From Oopsacas minuta (Eukaryota; Animalia; Porifera), in NCBI GenBank assembly GCA_024704765.1, contig JAKMXF010000099.1, positions 798,846 through 862,845 of the forward strand: a stretch of DNA of 64,000 bases. Reading direction: 5' to 3'. Position 1 is the stretch's first letter. Each line of letters opens with the position of its first letter. The notes under the pieces were generated by a model that searched no databases, was not told the origin of the DNA, and saw only the letters and a program-made list of their open reading frames with translations. Of the stretch, positions 1 to 64,000 are shown one piece after another. The translations under genes were made by a program, and so were the position numbers.

Positions 1-346
1 TATTAGCCGAACATAAGACAACCTCATTATTTCGAATAAATGACAACATGTAAATTCGAACAAATACTGCGCCCCCGCTTGAAGCTGGCATGTCAAAAGT
101 CTTAAGCCCAAGTCCGGATTAGGCCCCACTTCCGAACAACGATGAAATTTGAAGTAAATTTGTTGATTATCTATCATTTTGTGGAGACTATAGATCCGTC
201 ATATGTGACGCTTGTGGCATATGATTCACCAACAGTAACTTTGATAGGCTCAAAACCCATTGTGTGACCCTCGTACAAGCATTATGAGCCACTACAGATA
301 AGAGATAACTACGGTATAATACGTTTGCCAAATTTGGTTTTGTACA

Positions 347-1960
347 GCATGAACTTCCAAACTACCTGGACAGTCAAATCGTGTCAACTCATATTGATTC
401 TATACCAAGTTAGGCCAGTGTGTTATAATTCATATCACGAAAACCATTAGTTCTATTGTGATTAATATATTATTGTTGGATAAGATGTCAAGTATGGTGA
501 TTTCATTGGTCACATATACCAATATGACGAATAAAATTCACAAAGTTTGCGGTTTTCACATCTTTTGTTACTTCCCAATAAGGATATCTATAAGTAGCGG
601 CAAAATTAATAGTACCTTTAGCCCGAATAAATATGTTAATTGTTTCAACAATTCACATAATCTATCTATAAGGTATAGTATACTCCACTTAATTTGAGCC
701 GCTGGTTAATCGGGTCACTTGGCCAGAAACAAAAACCATGCAAATAGTCTTAATTTTCTAGGGTAAATAGGACAAACACCTTTATTCCGCTTTATCGGGT
801 CAAAATTGCCTAGTCCCGATGTAACCATATTAAGCAGTCTACTGTATTTCCATGTCGAAATGACGTCATCTAGTGGCTTTCTTAGCAAATATCAACAAAA
901 GAGTCCTGAACTAGATTTACATTGCATAATTTATTCGATTGGATCTAAGGCTATTCTCATGATAAAAACAATATCTGTTTGATCATTTTTTCCATGTTCC
1001 AGTTATAGTTGCAACCATGGCTCTCACATTTTTGCAGATATTCGCAAAAAATTTGACAATGTTTGATTTTAAGATCAAATTGTCTGAGAAACAAGTAGTA
1101 TATATAGTAGACCCACACTAATCTGAATCCTCAACATGTACCATAAGGTAATGAGAAATTGGGTACATATTATAATCGGCAATAGTAAGTTTTGGAATAT
1201 CATTGAGGGTTTTCAACTTATAAATGGATATTGACAAATTATTACTATCCATGGTCACTATTATAACTCAAAAACACCAATTTTTAATAAGTTTTACATA
1301 AGCATCTTTACATCATTTCGTACATTATCTTTGAAATCAAAGATGCGATATTTAACGTTCTACATCTCATCCAGATTGGGCCATTTTCTCTAAATACTGC
1401 TTATTAAGTGAAGAAATTGGCACATTTTGAAAATTTTTTGTTTTTTGATTTGTAGACATGATATTCTACAAATTAGTAGTACTTATACATGAGCATAAAA
1501 GTACTATTTGTGCTTTATAAACCATTCTATAAACACTACTATATCACTAGTCCAAAAATTCGAGTTTGATGGTGGGTATTATATAGAAGAGGCTATGGTA
1601 TTATCAAGGTAAGGGAAAGGGTATATACTACATGTTTTCCATACGATTTGATCATAACAATAATGATTGTCAAGTTTTCGGTCAATATCAGAAAAATAAT
1701 ACAATTTTGATATTTTGCATGAAATTAGCCTTAGTTCCCATTGAATAAATTATGCAATCGTAAATGTATTTATTGAATCTTGACAGAGTTTTAGAAATTG
1801 TATAAATAGTCAATTAATAGGGTCATTTTGTTGACATTCTCCAAGTAAGCAATCAATCAGATGATGTCATTTCGACTTGGAAATAGTTTACAGAGATAGA
1901 TTGTGTGTATTGTGGTATAGGGCCAAGTGAGTTGACTGTCCAAGTTTAGAAATCCATGCA
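347..1960. mobile_element. Old diverged foldback/non-autonomous DNA element
   Basis: TATTTCCATGTCGAAATGACGTCATCT (845-871) is the inverse of 1859-1885. Further patchy inverted similarity links about 347-410 with 1905-1960. A small MITE (676-844) sits inside the left arm. Confidence 0.45.
676..844. mobile_element. pogo/Tigger-like MITE
   Basis: Right end CATATTAAGCAGTCTACTG+TA; degenerate left end TA+TAGTATACTCCACTTAAT. Carries the TTAATCGGG motif also seen in the MITE at 53026. Confidence 0.5.
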
Positions 1961-2929
1961 TTAAGATATATCATATTTCTCCAAATAGTCTACTGTGAAT
2001 ATTTGTTCAACAGATTCTAAAAAACATGAGCTTATAGATTGTGAGGGGGTCACACCGATACATTGAGATTAGGGACCCCACTTCTTTTATTTAATCCGGC
2101 GATGGACTGATACCGATAACCCTAGATAGGATAAATGTATTCAATTTCACGCATTGACGAATAAGAAACTTGAAATATAATTGAATTTTACATTCCAATT
2201 ATCAGACAATTGAGTAAGTCAATCGTAAAGAGAACTTGTGAAATCATTTTACACATTCGTCATTACATCATCACGTAATCATCATGATGGCCATGGATCC
2301 TGCCATTTTTAGTCTTGAATATTAATTACCACATTCAGATACCATCGAGAGTGAAAGTATAATGAAATTGTCAAATAATAGATTTTTAGTGAACCCTCTA
2401 CCTCACCTAAAAATCTTCCAAGAATTGGCTTGAATTCTTAGAAAATTCCAAGAACTTGACGTAGAATTTTGGTGAATACGAACACTTAATTGTCCTAAGA
2501 TTTAATATAAGAATTGATTAATTCTTAGAAAAATTCTTATAATTAGGATTCAGAATTTTTGTGAATAAGGCTCATTGTATTTCATCATTTTAAATTGACC
2601 CAAACCATATTATTCCAACATTGAAAAATATTTTAAGGCAATTATTGGCATAAAATCAAATATACGCAAATGAAGAAATATACACATTCTCGTGATTTGT
2701 TCAATGTATCCATCTAAAGATTGTAGGAACAAACAATTTAGTTAGCAGGATTCTTACTCCGGATTTCTCTTGGTTATTGATGACTATCAAGAAATGCTCC
2801 ATTAGTTATCTTAACAATATACTCTGTTCGCCGATATTATCTAAGGCAAACTATATTCTGCTCTTGGTATCATTCTCATATTTGAAAGCATCCAGATTTT
2901 TGATATTAATAACATAAATAATAACAATT

Positions 2930-5900
2930 TCAGTAAATTTTCACAGGTTTCGATGATTGGGAGAAACGAGCTTTATTTCCTGTTCGACACTTAACCTTTA
3001 GTTTCAATCCACTTGGGCAAATAGGAACAATCTTTGTATCTGCTTTGTTAAAATCATTTCTCCGTTTAACTACGATGTTTTCATGCTCTTTCAATAAAGA
3101 TTCTTTAAATGAAGAAGCAAAATTGCACCATAATTCGAAGAAGTTAAAAGTGTCAGTATCACTCCAGACATCCTTAACCTCACCATAAAAATAATATATG
3201 AGTTCTTGATATGCTTTTTCGCCCACTTTCCATATTTCGATCTCATTTGCAATTTTTCGCTCCGCAAATAGAAAAAATTTCTCAACAAATTCTACAAATT
3301 TGTTTGGGCTCACTTGGTTATTATCTTCTAAAAAATGGCGAGTATTCTCTCGAACCTTTGTGAGTTGTTTTCCTAAGTTATTGAGTGCTTCATATAACTC
3401 TTTTAAAGTGATTTTAGAAGCAATAAATAAATCCCCTGTATCAGGAAAGGGCAAGATATTTATGATGGAGCCTTGTAAAATATTATGTTCGAATGTTTGA
3501 AGATAGCATCGAGAAACAAAATCCAGGAAGGTACAAGAATTATCACCCGCCTTAGTTTCCTTTAATCGAGGCAATAACTCTAAATTAAACCCTACAGCTT
3601 CACTGAAAGAATCATAAGTTTGGTTCATATAATTTCCAAGAACCAGAATTATTGATAACAAAGTTCTCAACTCATGGCTATTTTTAAGCTTTGAACAACA
3701 GCTATTAATAGTATTTAAGTTTCTGTGAATATGTTGAATGTCCTCTTCAAAGTTTTGCATATATAGAATATGTTGAAATCGCATATTAACATGAGGAATA
3801 TCACGAAAGAACTTAATTGTTTTACTCTCATTCGACAATTCAACATTTGGAAATTGAGAAAGGTGAGTGTCCACTAAACTAATCCATTCATCAGTTACCA
3901 ATTTACACAAACTCTCTAATATTGATGTTGTTATATTCGATGTCTTAATATCCCAGAATATAGCATTTCGGCGATGTCCTCAAGGTGAATATCCACACTT
4001 TGTATATTCTTAAAAATTACCCCAACTTGTCTAGATATGTTGGGAGGCAAGATTTCCTCCACTGTAGTAGAATGACTTTTAAGATTAGTCATAGATTTAA
4101 AATTCTTCCGACTCTTGTGTTTGGAAAAAAGTTCCTCAAATAAAGTTAATTCAATTGATTTAATTTTTGGCTTCGGTAGACTCCTCCAAATTATCTCAAA
4201 TTTATTCTTTCGTCCAGGGAGACATAAACGTTTCCAATGGAGGGGCTTCATCATAGTTTGCTTTTTATTAAGTTTCAGTGTTTGAAACATGCAAGTTGAT
4301 AATTCTGTATGATTCATAAAGGTTTTGCTCAGATCCTGTAAATCAGGAAGGTTCGGAGGAGGAGGTGGGATAGACTTTAACATAACTTCTGGCAGATCCG
4401 GTGGGGGAGGAGGACAAATTAAGGTGAAATATTTTGAAGATGAAAAGTTCCCTATAGAATCTTCGTGATTATCAACCAAATTGTGATTACTTTCACTTTT
4501 CGAGAATTCTCCAACGGTATCTTTAGGACTGACATTGAACTGTGAATTTAGAACGGACAACCTAGTAGGTAATGAAATAACTCTATGTACCTTCGGATGA
4601 TGACAGATTTCTTGTTGCAGACTAGATGTACAAGTTGTACGGTTCTCAAATGTCATAATATTGACTTTTTTAAGCAAATCATTATTTGTTTCAAGTAATG
4701 CGCTTAAGCGAGACTTGTAGTCATTGATTACATGCTGTATCTCTTTTCGCTCAAGTGCATGTCTTTGAGCAATAGAATGTGAGGTCTTCTCAAATATGTG
4801 TGAAGAAATTAAATATGCAGCAGTTACTGCATCTTTCACGTCTATTGTATGTTTAATCCAATTTTGAAGATCATTTCTGGCGAAAGAAAGTGGGGTATTA
4901 TCATTCAAACTCAAAAAATTGTTAGGATCAGATAATTGAGAGTATTCTATATGAGAATTGTACAAATTAACTGAATTACTAATGAGAGATTTATCTGTAA
5001 CGAAATTTGTCAACGATTCTGTATTAGAGTTATCAATATTAGGATCAACAGTGATTTCCGGAAGAATTGATATTGGAATGACAGGATCAAGGTAATTGGA
5101 AGGCTGGCATTTACTATTTGGAATATCTGTAATAAATAAATTCGGAGTATTATCATTATTCCCGAGTGGCAAATTGGCTTTGAATGTGGGCAAGGACTCG
5201 TTGACATTTGTTTTAATATTTTTCCGATGTTCCAATTTAGTAGCTTGTGTAGAGATATTTTGGGATGAAGTAGAATTAATATTTATTGTATTTTGATCGT
5301 TTGTTAAATTATTTCGTTTAAGTATATTTTCTTGCTTACTCAGAGTTTTATGAGAACTACGAGTAGAACATTTAGCTCCGTCAAAAGCGTCAATATCTAA
5401 ACAATCACTAACTGAATTATCAATTCCACAATCTCTTGGGTTATCTATTTCATTCAAATGTTGCACCTGAGCTTTCGTTTGCTTATAGTGACAATCTAAG
5501 TTATTCGTCTTACAGCCTTTTAGTGCAGCATTAATATGAACATCTGATGAGAGTTGTGAAAAGTCCATTTTTTCTGGAACGAAAATCCTTGTTTGACTTT
5601 TAGTACGGTTAGATGAGACAATTGGATTGGGACTGTGCAATCTTTTAATACCGATTGTAGATTTTGAGATACTTGTAGCATTTATTGAATCCATAATAGT
5701 ATTCACGTTTAGAGCGCTTCCCCTGATTTTATCATTTGGTAAAGAAATATCACTGATATTATTAACTGTTTTAACATTTTGATGAGTTTGAAAAGGAAAT
5801 CCATCCTTAGCCGATGCTTCATTAAGCGATGAATTCGTTTTTAGCTTTATTTGATGAAAAGATCGTATTGTAGAAGAGCCTTGTAAATGTTCCGATCTAG

Positions 5901-6693
5901 AAGGAACTGGATATCTAGTTTGACGATTAGATAGTGGTTTATAAATATTTTTAGCTTTCTTATTTGTAAAAGAAAAGTTTTCAGATTTCTCAAGTTGGCT
6001 GGAAACAGGATTGATACTGATATTGGATTGAACTTTCTCAATTGGAAATATTCTAGGATTGGTTTGGGTATGAATATCGGGGTGAGGACTATCATTAAGA
6101 TTAATTCTTGACGTTGAGGTATTTCTAAACTGAACATTTGTTTTAGGTTTCTCTGAAAATATACCAGATGCTTCTTTTGGCTTGCATATGAGATCAGTTT
6201 TATGAATAGAATCTTCCCGAATATTAAATGTAGAGCTATTAAATACAGAAGGTAAAGGAATAGTCTTACCAATAGAATTATTCATATCAGGTGTATCTGT
6301 ATATTTTGTTGAAGAACGCAAATTTGATTGACAAGAAGTCGCCACATAAAATGTAGCTTTATCTGTTTCTATGCATGGTTGCAGGGATTTAGATTTATTA
6401 TTAGAATTGATGCCTCCAGGTGAAACACAATCAACAGTGACCTTGGCATGTGAAAGTTGTATCACATTGGTATCATTAGGTCGAATTTCTGTTTCAAATG
6501 AATTACCATTCTCATTGTTCTCCATATATTGATTTTGAAACAATCTAGCACGAACTGTATCTTTTGAATTCGAGTTAGATTCATGAATAGCAGGTTTAGA
6601 GATATTTTTCTCTTCAAAACGTTGTATTCGTTGAAAAACCGGTAGTGAATCATTAAATTTCGTTGAACTCCGAATTTCAAATCTTCGATTCAT
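2930..6693 (-). CDS. Formin, FMN1/2-cappuccino type, with one frameshift near 3950
   Basis: Long S/N-rich N-terminus, coiled coil (QRHALERKEIQHVINDYKSRL), short FH1 (CPPPPPDLP..IPPPPPNLP). FH2 motifs MKPLHW, LVLGNYMN, LLPRLKETK and FMN-like PFPDTGDLFIASKITL. C-terminal SGLKLKV resembles the FSI tail. ATG at 6693 directly follows an acceptor TTATTTACAG. ORFs 3931-6720 and 2930-3910 join by a -1 shift. Confidence 0.85.
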
Positions 6694-8199
6694 CTGTAAA
6701 TAACAAAGAAATAAGTACAAGTAATTCAGTTCGCAGAATATTAAGACTCCCTACTATGAACAATATTTTTGGTACCATAGTGCTCAATCCGATTCGGAAT
6801 TAGCGAACCTGACTGTATTCTCAAAAATTGTAAAGCCTAGAGTGGGAGTTAGAGTTCGAACCAGGGCGTCCGAGTTGGGTTGAGAATCCATCCCAACACG
6901 AAACCGATACGCAATCAAACTCTAAGGTCTGACGATATACAGTCAATAATGGTATACCCTTATGAATGTCTAATCTCAGGCTGGGTGAGCAGTTGCTTAA
7001 CATCTATAACTTGGCCAAATACCGTGATTTTCATCATACAGATATATTATGCATATTTAGTAATGGTTTCTTACGAAAACAGAAGATGAAATCATGTATC
7101 TGTTAGAAATATGTGACAATAGAAAGAAAGTTAGGAAACGGAGGGGCACGATCTAGCAAAATGGTGTGAAATGCCATTTAGAGGGCGGATATGTGTAAAC
7201 TAGACAATCACCCAACGGGCATCAAATATGGGGTGAGAGGCTGAGGTAAGGTCTAGGGTGATCATTGTCAATATTTTTGCAAAAATTTTGAAAATGTTCA
7301 AGTTGTGATTGGTCCAATTTGTGTCGAGTTTATACTACAAAATTTGTAGATTGTCTATGTTTAGAATTTGGCTAGTTATTTTCTCCCGTTGAGGCCCCCA
7401 CCTTTAGATAACTATATTTTGTAGTATCTTTGCTAATGTAGTTAATTAAGGACTGTTCGGAGAAAGTTGACGAGAAAAATAGGATTTTGTCGATAAATTT
7501 ATACTGCATTCAGTTTACTCATAAAATTTCCCAGTGGGAAATATCGCAAAAATAGTTTGTTGTTACTCTATTGAGCACTATACTAAGATTGAGATATCTA
7601 GTATTCATAATTCCTATCATCTTTTCTATTTAAAGTCACCTCCGGACTAGATGGAAAAACTTAGTTGCAAAAGGAAAACTAAGTCAATACTAAAATATAC
7701 AAAAGTTTTCCTTTGTGAATTACCAAATTAGTTCTTTGTAATTAAATATTTCAAGAAATTAAGGAAAACTTAATTTGAATTAGTTTCTGTTAACAACTAA
7801 GTAAATACAAGTATTTGCGTAGTTTGGCAATACTTATGTATAGGTAGTAAATGAAGTCAGTAAATGGTTGAAATCTTAAGGACTGGGAATGTAGCATATA
7901 TAAAAGTTCCTTCAGAAATCATACTTTTAGGAATGAGTAGTATTTGTTTGCCTCTAGGTGTTGTCTTCCAATTTAATGAATATTTATAGCAGAGCGAATT
8001 TTACTATTACTTTATTGGACATTTTTAATAAAGCAATAGCAAAATATATGTTATGGATCTAAACCATGGTCCAAATGCCAAATAAACGTATTAATTAACT
8101 GTATGTATCGGATTCCAAAATTTTTGGTCAAACAATATATATATTCACTAAATATGGTTGTAGTTTATTGTTAATGATGCTTCACGCTAAATGTACCTA

Positions 8200-9530
8200 C
8201 AGTCTGTTACATAATTATTCTGAATTTTAATATACTTTGAAAATATACCATAACTTACTAGAATCATTGTGTATTTGAAAGTGAATACATATTTCGAATT
8301 GTAAAATAGTACATACGTAATTCGATTATTTTATTTTGTTCAATTAATCAACTTCTCGAACATTTCTCTTCTGTAATATTTGTTGTGGCGTCATTTCCGT
8401 ATTATTCGTAAGTTTACCATTTATCTTCTCTTGTCTTAAGTATTAGCTATTTCAGTTGGCTCAATTGCATAAGAGAAATATTATCAAGTTATTACTAGAA
8501 GCTAACAACCATACCTCAAAAGAAATTGCTCATGTAAGCTTGTCTACTGTATATTATGTAAGGTCAAACTAGCAAAAGGAATTGATATCTCTCATCAAAA
8601 GGAGCTGGAAGGCCATGCTCATTGAGAAATAGGATTAAACAGTCGATTAGCCAACAAATAAGACAAAAACCATATTATCACTAAGAACATTGGCAAGTAG
8701 AGCTCCTATACCTGTATCCTACCAGACTGTACGCCGAGCCTTAGTCGATTCCAAATATTCTAAGAAATATCCCACAAAAATACCTATGCTGAGTGAAACA
8801 AATCGATTGTATCGTGCCCAATGGGCAAAGAAGTTTAAATACACCAAAAAACAATGGGCCAAGACTGTTTTGCTGATGAAATGTTGATTTGGCCGTCCAG
8901 GGGTCGAATGAAGATGTGGACAAAATTCGATCAGAAAAGATTTGTCCCCACCACTAAACATACTCCAAAAATAAATGTTTGGGCACCACTAAACATACTC
9001 CAAAAATAAAAGTTGTAATAACTGTCCATATTACAACTAATATGGACAGTTCATTATTCCTATACATACTTCAAGGTCATCTCCTAACTCGGGCTGAAAT
9101 TTCCATGGAGATGATTGGCAACTCATAATGGATAATGATCCTAAGCATACAGCGACAAGGGTTAAGAATTTGTTGAGTACTAATTTACCAAAAGTACTTC
9201 CGTGGCCATCACAAAGCCCCGATCTCAATCCTATTGAAAATCTGTTCGCGTGGGTTAAGCATGAATAAACTAAACAAGGCCCAAAGACAATTTCAGAGCT
9301 GAAGAAAATGCTGGAAATTACCTGAAGCAGGGTAGATTCTAATTTTCTAGAGCCATATTGGTTTTCAATGCCACGTAGGTGTCAAATGGTCATTGACTCA
9401 AGAGGCCTACCAATTAAATATTGATTATACACCTCTTGAGAAAATTTTAGTCAATTTTAGTATTGTGTAAGAGTAAATCCGATCGTATGATAAACTAATC
9501 CTTGATTCCAAATAATTATGTAACAGACTG
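8200..9530 (+). mobile_element. Tc1-family transposon (DD34E), defective
   Basis: Perfect TIR CAGTCTGTTACATAATTATT with TA on both sides. Motifs GRP, VFADE and DNDPKHT..WPSQSPDLNPIE with 34 residues between D and E. Stops, frameshifts and an internal duplication (about 8949-9008). Confidence 0.93.
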
Positions 9531-9995
9531 TATGTTCTACAATTCAACTTCCACATCAATTTTCACAGTACATATTTGTTAATTTTTACGACTTTATTTG
9601 TTATTCGTTCATAAACTCTACTAGATGCTGAAACTCAATCATTTCGCTCCCTTTTTGAAATCGGTGACTTAGAAGGCATTGTTTTAATGTATATTTTATG
9701 ATATATTTCTTATAATCTCTAAAACATTTATGACAAACTTAGCGATTCAAAATTATGTACAGTCAACTCCGCTTAATAACATTATCTAGACATCCAGGTA
9801 ACCACGAAAGGTGAGAGTACGTCTACCAGGCAAGCTAAATTAGAGTTATTCTAACATAGCCTCCAGAGAATTAGATTGTAAATTCTCCTTCATTGACCAT
9901 TTTATATTTATACTAACCAACATATAGTTACTGCAAAATTATACTTGCTACCTTAGTCTAACCACGTTTTGACAGGCTAGTCCAACCATAGCCGA

Positions 9996-10270
9996 GATTA
10001 ATCTACTCGCATCTCAGTCCTCGATCTTTATCATTCTCCAAACTTATTTGTAGTAATTACAGATTGGGTGGTCCCCTGACTCGAAATGGTAAATAATGAA
10101 TAATTCGAGACGTATATAAGTATATATCATAATGTGTGTATATTTAAATACGAAACGATTAATCTACTAGAAGTTGTCGGCCTGTATTATTCTCCAAACA
10201 TCTTCTTTATAGTAATTACACTTTGGATGGTCCCTTGACTCGAACCGATAGATAATGAATAATTCGAGGT
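9996..10270. repeat. Diverged two-copy tandem repeat, about 160 bp period
   Basis: GATTAATCTACT...GTAATTACA..TGG.TGGTCCC.TGACTCGAA...ATAATGAATAATTCGAG at 9996-10110 and 10157-10270. Confidence 0.7.
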
Positions 10271-10813
10271 GTGTTTAACCATTAGTAGCTGAAAGTCGCC
10301 CTTCTTGCGCAGCTTCTGCTAACTCCTGCGAAACGCTTTTTCTAGGTGTCTTCGGCCCCTTTACAAATTTATCATTGAATAGTAGAAGTAAGCGCGGGCG
10401 TTGGACCTATGCGGATTGCGAACATTTCGTGCTGTTGATCTTCTGGTATTACTTGCAATTTTATGTATCTTCTGTTGATACGTTTAGATATTAAGACCTC
10501 ATATATGACATGTATACTCGTAGTGAGATCTAGTTATTATCTGGTAATCAGTAAATTATGCAAGGGATAACGTTAAGCGTGGTTAGTAGTAATAGTGACC
10601 GAAATAGTTTTCCGCTGAATGTTATGGTCAGTTATTCTACCAACCGAATGATTAAAAAAGATTCAATACAGTTAAACTGCTAATATTTAGGAAATAATGT
10701 AGCCTCAAACAACATTCGGAACAACTATTCGATTTCTGTTGAATACCAATATTCGGAAATATTCAGTTTGTCGATCACTAGTTGGTAGATTTAAAAGTTA
10801 ATGACCCGATCTT

Positions 10814-12350
10814 TCAAGAACACGTATCACAATATAAAGATGCTTTAGACACGGTATTAATGTCCACGTTAGCACAATAACAATGAACCCATTCAGAGCA
10901 GTTGTCACATTATATCCAATCGGATTGATTCTTTCTAAGTTTCCTCTTTGTCACAGGTTCTGGTTCTATCTTGTGGTATATACTACACAGGGTATCCGAC
11001 TCGTCAGAGCTGCTGGCTGAGCTAGAAGACCAAGTGGGAACAGGAGAAACGCCACGCTCTCTCGCACTTGTCTTCACTCCAGTAACTCCTCTACCTGTTA
11101 TACTGATCTGCCCCGAATCCGGACACATTTCCTCCTTGGGGAATTCTCAGCCCAAACTGCCTCCCTTTATACCTTCTTCCACCTTCTACTTTCAACAGGG
11201 CACCCTCTCTTTGTTGCATGAATAGTCTCGCTCTTCTTCTTCGTCTTTGATAATTCGACTTCTTCTGAGCTAATCGAGGATAATCTGACCAGTATTCTCG
11301 TTTAAGAATTGCACTATAAATCTGCCAAGAGGGAGACAGGCCAAGGTCAGTCAGGATTCTGAATAGTGAAAGTCCAACGTCGTTAAAGGTTAGGACAGCT
11401 ATAGCAATACTAACCCTAAATAGATTGTGGTGGTAAGTACTTGTATTTGGGACAGAGACTCCATATTGTTTTATAGAAGGATTCGTTATCATTTTGAGTC
11501 AGTCTTAATGTCAGATGGTTACGGGATTCTTCTGTCGCATAAGTATTGAATACTTCTTCCACCATTCTATGTCAATTGGTTTGAAGATTGTCAGAGCAGT
11601 ATGTGCTGAAGAACCTGATAGGTTTCTCCACCAACACCATGATTTCTCCAGTAGGACAGCCAGAATGGTCCCCTACCACATTATCAACCAGTATATGTAG
11701 AGCAGAACACAGCTTGATTGATGCTAAACCACGGTGTTGCTAGATGACAGTAGAGTAATTTGGTCTTCCAAGAGCTATCGAAGCTGACGGTTACTTTGGT
11801 AGCGTTAAACCAGGTGCTACTTCACTCTGATCTTTGGGGTAACTGTTTAGCGGCATCATATATGGCAGTCCCTTTCGGACGGTTTAGATATGGAGATGCC
11901 TTGCTCTGAACTGGTGGGGCATATCAAATATTGTAGATAGTTTGTGAAAATTACGTTACGAAATAGCAGTAAAGTGTACAGCCATAGTACTCTACTGGTA
12001 TTTATGAATCCATGAATCCATATTTCTTCGTAAAGGGAAAGACTCTCAACAGATTCGCTCCAATAAATGTTAGAGAATACCTCTGCTAGGATGCCTAAAT
12101 CAAGAATTCCCATGCCAGTTGGTCTGTGAATTTCTCTCTTCTCATGAACCTGAAGGTAGTAACACAGGTTTGGAATGCGAAATTTTGCAACGTAGCCTCC
12201 GCGTGTGAGTACCTTTAGGTATTGCGATTCTTTGCCCTATGAGGTTTCGGGCAAAGCGGTATTATCAGGTCTTGCACATCAGTAAAAGATGGTGTTTAAG
12301 TTGTATACATATTTCCATAGAAGCGACGCTTTCAAGGGTGTCTCATGCAT
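10814..12350 (-). pseudogene. Kolobok-type DDE transposase remnant with downstream PHD finger
   Basis: Minus-strand motifs MGILDLGILAEVF, H-SG-CP-TGE-SWC, TQNDNESFYKTIWSLCPK, IAIAVLTFNDVG and EGGRRYKGRQF. These are followed by CSI(Y)H...WI*CDNCSEWVHCYC...YCDTC. Many stops and frameshifts; termini not resolved. Confidence 0.8.
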
Positions 12351-12537
12351 TTATCAACTCGAAGACACTCTTGTTCTTGAGATGTTGTAGGAGACAATCC
12401 AAGTGAGGTGAATGCTTGGGAAATCCCTGGATAAGTGTTGACTACGAGCTGTCTGAGATGTAGATACAGATTGAGGAGGACATAAAGGCAAGGTAGGTTC
12501 CAGGGGAGGTACAGGAGGTGATGAAATATAGGAGATA

Positions 12538-12842
12538 CAGTCGAACCTCCGAGATTCGAACCTTCAAGATAGGGGCAACTCCTTCAACCGGGCACCTGTA
12601 TTTTATATCAGTCTAAAAGAATTTCACCATTTCATATAATTCCCCTCATACTAACTTTGACTTCAGTTACTATATTTTATATTGGATTACTTTTGTATAC
12701 AGTATATAAATAAATAACAGAATTCGAATACCTAAGGGAACTCATATGTACATTATGGGTTGTAACTACCATAGAGTTAATGTTATTTCCGAGATCCGGG
12801 CACCCTCTGGTCCCACACTGCCAGGATCTCGGAGGTTTACTG
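12538..12842. mobile_element. pogo/Tigger-like MITE
   Basis: TA+CAGTCGAACCTCCGAGAT ... ATCTCGGAGGTTTACTG+TA; 305 bp, non-coding. Confidence 0.85.
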
Positions 12843-13519
12843 TATCCTGAAACTGAAAATTGTGATGAGTCTGAGAATTCACTCTGCATTTTGAGGACAT
12901 GGCTTCATAACTCGAACTTGATTCATTTGACGTCATCTGAGACAGTGCAAATTATATAAATTGATATGTCATAAGGTCCCTCAATAGTATACGAGCCCCA
13001 AACCGAACCGTCATGACCCCCCTAGCGCATCATAGCTACACGCTTCTGAATGTTCGGATTGGCGCAGAGCCGGCAAGACTAGACACAAAGAATGAGGTGA
13101 AGTTGGCTCCGAAACAAATCGAGCACATAATAGTGAACATCTTATCAAAAAGTACGATGAGCAACCACCGACCTCCAAGCATATAGAGTAGCTATAGGTA
13201 TTCGCTACTTCGGTGTTGGTGCTGGTGTTTGGTAATTAGCAACCCTGCAGAGCGTTCGTTAATGCGCTAACAGCTCACCGTATAAGAATAAAATTAGTAA
13301 TCACGATATATACTTCCGAAAACACGAGAAATACTACTAGTGGGTGTATAAGAATGAGTCAATTTGGCAAATACGCCTATATTAGAAATTGCAATTACAT
13401 GTAAATGTACATTATGTAATTATCGTGTTTATCAAGGAGGTAATATAACTCAATAAACCTCCAACAAATATATCTAACATGCTGAAGCCGATTTTCACAC
13501 TTTGATTAATCACATGTAA

Positions 13520-13985
13520 ATATGTTGATATATTTATGAATCTAAAAGTAAACAAATTGGCCAAATTTTCGAATATAAATACAGGCTTGCTCTAAACGGC
13601 TACCCAGGATTCTCTAGTCTCTCATAGGCAAAATTGTTGTTTTATGAATATAAAGTAAACAAATAGCTGAAATCTCCAAATATACGTAGATACTAGCTCT
13701 CAACAGACATATACGGTAATCAGGTACGCTAAATCCGAATTTTGAAATTATAAGTCTTTCATATGCAAATTTATTGTTGTTTTTATGAATATAAAGTTAC
13801 TAATAGTTGAAATCCTAAAATATACGCAGAGACCTGCTGTTATCGGCTACCAAAGGATAACAAAGTAAGCTGAAACTGATTATTGGCATTTTCAAATTTC
13901 TCTTATGTAAAGTTATTTGTTGTTTATATGACTATTACAGTGAACAAATAGTAGAAATCTTAACAATTACGCAGAGACCTGCTCA
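13520..13985. repeat. Four diverged tandem units of about 110-140 bp
   Basis: TTGTTG(T)TTTATGAATATAAAGTAAACAAATAG.TGAAATC recurs near 13530, 13640, 13780 and 13920. The same unit occurs at 18110-18150 and about 18370. Confidence 0.7.
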
Positions 13986-14939
13986 GGTATTCCACATCGT
14001 AAGAGAAGGTATAAAAGTTGTATACAGTATAGCCATAGAACAACGCTTTCGAGGGCGTCCCATGCATTTATCAACTCGAAGACAATCTTGTTCTTGAAAT
14101 GTTGTAGGAGACAATCCAAGTGGGTGAATGCTTGGGAGATCCCTGGATAAGTTGGACTAACTGGTGTCTGAGATGTAGATTCAGATTGAGGGAAACCTAC
14201 CGGTCCTAAACCGAACCGTCACTCCCCCTCCTTGCGGCTCATACCTACACGCAGTAGTGTCGAGAATGTGGCCAGGGGTGCAAAAATTTAGTGAGCACGG
14301 GCCTAGGGTCGGATCTCACTAGATTTTCCCTCTCTCCCACCTAATACAGGTCCGGCGTTTCTAGAATCAATTCAAACCTTCATGCGAGTTTTCAAAAATT
14401 ATACCTATTTATGTTATATCCCAGTATAGAGCTCGCATTTCCTCTTTACATTGGAAAGAACCATGTATACCCTACAAATATTTCTCGCTCGTTGCGCTCC
14501 GAGTTCAGATAGTCAATGTACACTTGAATAATTTGGAAAGGAGAAACATGTGATTATATAGACTGTAACGGAAATCCCTCTACACTTAAATAAGAACTGT
14601 TGATTTACACCACATAATGTACATACTTTAGGAGTTTAGATTATTGCGCTCATAATCAGTTAGTGTCTCAACTAAAATTCATGTACAAATCTACTAAATC
14701 CCTGTACGTCTGTACAGAGCAACAGATATATGCAGAATCTTGTACGATTAGCCATTAGCAGTAAGTATATGCCAGGAATGCCAACTGTAGCAATTGTTTT
14801 TGATTTCCAAAGCAATTCATTTAGCGAGATAGCATTGACTTAAAAACTTGATTGACACAATGTACCAGTAACTTCCAAATGTAAGACAATATTTGTGTGA
14901 AATATACCGTGGACCCGGATACAAATTTTACACAGGTCT

Positions 14940-17520
14940 GACAGTTCTGTATAACGACAGATGAGAATAGAATAATTGAAAACAATAGTTGATATGGATG
15001 GAATGTGAACACATTCCTGTGTTGCTAAGGAAAGGTCTGTTTATTTATAGAAGCTATAACTCAGAACCTATGAATGCTATGGCCCTCAACTTTATGCCAA
15101 TAGTTCCGCAATAGTCAACTTCCTATTTACTAATAATATATTTCATTAGATTTCAGTTGATATTTGAGATATTTCGACATTTGCACATATTATATGACTA
15201 CCATCTATATAACAACTGTCAATTTATCTTAGAGGGTATGAACAAAAGCAGATAAACTATGTTATTTGTGAATAGGATGTTGACTATTACAGAACTACTG
15301 GTATACATTTTAGGACCAAATCACTCATAGTTTTTGAGCTATAACTAAAACAAATGAAAAAGGTTCTCTTGGCAACACAGGACTCTGTTCACATTCGATT
15401 CATATCAACTACAGGGTGTAACAAAAGTCTTGGCCGGTTCTCAATCGTAGATGGATTTAATATATACTAGTAATTATAGCATACAACGGAAATGCTAGTT
15501 GACTGATAGTTACTATATAGTAACTACATTTATACTATAGGCATATTGAATATCTACAACACTGCTCTCGAATTTCTTTTAGCATATTTACCTTACCAGT
15601 TTGTTTCGGGAAAATGAATGTCGGTGATCACGGAGTCGAGCGCCGTTCTAAAGCAATTGGGAAGCTTGAAGGAGGCATTAGTCAAAAATAGGTAGCTACA
15701 CGTCGAAATGTGGGAATAAGATCAGTACGGAGATGGTGGAGTCAACACAAATGTGGTGAGACTATGGAGACTAAGCCTCGATGTGGACGGCCTCAAATTT
15801 TGAAACGGGTATCACGAATTGTGATTAAGAAATCCTTGGAGAAAAGGAGGTAATCAACCCGAAAATTTTTGAGGAGACTATCCATCAGGAAACCCCATAT
15901 CTCACATGACAATTCAGCGGCACTTAGCACAAAGGCTTGATGCCAGATCCTATAAACGTCCCAAATGGCCAAAAATTACACAAAAAATCAAGGAAAATCG
16001 ATTGAAATTCACTCGGGATCATGATAATTGGTCTTTTGAAGATTAGAATAATATGTTCTGGTCTGATGAATCAGCCTTTGAGTTATTTCATTCGCCAAAC
16101 AGACAGAATGATCGAGTATGGGCAATTGGTTGACAAAATATTGAGTCTATTTTTCAGGTCAAATTCCCAGCGAAATCATGGTCTGGGGAATGATGTCACA
16201 CAGAGCGCTGTCAGAACTGCACATTGTACCCCAATAACCAACCGTCAATGGAACCTACTATAGGAACTAAATATTGAAGAAAACCTGTCTGGATGCGATC
16301 GCTCGTAAAGCTAAAAGGGGTCAGTTATTGAGAGGTCCATGTTGGAAACATGTGAGAATTTCTGTTCATGCAGGATGGTGCCCCCGCACACACAACCAAT
16401 GTCACGCAGCATTGGTGTTCAGAGAAGTTCCCTCGGTTTTGGAAGAAAGGGGAGTAGCCAGCTATTTCTCCCAACTTGAATCCGATTGAAAATCTTTGGG
16501 GTATTACATATGAACGGTTGGATGAAATGGGCCAGGTCACCACGATTCAGGCCCTAATTGCAAACCTAAAAACGGCATGGAAGACGATTTCACCGAACTT
16601 ACTTCGAAACCTGGTGAATGGGATGCCTAATCGAATGAAATTAGTTTTAGAGAGATGGTGATTATATTGGTAAATAATTAGATATTGTGACCTTGAAATA
16701 TTTTATGTGAGCCACCATAATACAACCGGCCAAGACTTTTGTTACACCCTGTATTGTTTTAAAATATAATATTCGCCTCGGTCATTATATACAACTGTCA
16801 AGCACTAAAACACCGTGAACAAGGTTAAACATTGTTTGAGAAGCAACATTATTCGTTTTAAAAATAGCTCTTGCGAAATCACATGATGAGAAATCATATT
16901 TCACAATCGAAATACATACTTCGCTATCACATCCCTATATGTCCTAAAATACATACCTCTGCTCTAGAACATATATTTCTGGAGATATGTGATAAAAGCA
17001 TTTCCTGTTGGCCTTTCGTTTTCAAGCCTTCTTGGTGTCATATACAGTATTATATTTAAGTAGACCTTAGGCCATGCTGCGCCATTTAGTATGTTACTTA
17101 AGCTAAGAGTCCCCGAAAATTTGGCTGCATAACAAGGAATAGAGGCATTCATGAAGAAAAAATTATTTACACCCATAACCTTAGGAAATGGAATTATTCA
17201 TTATTGGACTATGGATAAAATATAGAAAATGGAACTGAACAAAAATCTTAGAAGCTAAGTTTAAGAATTAACTATTGGGAATATATTTCGACTCTCATGA
17301 AAGGCTATGCAATATGTAGACTGGTATTCAATTATTAAATTACAGATAATTCCTTATGCAAAAGAAGAAGCTACTTATCAAGGGCTACTAAAGAAGGAAA
17401 CGAAGTAGGAGTCTTTAATTTAACAAAATTCTTGATATTTTGGCCGTTTTGGAGGTCGTGTCTTATCACCCCTCTCTTAGAGTGAAATTTGTAATGTAAA
17501 GTAAAACGAGTAGTATATAC
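14940..17520. mobile_element. Foldback-type repeat family member, interrupted by a DD37E element
   Basis: About 14940-15140 is the inverse of 15255-15411 continuing at 16754-16800, with the Tc1-like insertion at a TA in this arm. 15150-15411 + 16754-17520 is matched in inverted orientation by about 37270-38340. Confidence 0.7.
15412..16751 (+). mobile_element. Tc1-related DD37E transposon, defective
   Basis: Perfect TIR CAGGGTGTAACAAAAGTCTTGGCCGGTT with TA TSD. Motifs GRP, WSDES and QDGAPAHT..SPNLNPIE with 37 residues between D and E. In-frame stops. Confidence 0.93.
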
Positions 17521-17699
17521 TATTTGTTCATTCATTAGTATAGAGTTACACCAAAGGATTCTTCATGCATGCTAATACTGTTGCCAGAAAAAGTCTTCAA
17601 AATTATTTCTATTAATGTTATAGGCATTTGAATTTGAATATATAAAGATTATGATTTGTTCTTTGATGTCAATTGAAAGCTACCTGTGTTATTCATATA

Positions 17700-17881
17700 C
17701 AGTAGAACCTCGTTAATACGTACGCCAAGGGACCGTCGAGATTTGTACTCCTTATATGAAGTAGGTGTTAACCGGAGCATAAACAATTGAAAACTCATTT
17801 TACAGACTAAAATTGTGTAAATACAGTTCTTCTTAACCGGAAATTCGTATTAAATGTGTTCGTATTAACGCGGTTTCACTG
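17700..17881. mobile_element. pogo-like MITE
   Basis: TA+CAGTAGAACCTCGTTAATACG ... CGTATTAACGCGGTTTCACTG; 182 bp. Confidence 0.7.
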
Positions 17882-18015
17882 TGTTCGAGATTCGTAGAAA
17901 TTAGACATCAAAGCATAAATATGTGATTACTAATAGTCAATTGTTATGCATTATTATAACTTTCTTAAGCACTACTAGTAGATTGTTATTACGTCACATT
18001 TATTAGAATCCTTAA

Positions 18016-20143
18016 AATAGTCGTAGATATTTGTTTTAAAACGGCTGTCCATGTGTAATCAATCCCGCGAATCCGAATTTCGCATTTTCTATTTTCTCAA
18101 ATGTATATTTATTGTTGATTTTATGAATATAAGGTAAACACAGATTTCGAATCTTAATTTAATAATAGATTTGCTCTCAACGGATATATGAGGGTGACAA
18201 ATTTTGATGAATCAATGGCCTAAGGAACAAAATATAATTCGTCCGCAAAGGGGGGTGATTTGAGATTATTTAAAAATAATATATCGGGGATAGAGTATTA
18301 TATGACACAGGTGCTACCAGTCCAGATTGTACTTTTATCCTGACAACTTTTTGATATTATTTATCGTCATTCTTATGAATGTATAGTACACAGATAGTTG
18401 AATTATCAAAAGTTTAGGGGAGTTCCCATTCCAGGATGTTTTTGTATTATTACATAGTTTGAGTCCAATTCTAATTGAAAATGTGTCCCGATTAAACGAA
18501 GTGAACTGTATAGGGTAATTAAGTATGTTGAATCCGAATATCGCATATTTGAGTATCTTATGTTTAAGTTTATTGTTGTACTTTGGACATTCAAAAAGGT
18601 CCATCTTTGTTGAATATCTGGATAATACAACCACTTACTAATCAAAATTCTACAAAAAACGTTGGAAATACTCCCCCTCTACATCTATGCATAGTTGTAG
18701 CTTTTCAACCCACTTTGAAAATGATTTTGTGTACTCGTCTCTGTCTACTGAATTGAGGTAGTGTTAAAGTCAGTTTCCTAGCTCTTGTCGGGTATGAAAT
18801 AGCAACCTCCGAGATATTTTTCAGCTCAAGAAATAGCTAGAAATCACCAGGTGATAAATTTGGGGAATACGGATGATGTTTCATCGTTTCAAACCCGATA
18901 TCCTCAATGACTTCCCTAACATATTTTGAAACATGAAGTCTGGCATTATCGTGGAGAAGTTTGATTCCTCGAGTTCTTGAACGTTGACGTCGTGTTTTAT
19001 AGAGTTTCTCGACTTCTCTTAGGCATATATCTGCGTAAAATTCTCCATTGATTCGTTCCCATTTAGGCACTGGTATTTGAGCCACTGGCCCATACGCATC
19101 AAAAAATATCTCTAGAGAACCTTATCGTCTCGGAAGTCCGGACGTACCTTTTCGGGGGGATGATAACGGGGCGCATGCAATAGGTCAAATTTTGATGTTG
19201 TCGATATAGAGAATTCATTTTGGCTATGCAGTCGATATATTGAATTGTATTTTTGCTATGTTGTCAATAGATCGAATTGTATTTCAGCTATGTTGCCGAT
19301 AGTTCGAATTTACTGATTGATAACAAATGAATAATCTTGAAAATCATAATACTGAATGAAGAGGATGAAATAGAATGAAAAACATAATAATGAATGACAT
19401 AGCTAAAATATTTCGATCTATCACAACATCAAAATTTCCTATTGCATGCCGCCCGTTATTATCCCCTCGAAAAGGCACGTCCGGACTTCCGAGACGATAA
19501 GGTTCTCTAGAGATATTTTTTGATGCGTATGGACCAGTGGCTCAAATACCAGTGCCTAAATGGGAACGAATCAATGGAGAATTTTACGCAGATATATGCC
19601 TAAGAGAAGTCGAGAAACTCTATAAAACACGACGTCAACGTTCAAGAACTCGAGGAATCAAACTTCTCCACGATAATGCCAGACTTCATGTTTCAAAATA
19701 TGTTAGGGAAGTCATTGAGGATATCGGGTTTGAAACGATGAAACATCATCCGTATTCCCCAAATTTATCACCTGGTGATTTCTAGCTATTTCTTGAGCTG
19801 AAAAATATCTCGGAGGTTGCTATTTCATACCCGACAAGAGCTAGGAAACTGACTTTAACACTACCTCAATTCAGTAGACAGAGACGAGTACACAAAATCA
19901 TTCTCAAAGTGGGTTGAAAAGCTACAACTATGCATAGATGTAGAGGGGGAGTATTTCCAACGTTTTTTGTAGAATTTTGATTAGTAAGTGGTTGTATTAT
20001 CCAGATATTCAACAAAGATGGACCTTTTTGAATGTCCAAAGTACGACAATAAACTTAAACATAAGATACTCAAATATGCGAAATTCGGATTCGTGGGCTT
20101 GATTACGCATGGTAGCCGTTTACAACAAATATCTACGACTATT
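18016..20143. mobile_element. Foldback element whose arms both contain the 3' half of a mariner (DD34D)
   Basis: Near-perfect inverted arms about 18530-19210 and 19410-20091; identical 82-aa ORFs (LLHDNARLH..HHPYSPNLSPGDF) on opposite strands. Mariner end TA+CTTTGGACATTCAAAAAGG at 18581 and 20041. Outer inverted termini AATAGTCGTAGATATTTGTT at 18016 and 20143. Confidence 0.9.
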
Positions 20144-20205
20144 GTATTTTTCAACTATTCACTGACTACATCTATAATGATGAAATACGTTGATTTATAT
20201 GAGTA

Positions 20206-21390
20206 CAGGGCCGCATTAAGGGTCTTCTGGGCCTTGGTGAGGACCAAAATTTTGGGCCCCCATGTGTCTTACATCGAACCGACCCCACAGTTTTCAGAAT
20301 CAAATTAGCCCACAATATATTCGTCCTATATAAACGCACACAACAGAAACAACTTTTTACATAGGCTTTATACGGCACTTATCTTGCGAGTTCATCTATC
20401 GCAATTCTGAAATCAAGCTTGCTCAACATCTCGTGCTCTATGATCATAAGGGTATGGCCAAACATTGTTGGCCCATGGTCGATAGTAATTGCTTCTTGGT
20501 TCGAGCCAGGTTTGCAAAGGAGCGCTCACCTTCACAGTTTGTAATCGTCATACAGAGGTAGATGCGAAACATTATGTAGGTTCTGAAATGTCTGATCTAA
20601 GCATAGTTCTGTGAGTAAAGGAATAAACGCAGCTCGTAGCCAATTTTAACTTCTGGTTCTTTAGAAGCCAAGACCCACTAACCCTGTTCTGATTTAACAA
20701 AACTAACGAACTGAATTAGCTCAACAGAGAGATTATCCTCCCAAACTTCTGGGTATTAGCGAACCAGCAGCTCAGCTGCAACTGTGATATCACCACTTGA
20801 AGACTTGTGGAGATTGCTGAGGAAAGCTGTACTTGGCGCAGATGGCTTCGTAGGCATTCAGCCGATGCTGCAGTGCGCTTAGTGTGCTGTCCATGATAGA
20901 AAAGAATCTCTACCCAAAACCGTTCCCTGGGTCCAGGACTGCTTCCTCTCCTGTTCCAAACTCCCATTGAACATTCCTCTTTCACACACGCTTCTTTTCT
21001 GCCGTATATTCTTCATGTCCAACTCGCTCTACGCCACAGGCCTCAAAACGGTGGAACTGGTTCCTCTGTCATATCTGTATCATAAACTCACTAATATCAC
21101 TTTGTTCTGGTGACTGAGATTGATTATTGTGAAACTATTGATAACAAATTTTAATCTAATGAAGTACCCATTACCTTCCGAAAATCCTCATATTACACCA
21201 TTTGGGGTAATCACCCTAGCTGGTATTGTATAATCAAGTATGTGCAATCTCTTATCATACTGCAGCGGGCATCTTCCGTTTGGCTCTTTTGCGAATCTAC
21301 AAGAGAGAAATTTCTCCAGGCCGGCTATGACTATGCCTGAGCGGGCCCGGGTGATGCAGCATCCATAGCTTCCCCCTTAATACGGCCTTG
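20206..21390 (-). mobile_element. Internally deleted hAT element (ZMYM1-like transposase C-terminus)
   Basis: TIR-like ends CAGGGCCGCATTAAGG / CCTTAATACGGCCTTG. Minus strand reads FRIYLCMTITNCEGERSFANLARTKKQLLSTMGQ (hAT dimerisation domain). The 8-bp TSD is not preserved. Confidence 0.75.
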
Positions 21391-21399
21391 ACGGGATTT

Positions 21400-21720
21400 T
21401 GACAAATTATTATCATCTATGGTAACCACTGTAACTCAAAAACTTGCCAACTTTATCATGACCAATTTTTAAAAGTTTTACAAAACATCTTTACATCTTT
21501 TCGTACTCTAATTTTGAATTTTAAAAGATGCGAGATTTAACGTTCTACAGCTCATCAAAGATTAGCGATAATGCGTACTAAGCAAAGAAATTGGGACAAA
21601 TTAAAAAATTGCTTTTTTGATTTGGAGACTTGATATTCTACATATCTATAATACATTTAGTTTGGGCATAAATGTACTGTTTTGTGCGCTATGAAACCAT
21701 TCTAGAATTTGACTCGACTA
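21400..21720. repeat. Interspersed non-coding repeat family; other copies at about 1230-1560 and 22990-23230
   Basis: Shared blocks TGACAAATTATTA..AT..ATGGT, CATCTTTACATC.TTTCGTAC and AAAGATGCGA.ATTTAACGTTCTACA in all copies. Confidence 0.65.
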
Positions 21721-23397
21721 TTGGTGATAGCGAATTAACATGTTTTAAGCACTTGATATTTCCAATTATACTCCGGTTTTATCAAATTTGATAAAATCAG
21801 TGCTAGAGTTCTGAAAATTTGGTTTTAAGTTGTTTGGGTGTAGGTTTCGTGCTAATATTACATTTTTCTAACCAATGTTGGATCATTTAGAATAAATTAG
21901 TGAATATATTTTTCAAGTGATATATTCAGCAAGGTTCATCCTGATTCTCAAGTGCCATACGCCTAAAATAGCACCCACATTTTTTAATAGGAGCCGTAGA
22001 GACATATTAGCTGATATTCATGCGCCTATAGGCGCGCAGCATACGACTTGATAATACCTTGCATATCAGACTAGTGAATTCAAGGCACATAATGTTCAGT
22101 ATATCCTATAGCTGGAGAGTAACTATCATGATGCCAAAAAAGTCAAATTTGAGTAAGGTGGGACTGTGGTTGAATGGTATTACGTTTCATAATTTCACGT
22201 CAACACACAAACAGTCCTACAATAGAAACGGAAAATCAATAATGGACAAGGTTATGATTATATACTGAATGTATTCAAGTTGAGTTGAGAATTAATTGAA
22301 AATCCGTGTGCGGATTTTATTGGAGAATATATAATTATTTTCTAACAAACTGACGGAGTGTGTAACGATAACCACCACAGTCGAGACGCGAATTGCAAAG
22401 CAAGACACAAAATATTTCCGCGAAGAATAGAAACGGCGAACGGCAAACTGCCGAACTACTTGGCTTGTCTCTATCACGGTTTGGTATATAGATATATTAT
22501 TCTTCTATTTAAATGCGGATAAATAGAAGAATAATATACATATATATATCAAACCATGACCTACGGAATATTTGGAGGCCATGGCACTGGTTCCGAAAAT
22601 AGACCAAGGATGTGTGACTAGGTCGAATGGTATCTAAGGATATTTCAGAACAGCTCATTTTGCCCAATAATGCATATTTGTTGAAGAAGAAATTGTACAG
22701 CACGATATGCAAATATATCTCAGGAATGTGGCAAAATATGTCTACTAAGCATTAAATAGGGAAAATTTCATTCTTTGATTCCTTGTAAAAACATAAGTAT
22801 TGCATCATTCATCCCATGTCCGTATATGAATTGATCAATAGATAGTTTTATGCGAAATACCAAAATTGCACTACAAAAGTTGGCTCGTTCTTGAGTTACT
22901 TTAGAGACCAGGGATGGCACATTTTTATGAATATCCAATTATATCTTATGTAATAATTAAAATTTTCTTAAAATCTGGATAGCCAATAGGCAGTAAATAC
23001 AAATATGCTATCCCTTGTCTGTAATTGTAACTCAAGAAATCGTCAACTTTGGTATTACAAATATTTCGTAAAGATATCTATTGATTATTATATATATGTA
23101 CATTGAAATGAAAGATGGAAGATTTAACGTTTTAGAAGGCATCAAAGAAACACATATTTTGCCAAATTCTTGAGATATTTTGGTATATCATACATGAAAA
23201 TTTGTTCCTCTACTAGTATGGAATACATTTATAGTCGAAAATGAGCCGTTTCTGAAATAATAGTCACCCTAGATATTAGCCGGCCTGGTCACATATCCCT
23301 GGCCCATTATTGGACGCCTTCTATTTCGTAGGTCACGATTAAACCTAAGGTGAGTACGTCAGAAATATAGATTATTAATATTAATTTATAATTAAAG

Positions 23398-26300
23398 TCA
23401 AAAATATAGTTTCTTCCTTAAATGACTAATATCCTCAGTACATTGTGAAAAAGTTTGAGATAGTAAAGAAACCCTGCGTCTGACTTCTGTCATTATGTGC
23501 AAAAATTCTTCATATCGACAATACTGTAATACTAAACAAAATGACTGAATGAATATCGAACCATGGGAAGTATGTCTGAATGATGAATATCGCTGCACAG
23601 TAGAATTTCCAATAAAAATATCAGAGAGGGCCGACAGATTTTCTGGTTCCTCATCAATAGATCCCGTTGGATTAAGCAAAATACGAAGTGGATGGATAGT
23701 CGGATGTAATTGTTCTTTTCCAGAAGTAGATATTTCACTATCTTCCCTCACTTGATTATTTTTCATTATGTTATTACCATACTCTGAAAAAAACATATAT
23801 TTTCGATGAGATAATTTATTTTCTCTAAGCTGAAATACTTCTATTTTAGACCCTCGACAGGCTTGAAGAATGAAAATCTTTGGTTTACCAGCTAAAGATT
23901 CACAGTAAATATTTGAAAATTCGGAGGTAATCTCATCTCGAGAAATTTTCTTTCCATCAGATAGCAAAATGTTGTCATCTTCGTCACCATGGGACATCAC
24001 AACACAAAAGAATGAATCATAAGAAGAATGGTCTAAACGAGCAATTTTTATAATCTCTTTCTTAAATTCTGCTTTAGTTAAGTTTTCTTTAGCAATGACA
24101 ACATATTGTAAATGTTCAAATGTGTCACGAAGTGATATGAGATCTAGTTTAGATCCTTTTCGAACTGATGCTTGATCAGTCGCAAATATTTCAATGTTCA
24201 CAAGAAATGCTATTCCGTGAGGATTTGAATTCATCCGATATCGATCATGATGAGGCTGTCTATCAATATTTTTGCTATTATGAAAGGTCAAAGGTGTTAT
24301 TAGTCCCTTACTGATATTCTTGTCAATTAAACTACGCAAAAACTGATGACCTGGGTTTCTATACTCTCTACATAGAACAACATACAATTTGACGGCCCAT
24401 AAGGGACCTTTATGAACTAATTCTTCCAGAAGATTAGCAGAATTTTCTACCTGAGAATAACCCTTGTTGTTTATAGCATAAATTCTTTCTGAACTAGCTA
24501 GGCCAAACTTATAGAGTAGAGGTGATAAGTCTTGGGAATTTATGTGCTGTATAAAGGTATCTTGATTATTGAAAATGAATTTTGCTATAGAAGTGTTATC
24601 ATAAAACTTGGTAATATAATCCAACAAAAAATCATTATCATTAAAAATGTGGTTCCAATTAATCTTACATTGTTTGTTGTAACACCATGATTCCCTAGCC
24701 CTAGAGTCCGTTAGCAACAATTGGTCCAAACAAATGCATGGATGCTCCATTCGATCCAAATCAGAAAGTCTGTCACAAGTACAATCTAATACAACTTTAG
24801 CCAAATTTCCACAAGGTATCAGTTTTCCCTGAATATCAATGATAAGCATCTGAAGAAAAATTAAGTAGTCCATTATCTCTGATTTATCATATTGATCTGC
24901 GTAAGGATTTTCTTGTTCCTCCAATGAGTTAATTTTGGAGAAATTAATTTGAATGTATGGTTTATCTATGCAAAATTCGATAGCAACCAGGAGAGAAGGA
25001 CAGACATAGAAAAAGGCACAGTCGAAGCCGAATATAGGAAGAGATAAGTTCTTTTCAACATTTCTACGGATGCAATAAGATAGGAGTGTAAAATAGAGGG
25101 ACGCGGGAATAAATCCGTCTGGGAAAAACAAGTAAAACGAAGAGAAAAATCGATGATTGGGTAGCAATGATACTAGTTTTTTTGAAGAAGTCGTGAAAAG
25201 ATAAGGAACGTAATAATAATTTGATAATCCTTCTTCAGATTGGCTATCAATCAAAATGCCGTATATTTTAAGTAAATCTAAAAGGGAATCTTTTAAAACC
25301 CTAAGATTGAGTGAATTTAAAATATATTCAAGCAAATTACATGACAATTTGGCCTCAGACTGGCAAATTCTCAGATCCCTAACTAAAATCTCGGTGTTTG
25401 TGTTGGTAAACCTTTCTAGAAGAGCACTACCATACTGCGGAGAAACAATATGATAAATAAGATCTAAAAATTTCTGAACGTCAGTTATAATTATTCCCTG
25501 CTTATAAAAGAAAAAACCAATATCGTGGAAAAGATGGAGAAAATATTCCAAATCTTTCAAACAACTGCAAGATTCAGCCAAAAAACATATTCGTCTGTGA
25601 TTTATAATTGGCAGCTCTTCTCGTAAAATAATATTTGCGAGCTCTATCCATTTAATAGGAATAGATTGCTGAAAAGCAATATGGTCAGAGAGTTGTTTAA
25701 CAATGTCTTTAAGTTTAGATATTCCAGATATGTAGGGAGATTCGGGTAGACAGCTTATCAAAAAAAGTCCATCATCTTCATGAACTAAACTGAAAGCATT
25801 ATTTCTTCTGTTCATGTGTGATCTTATAGTTTCTAAATGTTTCTCTGCTCGCTTTATAGGATTGATCACACAGTCAGATTTGCTGAATACGAAGATGATT
25901 TTAGCAGGTCTTTGGTAAATGTCATTCGATGCAGTTTTACTGACGGAAAATATGGCATTGAGCCAAAACTCAATAGCTTCCAAATAAGTAGTTGGCACAC
26001 CAATTTGTGATCTGAGAGTATGTCTGTCCATTCTCTCAGTCCTCACATTGATTGGGTTAGTAAGTTCATCAACTGATAAGTCTACCAGTAGTAAATAGAT
26101 AGCTCGGGGGGAAAGAAAGAGAGAATGAAAGCAATATAAATAATTCTGCCCTGCGAAATCCCATGCTGTTAGAAAGTTAGACTTTGATGATAGCTCGTCG
26201 GTTCCACGAAGTGTGGCATGAATTTTCTGGACTGGAATTGATTTGGCGAAATCTTTGGAGTTTTCTTCGAATAATGTCGGAGCAACAGCAGCGGAGTCCA

Positions 26301-28467
26301 CCTGAGAACCCAGATAATCGTCAAACTTTTCTTCAGTTAGTAGATTGAGCTCCTCTCCTCTAGGATTTAATGATGGTGATAGGAAGTGTTCTTGTGAATC
26401 AAAAATGTTGGAGGATTTTGAGTTGTCCGATTCTGGGATAAAGGTTTTGTGCTCTGAGAAAGAATGATTTCGTAAACAAAATTCATTTTGTAATTTCTTA
26501 TCATATTCTAAGTACTCTTGAGTCATGTACTTTACAGCCATATCTTGCCTGGTTTCCTCTAAATTATTAGTATATGTCATCAAGTCTTCTATCTGCTCCC
26601 AATCCTGAGAAATCTTATGCACCTGTAAATCGAATTTGTTTATAAATGGAGTACTTTCTTCGTCGATTTTGAAGGGTAAACCAGTTAGATTGCGCAGGAG
26701 AGAGGTCTTGCCTACTCCTTCAGGCCCTACTATCATCAAACGATAAAATCGAAAAGGTTCAGACCCTTCCAAACAAGCCATCATATACGCTCTTCTGAAT
26801 GCATCCCCTTCAATGTTTAAAATAGAAGAAAGATCTTTATTGGAACTAAAATTAAAACCTCCAACTAAACCATCAATGACCTGAATATATTCAGACTTGC
26901 GAGATTCTACTATTGAATCATATAATATGGTGTGTAACTCCGAAAAATAATTCTTTTGAATTGACAGAATAAAATTAGCTAGCAAAGATGAATTCGCGCC
27001 AGAAAGCGTCTTATCAATAGCGTGTACAATCATCATGTTTTTGTAATTGGTGGGGTAGGAGTATGTTGATGGTTGAAACTTTTTGACTGCTTCCGAATTA
27101 CAGTTGGAAACTAATTGGCTAAGAAAGATAGCTCTAGGAATATCAGGGAAGGAATTCGCAAGCTCGTTTGAGAAAATATTGACCTTAAGAGATGTTTTAT
27201 CATTTAAAGATACTTGATGCTGTTCAATATCACAAGTTAGAATGAGCACCACAACTAGACTACATTTTCCACATAGATTTTTGTTTTTATTGATAGTTTG
27301 TGTATAGCTGGATTTACCAACCAACAAAATATCCTGAGCAATTCTGAAGTTCATCAATTGAAACTCTATCTTAATATTTTCAATTAACTCTGGGATAAAA
27401 TTTAAATTGCTTTGTGTAAAATTTTCGTTTGTAAGAACCATGAATAGTCCTTGTGATGATGAGCTTGCAGTCACATCATCTTGGCCTTGAACATTGGCAT
27501 TTCTAGAAAGATAAATATATTGTCTAAGAGTATTTTGTATAAAAAATACATTATTCGCACCAGAGTAATGACTACATGATTCAAGGAATTGGTAGTAAGT
27601 ATCCCTGGTGTTGAGAAATAAATTGATTAATTGAGATTTCGATTGAGTTTTTCTTAGAGTTTCAAATAATGATACCACAGGCTGATGAGGTTTGATACCA
27701 GGAGAAAGTGAAGATTGATGAGATGATGAATAACAAAATAAGGTGTTTGTACAAATGTTCTTTTCTGGTGTTGGAGGGGAGTTTGCCTGGGAGATATAGT
27801 CAAAGAAGAGGAGAACTGGCATAGCAGCCTCTGAACTGACTAAAGATGCTATCTTGTTAATAAGAAATGTATGGGAGTAAACAGGATTGGAGTCTAGGCC
27901 TTCGTGGAATTTGTAACTGAGAATACCCCGAGAATCTTTAATAGAGACAGCCTGACCAATACAAAATACGACCAAACTGTTGAGAGACGGGGAAGAAGCA
28001 ATAGCTTCATCTATTAATAAGGGAAGTGCCTTATATTTAGACACATCATAAATTCCTGCTTTAACATTAGAAAACTTAAGTTTCTGATGATCTCGAATAT
28101 AAGCTGTGTCCAAAATTTTCACATTAAAATTCAGGAAAGTTAAAGTTTTCTCAATCTGCTTTGATTTGAGTCTCGCTTGGAGAAGATCAATCTCGCAGCT
28201 TTCAAATATAATTATCAAACAGAGACCACACTTTGCATTGTGCTGTGAAATATGAGGATTAGAGTTGAGTGCTTCAATTGATATTTGAAATTCATTTTCG
28301 TTAAAAGACTGAGTATAAGGGTTAGGGCTAGTTTTAGATTTTACAAAAGACACGGGTGTATCCATAACAATCAATTCTCCATCACTATCTGAGTCAAGAG
28401 GTGGAGTATTTGCTCCCGAAAGGCCAAGTTGTCTAAAATTCTCATCAGATATACTTTGTGAGGTCAT
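23398..28467 (-). CDS. ROCO protein: two pseudo-caspase domains, Roc GTPase, COR, CARD-like domain, active-site-intact caspase (1689 aa)
   Basis: Uninterrupted 5070-bp ORF. Roc G1 GPEGVGKT (26704-26727), G3 WDFAGQ (about 26146-26163), G4 FSKSD, then a COR-like region (IPIKWIEL, LFHDIGFFF, YYVPYL). CARD-like helices at about 24320-24600. Caspase motifs RKGS, VMSHG (23986-23997), KPKIFILQACRG (QACRG 23851-23865), SFRH..GSIFIQ, LRKKLYF. Two N-terminal caspase-fold-like units lack His/Cys. Confidence 0.92.
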   Translation of the reverse strand: MTSQSISDENFRQLGLSGANTPPLDSDSDGELIVMDTPVSFVKSKTSPNPYTQSFNENEFQISIEALNSNPHISQHNAKCGLCLIIIFESCEIDLLQARLKSKQIEKTLTFLNFNVKILDTAYIRDHQKLKFSNVKAGIYDVSKYKALPLLIDEAIASSPSLNSLVVFCIGQAVSIKDSRGILSYKFHEGLDSNPVYSHTFLINKIASLVSSEAAMPVLLFFDYISQANSPPTPEKNICTNTLFCYSSSHQSSLSPGIKPHQPVVSLFETLRKTQSKSQLINLFLNTRDTYYQFLESCSHYSGANNVFFIQNTLRQYIYLSRNANVQGQDDVTASSSSQGLFMVLTNENFTQSNLNFIPELIENIKIEFQLMNFRIAQDILLVGKSSYTQTINKNKNLCGKCSLVVVLILTCDIEQHQVSLNDKTSLKVNIFSNELANSFPDIPRAIFLSQLVSNCNSEAVKKFQPSTYSYPTNYKNMMIVHAIDKTLSGANSSLLANFILSIQKNYFSELHTILYDSIVESRKSEYIQVIDGLVGGFNFSSNKDLSSILNIEGDAFRRAYMMACLEGSEPFRFYRLMIVGPEGVGKTSLLRNLTGLPFKIDEESTPFINKFDLQVHKISQDWEQIEDLMTYTNNLEETRQDMAVKYMTQEYLEYDKKLQNEFCLRNHSFSEHKTFIPESDNSKSSNIFDSQEHFLSPSLNPRGEELNLLTEEKFDDYLGSQVDSAAVAPTLFEENSKDFAKSIPVQKIHATLRGTDELSSKSNFLTAWDFAGQNYLYCFHSLFLSPRAIYLLLVDLSVDELTNPINVRTERMDRHTLRSQIGVPTTYLEAIEFWLNAIFSVSKTASNDIYQRPAKIIFVFSKSDCVINPIKRAEKHLETIRSHMNRRNNAFSLVHEDDGLFLISCLPESPYISGISKLKDIVKQLSDHIAFQQSIPIKWIELANIILREELPIINHRRICFLAESCSCLKDLEYFLHLFHDIGFFFYKQGIIITDVQKFLDLIYHIVSPQYGSALLERFTNTNTEILVRDLRICQSEAKLSCNLLEYILNSLNLRVLKDSLLDLLKIYGILIDSQSEEGLSNYYYVPYLFTTSSKKLVSLLPNHRFFSSFYLFFPDGFIPASLYFTLLSYCIRRNVEKNLSLPIFGFDCAFFYVCPSLLVAIEFCIDKPYIQINFSKINSLEEQENPYADQYDKSEIMDYLIFLQMLIIDIQGKLIPCGNLAKVVLDCTCDRLSDLDRMEHPCICLDQLLLTDSRARESWCYNKQCKINWNHIFNDNDFLLDYITKFYDNTSIAKFIFNNQDTFIQHINSQDLSPLLYKFGLASSERIYAINNKGYSQVENSANLLEELVHKGPLWAVKLYVVLCREYRNPGHQFLRSLIDKNISKGLITPLTFHNSKNIDRQPHHDRYRMNSNPHGIAFLVNIEIFATDQASVRKGSKLDLISLRDTFEHLQYVVIAKENLTKAEFKKEIIKIARLDHSSYDSFFCVVMSHGDEDDNILLSDGKKISRDEITSEFSNIYCESLAGKPKIFILQACRGSKIEVFQLRENKLSHRKYMFFSEYGNNIMKNNQVREDSEISTSGKEQLHPTIHPLRILLNPTGSIDEEPENLSALSDIFIGNSTVQRYSSFRHTSHGSIFIQSFCLVLQYCRYEEFLHIMTEVRRRVSLLSQTFSQCTEDISHLRKKLYF

Positions 28468-29081
28468 TAAATCTTCAACAAATTATCAGAAAATTAGATA
28501 AATGTATAATCTAAATTTGTAACTAAATATAACACAAACGTTGATGACTGAAGTAATGCAGAGTCATCATCCGGTAACTCGAACATCAGGAGGTAAATCT
28601 GTCCGAAATAAGGGATGGCCTCAATTAAGGGAAATTACTGCTCATTGAGTATATTAATGATCACTTCAAAATGCAATACCTAGATCAAAACATTCATATG
28701 AAAATTATTTTAATATATATTGTGAATTCATATAGTATACAGTTAAGAGCGTCGAAATCCGGGTCAATTTGCCCAAACTTTAATTATATGTTCTTGGACT
28801 AAGGAAAAGGGCAAATCGGACAGATTGAATAGTACCAAAGAGGGTTGTACTTCTCTATAAAATTATGTTATGTCACCAAACTCATCTCAACGTTTACTGT
28901 GAGACGTTTGCTGTTTCAAGATTAACCATAGGAACTTTTAACCAGGAACAAGATTTACCAGAGAAATCTTTGCAAAGGAGAAGTTGGGAAAGCGTAATAA
29001 GGGTAGGAAGGATCCATAGGTTGAAGAAGTTCATTACTAAATTATTCAAATCAGAGTTTTGCTGTGTTCAATTTAGGACTA

Positions 29082-30426
29082 CAGGGTGTTAAGAAATTGA
29101 TGCCCTAATTATATTTGAGTAACAGTTTGAAATCAGCGGTATAGAATGTGGTGATCACTTTCCAATATAACTGCCTTTACGTTTTATACATTCTTTAACT
29201 CTATTACACATCCCTAATACTAAATTCTCCAAAATTTCTGGAGATATCCTCGACCAAGCCAGCTTTACATGATTTTCCAGCATCAAAACGTTGGTTGGAA
29301 TAAGCATCATTTGAATATCATGTTAGACTATTGACCACAAATTTTCAATGGGATTGAGGTCCGAGAGTTACCTGGCCAAGTTTTCCTTGTCCAAAATTCG
29401 ATTAAATTGTTATCACACCATTCTTGCGTTCTTTTGGCAGTGTGGGCCGGAGCACCATCCTGTTGAAAGATGGCTCGTGACATGTCTGGCAACATCTTGC
29501 GACGTAAAACACTCGCTTCTTCTGGTTGACGCTGCATAGTAGACATCAATGACTTATTCAATATCTCTCTTACATAATAATCCGCGTTAACAGTTTGACC
29601 TTTGGGGATGATATGGAGTTCTGATACTGCACGATATGACATCATTCCCCAAACGAGGATTTTTGAGGGGAATTTCACGGTTTCAGTTGGTAAAATTTGA
29701 GACTGTTTGTAAGCCCAGACACGATCATTCTGATGGTTTAAGTGAGGATATAATTCGAAGGGAGACTCATCTGAGAACAGTACCCGGTGCCACTCTTCAT
29801 TTTTCTAGGATTTCCGATCTTTACAAAATTGGAGGCGAGCCATCCGCTGTTTTTCGGTGATTTTTGGCTGTTTTTGAGGTTTAAAGGGCTTGACAGAGAG
29901 TGTACTTCTTAAATATGTATGTACTGTTACATGAGACACTGGGCATCTCTTGGAGTGTAAGCGCTTAGCCAATCTCCGCGTTGATTGGTGTCTTTTGCAA
30001 ATCGATTTTGCAATGACGATTTTAGCAATTTTTGTGATTGTGGATTTGCGTCTACGTCCAGGCTTGTTTTCGAGGGAGCGACATGACTTATTGCGGCTCA
30101 ACCAACGTCGACTTGTTCGAATTTTTATTCCTAAGCTCTGTGAAACCCGTATCTGAGTCATTCCACTCAATACCATTCCTACTGCCCTGCTTCTTGTGGC
30201 GGAAGTAGCTTCTTTGACAATTAGTATACGCTATAATTCGTACAATCGGGTTTGATAATATACAAAATAGAAATTGGCATTCTGACTGAGAGTGATATAC
30301 TAAAATTGTCTAAAACTGGTTGTCAAATTGAAATAAGAGTGGGTGTATTTCATAAGATTGAACACTGAAACTATGGTTACATTATTGTAGATTAAGTGAT
30401 TAGGGCATCAATTTCTTAACACCCTG
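29082..30426 (-). mobile_element. Tc1-related DD37E transposon, defective
   Basis: Perfect TIR CAGGGTGTTAAGAAATTGATGCCCTAAT with TA TSD. Motif FQQDGAPAHT..WPGNS; frameshifts. Same subfamily as 15412-16751. Confidence 0.93.
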
Positions 30427-30899
30427 TATGGGAGCTCTACCTCAAATCTCCGTTGCCAAAATTAAAAAGCATTAAATAGCGTTACGATTGCCATACTTAA
30501 TTTATTTAACCAACAACTTCAACGAATACCGCAAACAAGTAATTGATTAAGCAATTAAACAGAAAACTGTAAAATGAATTTTACTGTCAGAATTCAGTTT
30601 CTACATGAGATTAGGAACTGTTTTACTCCACGTTTAGATATTTGCAGAAAGATAATCTAATAACCAAGACTTGCAATACTCCAAAAGTCTCCAAAATATT
30701 GTAGCAAACCAATAATCGATTACGGTCCAAACATTAGTAATGAAAGGGAACAGTAAATTCGCAACTTCGTTTTAACCAATTCCTGCGTATAAACTAGATT
30801 TGAGCATCCATTTGAGGACATAAATCACTTTTCCCGGAAGTATTCGGGTAATAGAAAATGCAGAGATGAAGTCTCTGGTATGTTATCCTAAAGAAAAAT

Positions 30900-31080
30900 A
30901 AATGAGATTGGACAAATGCCCTTTTCCCAAAAACGGGCAAATTGTTTTGTTGAATATAGCTGCAAATTTGAAAAATTGATTTCTTTCTGTAGAATATTAT
31001 TAGTATTTTTCAGTTGCTATTTGTCACTGGAAGCTGGCTAATTCATAGAATGATTTTGAAAATGGGGTAAAATTTCAGGC
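30900..31080. repeat. Non-coding repeat, second copy at about 43630-43790
   Basis: CCCAAAAACGGGC.AATT..TTTTGTTGAAT...GCTG.AAATTTG...GATATTTGTCACT..A.CTGG.CTAATT shared by both sites. Confidence 0.55.
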
Positions 31081-31611
31081 GGAACGTTTTTATTAACTCG
31101 AACTGATCTGACCAGGTTTCTCGACCTCTCTAAATAATCTTCTTAAGTGCTGGCATCCAGGTTGCATGACAAATATTTACTTCTTCATGTAACGAAGATT
31201 ACACATCATCGTAATAGAGAAAATTGGTACAACTATAGTGATGCACACCTTGATAAAAATTGGTTTTAGTGAAGATGTGGTTATTGTAGTGTGGTAGTAC
31301 TTATAAAACAATGACGATAGGTAAAAAGAACGCAACAATAGGTCATGAATTGAGAAAGTCACACTAATTTTCTTTTATATTGAAGGTAGCCAAAACCATA
31401 CTAATTTAGACATTATCGAATGCTTTTACCGTGTGCATATTCTGTTTGTTATGGTGATGATGATAATGATGATAATCTACACATATACCATGAGATAAAT
31501 ATTTCTACTACTTTAACTTATTCATATATGTCAAATAGCAAAGTGATTAGTGTAAAATAGGTGTATATTTCATTAACCTGAAAAAAATCACAAAAAGAAC
31601 ATATTTAACTA

Positions 31612-31790
31612 CATAATTGCACCAATTAGAAAGCAGTACCCTGTAGTGTGGTGTTCTGTGCATAACATATTACAAATAATAATTCTTCCATAGCATAGCC
31701 AAGAACCTTGTACCTACATGCAGGCATTTTATTCATGCCTTCACTTCTAGTCACACTACAGGGTAATGCTTTCTAATTGGTGCAATTATG
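31612..31790. mobile_element. MITE with 39-bp TIR
   Basis: CATAATTGCACCAATTAGAAAGCAGTACCCTGTAGTGTG and its inverse at 31752-31790, one mismatch. Confidence 0.8.
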
Positions 31791-33300
31791 CACAGTGTGG
31801 CAAAATGGCCATAATGGGGAAATAGGTAAATGAATCTGTAATATCACCACAATTATACTTACATATACTAAACGACACTGTAGATTTCAAAGATACCAAT
31901 GATATTTTAGTAGCACGACTATAAACCAAGTTATGACGTAATTACTGACATTTTCTAGTTTTTAACACTTGTGGTTCAATAGTGAGGATAATGTGAAAGT
32001 TGATAATACATGCATGTCATGGTCTCTATTCTGCTATTTCATAACGACAATTAAAAGACCCTTAATTATGTATGACTATGGATATACTTATTATCATAAA
32101 TCATCTGATAGTATACTATTACACAATATTTCTTGGAGGCTATTTGCAACTTCTCTTTTCTTCTTCGCATGCTTCAAACGATTCTGTACTAGGATGGGGT
32201 CACTACAACATAACAACCTGACTAAAATATCTCTAACATTATCTGTGAAAGAAGTTTTTCTGCAAGATTCTCCCGATATCGCCTTACAAATTTATTGCAG
32301 GATTCTAAACATTCCTCAGAGAGATTCTGTAATCCCTTACCATTATTGTAAGCACCTATTAACTGAAACGAATGGGCAAGTAACTTGTGCAAAGATGGAG
32401 TGATGCTCGCCCATGGGTACTCAACTAGAATAAATTCGTACGTTTCTTTGCACAATTGCATATTGTTACAGTTAATCGAGTCACCACTGTCGAGGAGTCT
32501 TAACAATTCAGATAGATTTGTCTGGATCTTCTCTAATGATATTTTACCTGAAGGATTAATGGAAGAAGTGGCCCACGTCAAAAGGTCTCTCTTATTTAAA
32601 AAGCAGTCTCGCGCAATGTTACCAGTGGTTGAAGTGCCGCTCTGGCTTGAAGGGATATTGACACTGAAGTTACATCTTTCCTGGAGTATAGTTCGAACCC
32701 TTTTCATGGAAGAATTTACTTTCGAGTTTGATGGTGCCCATACCTTGTGTCTTGCATCAAGATGGTATATCAACAGCATGAACCACCTGAATACACAACG
32801 GTAAGCATGCAAAGGAGACGCAGCTATAATATCGATTTTAGAAGTTGGCTAATGCGTAATACCAACACGTTGATTTGATGGGAGTTTCAAGTAATCTTCT
32901 TCATCAATCTCTTCAAAAAGTTGCCGAGCGTCGCTAATTAATCTGTTAATAGGGAAACCAGAACGGGCCCATTCTAAACTTTTAACTTGGCTATCCGTTG
33001 CAGTACACAGATGACTAGAAACCCCACCAGCTCCATCCAGCAATCCTGCCATCTTGGTATCAAAAAGGAACGGACTATCTCGACCTGTGCATGGCCTCCA
33101 ATATGAGATAACCCATCCTGTATGATATGGTCTGTTTGAGGATTGACTATTGTATTCATGATAAGCTTTACACTAGAATATTCTTCTTTCAAAGCTATCA
33201 GTGTTACTGGCCTAAAGCAGAACGGAGAGTTGGGTGTGCTGTTATAGAACACGTCATTTCCAAGTGTGTCTGTAATTGATATTTGTGGGTGTCAACAATA
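31791..33300 (-). mobile_element. Transib (RAG1-like) transposon remnant with one intact terminus
   Basis: Minus-strand motifs NSTPNSPFCFRP, DTKMAGLLDG, GTSTTGNIARDCF, YPWASITPSLHKLLAH, LSEECLESCNKFVRRYRENLARK and RLLCCSDP. Terminus CACAGTG-TGG-CAAAATGG at 31791. Confidence 0.88.
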
Positions 33301-33449
33301 TATTGTGAAGGATAAGGTTACACTGCTGTGTACCTGCAAACACTAGTTAACAATGTATTGACTAGTATAAATCCTAATTCGAATTACCCGAGGTATAATC
33401 GAAAATGGAATTCACAATACAAGAGCATAAACGTTCACTAGGTAAAGTT

Positions 33450-36325
33450 GTTAAACTCCAGATGGATACAACTATGTTCATTCAAAGATTAATGAAGATT
33501 GTATCTATCTTAAATGCGCTACAATCAGGCGTTGGTGCAAAGGAACAAGTAAACTAAATCGTTCGAGAACTTTACTCACTCCGATGAATTCACATAATCA
33601 TAGTGTTGATGATTATAATGCTAGGGTTTACCAGCTTAAGACAAGATGCAAAACTCTTGCTAAACATTCACAAACGAATCTTAGGTAAGTATTCGATGAT
33701 GCAACCAGAAAGAATCTATATGCAGCTAATATCTCATTTGTAGAATGCGAGTCAGTAATGTATCGCGCAAGAAAGACACTTCAATCCAAAATCCCTTCTG
33801 CCGCTGCAGAGTTCTGTGAAATGTTAGCGATTTCCACTTTTAAAGATCATTAACACAGGGAATACAAACAGGCGTAATATTCCATTCAGATAAAATGATC
33901 ACATTACTCAATGAGGCAGAGAAAATCCAGTTTGATGGTACATTTCAAACTGTCCTCATTCTGCTTTATCAAGTATGGACAATATTTGTCGCTGTTGGTA
34001 GACATACGATGACTGCAATCCACTGTTTACTTACATGTAAGAGTCAAGAACTATACTCGACTATTTTGAGAGATCTAGTGTTACATGAGTCTCAATTTCA
34101 AGCAATTGCATCCATGTCTGATTGGAAACCTGCTGTTTAGAATGCTTTTAGAGAATTTTATCCTCAAATGAAAATATGTGGGTGCTGGTTCCACCATACG
34201 TAAAGAATTTGGGCGAAAACTCAGAAATTGGGACTGAGCCAGAGTTTGAAGAACAACACACATATCGCCAAGTTTATACGACAACTAATGGCTATTCCTA
34301 TTTTCCTGCTGCTCTAATCATCCCTACTTTTACTTTGATCGAAATTCCTGCAGTATCAACTGAAGATGTGCCGACAATAGAAAGACTTATGAAATATTTC
34401 AAGAAGCGTTGGATTCATCAAATATCCCCTGAAGAACTCTCAATACATAATATGACTATCTCTACGAACAACAGGGCAGAGATTTATCAATCCAAATTAA
34501 AGACTGGGATCAGATGCAACCATTTTCGAATATGTACTTTCGAAACAAAGCTCAATGAGATAATTCAAGACACTGATAATGACATTTGTTGCCTGTATCA
34601 AGGAAGAGAAATTAGCAGGCAGAGATGTAAAACCGATATCAAGAATTAAGAACAAAGGATTGTTTTCAAACAAAAACTTAGTGATAGACAAATAAACCCA
34701 CCGAGCTTCTTCAATCGATGAGTCACTATCGCTCCATCAAGTGAATCAGATTTTCTGAAGAGGAAGATGAAGATGATGATCGAAACATCAAACACAGAAC
34801 TTATTTGCGTAGTATGCTTTTCTCAAAGAAGTAATACGTGGGTATTCATCCCTGCAGACATGCTAGCTTTTGTGGCGATTGCAGCGAGAGGATTGTTAAC
34901 GTAGGACAGAATTGCCCTATACAGGGTGGTTCAAAAAAATGGAAACCCCCTTTGAAATCCCTATAGCCCTGTTATTTTCTGATCAAAGTCAATGAAACTT
35001 TCTAATTATACAATTCTAACAATCTACTAAAAGCATTAAAAGCATAATCATTCTAATTTAAGGATAAGTGGTGATTTATAAGATGTGCTCCATATGCCCT
35101 TCGTTCACCTCGATACATTTTTTGATCCTGATAGTGAAGTTCTGCATGACAGCTTTCAAAACAGGTCCCTCTATTGCACTTACCTCGTCTTTGATCTTCT
35201 CTTTCAGGTGGTTTAGATCTCTCGGCTTCTCTTCATACACTTTGTTCTCAAGATAACCCCACAGATAGAAATCCGGGGACTAAGGTCTGGAGAATAGGGT
35301 GGTCACTCAATTTGGCACCGTCTGCTTACAATTCTCCTCTTGAAGGGCTACTTCAGCCATTCAATGCTGACATTGGCGGTATGGGGTGCTGCACCGTCCT
35401 GCTGGAACCACTGTCTGTTCAAAGTCGAGTTGAATCTTCTCTGAAGCTTTATCCAAAACTTGTCAAGAACCTCAATGTATCGTCCTGAGCTCACGGTTAC
35501 AGCCACTCCATTCCTCTCGAAAAAGAATGGACCAATAATCCCTCTTGAAGATATCGCAACCCATGCTGTGACCTTACATGATGGAGTGGTCTTACAGCGA
35601 CTTCTGCAGGAGGCTAAGTATCCCAATATCCATTATTTTTTGAATTCACTTGACCGCTCAAGTGAAAGTGGGCCTCGTCAGTAGTCCAGAGATTCTTCAG
35701 AAATGTGTCAGACTCCTCAATCTTGTCGAGCAGAACTTTTGTCATCTCCTTTCTCCTATACTTATCAGCTTCAGAAAGCTTCTGGTGTATTTGTATCCGG
35801 TTTGGGAACATGCCCAGATCTTCGGTCATCACTCTCATCATTGTAGACCTTGATATAGCAAGGTTTGTGACCTTTTTCAGGTCGATTGTTTTGGTGACTG
35901 TTCAACTGACTCACGACCATAGCAATAACATGGGACGTGCGGAGGTCTTTCTTCCAGAATGAGTTTCTCTGTCTTACACTTCTTATTAAGGTTCTTGACA
36001 GTGCCTGTATATTGAAACTTCTCCACCATATTGAATAGGGCGGACTTGGTTGGGGCTAGTTCCGTCCCGAATCGATGTAAAAAGTTCTGTTGCGTTTTCA
36101 CAAACGACTTAGTCTCTAAAAATTTCTGAACACACCATACTCGCTCTTGAGTTGTCCACTGCCTTGTTTTTGGTAAATCAGAGGTGTTAGCTAACATACT
36201 ATCTTAAAATGGTATTGGGTTATAACTGAAGATGACTAAGAAGGTCAAAAGCAAAAATGGGTTTCTATTTTTTGAACTACCCTGTATGTCGCAGCAATAT
36301 AGATGCCAGAAGGGAAATATTTCCT
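33450..36325 (+). pseudogene. MULE (Mutator-like) transposase remnant with C-terminal RING finger, split by a DD41D element
   Basis: N-terminal zinc finger (YLKC..C..H.H), IQFDGTFQTV, MSDWKPA, CGCWFH, TNNRAE. Then CVVC...FIPCRHASFCGDC...NCPI, which resumes after the insertion as CRSNIDARREIF. Confidence 0.85.
34922..36284 (-). mobile_element. Tc1/mariner DD41D (rosa/VS-like) transposon, defective
   Basis: TIR CAGGGT(G/A)GTTCAAAAAA..GAAACCC with TA TSD. Motifs WTTDEAHFHLSG and FQQDGAAPH..PPYSPDLSP.D with about 41 residues between the last two Asp. Stops and frameshifts. Confidence 0.9.
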
Positions 36326-36459
36326 AATTGATATTCATTCATTCATTATGCTAAAAGTAAAAACCTCTAATATATGCAATTTATCATCATATATTTCAAA
36401 CTTCAAAGTAATATAAAGAAAGGCCTAATTTCTTAAAAGTGATAATTCCGACAAATGCA

Positions 36460-36690
36460 GCTTGCCACGTGGAGTATGAGTCAATCAAACAGGTCTTGGG
36501 GAAACTGAAATATCATGTCCATCAATGAGTGATTAGTGTTGACTTAAAGATGGCTAATTTCATCCTTTGGCAGCTAGTGGCTACACAAAATATGCATGTT
36601 TCCTATATCTTTGGGATAGTCGAGACAGAAATAACCACCGGACGAGAAAGAGAAGCTCTTGAGAAAGGATATGGTAGTTGGAGAAATGAT
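36460..36690 (+). pseudogene. Chapaev/CMC-like transposase fragment
   Basis: KLKYHVHQ*VISVDLKMANFIL..SGYTKYACFLYLWDSRD resembles the DLK..LLG.Q.GYTK..CFLC.WDSR motif I associate with Chapaev3-type transposases. Confidence 0.65.
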
Positions 36691-37269
36691 CTTAAGGATT
36701 CTAATAAATCTGACGTAATCACAATTTATTCGTAGGTTCGGAGGGCTTAAGAAAGTTATAAAAACGCATAACTATAGGCTATTACTAACCATATATTTAT
36801 GCTTTGTTGTCTATTTTAAACGAAATCTCGAATTTAAGAATATCACAGGTAGCTTTCAATAGTCATCAAAGAACAAATCATAATCAGCATATATTCAAAA
36901 TCAAGTGACTATAACATTAAAAGAAATATTTTTGAAGACTTTTCCTGTCAACAGTATTGGCATACATAAAGAATCCTTTGGTACCCTATACTAATGAATG
37001 AGCAAATAGAAAATCATAGGCGTAGGAGTAGGTCCGGTTGTGGCAGACCGTTTTTGGGCATATGTAATTTGCTGGTCCTGTTAAAAGCTGTACCATAACT
37101 TTTCTTGTTTGATGAATTATTACTTCGCACTATTGTATCCAAAGTAGGTAAATAGTTTTTAACATTGTTAATGAACACTGAATGACTGGTTTTGGTACGT
37201 TTTCAAAACAGGACATGTAATCTAGTGTTTCTACTATGAAAATACTTTATGTTTTTATTAATTACTTCC

Positions 37270-38340
37270 CAATGTTAACTACACATTTATTGGACCATAT
37301 AACCAAGATTTGTTTCTATTTCTATCCGGACCACTTTTTGAAGCAGTGCTACGCCACTGTAATCACACTCGTTTTAGTTTACATTGCAAATTTTCATATT
37401 AAGAGAGGTATAAGACACAACATCCGAACCTACCAAAATATCAAGAATTTTGTTAAATTATAGACTCATACTTCGTTTCCTTCTTTATCAGTCCTTGTTA
37501 AGTAGCTTCTTGCTTTTGCTTCGGGTATTATCTGTAATTGAATAATTGGATACCATTTTTAGATATTGCATGGCCTTATCCGGAAAGGTCAAAATATATT
37601 CCACAGTTGTTAATTCTTAAACTTAGCTACGAAGTTTTAGTTCAGTTTCATTTTCTATATTTTTATTCATAGCCCAAATAATGAAGAATTACATTTCCTA
37701 AGGTTATGGGTGTACATAATTGTTTTCTTTATTAATGCCTCTATTCCATGTTATGGAGCAAATGTTCGGGGACCAGTGACCTAAGTAACATACTAAATGG
37801 GGCAGGATGGCCGCCTACTAAAATATAATACTATATATCTCACCAAGAAGGTTAACAGAAAATGTTTTGTTATCAGATATATCCAGAAATATTTGTTTCA
37901 GAGCAGAGGTATGTATTTCTATTATGAAATATGATTTCTCATCATGTGCTTCCGCAAGAGCCTTTGTAGAAAGAAAAATGCTGCTTCTCAAACTATGTTC
38001 ACACCATATTCTCATTTAGTGCTTGAACGTTGTATATAATGACAAAGGCGAGTATAATGTAAAACACTAGTTGATAGGAATGGAATGTGAATACATTCCT
38101 GCGTTGCTAAGGGAATAGGTTTTCATTTCTTTAACTAACTAAAAAACTATGAGTGCTATGGCTCTAAATGTATACCAGTAGTTCAATAATAATCAATACC
38201 TATTCACTAATAACATAGTTTCTCTGCTTTTTGTCCATACGCTCTGAGATACTTTGACATTTGCTAAATAGATAGCAGTCATATACTAAACGAGAAATGT
38301 CAAAATAACTCAAGTATCAACTGAAATCTAAAGAAATATT
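37270..38340. repeat. Second, inverted copy of the repeat family at 15150-17520
   Basis: Colinear diverged similarity over about 1 kb, uninterrupted at the site where the first copy carries the DD37E element. Confidence 0.75.
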
Positions 38341-38649
38341 ACAAGGGTTGTTCAATAAGTAATGATACTAATGTATCGAATTCATATTCTAGTTAATACA
38401 GCTCTAAGGCTAATATCAGATTACAAGCCTAACTTGATTGTCTAACTGCGATACAATATACTCTTTACTCTTCTAGCATATCATTCAGTATAAAGTTACA
38501 TCTGTATAGACTACTTTTTTCAACAATGCATTTTAGCAAGAAGGAAAACGACAAACAATTTGGTTCTTGTGGAAAAAGGAGAAGACTAGCTCATAAATTC
38601 TTCGTGAAATGCAGGATATTTTCGGTGATAAATGTCCTTCNTATTGCAG

Positions 38650-39385
38650 ATGGAAAGGGGTGGAGGTGCCCGGAAAAGTCATGCAAGAAATTCGCTTCGA
38701 TGAGGATTGGCTCATTCTTTGAAGGTGCTCATATACCGTTAACTGAGTTGGTAGAATTTCTCTATTTCTGGGCCGATAATCTGCAAACTCTGCCTTTTTA
38801 CACAAGAATCTGGGGTGGGGAGAGCATACTATAACAGACTGGAAGAACTTCCTCAGAGACCTATGTGTTGAAGAATTTTTAGTCAATCCTCAACCAATTG
38901 GAGGGCCTGGGCATATTGTAGAAATAGATGAATCAAAGTTTGGACATCGAAAGTATTCAAGAGGTCGTATGCTATCAGGTCAATGGGTATTTGGAGGAAT
39001 AGATAGAGAGACAAAAGATATCTTTATGATACCTGTTCAAGACAGGTCGGCTGCAACATTAGTCCCTCTCATCCAGAGATATATTCTTCCGGGCACTACC
39101 ATACTTTCTGACGAATGGGCATCGTATAATTCTATCCCCGCTGCAAGTTTTCAGCATCTCACCGTCAACCATAGTCTCAATTTTGTTGACCCTACTACAG
39201 GTGTACATACGCAAACAGTTGAGAGTACATGGGGTGGTGCGAAGAAACGGCTGAGGAATTGCATGACTACTAACCCCATACTATTAGATACCCACTTATC
39301 TGAAGTTTGTTGGCAGAAGAAATATGGAGAAGCTAGTTTCTCCAACCTTATCATGGAAATAAGGAAACAATATCCAGTTGTCTAA
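38650..39385 (+). pseudogene. Merlin (IS1595/ISXO2-like) transposase remnant
   Basis: GWRCPEKSC..RIGSFFE, VEIDESKFG.RKY.RG, QWVFGGIDR, TILSDEWASY, TVNH, HTQTVESTW. Frameshifted near 38810; an N at 38641. Confidence 0.88.
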
Positions 39386-40468
39386 CTGTACCATACTTCT
39401 GCTTTGGTGTTTCTTTTGTAGCAGTACTTGTTATATTGTAGATTTGTAGTTAAAGTAGTGTATAGAAAGCTTAATACTAATTAGTTACTCCAAATATAAC
39501 TACTACCCATAGTATTATATCCAGCTATGGGGTGTCATATATTTAATATTCTGCCCACTATCATAAGTAGAAACCCATGAAAACTTTGTTTCAACATTAC
39601 TAACGCACCTGGAGAGAAGCTGGATCATAACTATGCCATTAAATAGTACATGAATTGTTTCTAACATTGATACGAACACAAACGAACGATCAAAATTGGT
39701 TTGCCTTGGCCGGAGTAATACAAGTTAAACTACCATTTTAGGAAACAGAATATATGCAAATATATGTGTCATATCGGGAATTCCATTAACTAGGTCGAAT
39801 TATCGAGGTGCCACAGTATAAAATATGAAATGAAATGTTGCATTGTATATTCAGTGTTGCAGACAGAATAATGTAATAACCTGCTTTCCTTTAAAGTAAC
39901 AAGAATTACCGGCAGTGAAATACACTGAATAGCAAACAAATGAACATGAAAGAGTAGAGTAACAAGCGTGTATAACCGCAATATCAACAGTATGCGCATT
40001 CCTATAGTAATTGTAATGTATAAATCAATACAATTTGACTATAGTGAGTAATACAATTTTCCCCATAGGATTTGGCTTAGGGAGTAAATAAAAGCATTGA
40101 AACAGTTAAAATTAGGCTAAAACCTAAAGAAATCGAGATAGTTGAACTTCTCTCAACGAGTTCTTGAACGGTGCATATAGGGATTTTTGACCACATTAAA
40201 AAAGTTGGGGGGTGTAAGATTCTGCAATTGTACCTACTGTATTAGTTATCAGGCCATCCTCACGCTCTTCCACCGCCAGAATATTTCACGTACTAGCTCT
40301 AAGATCCCAGGAAAGTAGGGATAGCACAGAATACAAGAAGCATATAGTTATACATTCGGGGTGATGTATTTAGGAGGCAACCATAACGTCACGTCCTGTA
40401 TTAGGCATCTGCATTTCTATGTATTTACAGATTTATACGAATCTATGATTTCTCACTTTGTTAGATAA

Positions 40469-40873
40469 ATGAAAAAGAAGCTGATCATCCCAGCCCTGAA
40501 GCCAGCCCCTATGGCTCCAAAGAATAATGTCAATAAGATCAAGAGGCGGTATACTTTTTCCTCCTCTCCTATTCGTACCCGACTTTCTCATAGTCCCCCT
40601 GAGGTTTTCCAACCCCATCAAGCCCCATCACCTATCCCACAACCTTCCCTAAAGCTTCCTTCAGATAAAACTTTCAAAAGGTATAAGCCACCAATGGCAA
40701 AGATCTTTCATCCCAAGAAAAATCAGAAGACCAGAGAGACTATTGATAGTCAAATATACGATGGACCAGTACCTCTTCCTAAAAGAATTAAAATTCAACC
40801 CATATTCAAAAATAAGAAAAAGAAGGAGTACAAATCTTTGAGAGTAGAAGATGGTACTATGGAAGATGTTAAG
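40469..40873 (+). CDS. Exon 1 of CENP-C-cupin-like gene (Lys/Pro/Ser-rich, 135 codons)
   Basis: ATG at 40469 with in-frame TAA just upstream; acceptor TTTGTTAG at 40464; strong phase-0 donor AAG/GTAAGC at 40873. Ends RVEDGTMEDVK, resembling the segment before the CENP-C cupin. Confidence 0.6.
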
Positions 40874-41121
40874 GTAAGCTTGACAGAAACTTGGTCGTAG
40901 CCTCGTTGGGAAATTTGAGAAGAAAAGCTAATATAATGTTATTTATACGATGTCTTGCTACAGGTAACCTGTTAATATATTCCTGCTCATAAGCAATGGT
41001 GACCAAAGGGTCTCAAACCTGGGTATTTTGTGAACATACATTGATAGAACAAGCAAAAAATTTGTAATAGCTAGGTGATTACAAAATACAACGGGCAAGT
41101 GTACAATACCCACCCTACCAA

Positions 41122-42261
41122 CAGGCGCGTCGGAATGGGGGGATGGGGGGTACTCATCCCGCCCATGATTTAGACAGGGGGATAATCCCCCTCTAATTGT
41201 GAGTGAGTATTAAGTTATTTTCGAATTTATTAGAACATTCTGCCACTTTAGGAGGGATATAATTTACAATAGTTTACAGCCCAGATCGGCATTCTCGATA
41301 CTTGTTTGAAAATAATAATAAACCAACTGCGATGGGGGGGTTATTTCCCCCTTCATAGTTTGTTTATACAGGGTGTTTCTCCTATTCATTCACAAAAAGA
41401 ATTGCTCGAATTAAACTCGTAACCAAGTTAGATTGATAAACTTGGTCTCATGTGGTAGATATTTCTTTGACATTTATGAAAACAAAGACATAAACGGATA
41501 CAACTATACGAAATTGTTTGAGAATTAGTATGTTTAAAGTTAGAACCTTTATAATAACGTGTTTAAGCGGATAAAATAATATGGTATCTTTATTATTTTG
41601 CGATTAAGTTGCGTTATTTGTGAGATAAAGTTTTCATCTTCAGTTTTAGTTCTAGAATTGCAATTGGGGGATTGTTTTATAGACTTTGATGCAACCTTCC
41701 GAGGATGACATTACAATGACCTCCACCACTCACTTGAGACACCTACAATTTGACCTATTTCAATGATAGAACTCCACCATCTGTATTTTCCTTTGGGCAT
41801 CACTCAACAATTCTATCTTTGCGTTATACAAATGTCATAAGCTCCTGAATAATATCCAAAATATTGAACCAGATGGTTCTAAAGTTTTGAGTGATAACAT
41901 GAAATTTTTGTGATAGAATTGGTGAAACACCCTGTAGTTATTTTCATATTTTCTAGTTGTATATTTGACACCTCACATATATAGTAATAATTACTACTAA
42001 CAACAAAGCTTGTAAAAAGTAATTTTCCATTTGTTTCATGGCTGCTGATTACCAGCTACACTAGTAGTACTTAAGCAATAAACATACTACTGTGTATATT
42101 TTCAAAATTTAAAATGTCCATAAATACTGAACACCGTGAAAGGAAGTCTGGGAGATTGCCAAAGCTCTAATTTGTACTATATAGATTACTAAATTGAGTG
42201 TTCTTATTCATGCATTCATATCATTAAATCCCCCTTGAAATACCAGTTTCCGACGCCCTTG
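41122..42261. mobile_element. Non-autonomous hAT element
   Basis: Ends CAGGCGCGTCGGAA / TTCCGACGCCCTTG flanked by a perfect 8-bp TSD CCTACCAA. Confidence 0.85.
41369..41934. mobile_element. Tc1/mariner-derived MITE nested in the hAT element
   Basis: TA+CAGGGTGTTTC.CC.ATTC ... GAATTGGTGAAACACCCTG+TA. Confidence 0.8.
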
Positions 42262-43879
42262 CCTACCAATGAGAGACTGAGCCAGGATATCCTGGTATTT
42301 TATAAGAAATAATGAATTTCACCAATCAAATCGCTATAATGGGACGCCCATCAGTCCGAAATTATGTAGCGTTTTTCGAATCGAGTTTAAACAGCTAGTC
42401 ATTAGTTCGAATTTCTTTTCCGAACATGTAAGAATATTCTACAGAATTTCTGCAGCCCTGGTTGTCATCCCAGCGTTTTTACACTTCCTATTAACGTTTT
42501 CTGTAGAGTTGTACCGGGTATCCAGTTCTAATCCAATATCCAGCTATATATTTCGTGAGGTTAGTGAAAAATCTCACGGTTCGATTGTGAAATGTAAGAT
42601 TTTGTGTTAGTTTTCTATGAAATACCAAGGATATGTATTTAATGTAGACACTAAATCAGTGTTTCTCTACCTTATTCGAACTTGAGGCCTTATGTGTAAT
42701 AGGCTATATAACAACCTAATTTGTCCTACAGCTCATTAGAGGAAATATTTATGGCCCGAATCAAACTTTCATACAGTGGAGTCGCTTATGACTTTAATCA
42801 TGCATTTTTAGATAGAATTTTCACACTTTCTGAGGTTGTTCTTCACGATATTTAATTCATTTTTGGAAATACGTGGTAGTAGGTTCACTAAATTCCTCAA
42901 TATTATTTAAGGCCCACTTGTCAGGCGTGAATTCAACTATTGTAAACCCGCGGGGTTAAAGGTTACTAGAATTTACCTTTAAAAACAAGTTTGTTCTATG
43001 TCAGTGTAATTTTGGTGGCATACTCAATAACGTTCCGAGTCACATCAGTTGAGGGTAATCTGACACCGTCCCCAAAAAATGAATTCTCACTGAGGGCATT
43101 GTATCAGGGATATTTGTCATAAAGAAGGAATTTTTGGACTTTTCTTACTTTATTTAAGAATTTACAATTGGATTGGTGTCAAGATTTGCCATGGGTGTTG
43201 CTCGAATATCTGACCAGCTCTGGTTGTTGGTTAGGATCTTTGGAAGCAATATTTGGTTGATTGTAGGACAAATTAATTATTGCTTATAATTGTTGTATTT
43301 GGAATTTTTCTCACTATTTTGTACTGGTACATGCGCCAATACGAAAACCGCAGGCATTCGATACAGCCATACTTGTACATTTTAATTCTCAGAACACAAT
43401 AAGATAATATGTTCACCCCTTTTTTGAATCTATTATAGTAGTTACTAGCAAGACTAAACGAAAGCCAAAACGTGTTTGTCTGCCCATGCAGAATCCATTT
43501 AATTACTAGTTATTGACAACGCAAAACAAATATATTTGTATGTAATAATTTAATACCTAAAATATCCAGTGAACTTTCCAAGCGATGAAATTCCCGGAGA
43601 CGAAATGCCCGGCGACTACTGATGATTTTTACCCAAAAACGGGCTAATTGGGCTTTTTTGTTGAATTTGGCTGAAAATTTGCCAAAAATTCATTTCATTG
43701 TGTTAGAATTTTATTTTTCCTGTTGATATTTGTCACTTAAACTGGGCTAATTGATTGGATGAATTTTCAAAAACTGGGAAAAGTTTCCCAGTTTTTGACA
43801 TTAGAATACTGTCAATATTCAATTTGAATTAATTCCATCATTTTGTGGCACCTAATTAGGATTTTTAAGTCGAAAATCG

Positions 43880-44260
43880 AAAAATTGCTATTATTTTTAG
43901 GGCAGCTCCTATAAAAAGATGGCCTAAAGGCTTGGACGATGTGCGACGTCCGTACGCACGGTCGTGCGAAATCTAGCAGTCCAATTAATTTGAAAATTGC
44001 CATACATGTACATTTTTGGTCGGATTAGCACCTCGGGTATGAATTTTTTCTAAAGTTGAATGTTTTCACCTTTTTTGGTGATTAATCATATTTTCACACC
44101 TTTCTATGTAAAATACAAAAGCAAGCTGGATATTAGGTTTCAACATGTTGTCAGGGGTAATTGGGTGCGTAGAGTCCAATTTTGAGAATTTCAGAGTCTG
44201 AATGTTACAAATTCACAGATTTATCATATCAATAATCATATTTTTACACCTTGTTGTACA
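43880..44260. repeat. Possible Helentron-associated (HINE/DINE-like) short element
   Basis: T-rich start, short inverted subterminal motifs and a GTCCGTACGCACGGTC tract. General resemblance only. Confidence 0.25.
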
Positions 44261-45252
44261 CAGTAAGCAATGATGGTATAATCATGTATTTGTACATAGA
44301 ATTTTCATACTTTCTGAGGTTGTTCCTCAATACAAATGAATCACTTTTGGATATAGTGCCAATTACAATTGACCACTTAAGCAACATATTTTGAGGTGTT
44401 GACTTAAAGCTAACGGCCACAATTTTGATTTAATCCAATTTTTACGGATATTCATGATCAGTGTAAAATTTCCCGTCGTTCAAGTGATCACTACAACACT
44501 TTTCTCCATAGCAACGGAAAAATTCCTCAGGAATGTGATAAGATTCCATCTCAAAATTTATCCTAACCCTATCGAGTGACCCCTTATTCGATACCGCACT
44601 ACTAGCTGAGTCTAATTATATGCGTATTAACTCTATAACTTGTCATTTGACGCAACGTTGCTAAATTGTCATGTTTTCAATGTACTTACTATGTATTTGT
44701 ATGTGTCATACTGATATTTGATACCTTTTTCTTTACATATTGTTTTGATTTAAATAATATGAATAATCATTAGAGTATTAGAATATACTGAATTTCAGGT
44801 CTCAACATTGAATTATCCCCTCTAGGTTGGATTTGCGGCCCCCTAAAATAGTCCTAAACCATCTCACATTATAATGACTTCTGTATTGCGGCCAGTGGTC
44901 ACCATTATTAGGCTCTTGCTGACACTAAACCTGTCTACTAGGGTCACAACATCTATATACGGCAACTTCATTTTCTAACGTCCATACATAAAGTTTACCT
45001 TTGACAAGTTCCTTGGGTGATGGCCATTATTAACTACTGCCCTGTATTATCTTACATAACAGTCACTTGTCTCAATGGTAAACTTTTCTAGACAACTGAC
45101 GCTGGCATGAACCTCAGATTACTACCACGTATTTCCAAAAATGAATTATTGTTATTGAAGAACAACCTCAGAAAGTGTGTAAAATATACTAAAATGCCTG
45201 ATTAAAGTCATAAGCGACTCCACTATCATGAAAGTTTTTTTCGGGCCATAAA

Positions 45253-45355
45253 TCTATATTATTAAATCTCAATTGTTGTTTGTCTGTTTGTTTGTCCGTT
45301 GAATCCCCGAGGCGCAATGCGCCGAGTTCATCGCGAAGCAACGAGCCTTTGCTCG
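45253..45355 (+). mobile_element. 103-bp mini-Helitron
   Basis: Starts TCTATATTATTAAA, has a (TTTG)n tract and GC hairpins, ends CTCG (CTRR variant). Inserted between A and T with no TSD; the empty site ATAAA/TATTTCC is visible in the opposite arm of the host foldback. Confidence 0.75.
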
Positions 45356-47087
45356 TATTTCCTCTAATGAGCTGTACGACAAATTAGGTGAATAAGGCCT
45401 CACAAATGATATGGATTTTGGACCAGGGATGCACGACCCGACCAAAGTGAAAATTACCGAATATGGCGCCTACTAGTTATAATCATCATAATTCGGTATA
45501 ATAAAGTATTCTAGGGTATATATTCTTTACTCTACAGACATTTGTCTTATTTCATACATTTCCCCATTGAAATACGTGAAAGTACCAATCCAGGCATCCT
45601 GGGTGAAGGATTCACATCATATTCCTCCAGCTGACGGATTATCCATTCTACTCCTCGCCTAAATAACATGTATCATAAAACTAAAAAATACTATACGTAC
45701 ATCGCGTTCTAAGTATAACTACAGGGGACTTCGTTAATAAATAAATAAAACGAGGGTAATACTATTTACCCGATTAAAAGTACAAATAATCAAACTAAAT
45801 CAAGTCTCTATAACTGTTATCTAATTGGTATTACAGTTAATACGAACTCTTGTTAAAGAAAATAATATTTTTGCTTTGGCCAGAGTTCGTATTGTGGAGA
45901 TCGCCATAGTTTTCATAAAACATTTGAGCACTCGGAAATCTCCGTCAGCCCAGACCAGGAGTTTACTCGGAGTGCAGGACCTACCTTGAAACTACCATCT
46001 ATGGATATTACAAGATATTTTGATATACTAGTAGTACTTCCGTAATACTCAAGCGATAAATATATTTTCACCTTCAAGCAGGATTACCTCTCCATGACTC
46101 AAATAATCTATTCATTGTTAGTTCAGGGCTGGAGTTTCCCGGTTCACTGCCCTGACTTATGGCGTCCGCGTGACTCAATATGTGAATAACCTCGTAGAAT
46201 TCAACTGCAATAGTGCTTATATTCAATTACAATCATACGGATTGAAATTCCCAAGGCAACCCTTATGATAGCCGTGGGAACGGAATCTCAATTCCCATTC
46301 TGATTCCATTCTCACCGCAACCCTGCTACAGCTCCATCAGCCCCCGGCTTAATCTGGCCCTGGCTCATAGGCATAAAGTTTGTCATTGTGGGGAGGGCCC
46401 CACACTTTTCGCTCCGTACTGTAGATGTAAAGCTGGAAATCTACCAAAACTGAAGTTTGTTTTCATGCTTTTTCTACTGAGCATCAAGAACTGATGGCCA
46501 ATCATAAATTTCATCATCCTGAGTCATGCATTGACATGTTATGCCATCCCTATATATACATTAATCAGGGGCAGGAAACCCAGTACTGCTGGTTTCAGAG
46601 TTGTCCGACGTCGCTGTACCACCTTTAAGTATTGTAAGCTCTGCTATAGCTATACCACATCTATCTGTTCGAAAATATACAAATCGTTAATAATTTTGTT
46701 ACGGCATTTATAATGCCGTAACATTGCAATTAGTGCTGAGTCGCATTATCATATACAAAAACTGGTGAGGTCACCACAAGTGTCAAGTCAGCGTGAAATA
46801 TGAGCATAACTCAACACTTTAAAAACTCTGTCAATTCTCAATCAATTCACCCGAAATTTTGTCAGTACCTCTTCTAGAGTGGTGCTTTCCTACATTCAAT
46901 AATTATTCCCTATCAGACCTACTCTTGCCACAATGACAAATTTGTAATACTAAATCCTCATATAGTCAGGGCTGTTCGCTGAAACCGTGACAAGTCGGGT
47001 GAAAGCACCAAATTAGGTACAATGTTACAGTAGAGTGATGCTTGAACCTTTAGAAAGGGAACCAGATCAGGGGTGTGATGCACAATC

Positions 47088-47860
47088 TGTTTTATGTGCC
47101 ACTTTAGACACATTTTGAAGATGTTTACATGCATATAACCCATCCAGTTTGAATCGAAACGAATTTAATGTCAATATTAGTAATCAGCGAGAGATTTTAC
47201 GTCGTTTGAGTGGTCTCTCGAATATGTTACACAGGAATGTGGCCACACTATCCATTCTCAAAATTTATCCAAAACCTATCGAGTGATGCCTTGTTCGACG
47301 CCGCTAGCCTAGTTGAGTCTGGTTATGCTCATACAGACCCTCTCAATTATCATTAAATACGAATTTTAGTTACAGCCCCATAGAACTAATACAAAATATA
47401 TGTGTGAGCCTCCTGGATCGGTCCAATTTTTTGGAAAGTCCGGTGCCCCTGATTGAAGATTATCGCATTTGCATCGAGATAAACGATATTCTATGTCGTG
47501 TGAAGTAGGTTGATTGTCTCAAACTATCACATTTATTGATTTGTGGCAATCAACCATAAAATCTTATTCAAGATCATTTAGAGGGTCTGTATGTGCATAA
47601 CTAGACTCAGCTAGCCTAGCGGCGTTGTACAAGGGGTCACTCGATAGGTTTAGGACAATTTGAGAATAAAATCTTGCCACATTCCTGAGACATTCTTGTG
47701 TTGCTATGGAAAAAATTTTCCAGAACATATTCGACTTAAGATACGTAATATCTTTCGCTGATTACTAATATTGACACTAAAAAAATCGTTTCGATTCAAA
47801 CTGGATGAGTTATTTGCATGTAAACACCTTCAAAATGTGTCTAAAGTGGCACATAAAACA
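47088..47860. mobile_element. Foldback MITE with about 270-bp arms
   Basis: TGTTTTATGTGCCACTTTAGACACATTTTGAAG... (47088-47350) inverted at 47571-47860. A related fragment lies at about 44460-44625. Confidence 0.85.
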
Positions 47861-48043
47861 AAAATCTAACGATTCTATAGTGGGGTTTCCAATTTTGTAT
47901 TAGGTTTCTATGAAATGACCTGGAATTATGCAGTATTTGTAGACCCAAAATCGTGAGAGTTGAGGACTGAATTTGTCCAAGCCTAACTCCAGGTCAAACT
48001 GGCGAGCATTCTTTGAAAGTATTGCCAATATATATATATATCT

Positions 48044-48351
48044 CAGGGCCAGATTTGTATCATAGTAGGCCTGACGCACTTTTGTTACTAAGATTACTTA
48101 TAAGACTTACACTCGGCGAATACTTACTATCTCTTTCATAAAAAAAATTAGTTCCCATTCATTTTAATACAATTCTTATTCTTATATGACGTATACTATG
48201 ATAGTAGGTATTTATTTATTTGTGTTCCCGAAGGGTTACGTCTTATCCGAGTTCCACTGTATATCTTTTAGGCCCCATACTTTCATGGCCACTAACCTTT
48301 CGTAGGCCTGAAGAACAGTGTCTCTAGTGCCCTATGGATAATATTGCCCTG
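48044..48351. mobile_element. Possible hAT-type MITE
   Basis: Ends CAGGGCCAGATT / AATATTGCCCTG; TSD only partly matching. Confidence 0.35.
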
Positions 48352-48401
48352 ATATAACGCCGATGCTTGAACATATTATTCTAAGCTTTTCACTTGTTTA
48401 G

Positions 48402-48722
48402 GTGGCTCATCAAATAACCAATTCTGTATGGAATACAACAGGTGAAATAAAATATACAATACAGACCCATACAGACCAATTTAGGTGGGGCTACCTGGAA
48501 GTCCTAGCCAGAGGAATGAAGCACACATCTATAAACAACGATTGGATTTTATTCCACCTACAAAAGGGATCCGCAGATGTATACCTTGATGGTGAATATA
48601 TCACAACATTAAATTCCTTAGGGGATTCAGTACTTATACCCCCAGGATCAACCTATCAACTTAAGAACATAACAAGACAAAGTTGTTTCATGACATACAC
48701 AATCATTATACCTATGCTGTAA
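48402..48722 (+). CDS. Exon 2 of CENP-C-cupin-like gene (cupin beta-barrel, 106 codons)
   Basis: Acceptor TTTTCACTTGTTTAG at 48401, phase 0. GEIK..TDQFRWGYLEV..ILFHLQKG...GDSVLIPPGSTYQLKN matches the pattern of CENP-C/Mif2 C-terminal cupins as recalled. Confidence 0.7.
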   Translation: MAHQITNSVWNTTGEIKYTIQTHTDQFRWGYLEVLARGMKHTSINNDWILFHLQKGSADVYLDGEYITTLNSLGDSVLIPPGSTYQLKNITRQSCFMTYTIIIPML

Positions 48723-48749
48723 TGCTTTGTTTGTTATTATCAGTTAATT

Positions 48750-50345
48750 CAGTGCTTCTCAACCAGGGGGATATCTTCCCATTGGGGGGGATGACAATAC
48801 CGAAGAGGGGGATACATATTCGGAGAGAACCATCTATACCTGGGGTGTGCGTAAATAATTTAGTCAGAGGAGGCTCTTCGCTATCGCTACTTATTTTACA
48901 TCTTTGTATTCAATTCCTCGCTCTTTTAAAAAGCCTTTTGCATCACACGTCAATAAAGTTAGTACTAAGATATCATTATTGTTAATACTTTGTAAGGGTT
49001 CGAAAAGATGGCATGCATCTGACAAATATAAATTGCTTTTGTATGACAATAAATACTATGTATTCAATTCAGGGGCGGCGCTAGCTTCATTTCTCCAGGG
49101 GGGCACAAGGGGAACTAAACCGCCAAGACGGGGGCAACTTAGTTTACAATAGAGTTACATAAGGACCACCCGACAGGCCAGGCCCTGCTGTTCTAATCTT
49201 CTGAGTAGTAGTAATACTTATATACATACTTTTAGATTTAGCGTCCTCAAAAATAATGAATAATAATTTATAGTCACCACTTACAATATTTTAATGAAAT
49301 GTGTCTAAGAAATTCCTTGAATTATCCAACGAAAAAATATGGCACCATAGTGCTAAATCACGGACGATATATATTTATACGCTAAATGTGTCTATTAATA
49401 TTTTGACACATGAATACTCTAGAATATTTAAAATTTACTTATGGCGAACTTTTTCGTCCCTACCTCCAATAAGAGGATGTGCATTAATAAGCCTCCTGGG
49501 CCAGATGACCTTAGCTAGGATCCAGATTTCCAACCAATGCAACCAATTCTTGCTAATTCCCTACCACAGATGGTCGTAGGTTTCAGCCCACCTGGTATGA
49601 AAAACATAATTGGCTGGAATACTCCCTATCTTAATGAAAATTCGTACAATGTAACAATACCCATGCGACCCTAAGCTGTTGTTTAATTTTGTCAGGGGAG
49701 GCAGTTGCCCCCCCCACTCAGTATGCTGGCACCGCCACTGATTCAATTGTGAATACGTAATCGGTGTGTGAATTCCAATAATGTGAATAATATGGCATCC
49801 AATCGCTTTTCGGACGTTCCATCAATCCCTAATACCTGCTAACCCTGATGGATATGTCACTGGAAGATATGATGGACTTAGACAACATACTAGTAGACGA
49901 GGTGTTATATTTACAGGAAAATGAGGAGGCATGAAGCTAAATATTTTGTGCTAACAAACTAAATTTCGGTTTTTAGTGAAGGGGCTAGCACCAAATCTTT
50001 TCCAAACGGCTGAAAGATTGCTTTTGGTTCCATTTCCAACAACATATTTTTGTGAGACAACGTTTTCTTCAGCAAATTTTCTTAGGTCAAAACACCACAG
50101 GCGACTTGAATTCAGAGAAGATTTAAGGGTACAATTATTGAAGATTGAGCTAGAGATTTCTAAAATCTGTCAAGAAACAAAAAAGTTACAGCAATTCTAG
50201 TTTATAAGCCAAGTCAATGAGGAAATTGCAACTTCATTGAAGCAAATATTTTACAATAATAGTGTTGCAAATAGCATAGTAGTGTGCATACAATACTACA
50301 ACATACCTAATTAGCATTCCAATGGCTAAGTAATTTGTGTTACCA
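48750..50345 (+). mobile_element. Charlie/Buster-type hAT remnant
   Basis: 5' end CAGTGCTTCTCAACCAGGGG at 48750; C-terminal motif LLVPFPTTYFCETTFS..RRLEFREDLRVQL at 49976-50200. The 3' TIR was not found. Confidence 0.7.
49070..49740. mobile_element. hAT-type MITE
   Basis: Ends CAGGGGCGGCGCTAG / CTGGCACCGCCACTG with a perfect 8-bp TSD ATTCAATT. Confidence 0.88.
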
Positions 50346-50546
50346 ATTAATCATTCTCTTAAATCTAAGTAAATAGACATATTTAGTAAACATACAATCT
50401 GCAATGATGATATTCAGTTAATTAACTACTTATCAAGAGATTATTTAGTAACTACTTGAACTTTAAATAGAGACAGTTGTTAGTTCTATTCCCCGGGTAT
50501 CACATCTTCTAATAATCTCGAGCGATTCTTTTTCATTTGATTAATA

Positions 50547-50683
50547 TAAAGCCCACTATACACAATGCAACTATGTTGTACCATGTATTATAGGATGGTA
50601 TACACAAAATTTTGCATCGTGTGTATTGATCGTTGCATGCAAAAATGTTGCACATAAATATTGTTGCATGTGTAGGGGGCTTA
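50547..50683. mobile_element. Small PIF/Harbinger-like MITE
   Basis: TAAAGCCCACTATACACAATGCAAC ... GTTGCATGTGTAGGGGGCTTA with TAA/TTA ends and repeated TGCAAC/GTTGCA. Confidence 0.45.
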
Positions 50684-51026
50684 AAACAAAGCTTTCAATG
50701 AAATTTTAGAAATTTATCAAATCATACTATAACACAGGACACCTTTTACACTTGCATGAAACTTCTATTGCAACCGATTTGCATAGATGTGTATAAGAGA
50801 CAGGAAACTTTATTTCATGGTATGCATATTTTTTGGTTGTTTGTCTGGAATTGATTGAGGAACTTGTAAGAACTAATGACTTTATTTTGCATGGGGTTGT
50901 GGGATACTATATCTAGCAACTTTGGGGATAACTAATGCAAGAGTTTCTTTGTGAATCAATTCAAATTGTATTAGCAAAATAAAGTATTGGGTTCACTGAC
51001 TAAGGCCGAAAATTCTAGCAAAATTC

Positions 51027-51250
51027 CCATATTAAGGAAACTGGAATAAGGACGAAAATTATTCATTACTCCAGTAACAAGCAGCCTTATAACAAAGTCC
51101 GTTAAAGCCTCTGCGTCTTACAGTTCAGGGGCTGCTTGCTACTGGACCCCCTGAACTGTAGGACAAGGAGGCTTTCACGTACTTGGTTATACAGCTGTTT
51201 GCTATTAGAGTAAGAATAATTTTCGGACTTAGTCATGTTTCAAAATATAG
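51027..51250. repeat. Long imperfect palindrome (about 105-bp arms, 15-nt loop)
   Basis: ..AAAGCCTC..GTCTTACAGTTCAGGGG / CCCCTGAACTGTAGGAC..GAGGCTTT..; pairing extends out to CGAAAATTATTC / GAATAATTTTCG. Confidence 0.8.
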
Positions 51251-51757
51251 AGTAATACAAAAGGTTAAATTCAATATTATAATCTATAGGAAAGACAAAG
51301 AACCTATATGAATGAGTAAATATACCCTTCAGTGAATTATAATAAATAAGAATGAACCGCTTTCAGCATATTCTAAGTATTCCTTTACAAGTTAGAGATG
51401 GTTATCTGCCATGCGTGTTGGAACAAACTCATAACATCATAAAACGAATGAATTATAATGGGTTGTTGATGAATTATATTGTTCATCATACGAATTATTT
51501 GCATTTGTATAGTTTTTAACATTTTTAAATGGATGTTTATACTTTTTCTTGCATGTTAATGTAGTATGACTTTTTCATGGTTGAAAAAGTAACAATTGAT
51601 TTTTCTATCTGAGTGATAAAAAGCAAATCAATAGTGTGGATCATCTCCAAGTAGACAGATCTAAGCAATCTCTATAAATATTAACAATATATTTCGATAT
51701 CAGAAATACAACTGCATATCATTTCAAACTTATTTTTTCTCGATTGTCGCAATTTTC

Positions 51758-52697
51758 ATGGCTACTCCCGTATTTAGACCTGTAATAATGACTACATCTT
51801 TTCCGTTCGTTGATGAGATTGGATTGAAGGAATTATTCTTAAGGATTACCATCAATCGTGACAATTGTATCGATTGGTTGAGGGTTCACGGATTATTAGC
51901 AAGAGGTATGAGATGTAAATGCGGGCAAACATGTCGGAAGGCGTATTTTCTAAGGTGCACGAAGGGAGAGGTTGGAGATGTCCTGAAAATGGTTGCAAGA
52001 AATTTGCATCCCTACGAGTAGGATCATTCTTTGAGGGATCCAATATTCCTCTTACTCAGTTGGTGGAATTTTTGTATTTTTGGGCAGAAGGAGTACAAAG
52101 TACACATTTCTTAACCCTAAATCCTAAGTGGTCTCCAAACACCATCACGGATTGGAAAAATTTCTTTAGGGATATCTGTGTGAAGAAGTACCTCTCTAAT
52201 CCCGAACCAATCGGAGGGCATGGGCACATCGTTGAGATCAATGAAAGCAAATTTGGGAAAAGAAAGTACCATCGAGGAAGGCAACTATCAGGAAATGGGT
52301 GTTTGGTGGGATTGATAGAGTGACCAAAGAAGCTTTCATGGTCACAGTTGAAGATAGATCAGCTTCTACTTTGATTCCCATTATAGAACAATATATCAAA
52401 CCGGGTACTATTATTCTATGCGATGAATGGGCTTCATACAATCTTATTCCACCAGCTACGTTTACCCATTTGACTGTTAATCACAGTATCCAGTTTGTGG
52501 TCCCTGGGACAGAGATTCATACATAAACAATAGAAAGCACTTGGGGTCAAGCCAAGAAAAAGATGAGAAATTCCATGACCACCAATCCCGAGCTCCTGGG
52601 TACATACCTCGCTGAATATTGCTGGAGAAAGAAATATGGTGACAATCCATTTCACAACTTGATAATAGAAATACGAAACCAATATACTGTTACTTAG
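51758..52697 (+). pseudogene. Second Merlin (IS1595-like) transposase remnant
   Basis: C.C zinc ribbon, GWRCPENGC, VEINESKFGKRKYHRG, VFGGIDR, ILCDEWASY, TVNH, IESTW. Several frameshifts; related to 38650-39385. Confidence 0.88.
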
Positions 52698-53025
52698 ATA
52701 CAATCTCTTGCATGCTAATTACTAGTTTTCATAGTTGCTAGATATTTACATGAGAATCAAAATAATTATAGTTGTTCAAACATTGGAACCAGCCATGGGC
52801 TCAAACCATTTAAAAGTAGTTTATTTGACAATATTTTACACAGTTACTATTTGATATTGTTCCAAATTTGTTCCGTCGATAGCGAGTAGAATGGCATTGT
52901 TTGCTGTATATCACACAATAGAGATCCTTTTGTTGGTAAAATGACAGGCGAAAATCCGTTTGAAATTTGCATAGATTTGTTGGTAAAATGCAGCATTCCC
53001 AAATATACTCAATTAAATACTGTTA

Positions 53026-53767
53026 CAGTGGAAGCCGCTTAATCGGGACAGCTCGGGAGTCAATGTTTTGTCCCCATTAACCGATTATGATTATTTAATT
53101 ATTTAAAACTAGGTTTTCATTGTCACATAACCAGATATATCTTATTTCTATACCGCTAAGCCTGATTTATCTAGGTCTAGTAGAGATTTGGTTGTAGTAT
53201 GGGTATAGTTCCGCTTCAAGAGGTCATAGAATGCGTTACGATATATACTTAAAAAGTAAGAAAATACAGTTTAAATAATTATGCATGTGCTTATTACTGT
53301 AACCCATGCAAAACGTTTGGATATCCAACAGTGTGGTCAGTATTGATGGAATTATACATGGTGAAATAGCAAATGGAACCTGAGGCGACTGAGCAATGTT
53401 AATAATCTTAGCTTAGTATATGGTAATCGCATCGGTGTTGTATTGTTATAGTTGTAGAGAATATTCAAATTCCTAGTTTTAAAACAAACCATTTTACAAT
53501 GATTCTGAATAAATATACAATCGTTAAATTGGGATAAAAATCCCAATTAAGCGAATACAATTCATATCCGGTTAATCGGGATAAGAAATCCTAATAACTG
53601 ATTATGAACTTTCGAAATATTCGGGTAATCGGGATAAAAAATTCCGATTAACCGATTCAATGTCCCAATTATCCGACCATTATTCTATGTAAAATCTCTT
53701 CCCAAACCATTGTTCTGTTTAAGCGGATATCCCGATTATCCGAGTCCCGATTAAGTGGCTTCCACTG
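53026..53767. mobile_element. pogo/Tigger-like MITE
   Basis: TA+CAGTGGAAGCCGCTTAATCGGGAC ... GTCCCGATTAAGTGGCTTCCACTG+TA; internal AATCGGGATAA repeats. Confidence 0.9.
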
Positions 53768-53789
53768 TATTCCATTCTATAGTTATAAC

Positions 53790-54080
53790 TATTGAATAAT
53801 ATGAAAATATTGCAGATTGTATGTTTACTAAATATGTTTATTTACTTGGAGATTTAAGAGGATGATTAATAGGTAACACAAATTACTTAGACATTGGAAT
53901 GCTAATTAGGTATGTTGTAGTATTGTATACACACTACTATGCTATTTGCAACACTATTATTGTAATATATTTGGCTTCAATGAAGTTGCAATTTTCCCCA
54001 TAGACTTTGGCTTATAAGCTAGAATTGCTGTAACTTTTTTGTTTCCTGACAGATTTTAGAAATCTCTAGCTCAATCTTCA
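53790..54080 (-). repeat. Inverted copy of 50139-50420 (Charlie transposase end plus 3' flank)
   Basis: Long colinear reverse-complement match including TGAAGATTGAGCTAGAGATTTC and ATTTAGTAAACATACAATCTGCAAT. Confidence 0.85.
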
Positions 54081-56559
54081 TCTCTCAACATGCTCTATAA
54101 CGGCTCATATAGCGATTTTTATCATCTTGCAAAATGTTGGGGGTGTAACATTCTATAAATGTACCCGGAAATGTTGTAATTATAGTCAGTCATTAATCTG
54201 TAAACCCCTAAGGGTTTTTCAAGAATCGTTTTGTAGAAATCCTGCCTAAACGTAAGTATCACTGCTTGTTAAATGGTTAATGATTCTTGGTATAACTAGA
54301 CAAGTGCGAATTAAGCTGGTAAATATTTTGTGAACTAAGTTTTCCAGCTCTACCACTACAACTATAGCTCTTCCAATCCTGAAGCCAAGATGCAAAATTT
54401 GAAAAGAACAAAACGATCATCTTCAAGCTAGAAAACTTTGAATCAGGGTCGCGTAGTCATATATCTTTCCCTTGACTATGAATGTTACACATCTTCCAAA
54501 ATCTTGTGATGAGAGAAATAAATTTAAGTTGATTGAGCCTTTTTCCGGATACCGATGTCTCGCTACTTATTTGATTGGGCAATTTTAATTATTATTTTTA
54601 ATTAAATTATTCCCCTTAAATTTTATGAAATCTGTCCTTATAGCATCCCAGTTGTTGTTCAGATTACTGTAAAGCCGTTCAAAGTATTTCCTCTATATTC
54701 ATTGAGTCGTGACCTTCTTTAAAAAGGCCTATTCACAACTTTATAATTTTGGACCATGAATGAGACCGAAGTCCATGATTCTATAATTAGTTAACTCTAA
54801 ATTAATCTTATCAGATGGTCACTACACCACTTATAATACTTCTCGTTTAGCACAAGTAAAATAAAGCTAAAAGTAAACTAACAACTTGGAATAACACAAA
54901 TAAGAATATGTATTAATATAATCCTAGTAACTAGTTAGACTTCAATTTCTTTAACTTGCGAAAATTATCAGTGCTTTTAGTGCGTTCATATTATTTGTTT
55001 AATTCGACAGGATACAATTAGAAGTAACTGTATCCAATTTCCGAAATATCTTCCAACCAATAACTCCACAACCTGGACATGTATATCTCCATGTTTCGCT
55101 CTGCTGTAGTTCAACCTGAATAACAGTCAATTCTACAAGTATTGGAAGAGATGGTCCACTGATAAAGTCATTCCATAATTCACTACTGTTCTCTATCTTC
55201 CTGATGGTTGACCATACAGTCAGAATCGCATCAGTTACTTTATTTGAAGACCATTTCAGTGATCCACGGTCTATGATTTGCACAAGCTTATACCTCGAAT
55301 CAGGAGGTTCTTCAACTTGCGATTCCTTTTCTTCTGTAAAAAGAGACGACACTCACTGAAGTTTTAAGACTTTAAGAGGTATTTATGAACAGCGTATCCA
55401 GCTATGAATACAATAGACTGTAGAGTATTAAATCTGTATCAATATCATCACTTGTAGTCAGCTGTGTTAGATAAGATTCCAAGTTAAGAGAAGTATCTAA
55501 GTGATAATTAACAGAAGAAAACGAATCCAAGAATTCTTTAAAATTATATGACGTAAACTTGTGAAAGTCTGTGTGGTTAATTTGCCGGATTTCTCAGGAA
55601 AAGTTTTCTATTGATCAAGCCAGTCTACAATTCTCCTGAGGTATTGTAATCTAGAATCGTTGTTGACTAATGGATAAGACAGTTCATCCTTTAACCGAAT
55701 CCTTTTATTCGGAGTGTTGATATTGAAAATTTTCCAAATGTTTGAAATTATAGTAATAAAATCAACAGTATTGGTCTTAAATTTGACCCGTGAATTATCC
55801 TGAATAGTTAATGCAGCAACAGTTGATTCATTAAATTCTCGATGAGCTAAACTAACACTGACGTTCTAGAGTGGATGACGAGCATGATTTTACAGTGAGA
55901 CGATGAGTTTAGCTACAGAGTTTTGCTCACTGCGATATATGAGACGAATGTCTTCAAAGAGGGCCCTCCTAACCTGGCTAAAGTCCTCAAAGTTAGGGTA
56001 GAAAAGTACGATTGAAATTATGCTGAGTCATCCAATTATTGCGGATGCTCTTTAGTATGTGTACAAAATCGAAAAGTAACACTACGAGGTGAACGCATGT
56101 GGAATGACAGTCTCTGATATGCTAATTGGCGAAAATAGCTTGAATAGAGACACATTTATGGAGAATTATCCGTGCAAATGGCCTCAACCATTAAATTGCA
56201 ATTCTCGATATCATTGATAACTGATTTGATTGTTGGATACAGTTCTTTCGCTGATCATCTGGAACAAGGAATTAGTCGAACTATAGTTGACCATTTCTTG
56301 CAGAGACTTGAAACCATTATCTCGAAAACAGTTTTTGCAGAATAATCTGGTTGCATAGATGCCCCGATTATCTTACCACCTTTATAAGTATACTCAGACT
56401 TTACATGAACCTCATCCATCTGCATAATTACACACCGTTCCATAAAATTGAAGTCTATGATTGATTGTTGAAGAAAGCATGTAAATTCACTGTCTAAACC
56501 AATGTTAGAGTATAATCGTTGAAGAGTTTAGTGATAAGGTAAAGAAATACAGTCCAGAG

Positions 56560-58797
56560 CAGGGTTGGGTTTTGGACGGACAGTAGGAAAAAACCTGTTT
56601 TTACCGGCCAAAACTGGTCAAAACCGGGCAATACTGGTCAATTCTATACCCTTCAATATTAAGAATACATATATAACTTGTTGATATCTTATTTTGATTT
56701 GGTAATATACTATTGACACTGGCTTACAATGAAACTGTAAAGTGATCATAAAATGTGTGGTTTCAACCAATTAATATACAAGTAAAGTATTCGTACATAT
56801 ATATTTTCTAAACGGCTATAATTATCCAAAGTATTTGTGATATTATAGAAATTGAATACTATCGTGCAGATTGTATATGTACTTACTCAAATTGACCAGT
56901 TTGAAATGGCACAAGGAGGAAGGCCCATTGTTTCAGTATGGAAAATTTTCATCAAAGTTGAAGATGGTGGAAAAATACGAGCGAAGTGTGTAAAATGTAG
57001 TGCTATGATCAGCGCAAAGGCTGGGAGGCTTAGAACTCATCTTGAAAAATGCTCTCAAAGCGAACTCCAAAATAAATTTCGTAAAGACGACCTTCCTGAA
57101 ATATTAGTACCTTTTAACAGTAGTGGCTCACTATACCACCAGAAAAACGTGTATATCATAAGATCATTCAATCCAAGTTGAATGATTTCACAATAAAGAC
57201 CAGCTCTCACCAGAAAGAAATTCTCGACAATCAAATTGCTCGCTTATTTTATGCTTGTAATCTTCCGTTAAACCTCGCTGAGAATGACGTATTCAAAAAG
57301 GCAATTTTTATGCTTAGACTTGGTTATACACCTCCTACGAGGAAAAGTCTAGCTGGAGGTCTTCTTGACAAGATATTTAATGAAGTAACCACCATGACTG
57401 CTTCAGCTCTGGAAGGCAGGGATGTTTCTCTAGTACAGGATGGATGGAGTGACATACACAACTCCCCTGTAATTTCCCATTGTGTACATTCAGGAGAAAT
57501 ATCTTATTTTCTGATTTCTGTTGACGCTGGATCAAACAAGAAAATTGCTACTTATTGTACTTCTTTAGCTATCGAAGCGTCCAAAGAAGTAACTGATAAA
57601 TTTGGGTGTAAAGTTGTTGCTGTCGTTATTGACAATGAACAAAAAATGCAGTAAATGCGCTTAAAGTTGAAATTGCTTGACAGCTCACTTTCATTATACG
57701 GCTGTGCATCGCATTTATTGAACCTGTTGGGGAAGGATATCACCCCTTCGCAAATTATTTCTCATATTATAGAGATAATTAAATATTTTCGCAACCATCA
57801 CAATCCTGGAGCCCTCCTATCTACAAAAGGGATCCCTTAAGCCTCAATTACCAGTCGTGACACGATGGAATAGTCAATTGGAGGGTATCAAGACATGCCT
57901 GACAAATAGGCCTTTCCTTTTGAACATTCTGGCACAATATGAAGATGTTATCGACTTGTCTATTGTAAATCTAGCCAACAACGTTGGCCTTTATCGTGAG
58001 GCTAAAAATCTTTATGACCAACTCAAACCGATTGCAACATCATTGGACAAGTTACAAGGGGAAAAGTCTAACGTTCCAGATTCTTGCGAAGAGTGGAAGA
58101 AATTTTTTCCAGTTAAACGAGCTAAAAAGTCACCTAGGCAAAATTCAGAAACGATTCAAACAAGCAACCACAACTACTCACTTCCTAGCCAACATGATCA
58201 ATCCGAAGTACATGGGGCAGAGGCTTTCATGTGAACAACAGGAAGAAGCGAGGGATTTGCTTATTCAACTAAATGCTTCTCTTTTTTGCCGCAACTTTAT
58301 CAGTTTCAGGCAAAAGAAACACCATTTCCCGCATCTATATTTGAATGTACAGATGTATTAGATCCAGTAACTTGGTGGAAGGCCATTAAAAAATCGAAAA
58401 ACTTAGTAGCTCATGAGCTTTGTGGTATAGCTATCAATATATTAATCCTACCGTCAAGTTCCGCAAGTATTGAAAGGATTTTCTTGAATTTTGGTTTAAT
58501 TCAAACCGAACTACAGACAGATTGAGAATCGATAAAGCGAGCAAATTAGTAGCTTGTTACAGAGAATTGAGAGGATGTCAAGAATAAGAGTGGTAACGAA
58601 TATAGGTTAATTAAACATCAATGTATTGTCATATTTTTCTTACTATCAACAAGTATTTATTCAGCATATTAAATATACAAGTAACATGCATTAGCATTAC
58701 AATTAGATTTTGACCAGTTTTATCCAGTCAGGAGGTTTTGGACAGGACGGTTTTTACCACTATGGTTTTACCACATGAACAAAACCTGCCAATCCTG
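56560..58797 (+). mobile_element. Near full-length hAT transposon (BED finger, DUF659-like), defective
   Basis: Perfect 8-bp TSD GTCCAGAG; imperfect TIR CAGG(G/A)TTGG..GTTTTG. BED finger VWKIF..C..C..H..C, QDGWSD, VIDNE, GCASHLLNLL, TRWNS, LPSSSASIERIF. Stops and frameshifts. Confidence 0.93.
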
Positions 58798-59878
58798 GTC
58801 CAGAGATTGAAGATATCGGTCGCATGCTGGCGAAATTAACTAACATATAAGTGCCAACACAAGATTGATAAGATTGTACCTTCGGTGGAGGTTTTCTAAT
58901 TGGTTGGTGGTGAATTGTGGATGAGGTAAAATATTCCTTTGCATTTGATCGGTCGATTCACTGACTGCAGGTATAGAAGTGCTGTCGAGGTTATTCCCTT
59001 CTTAGAGGTTACTGAGTGCGATACGTAGCTGATTAGTGGCATTAGAAATTAACTGTTGTTGTGTTAAGCTATCAGATACTTCCACAATACTTTCAAGTGT
59101 CTCTAGCAGATCTTCAATTTGTCTGACATCAGATATAGTATTTAGATTTTAGAGGCAATATAACTTGTTTATTGTGCGCAAAGGCACTGACTACTTAAGA
59201 TTCATTGATGGAGAGAGAATATTCTATAGTTGGTACCGAATCCAATATTCTGAGCTTGATGAAATATATGGACACACTAGAATGCCACAAAATCCTATCC
59301 TTAGGCAGTCTTGCAGGATTTATTTTATCTTGCAAGTCTTATATATGTTAGAAATAGCAATCTGGAGAAAGATAATGCGAAGTACATAATAGCAAAGTAA
59401 TCGAACAATCATGCTTAGAATCGAAAAAATTGTTATTATTATTTGCATTAATATCAAGCGATAAATAAACATTATGGTTTAATATGATCAATAGATTTAA
59501 TCAACCCATAATAATTAAAAGAAAAGGTTTATATAGTTTGCCATGTCTATTATTTATGGGTCAACAGTAAAACGGACTTCGGTCTCATCCATGATTCAAA
59601 TTATAAAGTTGTTAATAGGGCTTTTATAACGAAGGTCACGATTGAGTATATTTTCAGAAGTTACGTCAATCTAATAATTCGAAACAACTGATAATGTTTA
59701 TACACTAATTCGAATGTAAACTTCAAGTAATCAGCATCAAGTTCTGGTATCTGTAAACATCGAAGTCAATATGCTTCAAATTTCAATAAATATGATAGCT
59801 CACTTCAAGTGTTCAGAACAGTGTTTCTTAAACAAATTATTTATCTATTTTATTGTATTATTTGATTCTTTTATTCGC

Positions 59879-60160
59879 TATGGCAGAGCCTCCTGATCAA
59901 CCGTTCAGCTTGATCAGGACGAACAGAGGAGGCAACAAGATGATGGAGGGAGGAGGATTAGGGATGTGGTGCATTGGCAGTACGAAGAGAGGGGAACTTG
60001 GAAGGCAAGAATTCACACAAAAAATACAGAGATAGTAAAGCGCTCGAGCGAACATACTCATGCGCCTGACGAGCAGGCTGTGAACTGCTGCGTGACAAAG
60101 GTGGGCATCAAGAGGAAAGCGCGGGAGTATATTACAAGAAAATATTGCGGTCGTTTGTAA
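59879..60160 (+). pseudogene. FLYWCH zinc-finger 5' fragment of a MULE transposase
   Basis: MAEPPDQPFSLIRTNRGG..VHWQYEERGTWKARIHT..EHTHAPD..KVGIKRKARE; truncated. Confidence 0.7.
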
Positions 60161-61990
60161 TTAGGAAAATACCTAAGTTGTTTAATACGTCTTTCAATGA
60201 AGATGTATTACGTCTAATACTTATTTTACGTTCAATCTACAATTTTTAGTGACGTAAATTCTATTAGAGTGATTTCTGCAATAAATATTTTGCATCATAA
60301 CAGTGAGTCTCGAATTGTTAATGAGAAATCTCAACATAGTTGACCAAATTATATAATACTTGTTAATAATGTGACTTATGCCAGTCTCACAATGTCAAAA
60401 TCTTACATTTCGAGGTTAACCTATACGTATAATAAGTTAAAATTGATAAGGTATAACGTATTATACGTTATACGCGTATTATACAACTTAGGAAAATATA
60501 GTAAAATGCTCTAAGATAGATTAAAGTTATTCATGATTCCTAAAAACATTTCATCGTGAACAGCATATTACTGCTCATGATGAAATATTTTAGGAAACTA
60601 AAATAATTTCATCTTAGTCAGAGCATTTTACTTATCTGGGAAACTATACAAGTTTGACCTTTGAATTTCACAGTTTATACATTCAAATTCCTGTATTATA
60701 TCGAATCCTTATTGTTTCAAGAACAATTTAGGAGTAGTACTTAATTCTAATTACAATTGATGTTGAAATCGAGTACTTTATTTATTTTTCAATCCGTCAA
60801 CTACTTTAAAAATTAATTTAAAATAATAATTAAAATTGACCAATCAAATAAGTAGCGAGGTGTCGTGTAGCGAGATGTCGGACTTCCAAGATTTTCATGC
60901 TCTGGGAATCTTCTTCACAAGATCTAAATTTTTCTATGTAGATCTAACTGTATGGATAGCAGTATTGCTATAAATCTCAACATTATCTTGTTCATGTGTG
61001 TCAAGCTTTTGAGCTAACAGATAAATTTGAAGAATATCAGAAAGGCGAGTGATTATGGATGGAACTCAACTTCATTTACTAAACACCTCACATGTAAAGC
61101 AACATCAATAAGGATCTGATGAGATATAGTCAATAGTGATCCAGATAGTACCTTCTTGAAAATATGCAATGTACCCTAAATTTAGCGAATATAGGTCCAT
61201 TTTTCAGTCAAGTAAATTGTCGTATACTTTAGCTGGATGTCATCAATATTAGAAACAGAAAAGCTATCGTTTTCTTTTTTATGTTCAGCACGACTCAACT
61301 CAAGAGCATGATGGATATGTCGGATATCAATTTCATTTCCGTCCAACAATCAGGTTGCTTACAAGATCCTTGTAAATAATTAGGGCAATTAGGTAGATTG
61401 ACTAACTTGGCATTTTCATAAGACCAGGCTTTCTTCAAACTTTCTCCACTGTACCATCACCCATTGGTATATCGAATTGAAGCAACACGTCATCATCATT
61501 GAAATGTTTCGAATAGATGAAAACTTTTGCCAATTCCCATGCATTATCTCTATGGAGAAATCTTCGCCATTCATCCTGCAATTCTTTTGACTAATGATTC
61601 GCCATTCCAAACACTTGAGTATAATTAATTCGTCATAAATGGAGAAGGAGTTGGCCGCACTACACCTATTAGGCATTTTGCTTAGGAGTAAGGAAATATC
61701 GTTAAATAATAATTGAACTCCTGAAAAGTGGGTCAGAGGATGTATAGCGAGTTGGTAATTGATACAGACAACATAGGTTATGTCGTAGCCTACAGTTGTG
61801 TGTATATCAATATAAACAAGTGAATAAATATTCACCTCCTATAAAAATTTCTATACCAAAATTATATAAATAAAATTGTATTCGAACATTATGAGTCAAT
61901 ATTATAATAGACTTGAAGTAATCAATGGTTATGAAAAAATGAGAGCCTGAATAGGCTATAGTTACGTAGGCTGTGTGTGTAGATTAAAAG

Positions 61991-62241
61991 TAGAGTTCGT
62001 CTATTAGCAATTGCCTTATTAGCAAGATTCGCTTGTTAGCAAGTTTTTTCAGTGCACGGAGCAAAGGTATAGGGATTTATGTGAAAAAAGTTCGCTTATT
62101 AGCAAGATTCGCTTATTAGCATGTTAGTTAGGGTCACAGGGCCCAAATTGCATTAATTATGTTCCCTTATTAGCAAGTTCGTCTATAAGCAAGTTTTCTC
62201 ATAGAAACAAGACTTGCTAATAACTTAATAAACGAACTCGT
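61991..62241. mobile_element. MITE with repeated CTTATTAGCAAG motifs
   Basis: Ends TAGAGTTCGTCTATTAGCAA / TAATAAACGAACTCGTA; about six internal TTATTAGCAAG(A)TTCGC copies. Confidence 0.55.
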
Positions 62242-62322
62242 AGTTCGTTTGCTATCTTCGAACTCTTTAGGATACTCACACAAGTGTACTACAATATCTT
62301 TATACGTAATATATTATCATCC

Positions 62323-63835
62323 GCCGTATTCACTAAGCATACTCAGTACTTAAGAACTAAGTATGTACTTAGTTAAGTACGTACTTAAGTCGTATTCACT
62401 AAGAGTTTAGTACGTACTTAAGTATGTACTTAACTATGTACATACTTAAGTATCACTTATATTCATGAATTTGTGAGTTTCTGATGGATTGCTTTACAGA
62501 ATTACTTTCAATCATTCAGGAATATATTTTCAAAACTTTTCATGTTTTATGCATGATCTCACGATAATATTGTGGTTTACGTTCATGAAATACTTCACAA
62601 ATAATGTTACAAGGAATTCCTCGAACGCTTATGATATAACATATCTGTTACTAAGGAATGCATTACTTTGTACGTAATGTTAAATAATATCATTCTGAAT
62701 TATACATTCCAAGTTACACTAATGAATGTTTTGCTAAATACAATTATGATCAAATATAATATATAAATATTCCAGTATTTTAATATAAACAAATGGCACA
62801 GATGATTCCACTATTTCTCGCAGAAGAAGAAACCTCTTCCTCAATGCACCTCAACGAGTTTTCAGGGATCTCAATGATCCCCTAGATTGTTATGATGATA
62901 TGGAACTTGTTCGACGTTTCCGTTTCTCTAGAGCTTCAATATCTAAAATTACAGAGTTGATAGCTAACTATTTGAATTTCACCGAGCGTTCTTGTGCTGC
63001 TTCCCCTCACTTGCAAGTTTGTGTGGCACTTCAATTTTTCGCTTCTGGAACGTTCCAGATAATTTGTGGAGATGGGATAAACGTAAGCCAAGCTTCTGCC
63101 TCTCGTTATATCCGAGATGTTTCTCTGGGTTTGCAAGCTATATACCATCAGTTTGTTAGTTTGCCTGCTGGTCTCAAGAGGGTAGAAGTCAAAACAAGTT
63201 TTATGAAATTGCTCACTTTCCAGGCGTACTAGGATTAGTTGACGGAACACACATACGAATCCAAAGACCCTCGGAAAATGAAGCAGATTAAATAAATCGG
63301 CATTTTTACCACTCCATTAATGTCCAAGCTATTTGCCGACCAGATGGAATGTTTAGTGATGTATTGGCATGTTTGCCTGGGTCTGTTCACGATTCACGGA
63401 TTTGGACGATTTCAGGTGTTGGGATGCATGTTGAAAATACCTTTTCAATAGGGGAGCATAATTAGGAGATAGCGGTTCCATGATGAGGCCATATTTACTC
63501 ACTCCTTATCGTCAACCAATATCTACTCCCCAATTTAACAACAACTATGCACATAAGAGGACAAGGGTTATTGTTGAACAGACATTCGGGCGATGGAAAC
63601 GAAGATTCCACTGTCTTCATGGAGAGCTCAGGATGAGTCCAGATAAGTTTGTTCCATCATAGTTGCTTGTACAGTATTGCAGAACATAGCAATAGAGTGG
63701 AAACAACCTCTCTTAGAGGATGAAGTCTCCGATGATTCCTATCCGGATGATGTTCTTGACTTTGAAGAAACTGTTATGCATTTGGCATCAAAGCATTACA
63801 GGGATCAAATTTCTATTCATAATTTCAGCAACTAA
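62323..63835 (+). mobile_element. PIF/Harbinger element with HARBI1-like transposase remnant (62793-63835)
   Basis: RFRFSR, VALQFFASG, GLVDGTHIRI, HSINVQAIC, GSVHDSRI, GDSG, LLTPY, RVIVEQTFGRWKRRF, IIVAC.VLQN. Frameshifts. Terminus-like GCCGTATTCACTAAG at 62323; the right end is probably outside the window. Confidence 0.9.
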
Positions 63836-64000
63836 ATTCACTAGCATATATGTTGTGATGTAGATATGTAAACATTTTGCACAGTTAGTGATTATTAGGT
63901 AACATGGAAATTGTAGTTTTGAAACATCTAAGTAGGGTGTTGGTCTTTGTGGTTGGGATATTTATTTGTGAAATGTATCAAGTATCGCACTTGAATTGGG

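Follow-up and report, generated by a model that had tools for sequence, protein, structure and literature searches.

A single exon of the glass sponge Oopsacas minuta encodes a protein of 1689 aa (ORF list and translation) in which residues ~76-545 are a tandem duplicate of the caspase protease domain, arranged in the order large-1, small-1, large-2 and small-2. The gene lies in a 64,000-nucleotide stretch of contig JAKMXF010000099.1 that was analysed as a whole (the window). As judged from aligned residues, neither the catalytic His-Cys dyad nor the Asp-binding pocket survives in either copy, and the C-terminal caspase of the same protein keeps both His and Cys in its translation. Pseudo-caspases are known chiefly from cFLIP, and ROCO proteins chiefly from LRRK2 and DAPK1, both of which have repeats as their input arms. 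On balance, we favour, moderately, a reading in which the tandem dead caspases form an interlocked mock dimer that acts as a non-catalytic regulatory or input head.

Organisation of the gene and its family

The features of the open reading frame are collected in Table 1. Five orthologues of the protein were found at 59-63% identity, with identical Pfam domains. The N-terminal tail is probably disordered; its only modelled part (residues 66-78) has a pLDDT below 50 in AF2, and T21, P22, P23, K43, K45 and T46-P50 are invariant in the six orthologues. A pLDDT below 50 was also obtained within the linker between small-1 and large-2 (model residues 261-270). The most conserved part of the module is large-2, with 68% identity between orthologues.

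Table 1. Features of the open reading frame, with positions in the window.
Feature	Residues (aa)	Positions	Strand	Basis
Whole ORF: tail, dead caspase tandem, Roc, COR-like, CARD-like, caspase	1-1689	23398..28467	-	Pfam Roc and Peptidase_C14
N-terminal tail; TPP and KSKTSPNP motifs conserved	1-75	28243..28467	-	six orthologues
Large-1 (L1), p20-like, unit 1; beta1-beta4	76-231	27775..28242	-	AF2 model residues 11-166
Small-1 (S1), p10-like, unit 1; beta5, two helices, beta6	232-315	27523..27774	-	model residues 167-250
Linker, small-1 to large-2; weakly conserved	316-338	27454..27522	-	29% mean orthologue identity
Large-2 (L2), p20-like, unit 2	339-456	27100..27453	-	hhalign; model residues 272-391
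Small-2 (S2), p10-like, unit 2	475-545	26833..27045	-	hhalign; model residues ~410-478
Roc GTPase	570-900	25768..26760	-	Pfam PF08477, E 3e-11, two stretches
COR-like region	901-1265	24673..25767	-	right length; 66% orthologue identity
CARD-like domain	~1296-1385	24313..24582	-	hhalign prob 89%, E 2.2e-6
Intact caspase domain; SHG and QACRG present	1406-1689	23401..24252	-	Pfam PF00656, E 2.1e-44

The Roc match exceeds the Pfam cut-off, and its P-loop (GPEGVGKT) and DFAGQ motif are invariant in the orthologue alignment. Its two halves, with 76-81% identity between orthologues, are separated by an insert of ~105 aa (residues 651-755) with 24%. The Pfam scan gave no COR match in the 1689-aa protein, and COR-A was found below the cut-off in a homologue (P0007, 24 bits vs 35.3) and in the paralogue C88 (19.5 bits). 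The CARD-like domain was recognised by hhalign against the Pfam-verified CARD of another paralogue (C299); nothing usable was found for this stretch in the ESM Atlas. Upstream of the dead module, Pfam found no death-fold domain, including DED. A putative cleavage site before Roc (IEGD) was dropped, as it is not conserved in the orthologues.

The family has 18 matches among 1.84 billion representative proteins. Roc and Peptidase_C14 are present in all the full-length homologues scanned, and a protein of 999 aa (P0013) has Roc only. In the genome of O. minuta, searches with the module matched this gene alone until C88 joined the profile, and no third locus matching the module profile was found; a third paralogue carries a NACHT domain at the N-terminal position of the dead module. 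A tandem pair of Peptidase_C14 domains on another contig (C266) corresponds to two separate genes, each with SHG and Cys, and is of unrelated design.

Caspase ancestry and loss of the catalytic residues

The motifs that the first-pass annotation had listed for the stretch 26845-28233, which corresponds to residues 79-541 of ORF 23398-28467(-), were all found and occur in caspase order. In unit 1 (large-1 and small-1), these are GLCLII (aa 81), LNFNV (aa 112), LVVFCIGQ (aa 165) and PVLLFFDY (aa 217), followed by LFCYSS (aa 243) and QNTLRQYIYL (aa 311); in unit 2 (large-2 and small-2), they are GLFMVLTNENF (aa 340), F.LMNF (aa 369), LVVVLILTCD (aa 404) and PRAIFLSQL (aa 444). The annotation had also reported that neither unit has the His-Cys dyad, and this extends to the family, as none of the 19 aligned homologues carries both residues in either unit. 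In large-1, C-I-G-Q stands in place of SHG and D-Y-I in place of QAC, which in the homologue alignment puts I170/Q172 at the SHG position and I225 at that of Cys. Similarly, large-2 has T-C-D in place of SHG and S-Q-L in place of QAC; its His position is occupied by C412 (C, H, S, K or T in the homologues) and its Cys position by L452 (L, V or I). The Asp-binding S1 pocket (Arg/Gln/Arg), made up of an Arg that follows beta1, the Gln of QACxG and an Arg in a small-subunit loop, is conserved in neither unit: the Gln persists only in unit 2 (Q451), an Arg or Lys occurs in unit 1 of close orthologues (R99), and the small-subunit Arg is missing in both. This loss argues against canonical peptide sensing, and the sensing of Asp-containing peptides by the dead module thus appears disfavoured from its sequence.

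The ancestry itself is established through profiles. A profile of unit 2, made from 14 sequences, can be aligned over its full length with the caspase of the family itself (hhalign prob 90-93%, E 1.5e-6 local and 5.7e-8 global), and the two units match each other (E 1.9e-4 local and 4.6e-7 global), while the direct hhalign comparison of unit 1 with the caspase was not significant (E 0.16). In the same alignments, the C-terminal DGL..F.F strand of small-2 is the counterpart of the caspase C-terminal L.KKLYF strand. Searched against 177,635 PDB sequences, the profile of the complete module (11 rows) gave 18 matches, all of them caspases (E 0.03-0.7), and its small-1 region matched residues 215-275 of caspase-3. 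The paralogue C88 aligns across the entire module (hhalign prob 95.8%, E 7e-9); with BLASTP against a small database, its unit 1 finds true caspase p20 (E 9e-8 to 3e-6), and it reaches E 8e-4 against Pfam Peptidase_C14 (19.6 bits, under the 21.4-bit cut-off). Additionally, 24 of the 30 feature matches in the ESM Atlas are Peptidase_C14 clusters.

Pfam gave no PF00656 match in residues 1-560 or in either unit alone at E up to 10, and by BLASTP single units had no significant match to the caspase of the gene or to one another. A six-row profile had no match among the PDB sequences and gave congruent but not significant hhalign alignments, and nothing new came from a word-based search of proteins that used the 14-row alignment.

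Taken alone, the module of this gene has no significant similarity to caspases by BLASTP or Pfam, as would be expected if it were a Rossmann-like alpha/beta fold of another kind (TIR, vWA or flavodoxin) whose motifs resemble those of caspases by chance. We consider this extremely improbable, as the profiles and the transitive links between sequences reach true caspases, and in the structure comparisons described below caspases score Z 16-17.6 against about 7-8 for vWA and flavodoxin-like folds.

Predicted structure of the module

An AF2 model of the module, built on an alignment of only 19 homologues, has a mean pLDDT of 79.2 and a pTM of 0.83. The order beta1-alpha1-beta2-alpha2-beta3-alpha3-beta4, followed by beta5-alpha4-alpha5-beta6, occurs twice in it; the alpha/beta fold of clan CD has a sheet of six strands, four from the large part and two from the small part. 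In agreement with the caspase folds proposed by the first-pass annotation, AF2 and structure search yielded two complete caspase-haemoglobinase folds; a non-caspase fold or a single domain, which were looked for by the same means, were not obtained. Caspase-7, -8, -6, -3 and -9 align with the model at Z 16.6-17.6 and rmsd 2.8-3.2 A in VIA-align, over 183-199 residues within model residues 11..477, and caspase p20 chains align at model residues 5..166. In an unbiased search of 48,161 chains, the top 15 were clan-CD proteins (caspase-4 at 15.8, MALT1 at 14.5, legumain at 13.5-13.9 and metacaspases at 12-13), and other folds stayed at Z of about 8 or less.

In this confident model, large-1 packs with small-2, which completes its globule, and small-1 packs with large-2. 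In fact, small-1 and large-2 together match circularly permuted caspase-2 (Z 16.7-16.8) over 199-204 residues, spanning model residues 166/167..391. The sequential alignment of Foldseek gave rmsd of 17-19 A for ordinary caspases and of 5.5-6.4 A for the permuted caspase, which is the outcome predicted by crosswise pairing. Of the two consecutive folded units that had been described from the sequence, the two caspase folds therefore stand, but a fold is not a consecutive unit in this model, as the pieces pair crosswise. We regard this crosswise pairing as fairly probable. An earlier AF2 model of the six orthologues, with a pLDDT of 48, was uncrossed (large-2 with small-2), so that the crosswise topology derives from one confident model; that six-row model served as a lead only, and its matches to KaiC (TM about 0.15) were discarded as spurious two-domain alignments. 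The linkers, of about 16 and 24 residues, would allow either connectivity.

The suggestion that the tandem might mimic a caspase dimer in cis gains support from the pTM of 0.83 and from the crosswise subunit pairing of the model. The module is accordingly modelled as an interlocked pseudo-dimer in cis, not as beads on a string: the prediction has the large-1/small-2 and small-1/large-2 bodies locked together as a mock caspase dimer within one chain, in which small-1 and large-2 would be a natural 'reverse caspase' enclosed by a split one.

This closure bears on the possibility of a built-in cFLIP-like partner, in which the beta-6 edge of a dead unit would pair with the C-terminal caspase of the same or of a partner chain and either activate or restrain it. 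The cFLIP(L) pseudo-caspase acts by heterodimerising with caspase-8 (PMC7586951), a real caspase is present in each full-length member of the family, and unit 2 is the nearest relative of the gene's own caspase by hhalign. By contrast, the AF2 model closes the dead units on each other; if the dimer edges are satisfied internally in this way, edge-to-edge pairing with a real caspase in the manner of cFLIP would be improbable, and since a closed pseudo-dimer would leave no beta-6 edge free, the classic cFLIP-type pairing appears disfavoured by the model. Moreover, two dead units are present where cFLIP needs one, and Pfam found no DED. Such a partner is, in our view, quite unlikely.

Possible functions and known relatives

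As noted from the sequence beforehand, the module takes the position of the sensor repeats of ROCO proteins, being N-terminal and upstream of Roc (Pfam; PMC8195603). AP-GTPase/COR proteins carry such repeats at their N terminus (PMC8195603), and inactive caspase domains in NTPase conflict systems have been proposed to be regulators or peptide binders (PMC7159879). We infer that the dead module may be a non-catalytic protein-binding input or an autoinhibitory head, whose state would be relayed via the Roc-COR switch; this switch would then control whether the C-terminal CARD-caspase dimerises by proximity and becomes active.

The evolutionary rates bear on two further explanations. Pairwise dN/dS is 0.26-0.28 in the module, 0.13-0.16 in Roc-COR and 0.12-0.19 in the caspase (values for more distant pairs are saturated), and of the folded parts of the protein the module evolves fastest, with 47-68% identity vs 76-85%. 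One explanation is that the module is an inert relic, that is, duplicated caspase domains that decayed and were retained only because they act as a spacer or stabilise folding. The loss of all catalytic and pocket residues and a sequence drift beyond detection by Pfam would fit with this idea; however, the dN/dS of the module indicates purifying selection, the loop that joins large-1 to small-1 is strongly conserved, and the module is retained in all full-length homologues, even at 23-31% identity, and also in two O. minuta paralogues. A relic is consequently very unlikely.

The other explanation is an integrated decoy, in which the mock caspase dimer would bait microbial or viral proteins able to bind or modify host caspases, and their capture would flip Roc-COR and fire the CARD-caspase. 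A decoy would be expected in a sensor position, with the shape of a caspase kept and its chemistry lost, as is found here, and the dN/dS of the module is roughly double the value in the enzymatic domains. Additionally, solved structures in which caspases are bound to bacterial effectors (CopC, caspase-9 effector complex) are among the PDB matches. Nevertheless, dN/dS remains well below 1, with no sign of positive selection in the pairwise comparisons, and the substrate pocket, which is the target of many inhibitors, is not conserved. We consider a decoy rather unlikely, and the regulatory or input head described above is the reading that we favour.

In cFLIP(L), as in the sponge protein, a dead caspase fold is kept as a regulator beside a death-fold/caspase pathway. 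However, cFLIP(L) has tandem DEDs and one dead caspase domain, and is a separate chain that heterodimerises with caspase-8, whereas the sponge protein has two dead domains, predicted to pair mutually, in one chain with Roc-COR and a live CARD-caspase. In separase, a pseudo-protease (PPD) and an active protease (APD) are paired in one polypeptide. The gingipain catalytic domain has a subdomain A that is similar to its subdomain B (PMC4626109). Both resemble the sponge protein in having two caspase-like alpha/beta bodies per polypeptide, one of them non-catalytic; however, their dead body packs on the live one, whereas in the sponge protein the two bodies that pack together in the model are both dead, with the live caspase ~870 residues downstream. 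The match of Kgp to the module in the structure search is, in fact, weak (Z 7.3).

The body formed by small-1 and large-2 resembles circularly permuted caspase-2 (cpCasp2; PDB 8vp4 and 9c2y; PMC7760212) in having the small piece before the large one. Engineered reverse or permuted caspases are man-made and constitutively active, whereas the sponge body would be natural, dead and nested in a split fold. Regarding ROCO proteins (LRRK2, DAPK1, MASL1 and the bacterial AP-GTPase/COR conflict proteins), the arrangement of a Roc GTPase before a COR-like region, between an input arm at the N terminus and an output domain at the C terminus, is shared, but their input arm consists of LRR, ankyrin or armadillo repeats instead of a dead caspase pair, and their output is a kinase or a death domain instead of a CARD-caspase. 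Dead caspases are also found on NTP-dependent switch systems in bacteria, where they have been proposed to be dominant-negative regulators or peptide binders (Kaur et al. 2020, PMC7159879); these are single domains in the effector positions of vWA-MoxR systems, whereas the sponge has a tandem pair, modelled as interlocked, in an animal ROCO-caspase. A mock dimer of two dead caspases heading a ROCO-caspase was not found in the literature searched.

The protein has two dead caspase folds and a live one in a single chain, with a GTPase switch between the dead pair and the live fold. If the predicted structure is true, evolution would have reached the subunit rearrangement that engineers use for single-chain caspases, and the protein would offer a compact setting in which to study the control of a protease activated by dimerisation by a pseudoenzyme with the shape of a dimer. 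Were the decoy explanation true instead, it would be a ROCO-type immune receptor that displays a mock caspase dimer as bait, and an animal counterpart of the integrated decoys of plant NLRs, based on a GTPase rather than on a STAND ATPase. The family enlarges the large and unusual set of cell-death genes of glass sponges, an early branch of animals, and is relevant to the first assembly of modules for death and immune signalling.

Gene, paralogues and relatives

The window contains only six ORFs of at least 150 aa in its 64 kb, which marks it as eukaryotic. Its G+C content ranges from 32 to 40%, and the assembly comprises 365 contigs and 61.46 Mb; the published Oopsacas minuta genome has 365 scaffolds, ~61 Mb and 36% G+C (PMC10280926). 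The ROCO-caspase (see the table) may have further exons upstream of its ORF. The Pfam match to its Roc GTPase falls into two stretches because of a poorly conserved insert of ~105 aa, with 24% identity between orthologues. Ahead of the C-terminal caspase, hhalign matches aa ~1296-1385 to a CARD verified by Pfam in a paralogue on contig C299 (probability 89%, E 2.2e-6), and the output of the window protein is therefore taken to be a CARD-caspase, the type that is switched on by induced proximity. The intersubunit linker of this live caspase is long and variable, and ends, just N-terminal of the small subunit, in a conserved L-S-x-x-S-D that is a plausible self-processing site. The N-terminal tail, probably disordered, carries TPP and then K.KTSPNP, invariant in six orthologues, a possible docking site or target of proline-directed phosphorylation.

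Elsewhere in the window, a long ORF of 326 aa encodes a formin FH2 domain (Pfam E 1.7e-40) and adjoins another of 929 aa; the two probably belong as exons to a single formin gene rather than to a transposon. No part of the window resembled human DNA or a pathogen toxin. Additionally, a 158-aa ORF matches DUF659 (E 7e-10), which is presumably linked to hAT-type transposases.

Features of the window, of other O. minuta contigs and of one orthologue
Feature	Location	Strand	Basis
ROCO-caspase ORF, uninterrupted, 1689 aa	window 23398-28467	minus	ORF call and translation
Roc GTPase of the same protein		minus	Pfam
Caspase domain, intact, with SHG and QACRG	aa 1418-1688	minus	Pfam, E 2e-44
Insert in Roc	aa 651-755 (window 26203-26517)	minus	
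Linker of the live caspase	aa 1546-1625 (window 23593-23832)	minus	
Conserved motifs of the N-terminal tail	aa 21-50 (window 28318-28407)	minus	
Two probable formin exons	window 2930-6720	minus	
ORF with DUF659 match	window 57178-57654	plus	
C88 paralogue, 1936-aa ORF	contig C88, L009:701-6508	plus	ORF call
C299 paralogue	contig C299, L010:1999-7262	plus	Pfam
CARD-caspase ORF of C299	6138-7262		
Two caspase-like genes	contig C266, L011:1175-4158	plus	
Orthologue P0003	L005:3001-8021		

A word-based protein search returned five orthologues, all with Roc and Peptidase_C14 and with 48-55% identity over their N-terminal part. The family is small: a profile search among 1.84 billion representative proteins gave 18 matches in all, nine of them long, more distant proteins (23-32% identity), and the profile of the N-terminal module reached no ordinary caspase in that collection. 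Among six homologues analysed with Pfam, five have both Roc and Peptidase_C14, and the 999-aa P0013 has Roc only. The close orthologues come from ENA metagenome assemblies, where their contigs are large and poor in genes. In one sample, an orthologue occurs together with a distant paralogue of similar coverage, and one homologue is found on a 5.7-kb Logan contig of transcript-like appearance; we infer that these homologues come from other glass sponges. Orthologue P0003 was called as two ORFs (1550 aa and a 116-aa Peptidase_C14 piece), so a frameshift, a misassembly or genuine decay breaks up its caspase.

The O. minuta genome encodes two further ROCO-caspases. The one on contig C88 shares the design of the window protein: a low-complexity tail of ~165 aa is followed by a tandem module of dead caspases, Roc, a COR-A match below threshold and a caspase. 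The one on C299 has NACHT at its N-terminus and a Pfam CARD ahead of the caspase; its CARD-caspase is a separate neighbouring ORF, so the two are separated by an intron, a frameshift or a misassembly. On contig C266, two adjoining caspase-like genes keep SHG and have N-K-C-R in place of Q-A-C-R-G, the second with a long Ser/Pro/Asn-rich repeat tail. A six-frame Pfam scan of the genome gave 46 Peptidase_C14 matches above cut-off, some of them densely clustered on contig C288; for a genome of 61 Mb, this caspase repertoire is large.

Caspase ancestry of the module

The first-pass annotation had described two consecutive units with caspase motif order and no His-Cys dyad. Translation places them at aa 79-541 of the ORF with every quoted motif in that order, and the dyad was found in neither unit of any aligned homologue. 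From the window sequence only, BLASTP showed no significant similarity of either unit to the caspase of the same gene or between the two units, and Pfam found no match in the module (aa ~76-545). With hhalign profiles of 14 sequences each, cut from the full-length alignment, unit 2 aligned along its whole length with the real caspase domain of the family (probability 90-93%, E 1.5e-6 local and 5.7e-8 global): S-H-G is faced by T-C-D, Q-A-C by S-Q-L, and the C-terminal L.KKLYF strand by the final DGL..F.F strand of unit 2. Units 1 and 2 also matched each other (E 1.9e-4 local, 4.6e-7 global). The profile of unit 1 was collinear with the family caspase, yet not significantly similar to it (E 0.16).

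For unit 1, the C88 paralogue is the sequence bridge to real caspases. Its aa 174-647 align with the whole window module (profile alignment, probability 95.8%, E 7e-9), and its unit 1, with FVCVVIGSSD at the SHG position and LPKLFFFNSL at the QAC position, has decayed less than that of the window. This unit matches Peptidase_C14 slightly under the Pfam cut-off (E 8e-4, 19.6 bits) and caspase-3 p17 at E 0.11 (phmmer). BLASTP against a small local database matched it to p20 segments of real caspases, among them the C-terminal caspase of C88 itself (E 9e-8) and that of the window protein (30% over 90 aa, E 3e-6). When an 11-row module-only profile including C88 was compared with 177,635 PDB sequences, all 18 matches at E up to 10 were caspases, with large-1, small-1 and large-2 each falling on the corresponding part of caspase-3 or an ancestral caspase. 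Language-model features of the ESM Atlas gave Peptidase_C14 in 24 of the 30 nearest clusters.

Predicted fold and crosswise pairing

An AlphaFold2 model from six orthologues had low confidence (pLDDT 48), showed the caspase strand and helix order twice and matched caspases. With 19 homologues, still a shallow alignment, mean pLDDT was 79.2 and pTM 0.83 (65 is added to a model position to give the protein position). When 48,161 representative chains were searched without bias for similar structures, clan-CD proteins took the top 15 positions, among them permuted caspase-2 (Z 16.8), caspase-4 (15.8), MALT1 (14.5), legumain (13.5-13.9), metacaspases (12-13), PIGK (12.8) and a CHAT protease (12.5). 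The vWA and flavodoxin-like folds follow far below (Z ~8 or less). Neither the non-caspase fold nor the single domain that the annotation had named as contrary outcomes was found.

Ordinary caspases superpose on 183-199 residues (rmsd 2.8-3.2 A, Z 16.6-17.6) in the range 11-477 of the model, that is, on large-1 (L1, aa ~76-231) plus small-2 (S2, aa ~475-543). Circularly permuted caspase-2, whose small subunit comes ahead of the large one (PMC7760212), superposes on 199-204 residues (Z 16.7-16.8) from model residue 166/167 to 391, that is, on small-1 (S1) plus large-2 (L2). Sequence-ordered Foldseek alignments gave an rmsd of 17-19 A to ordinary caspases, versus 5.5-6.4 A to the permuted caspase. 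In the confident model, the chain L1-S1-L2-S2 thus forms two bodies, L1+S2 and S1+L2, which must pack together given two short crossing connections and the pTM, and their predicted arrangement is that of a caspase dimer formed in cis. The earlier suggestion that the tandem pair mimics such a dimer holds in the model as to two packed caspase bodies, but each is assembled from both units.

In caspases, a large subunit ends close to where the small subunit of the other monomer begins. A small subunit, in turn, ends close to the beginning of the large subunit that belongs to it (PMC7760212), and these proximities make the crossed connectivity natural. The L1-to-S1 crossing loop (~ISQ.NSPP.PE.N) has a fixed length family-wide, several positions invariant among orthologues and pLDDT 68-81; the remaining two module linkers are variable and of low model confidence. 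By contrast, pairing is uncrossed in the low-confidence six-orthologue model, and we consequently hold the crossing to be rather likely and a pseudo-dimer of some kind to be quite probable.

Constraint and possible role

Among the folded parts of the protein, the module evolves fastest: identity among orthologues is 47% in both L1 and S1, 68% in L2 and 52% in S2, compared with 76-81% in Roc and 77-85% in the caspase. In the two least diverged pairs, dN/dS was 0.26-0.28 for the module, 0.13-0.16 for Roc-COR and 0.12-0.19 for the caspase, with no gene-wide positive selection seen. The module is therefore under constraint, with about twofold relaxation relative to the enzymatic domains, and does not have the appearance of a relic. 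Its Asp-binding Arg/Gln/Arg set has not been kept, with Q451 in unit 2 and Arg/Lys at 99 in close orthologues as survivors, which makes sensing of Asp-peptides unlikely. Pairing through an exposed edge in the manner of cFLIP would be less likely because the predicted pseudo-dimer is closed; cFLIP(L) itself combines DEDs with a single dead caspase on a chain of its own. The module may also be a decoy for caspase-targeting proteins, a less probable reading than the one proposed below.

In the papers searched, on ROCO with caspase and Porifera, on pseudo- and tandem caspases and on natural reverse or swapped caspases, no description of this design was found. Among the closest known things are cFLIP(L), ROCO proteins with repeat arms, engineered reverse caspases, and gingipain subdomains A and B and the pseudo-protease and active protease of separase, in both of which a dead body is packed on a live one. 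In AP-GTPase/COR proteins, the N-terminal repeats are described as the sensor arm (PMC8195603). Dead caspase domains of bacterial NTPase conflict systems are probable regulators or peptide binders (PMC7159879), and ROCO papers describe Roc-COR modules as dimerising via COR and cycling with nucleotide state. NACHT at the same position in the C299 paralogue fits an input or assembly role for this position. We propose that the module may be a non-catalytic, protein-binding input or autoinhibitory head, whose state Roc-COR would relay to dimerisation of the real caspase.
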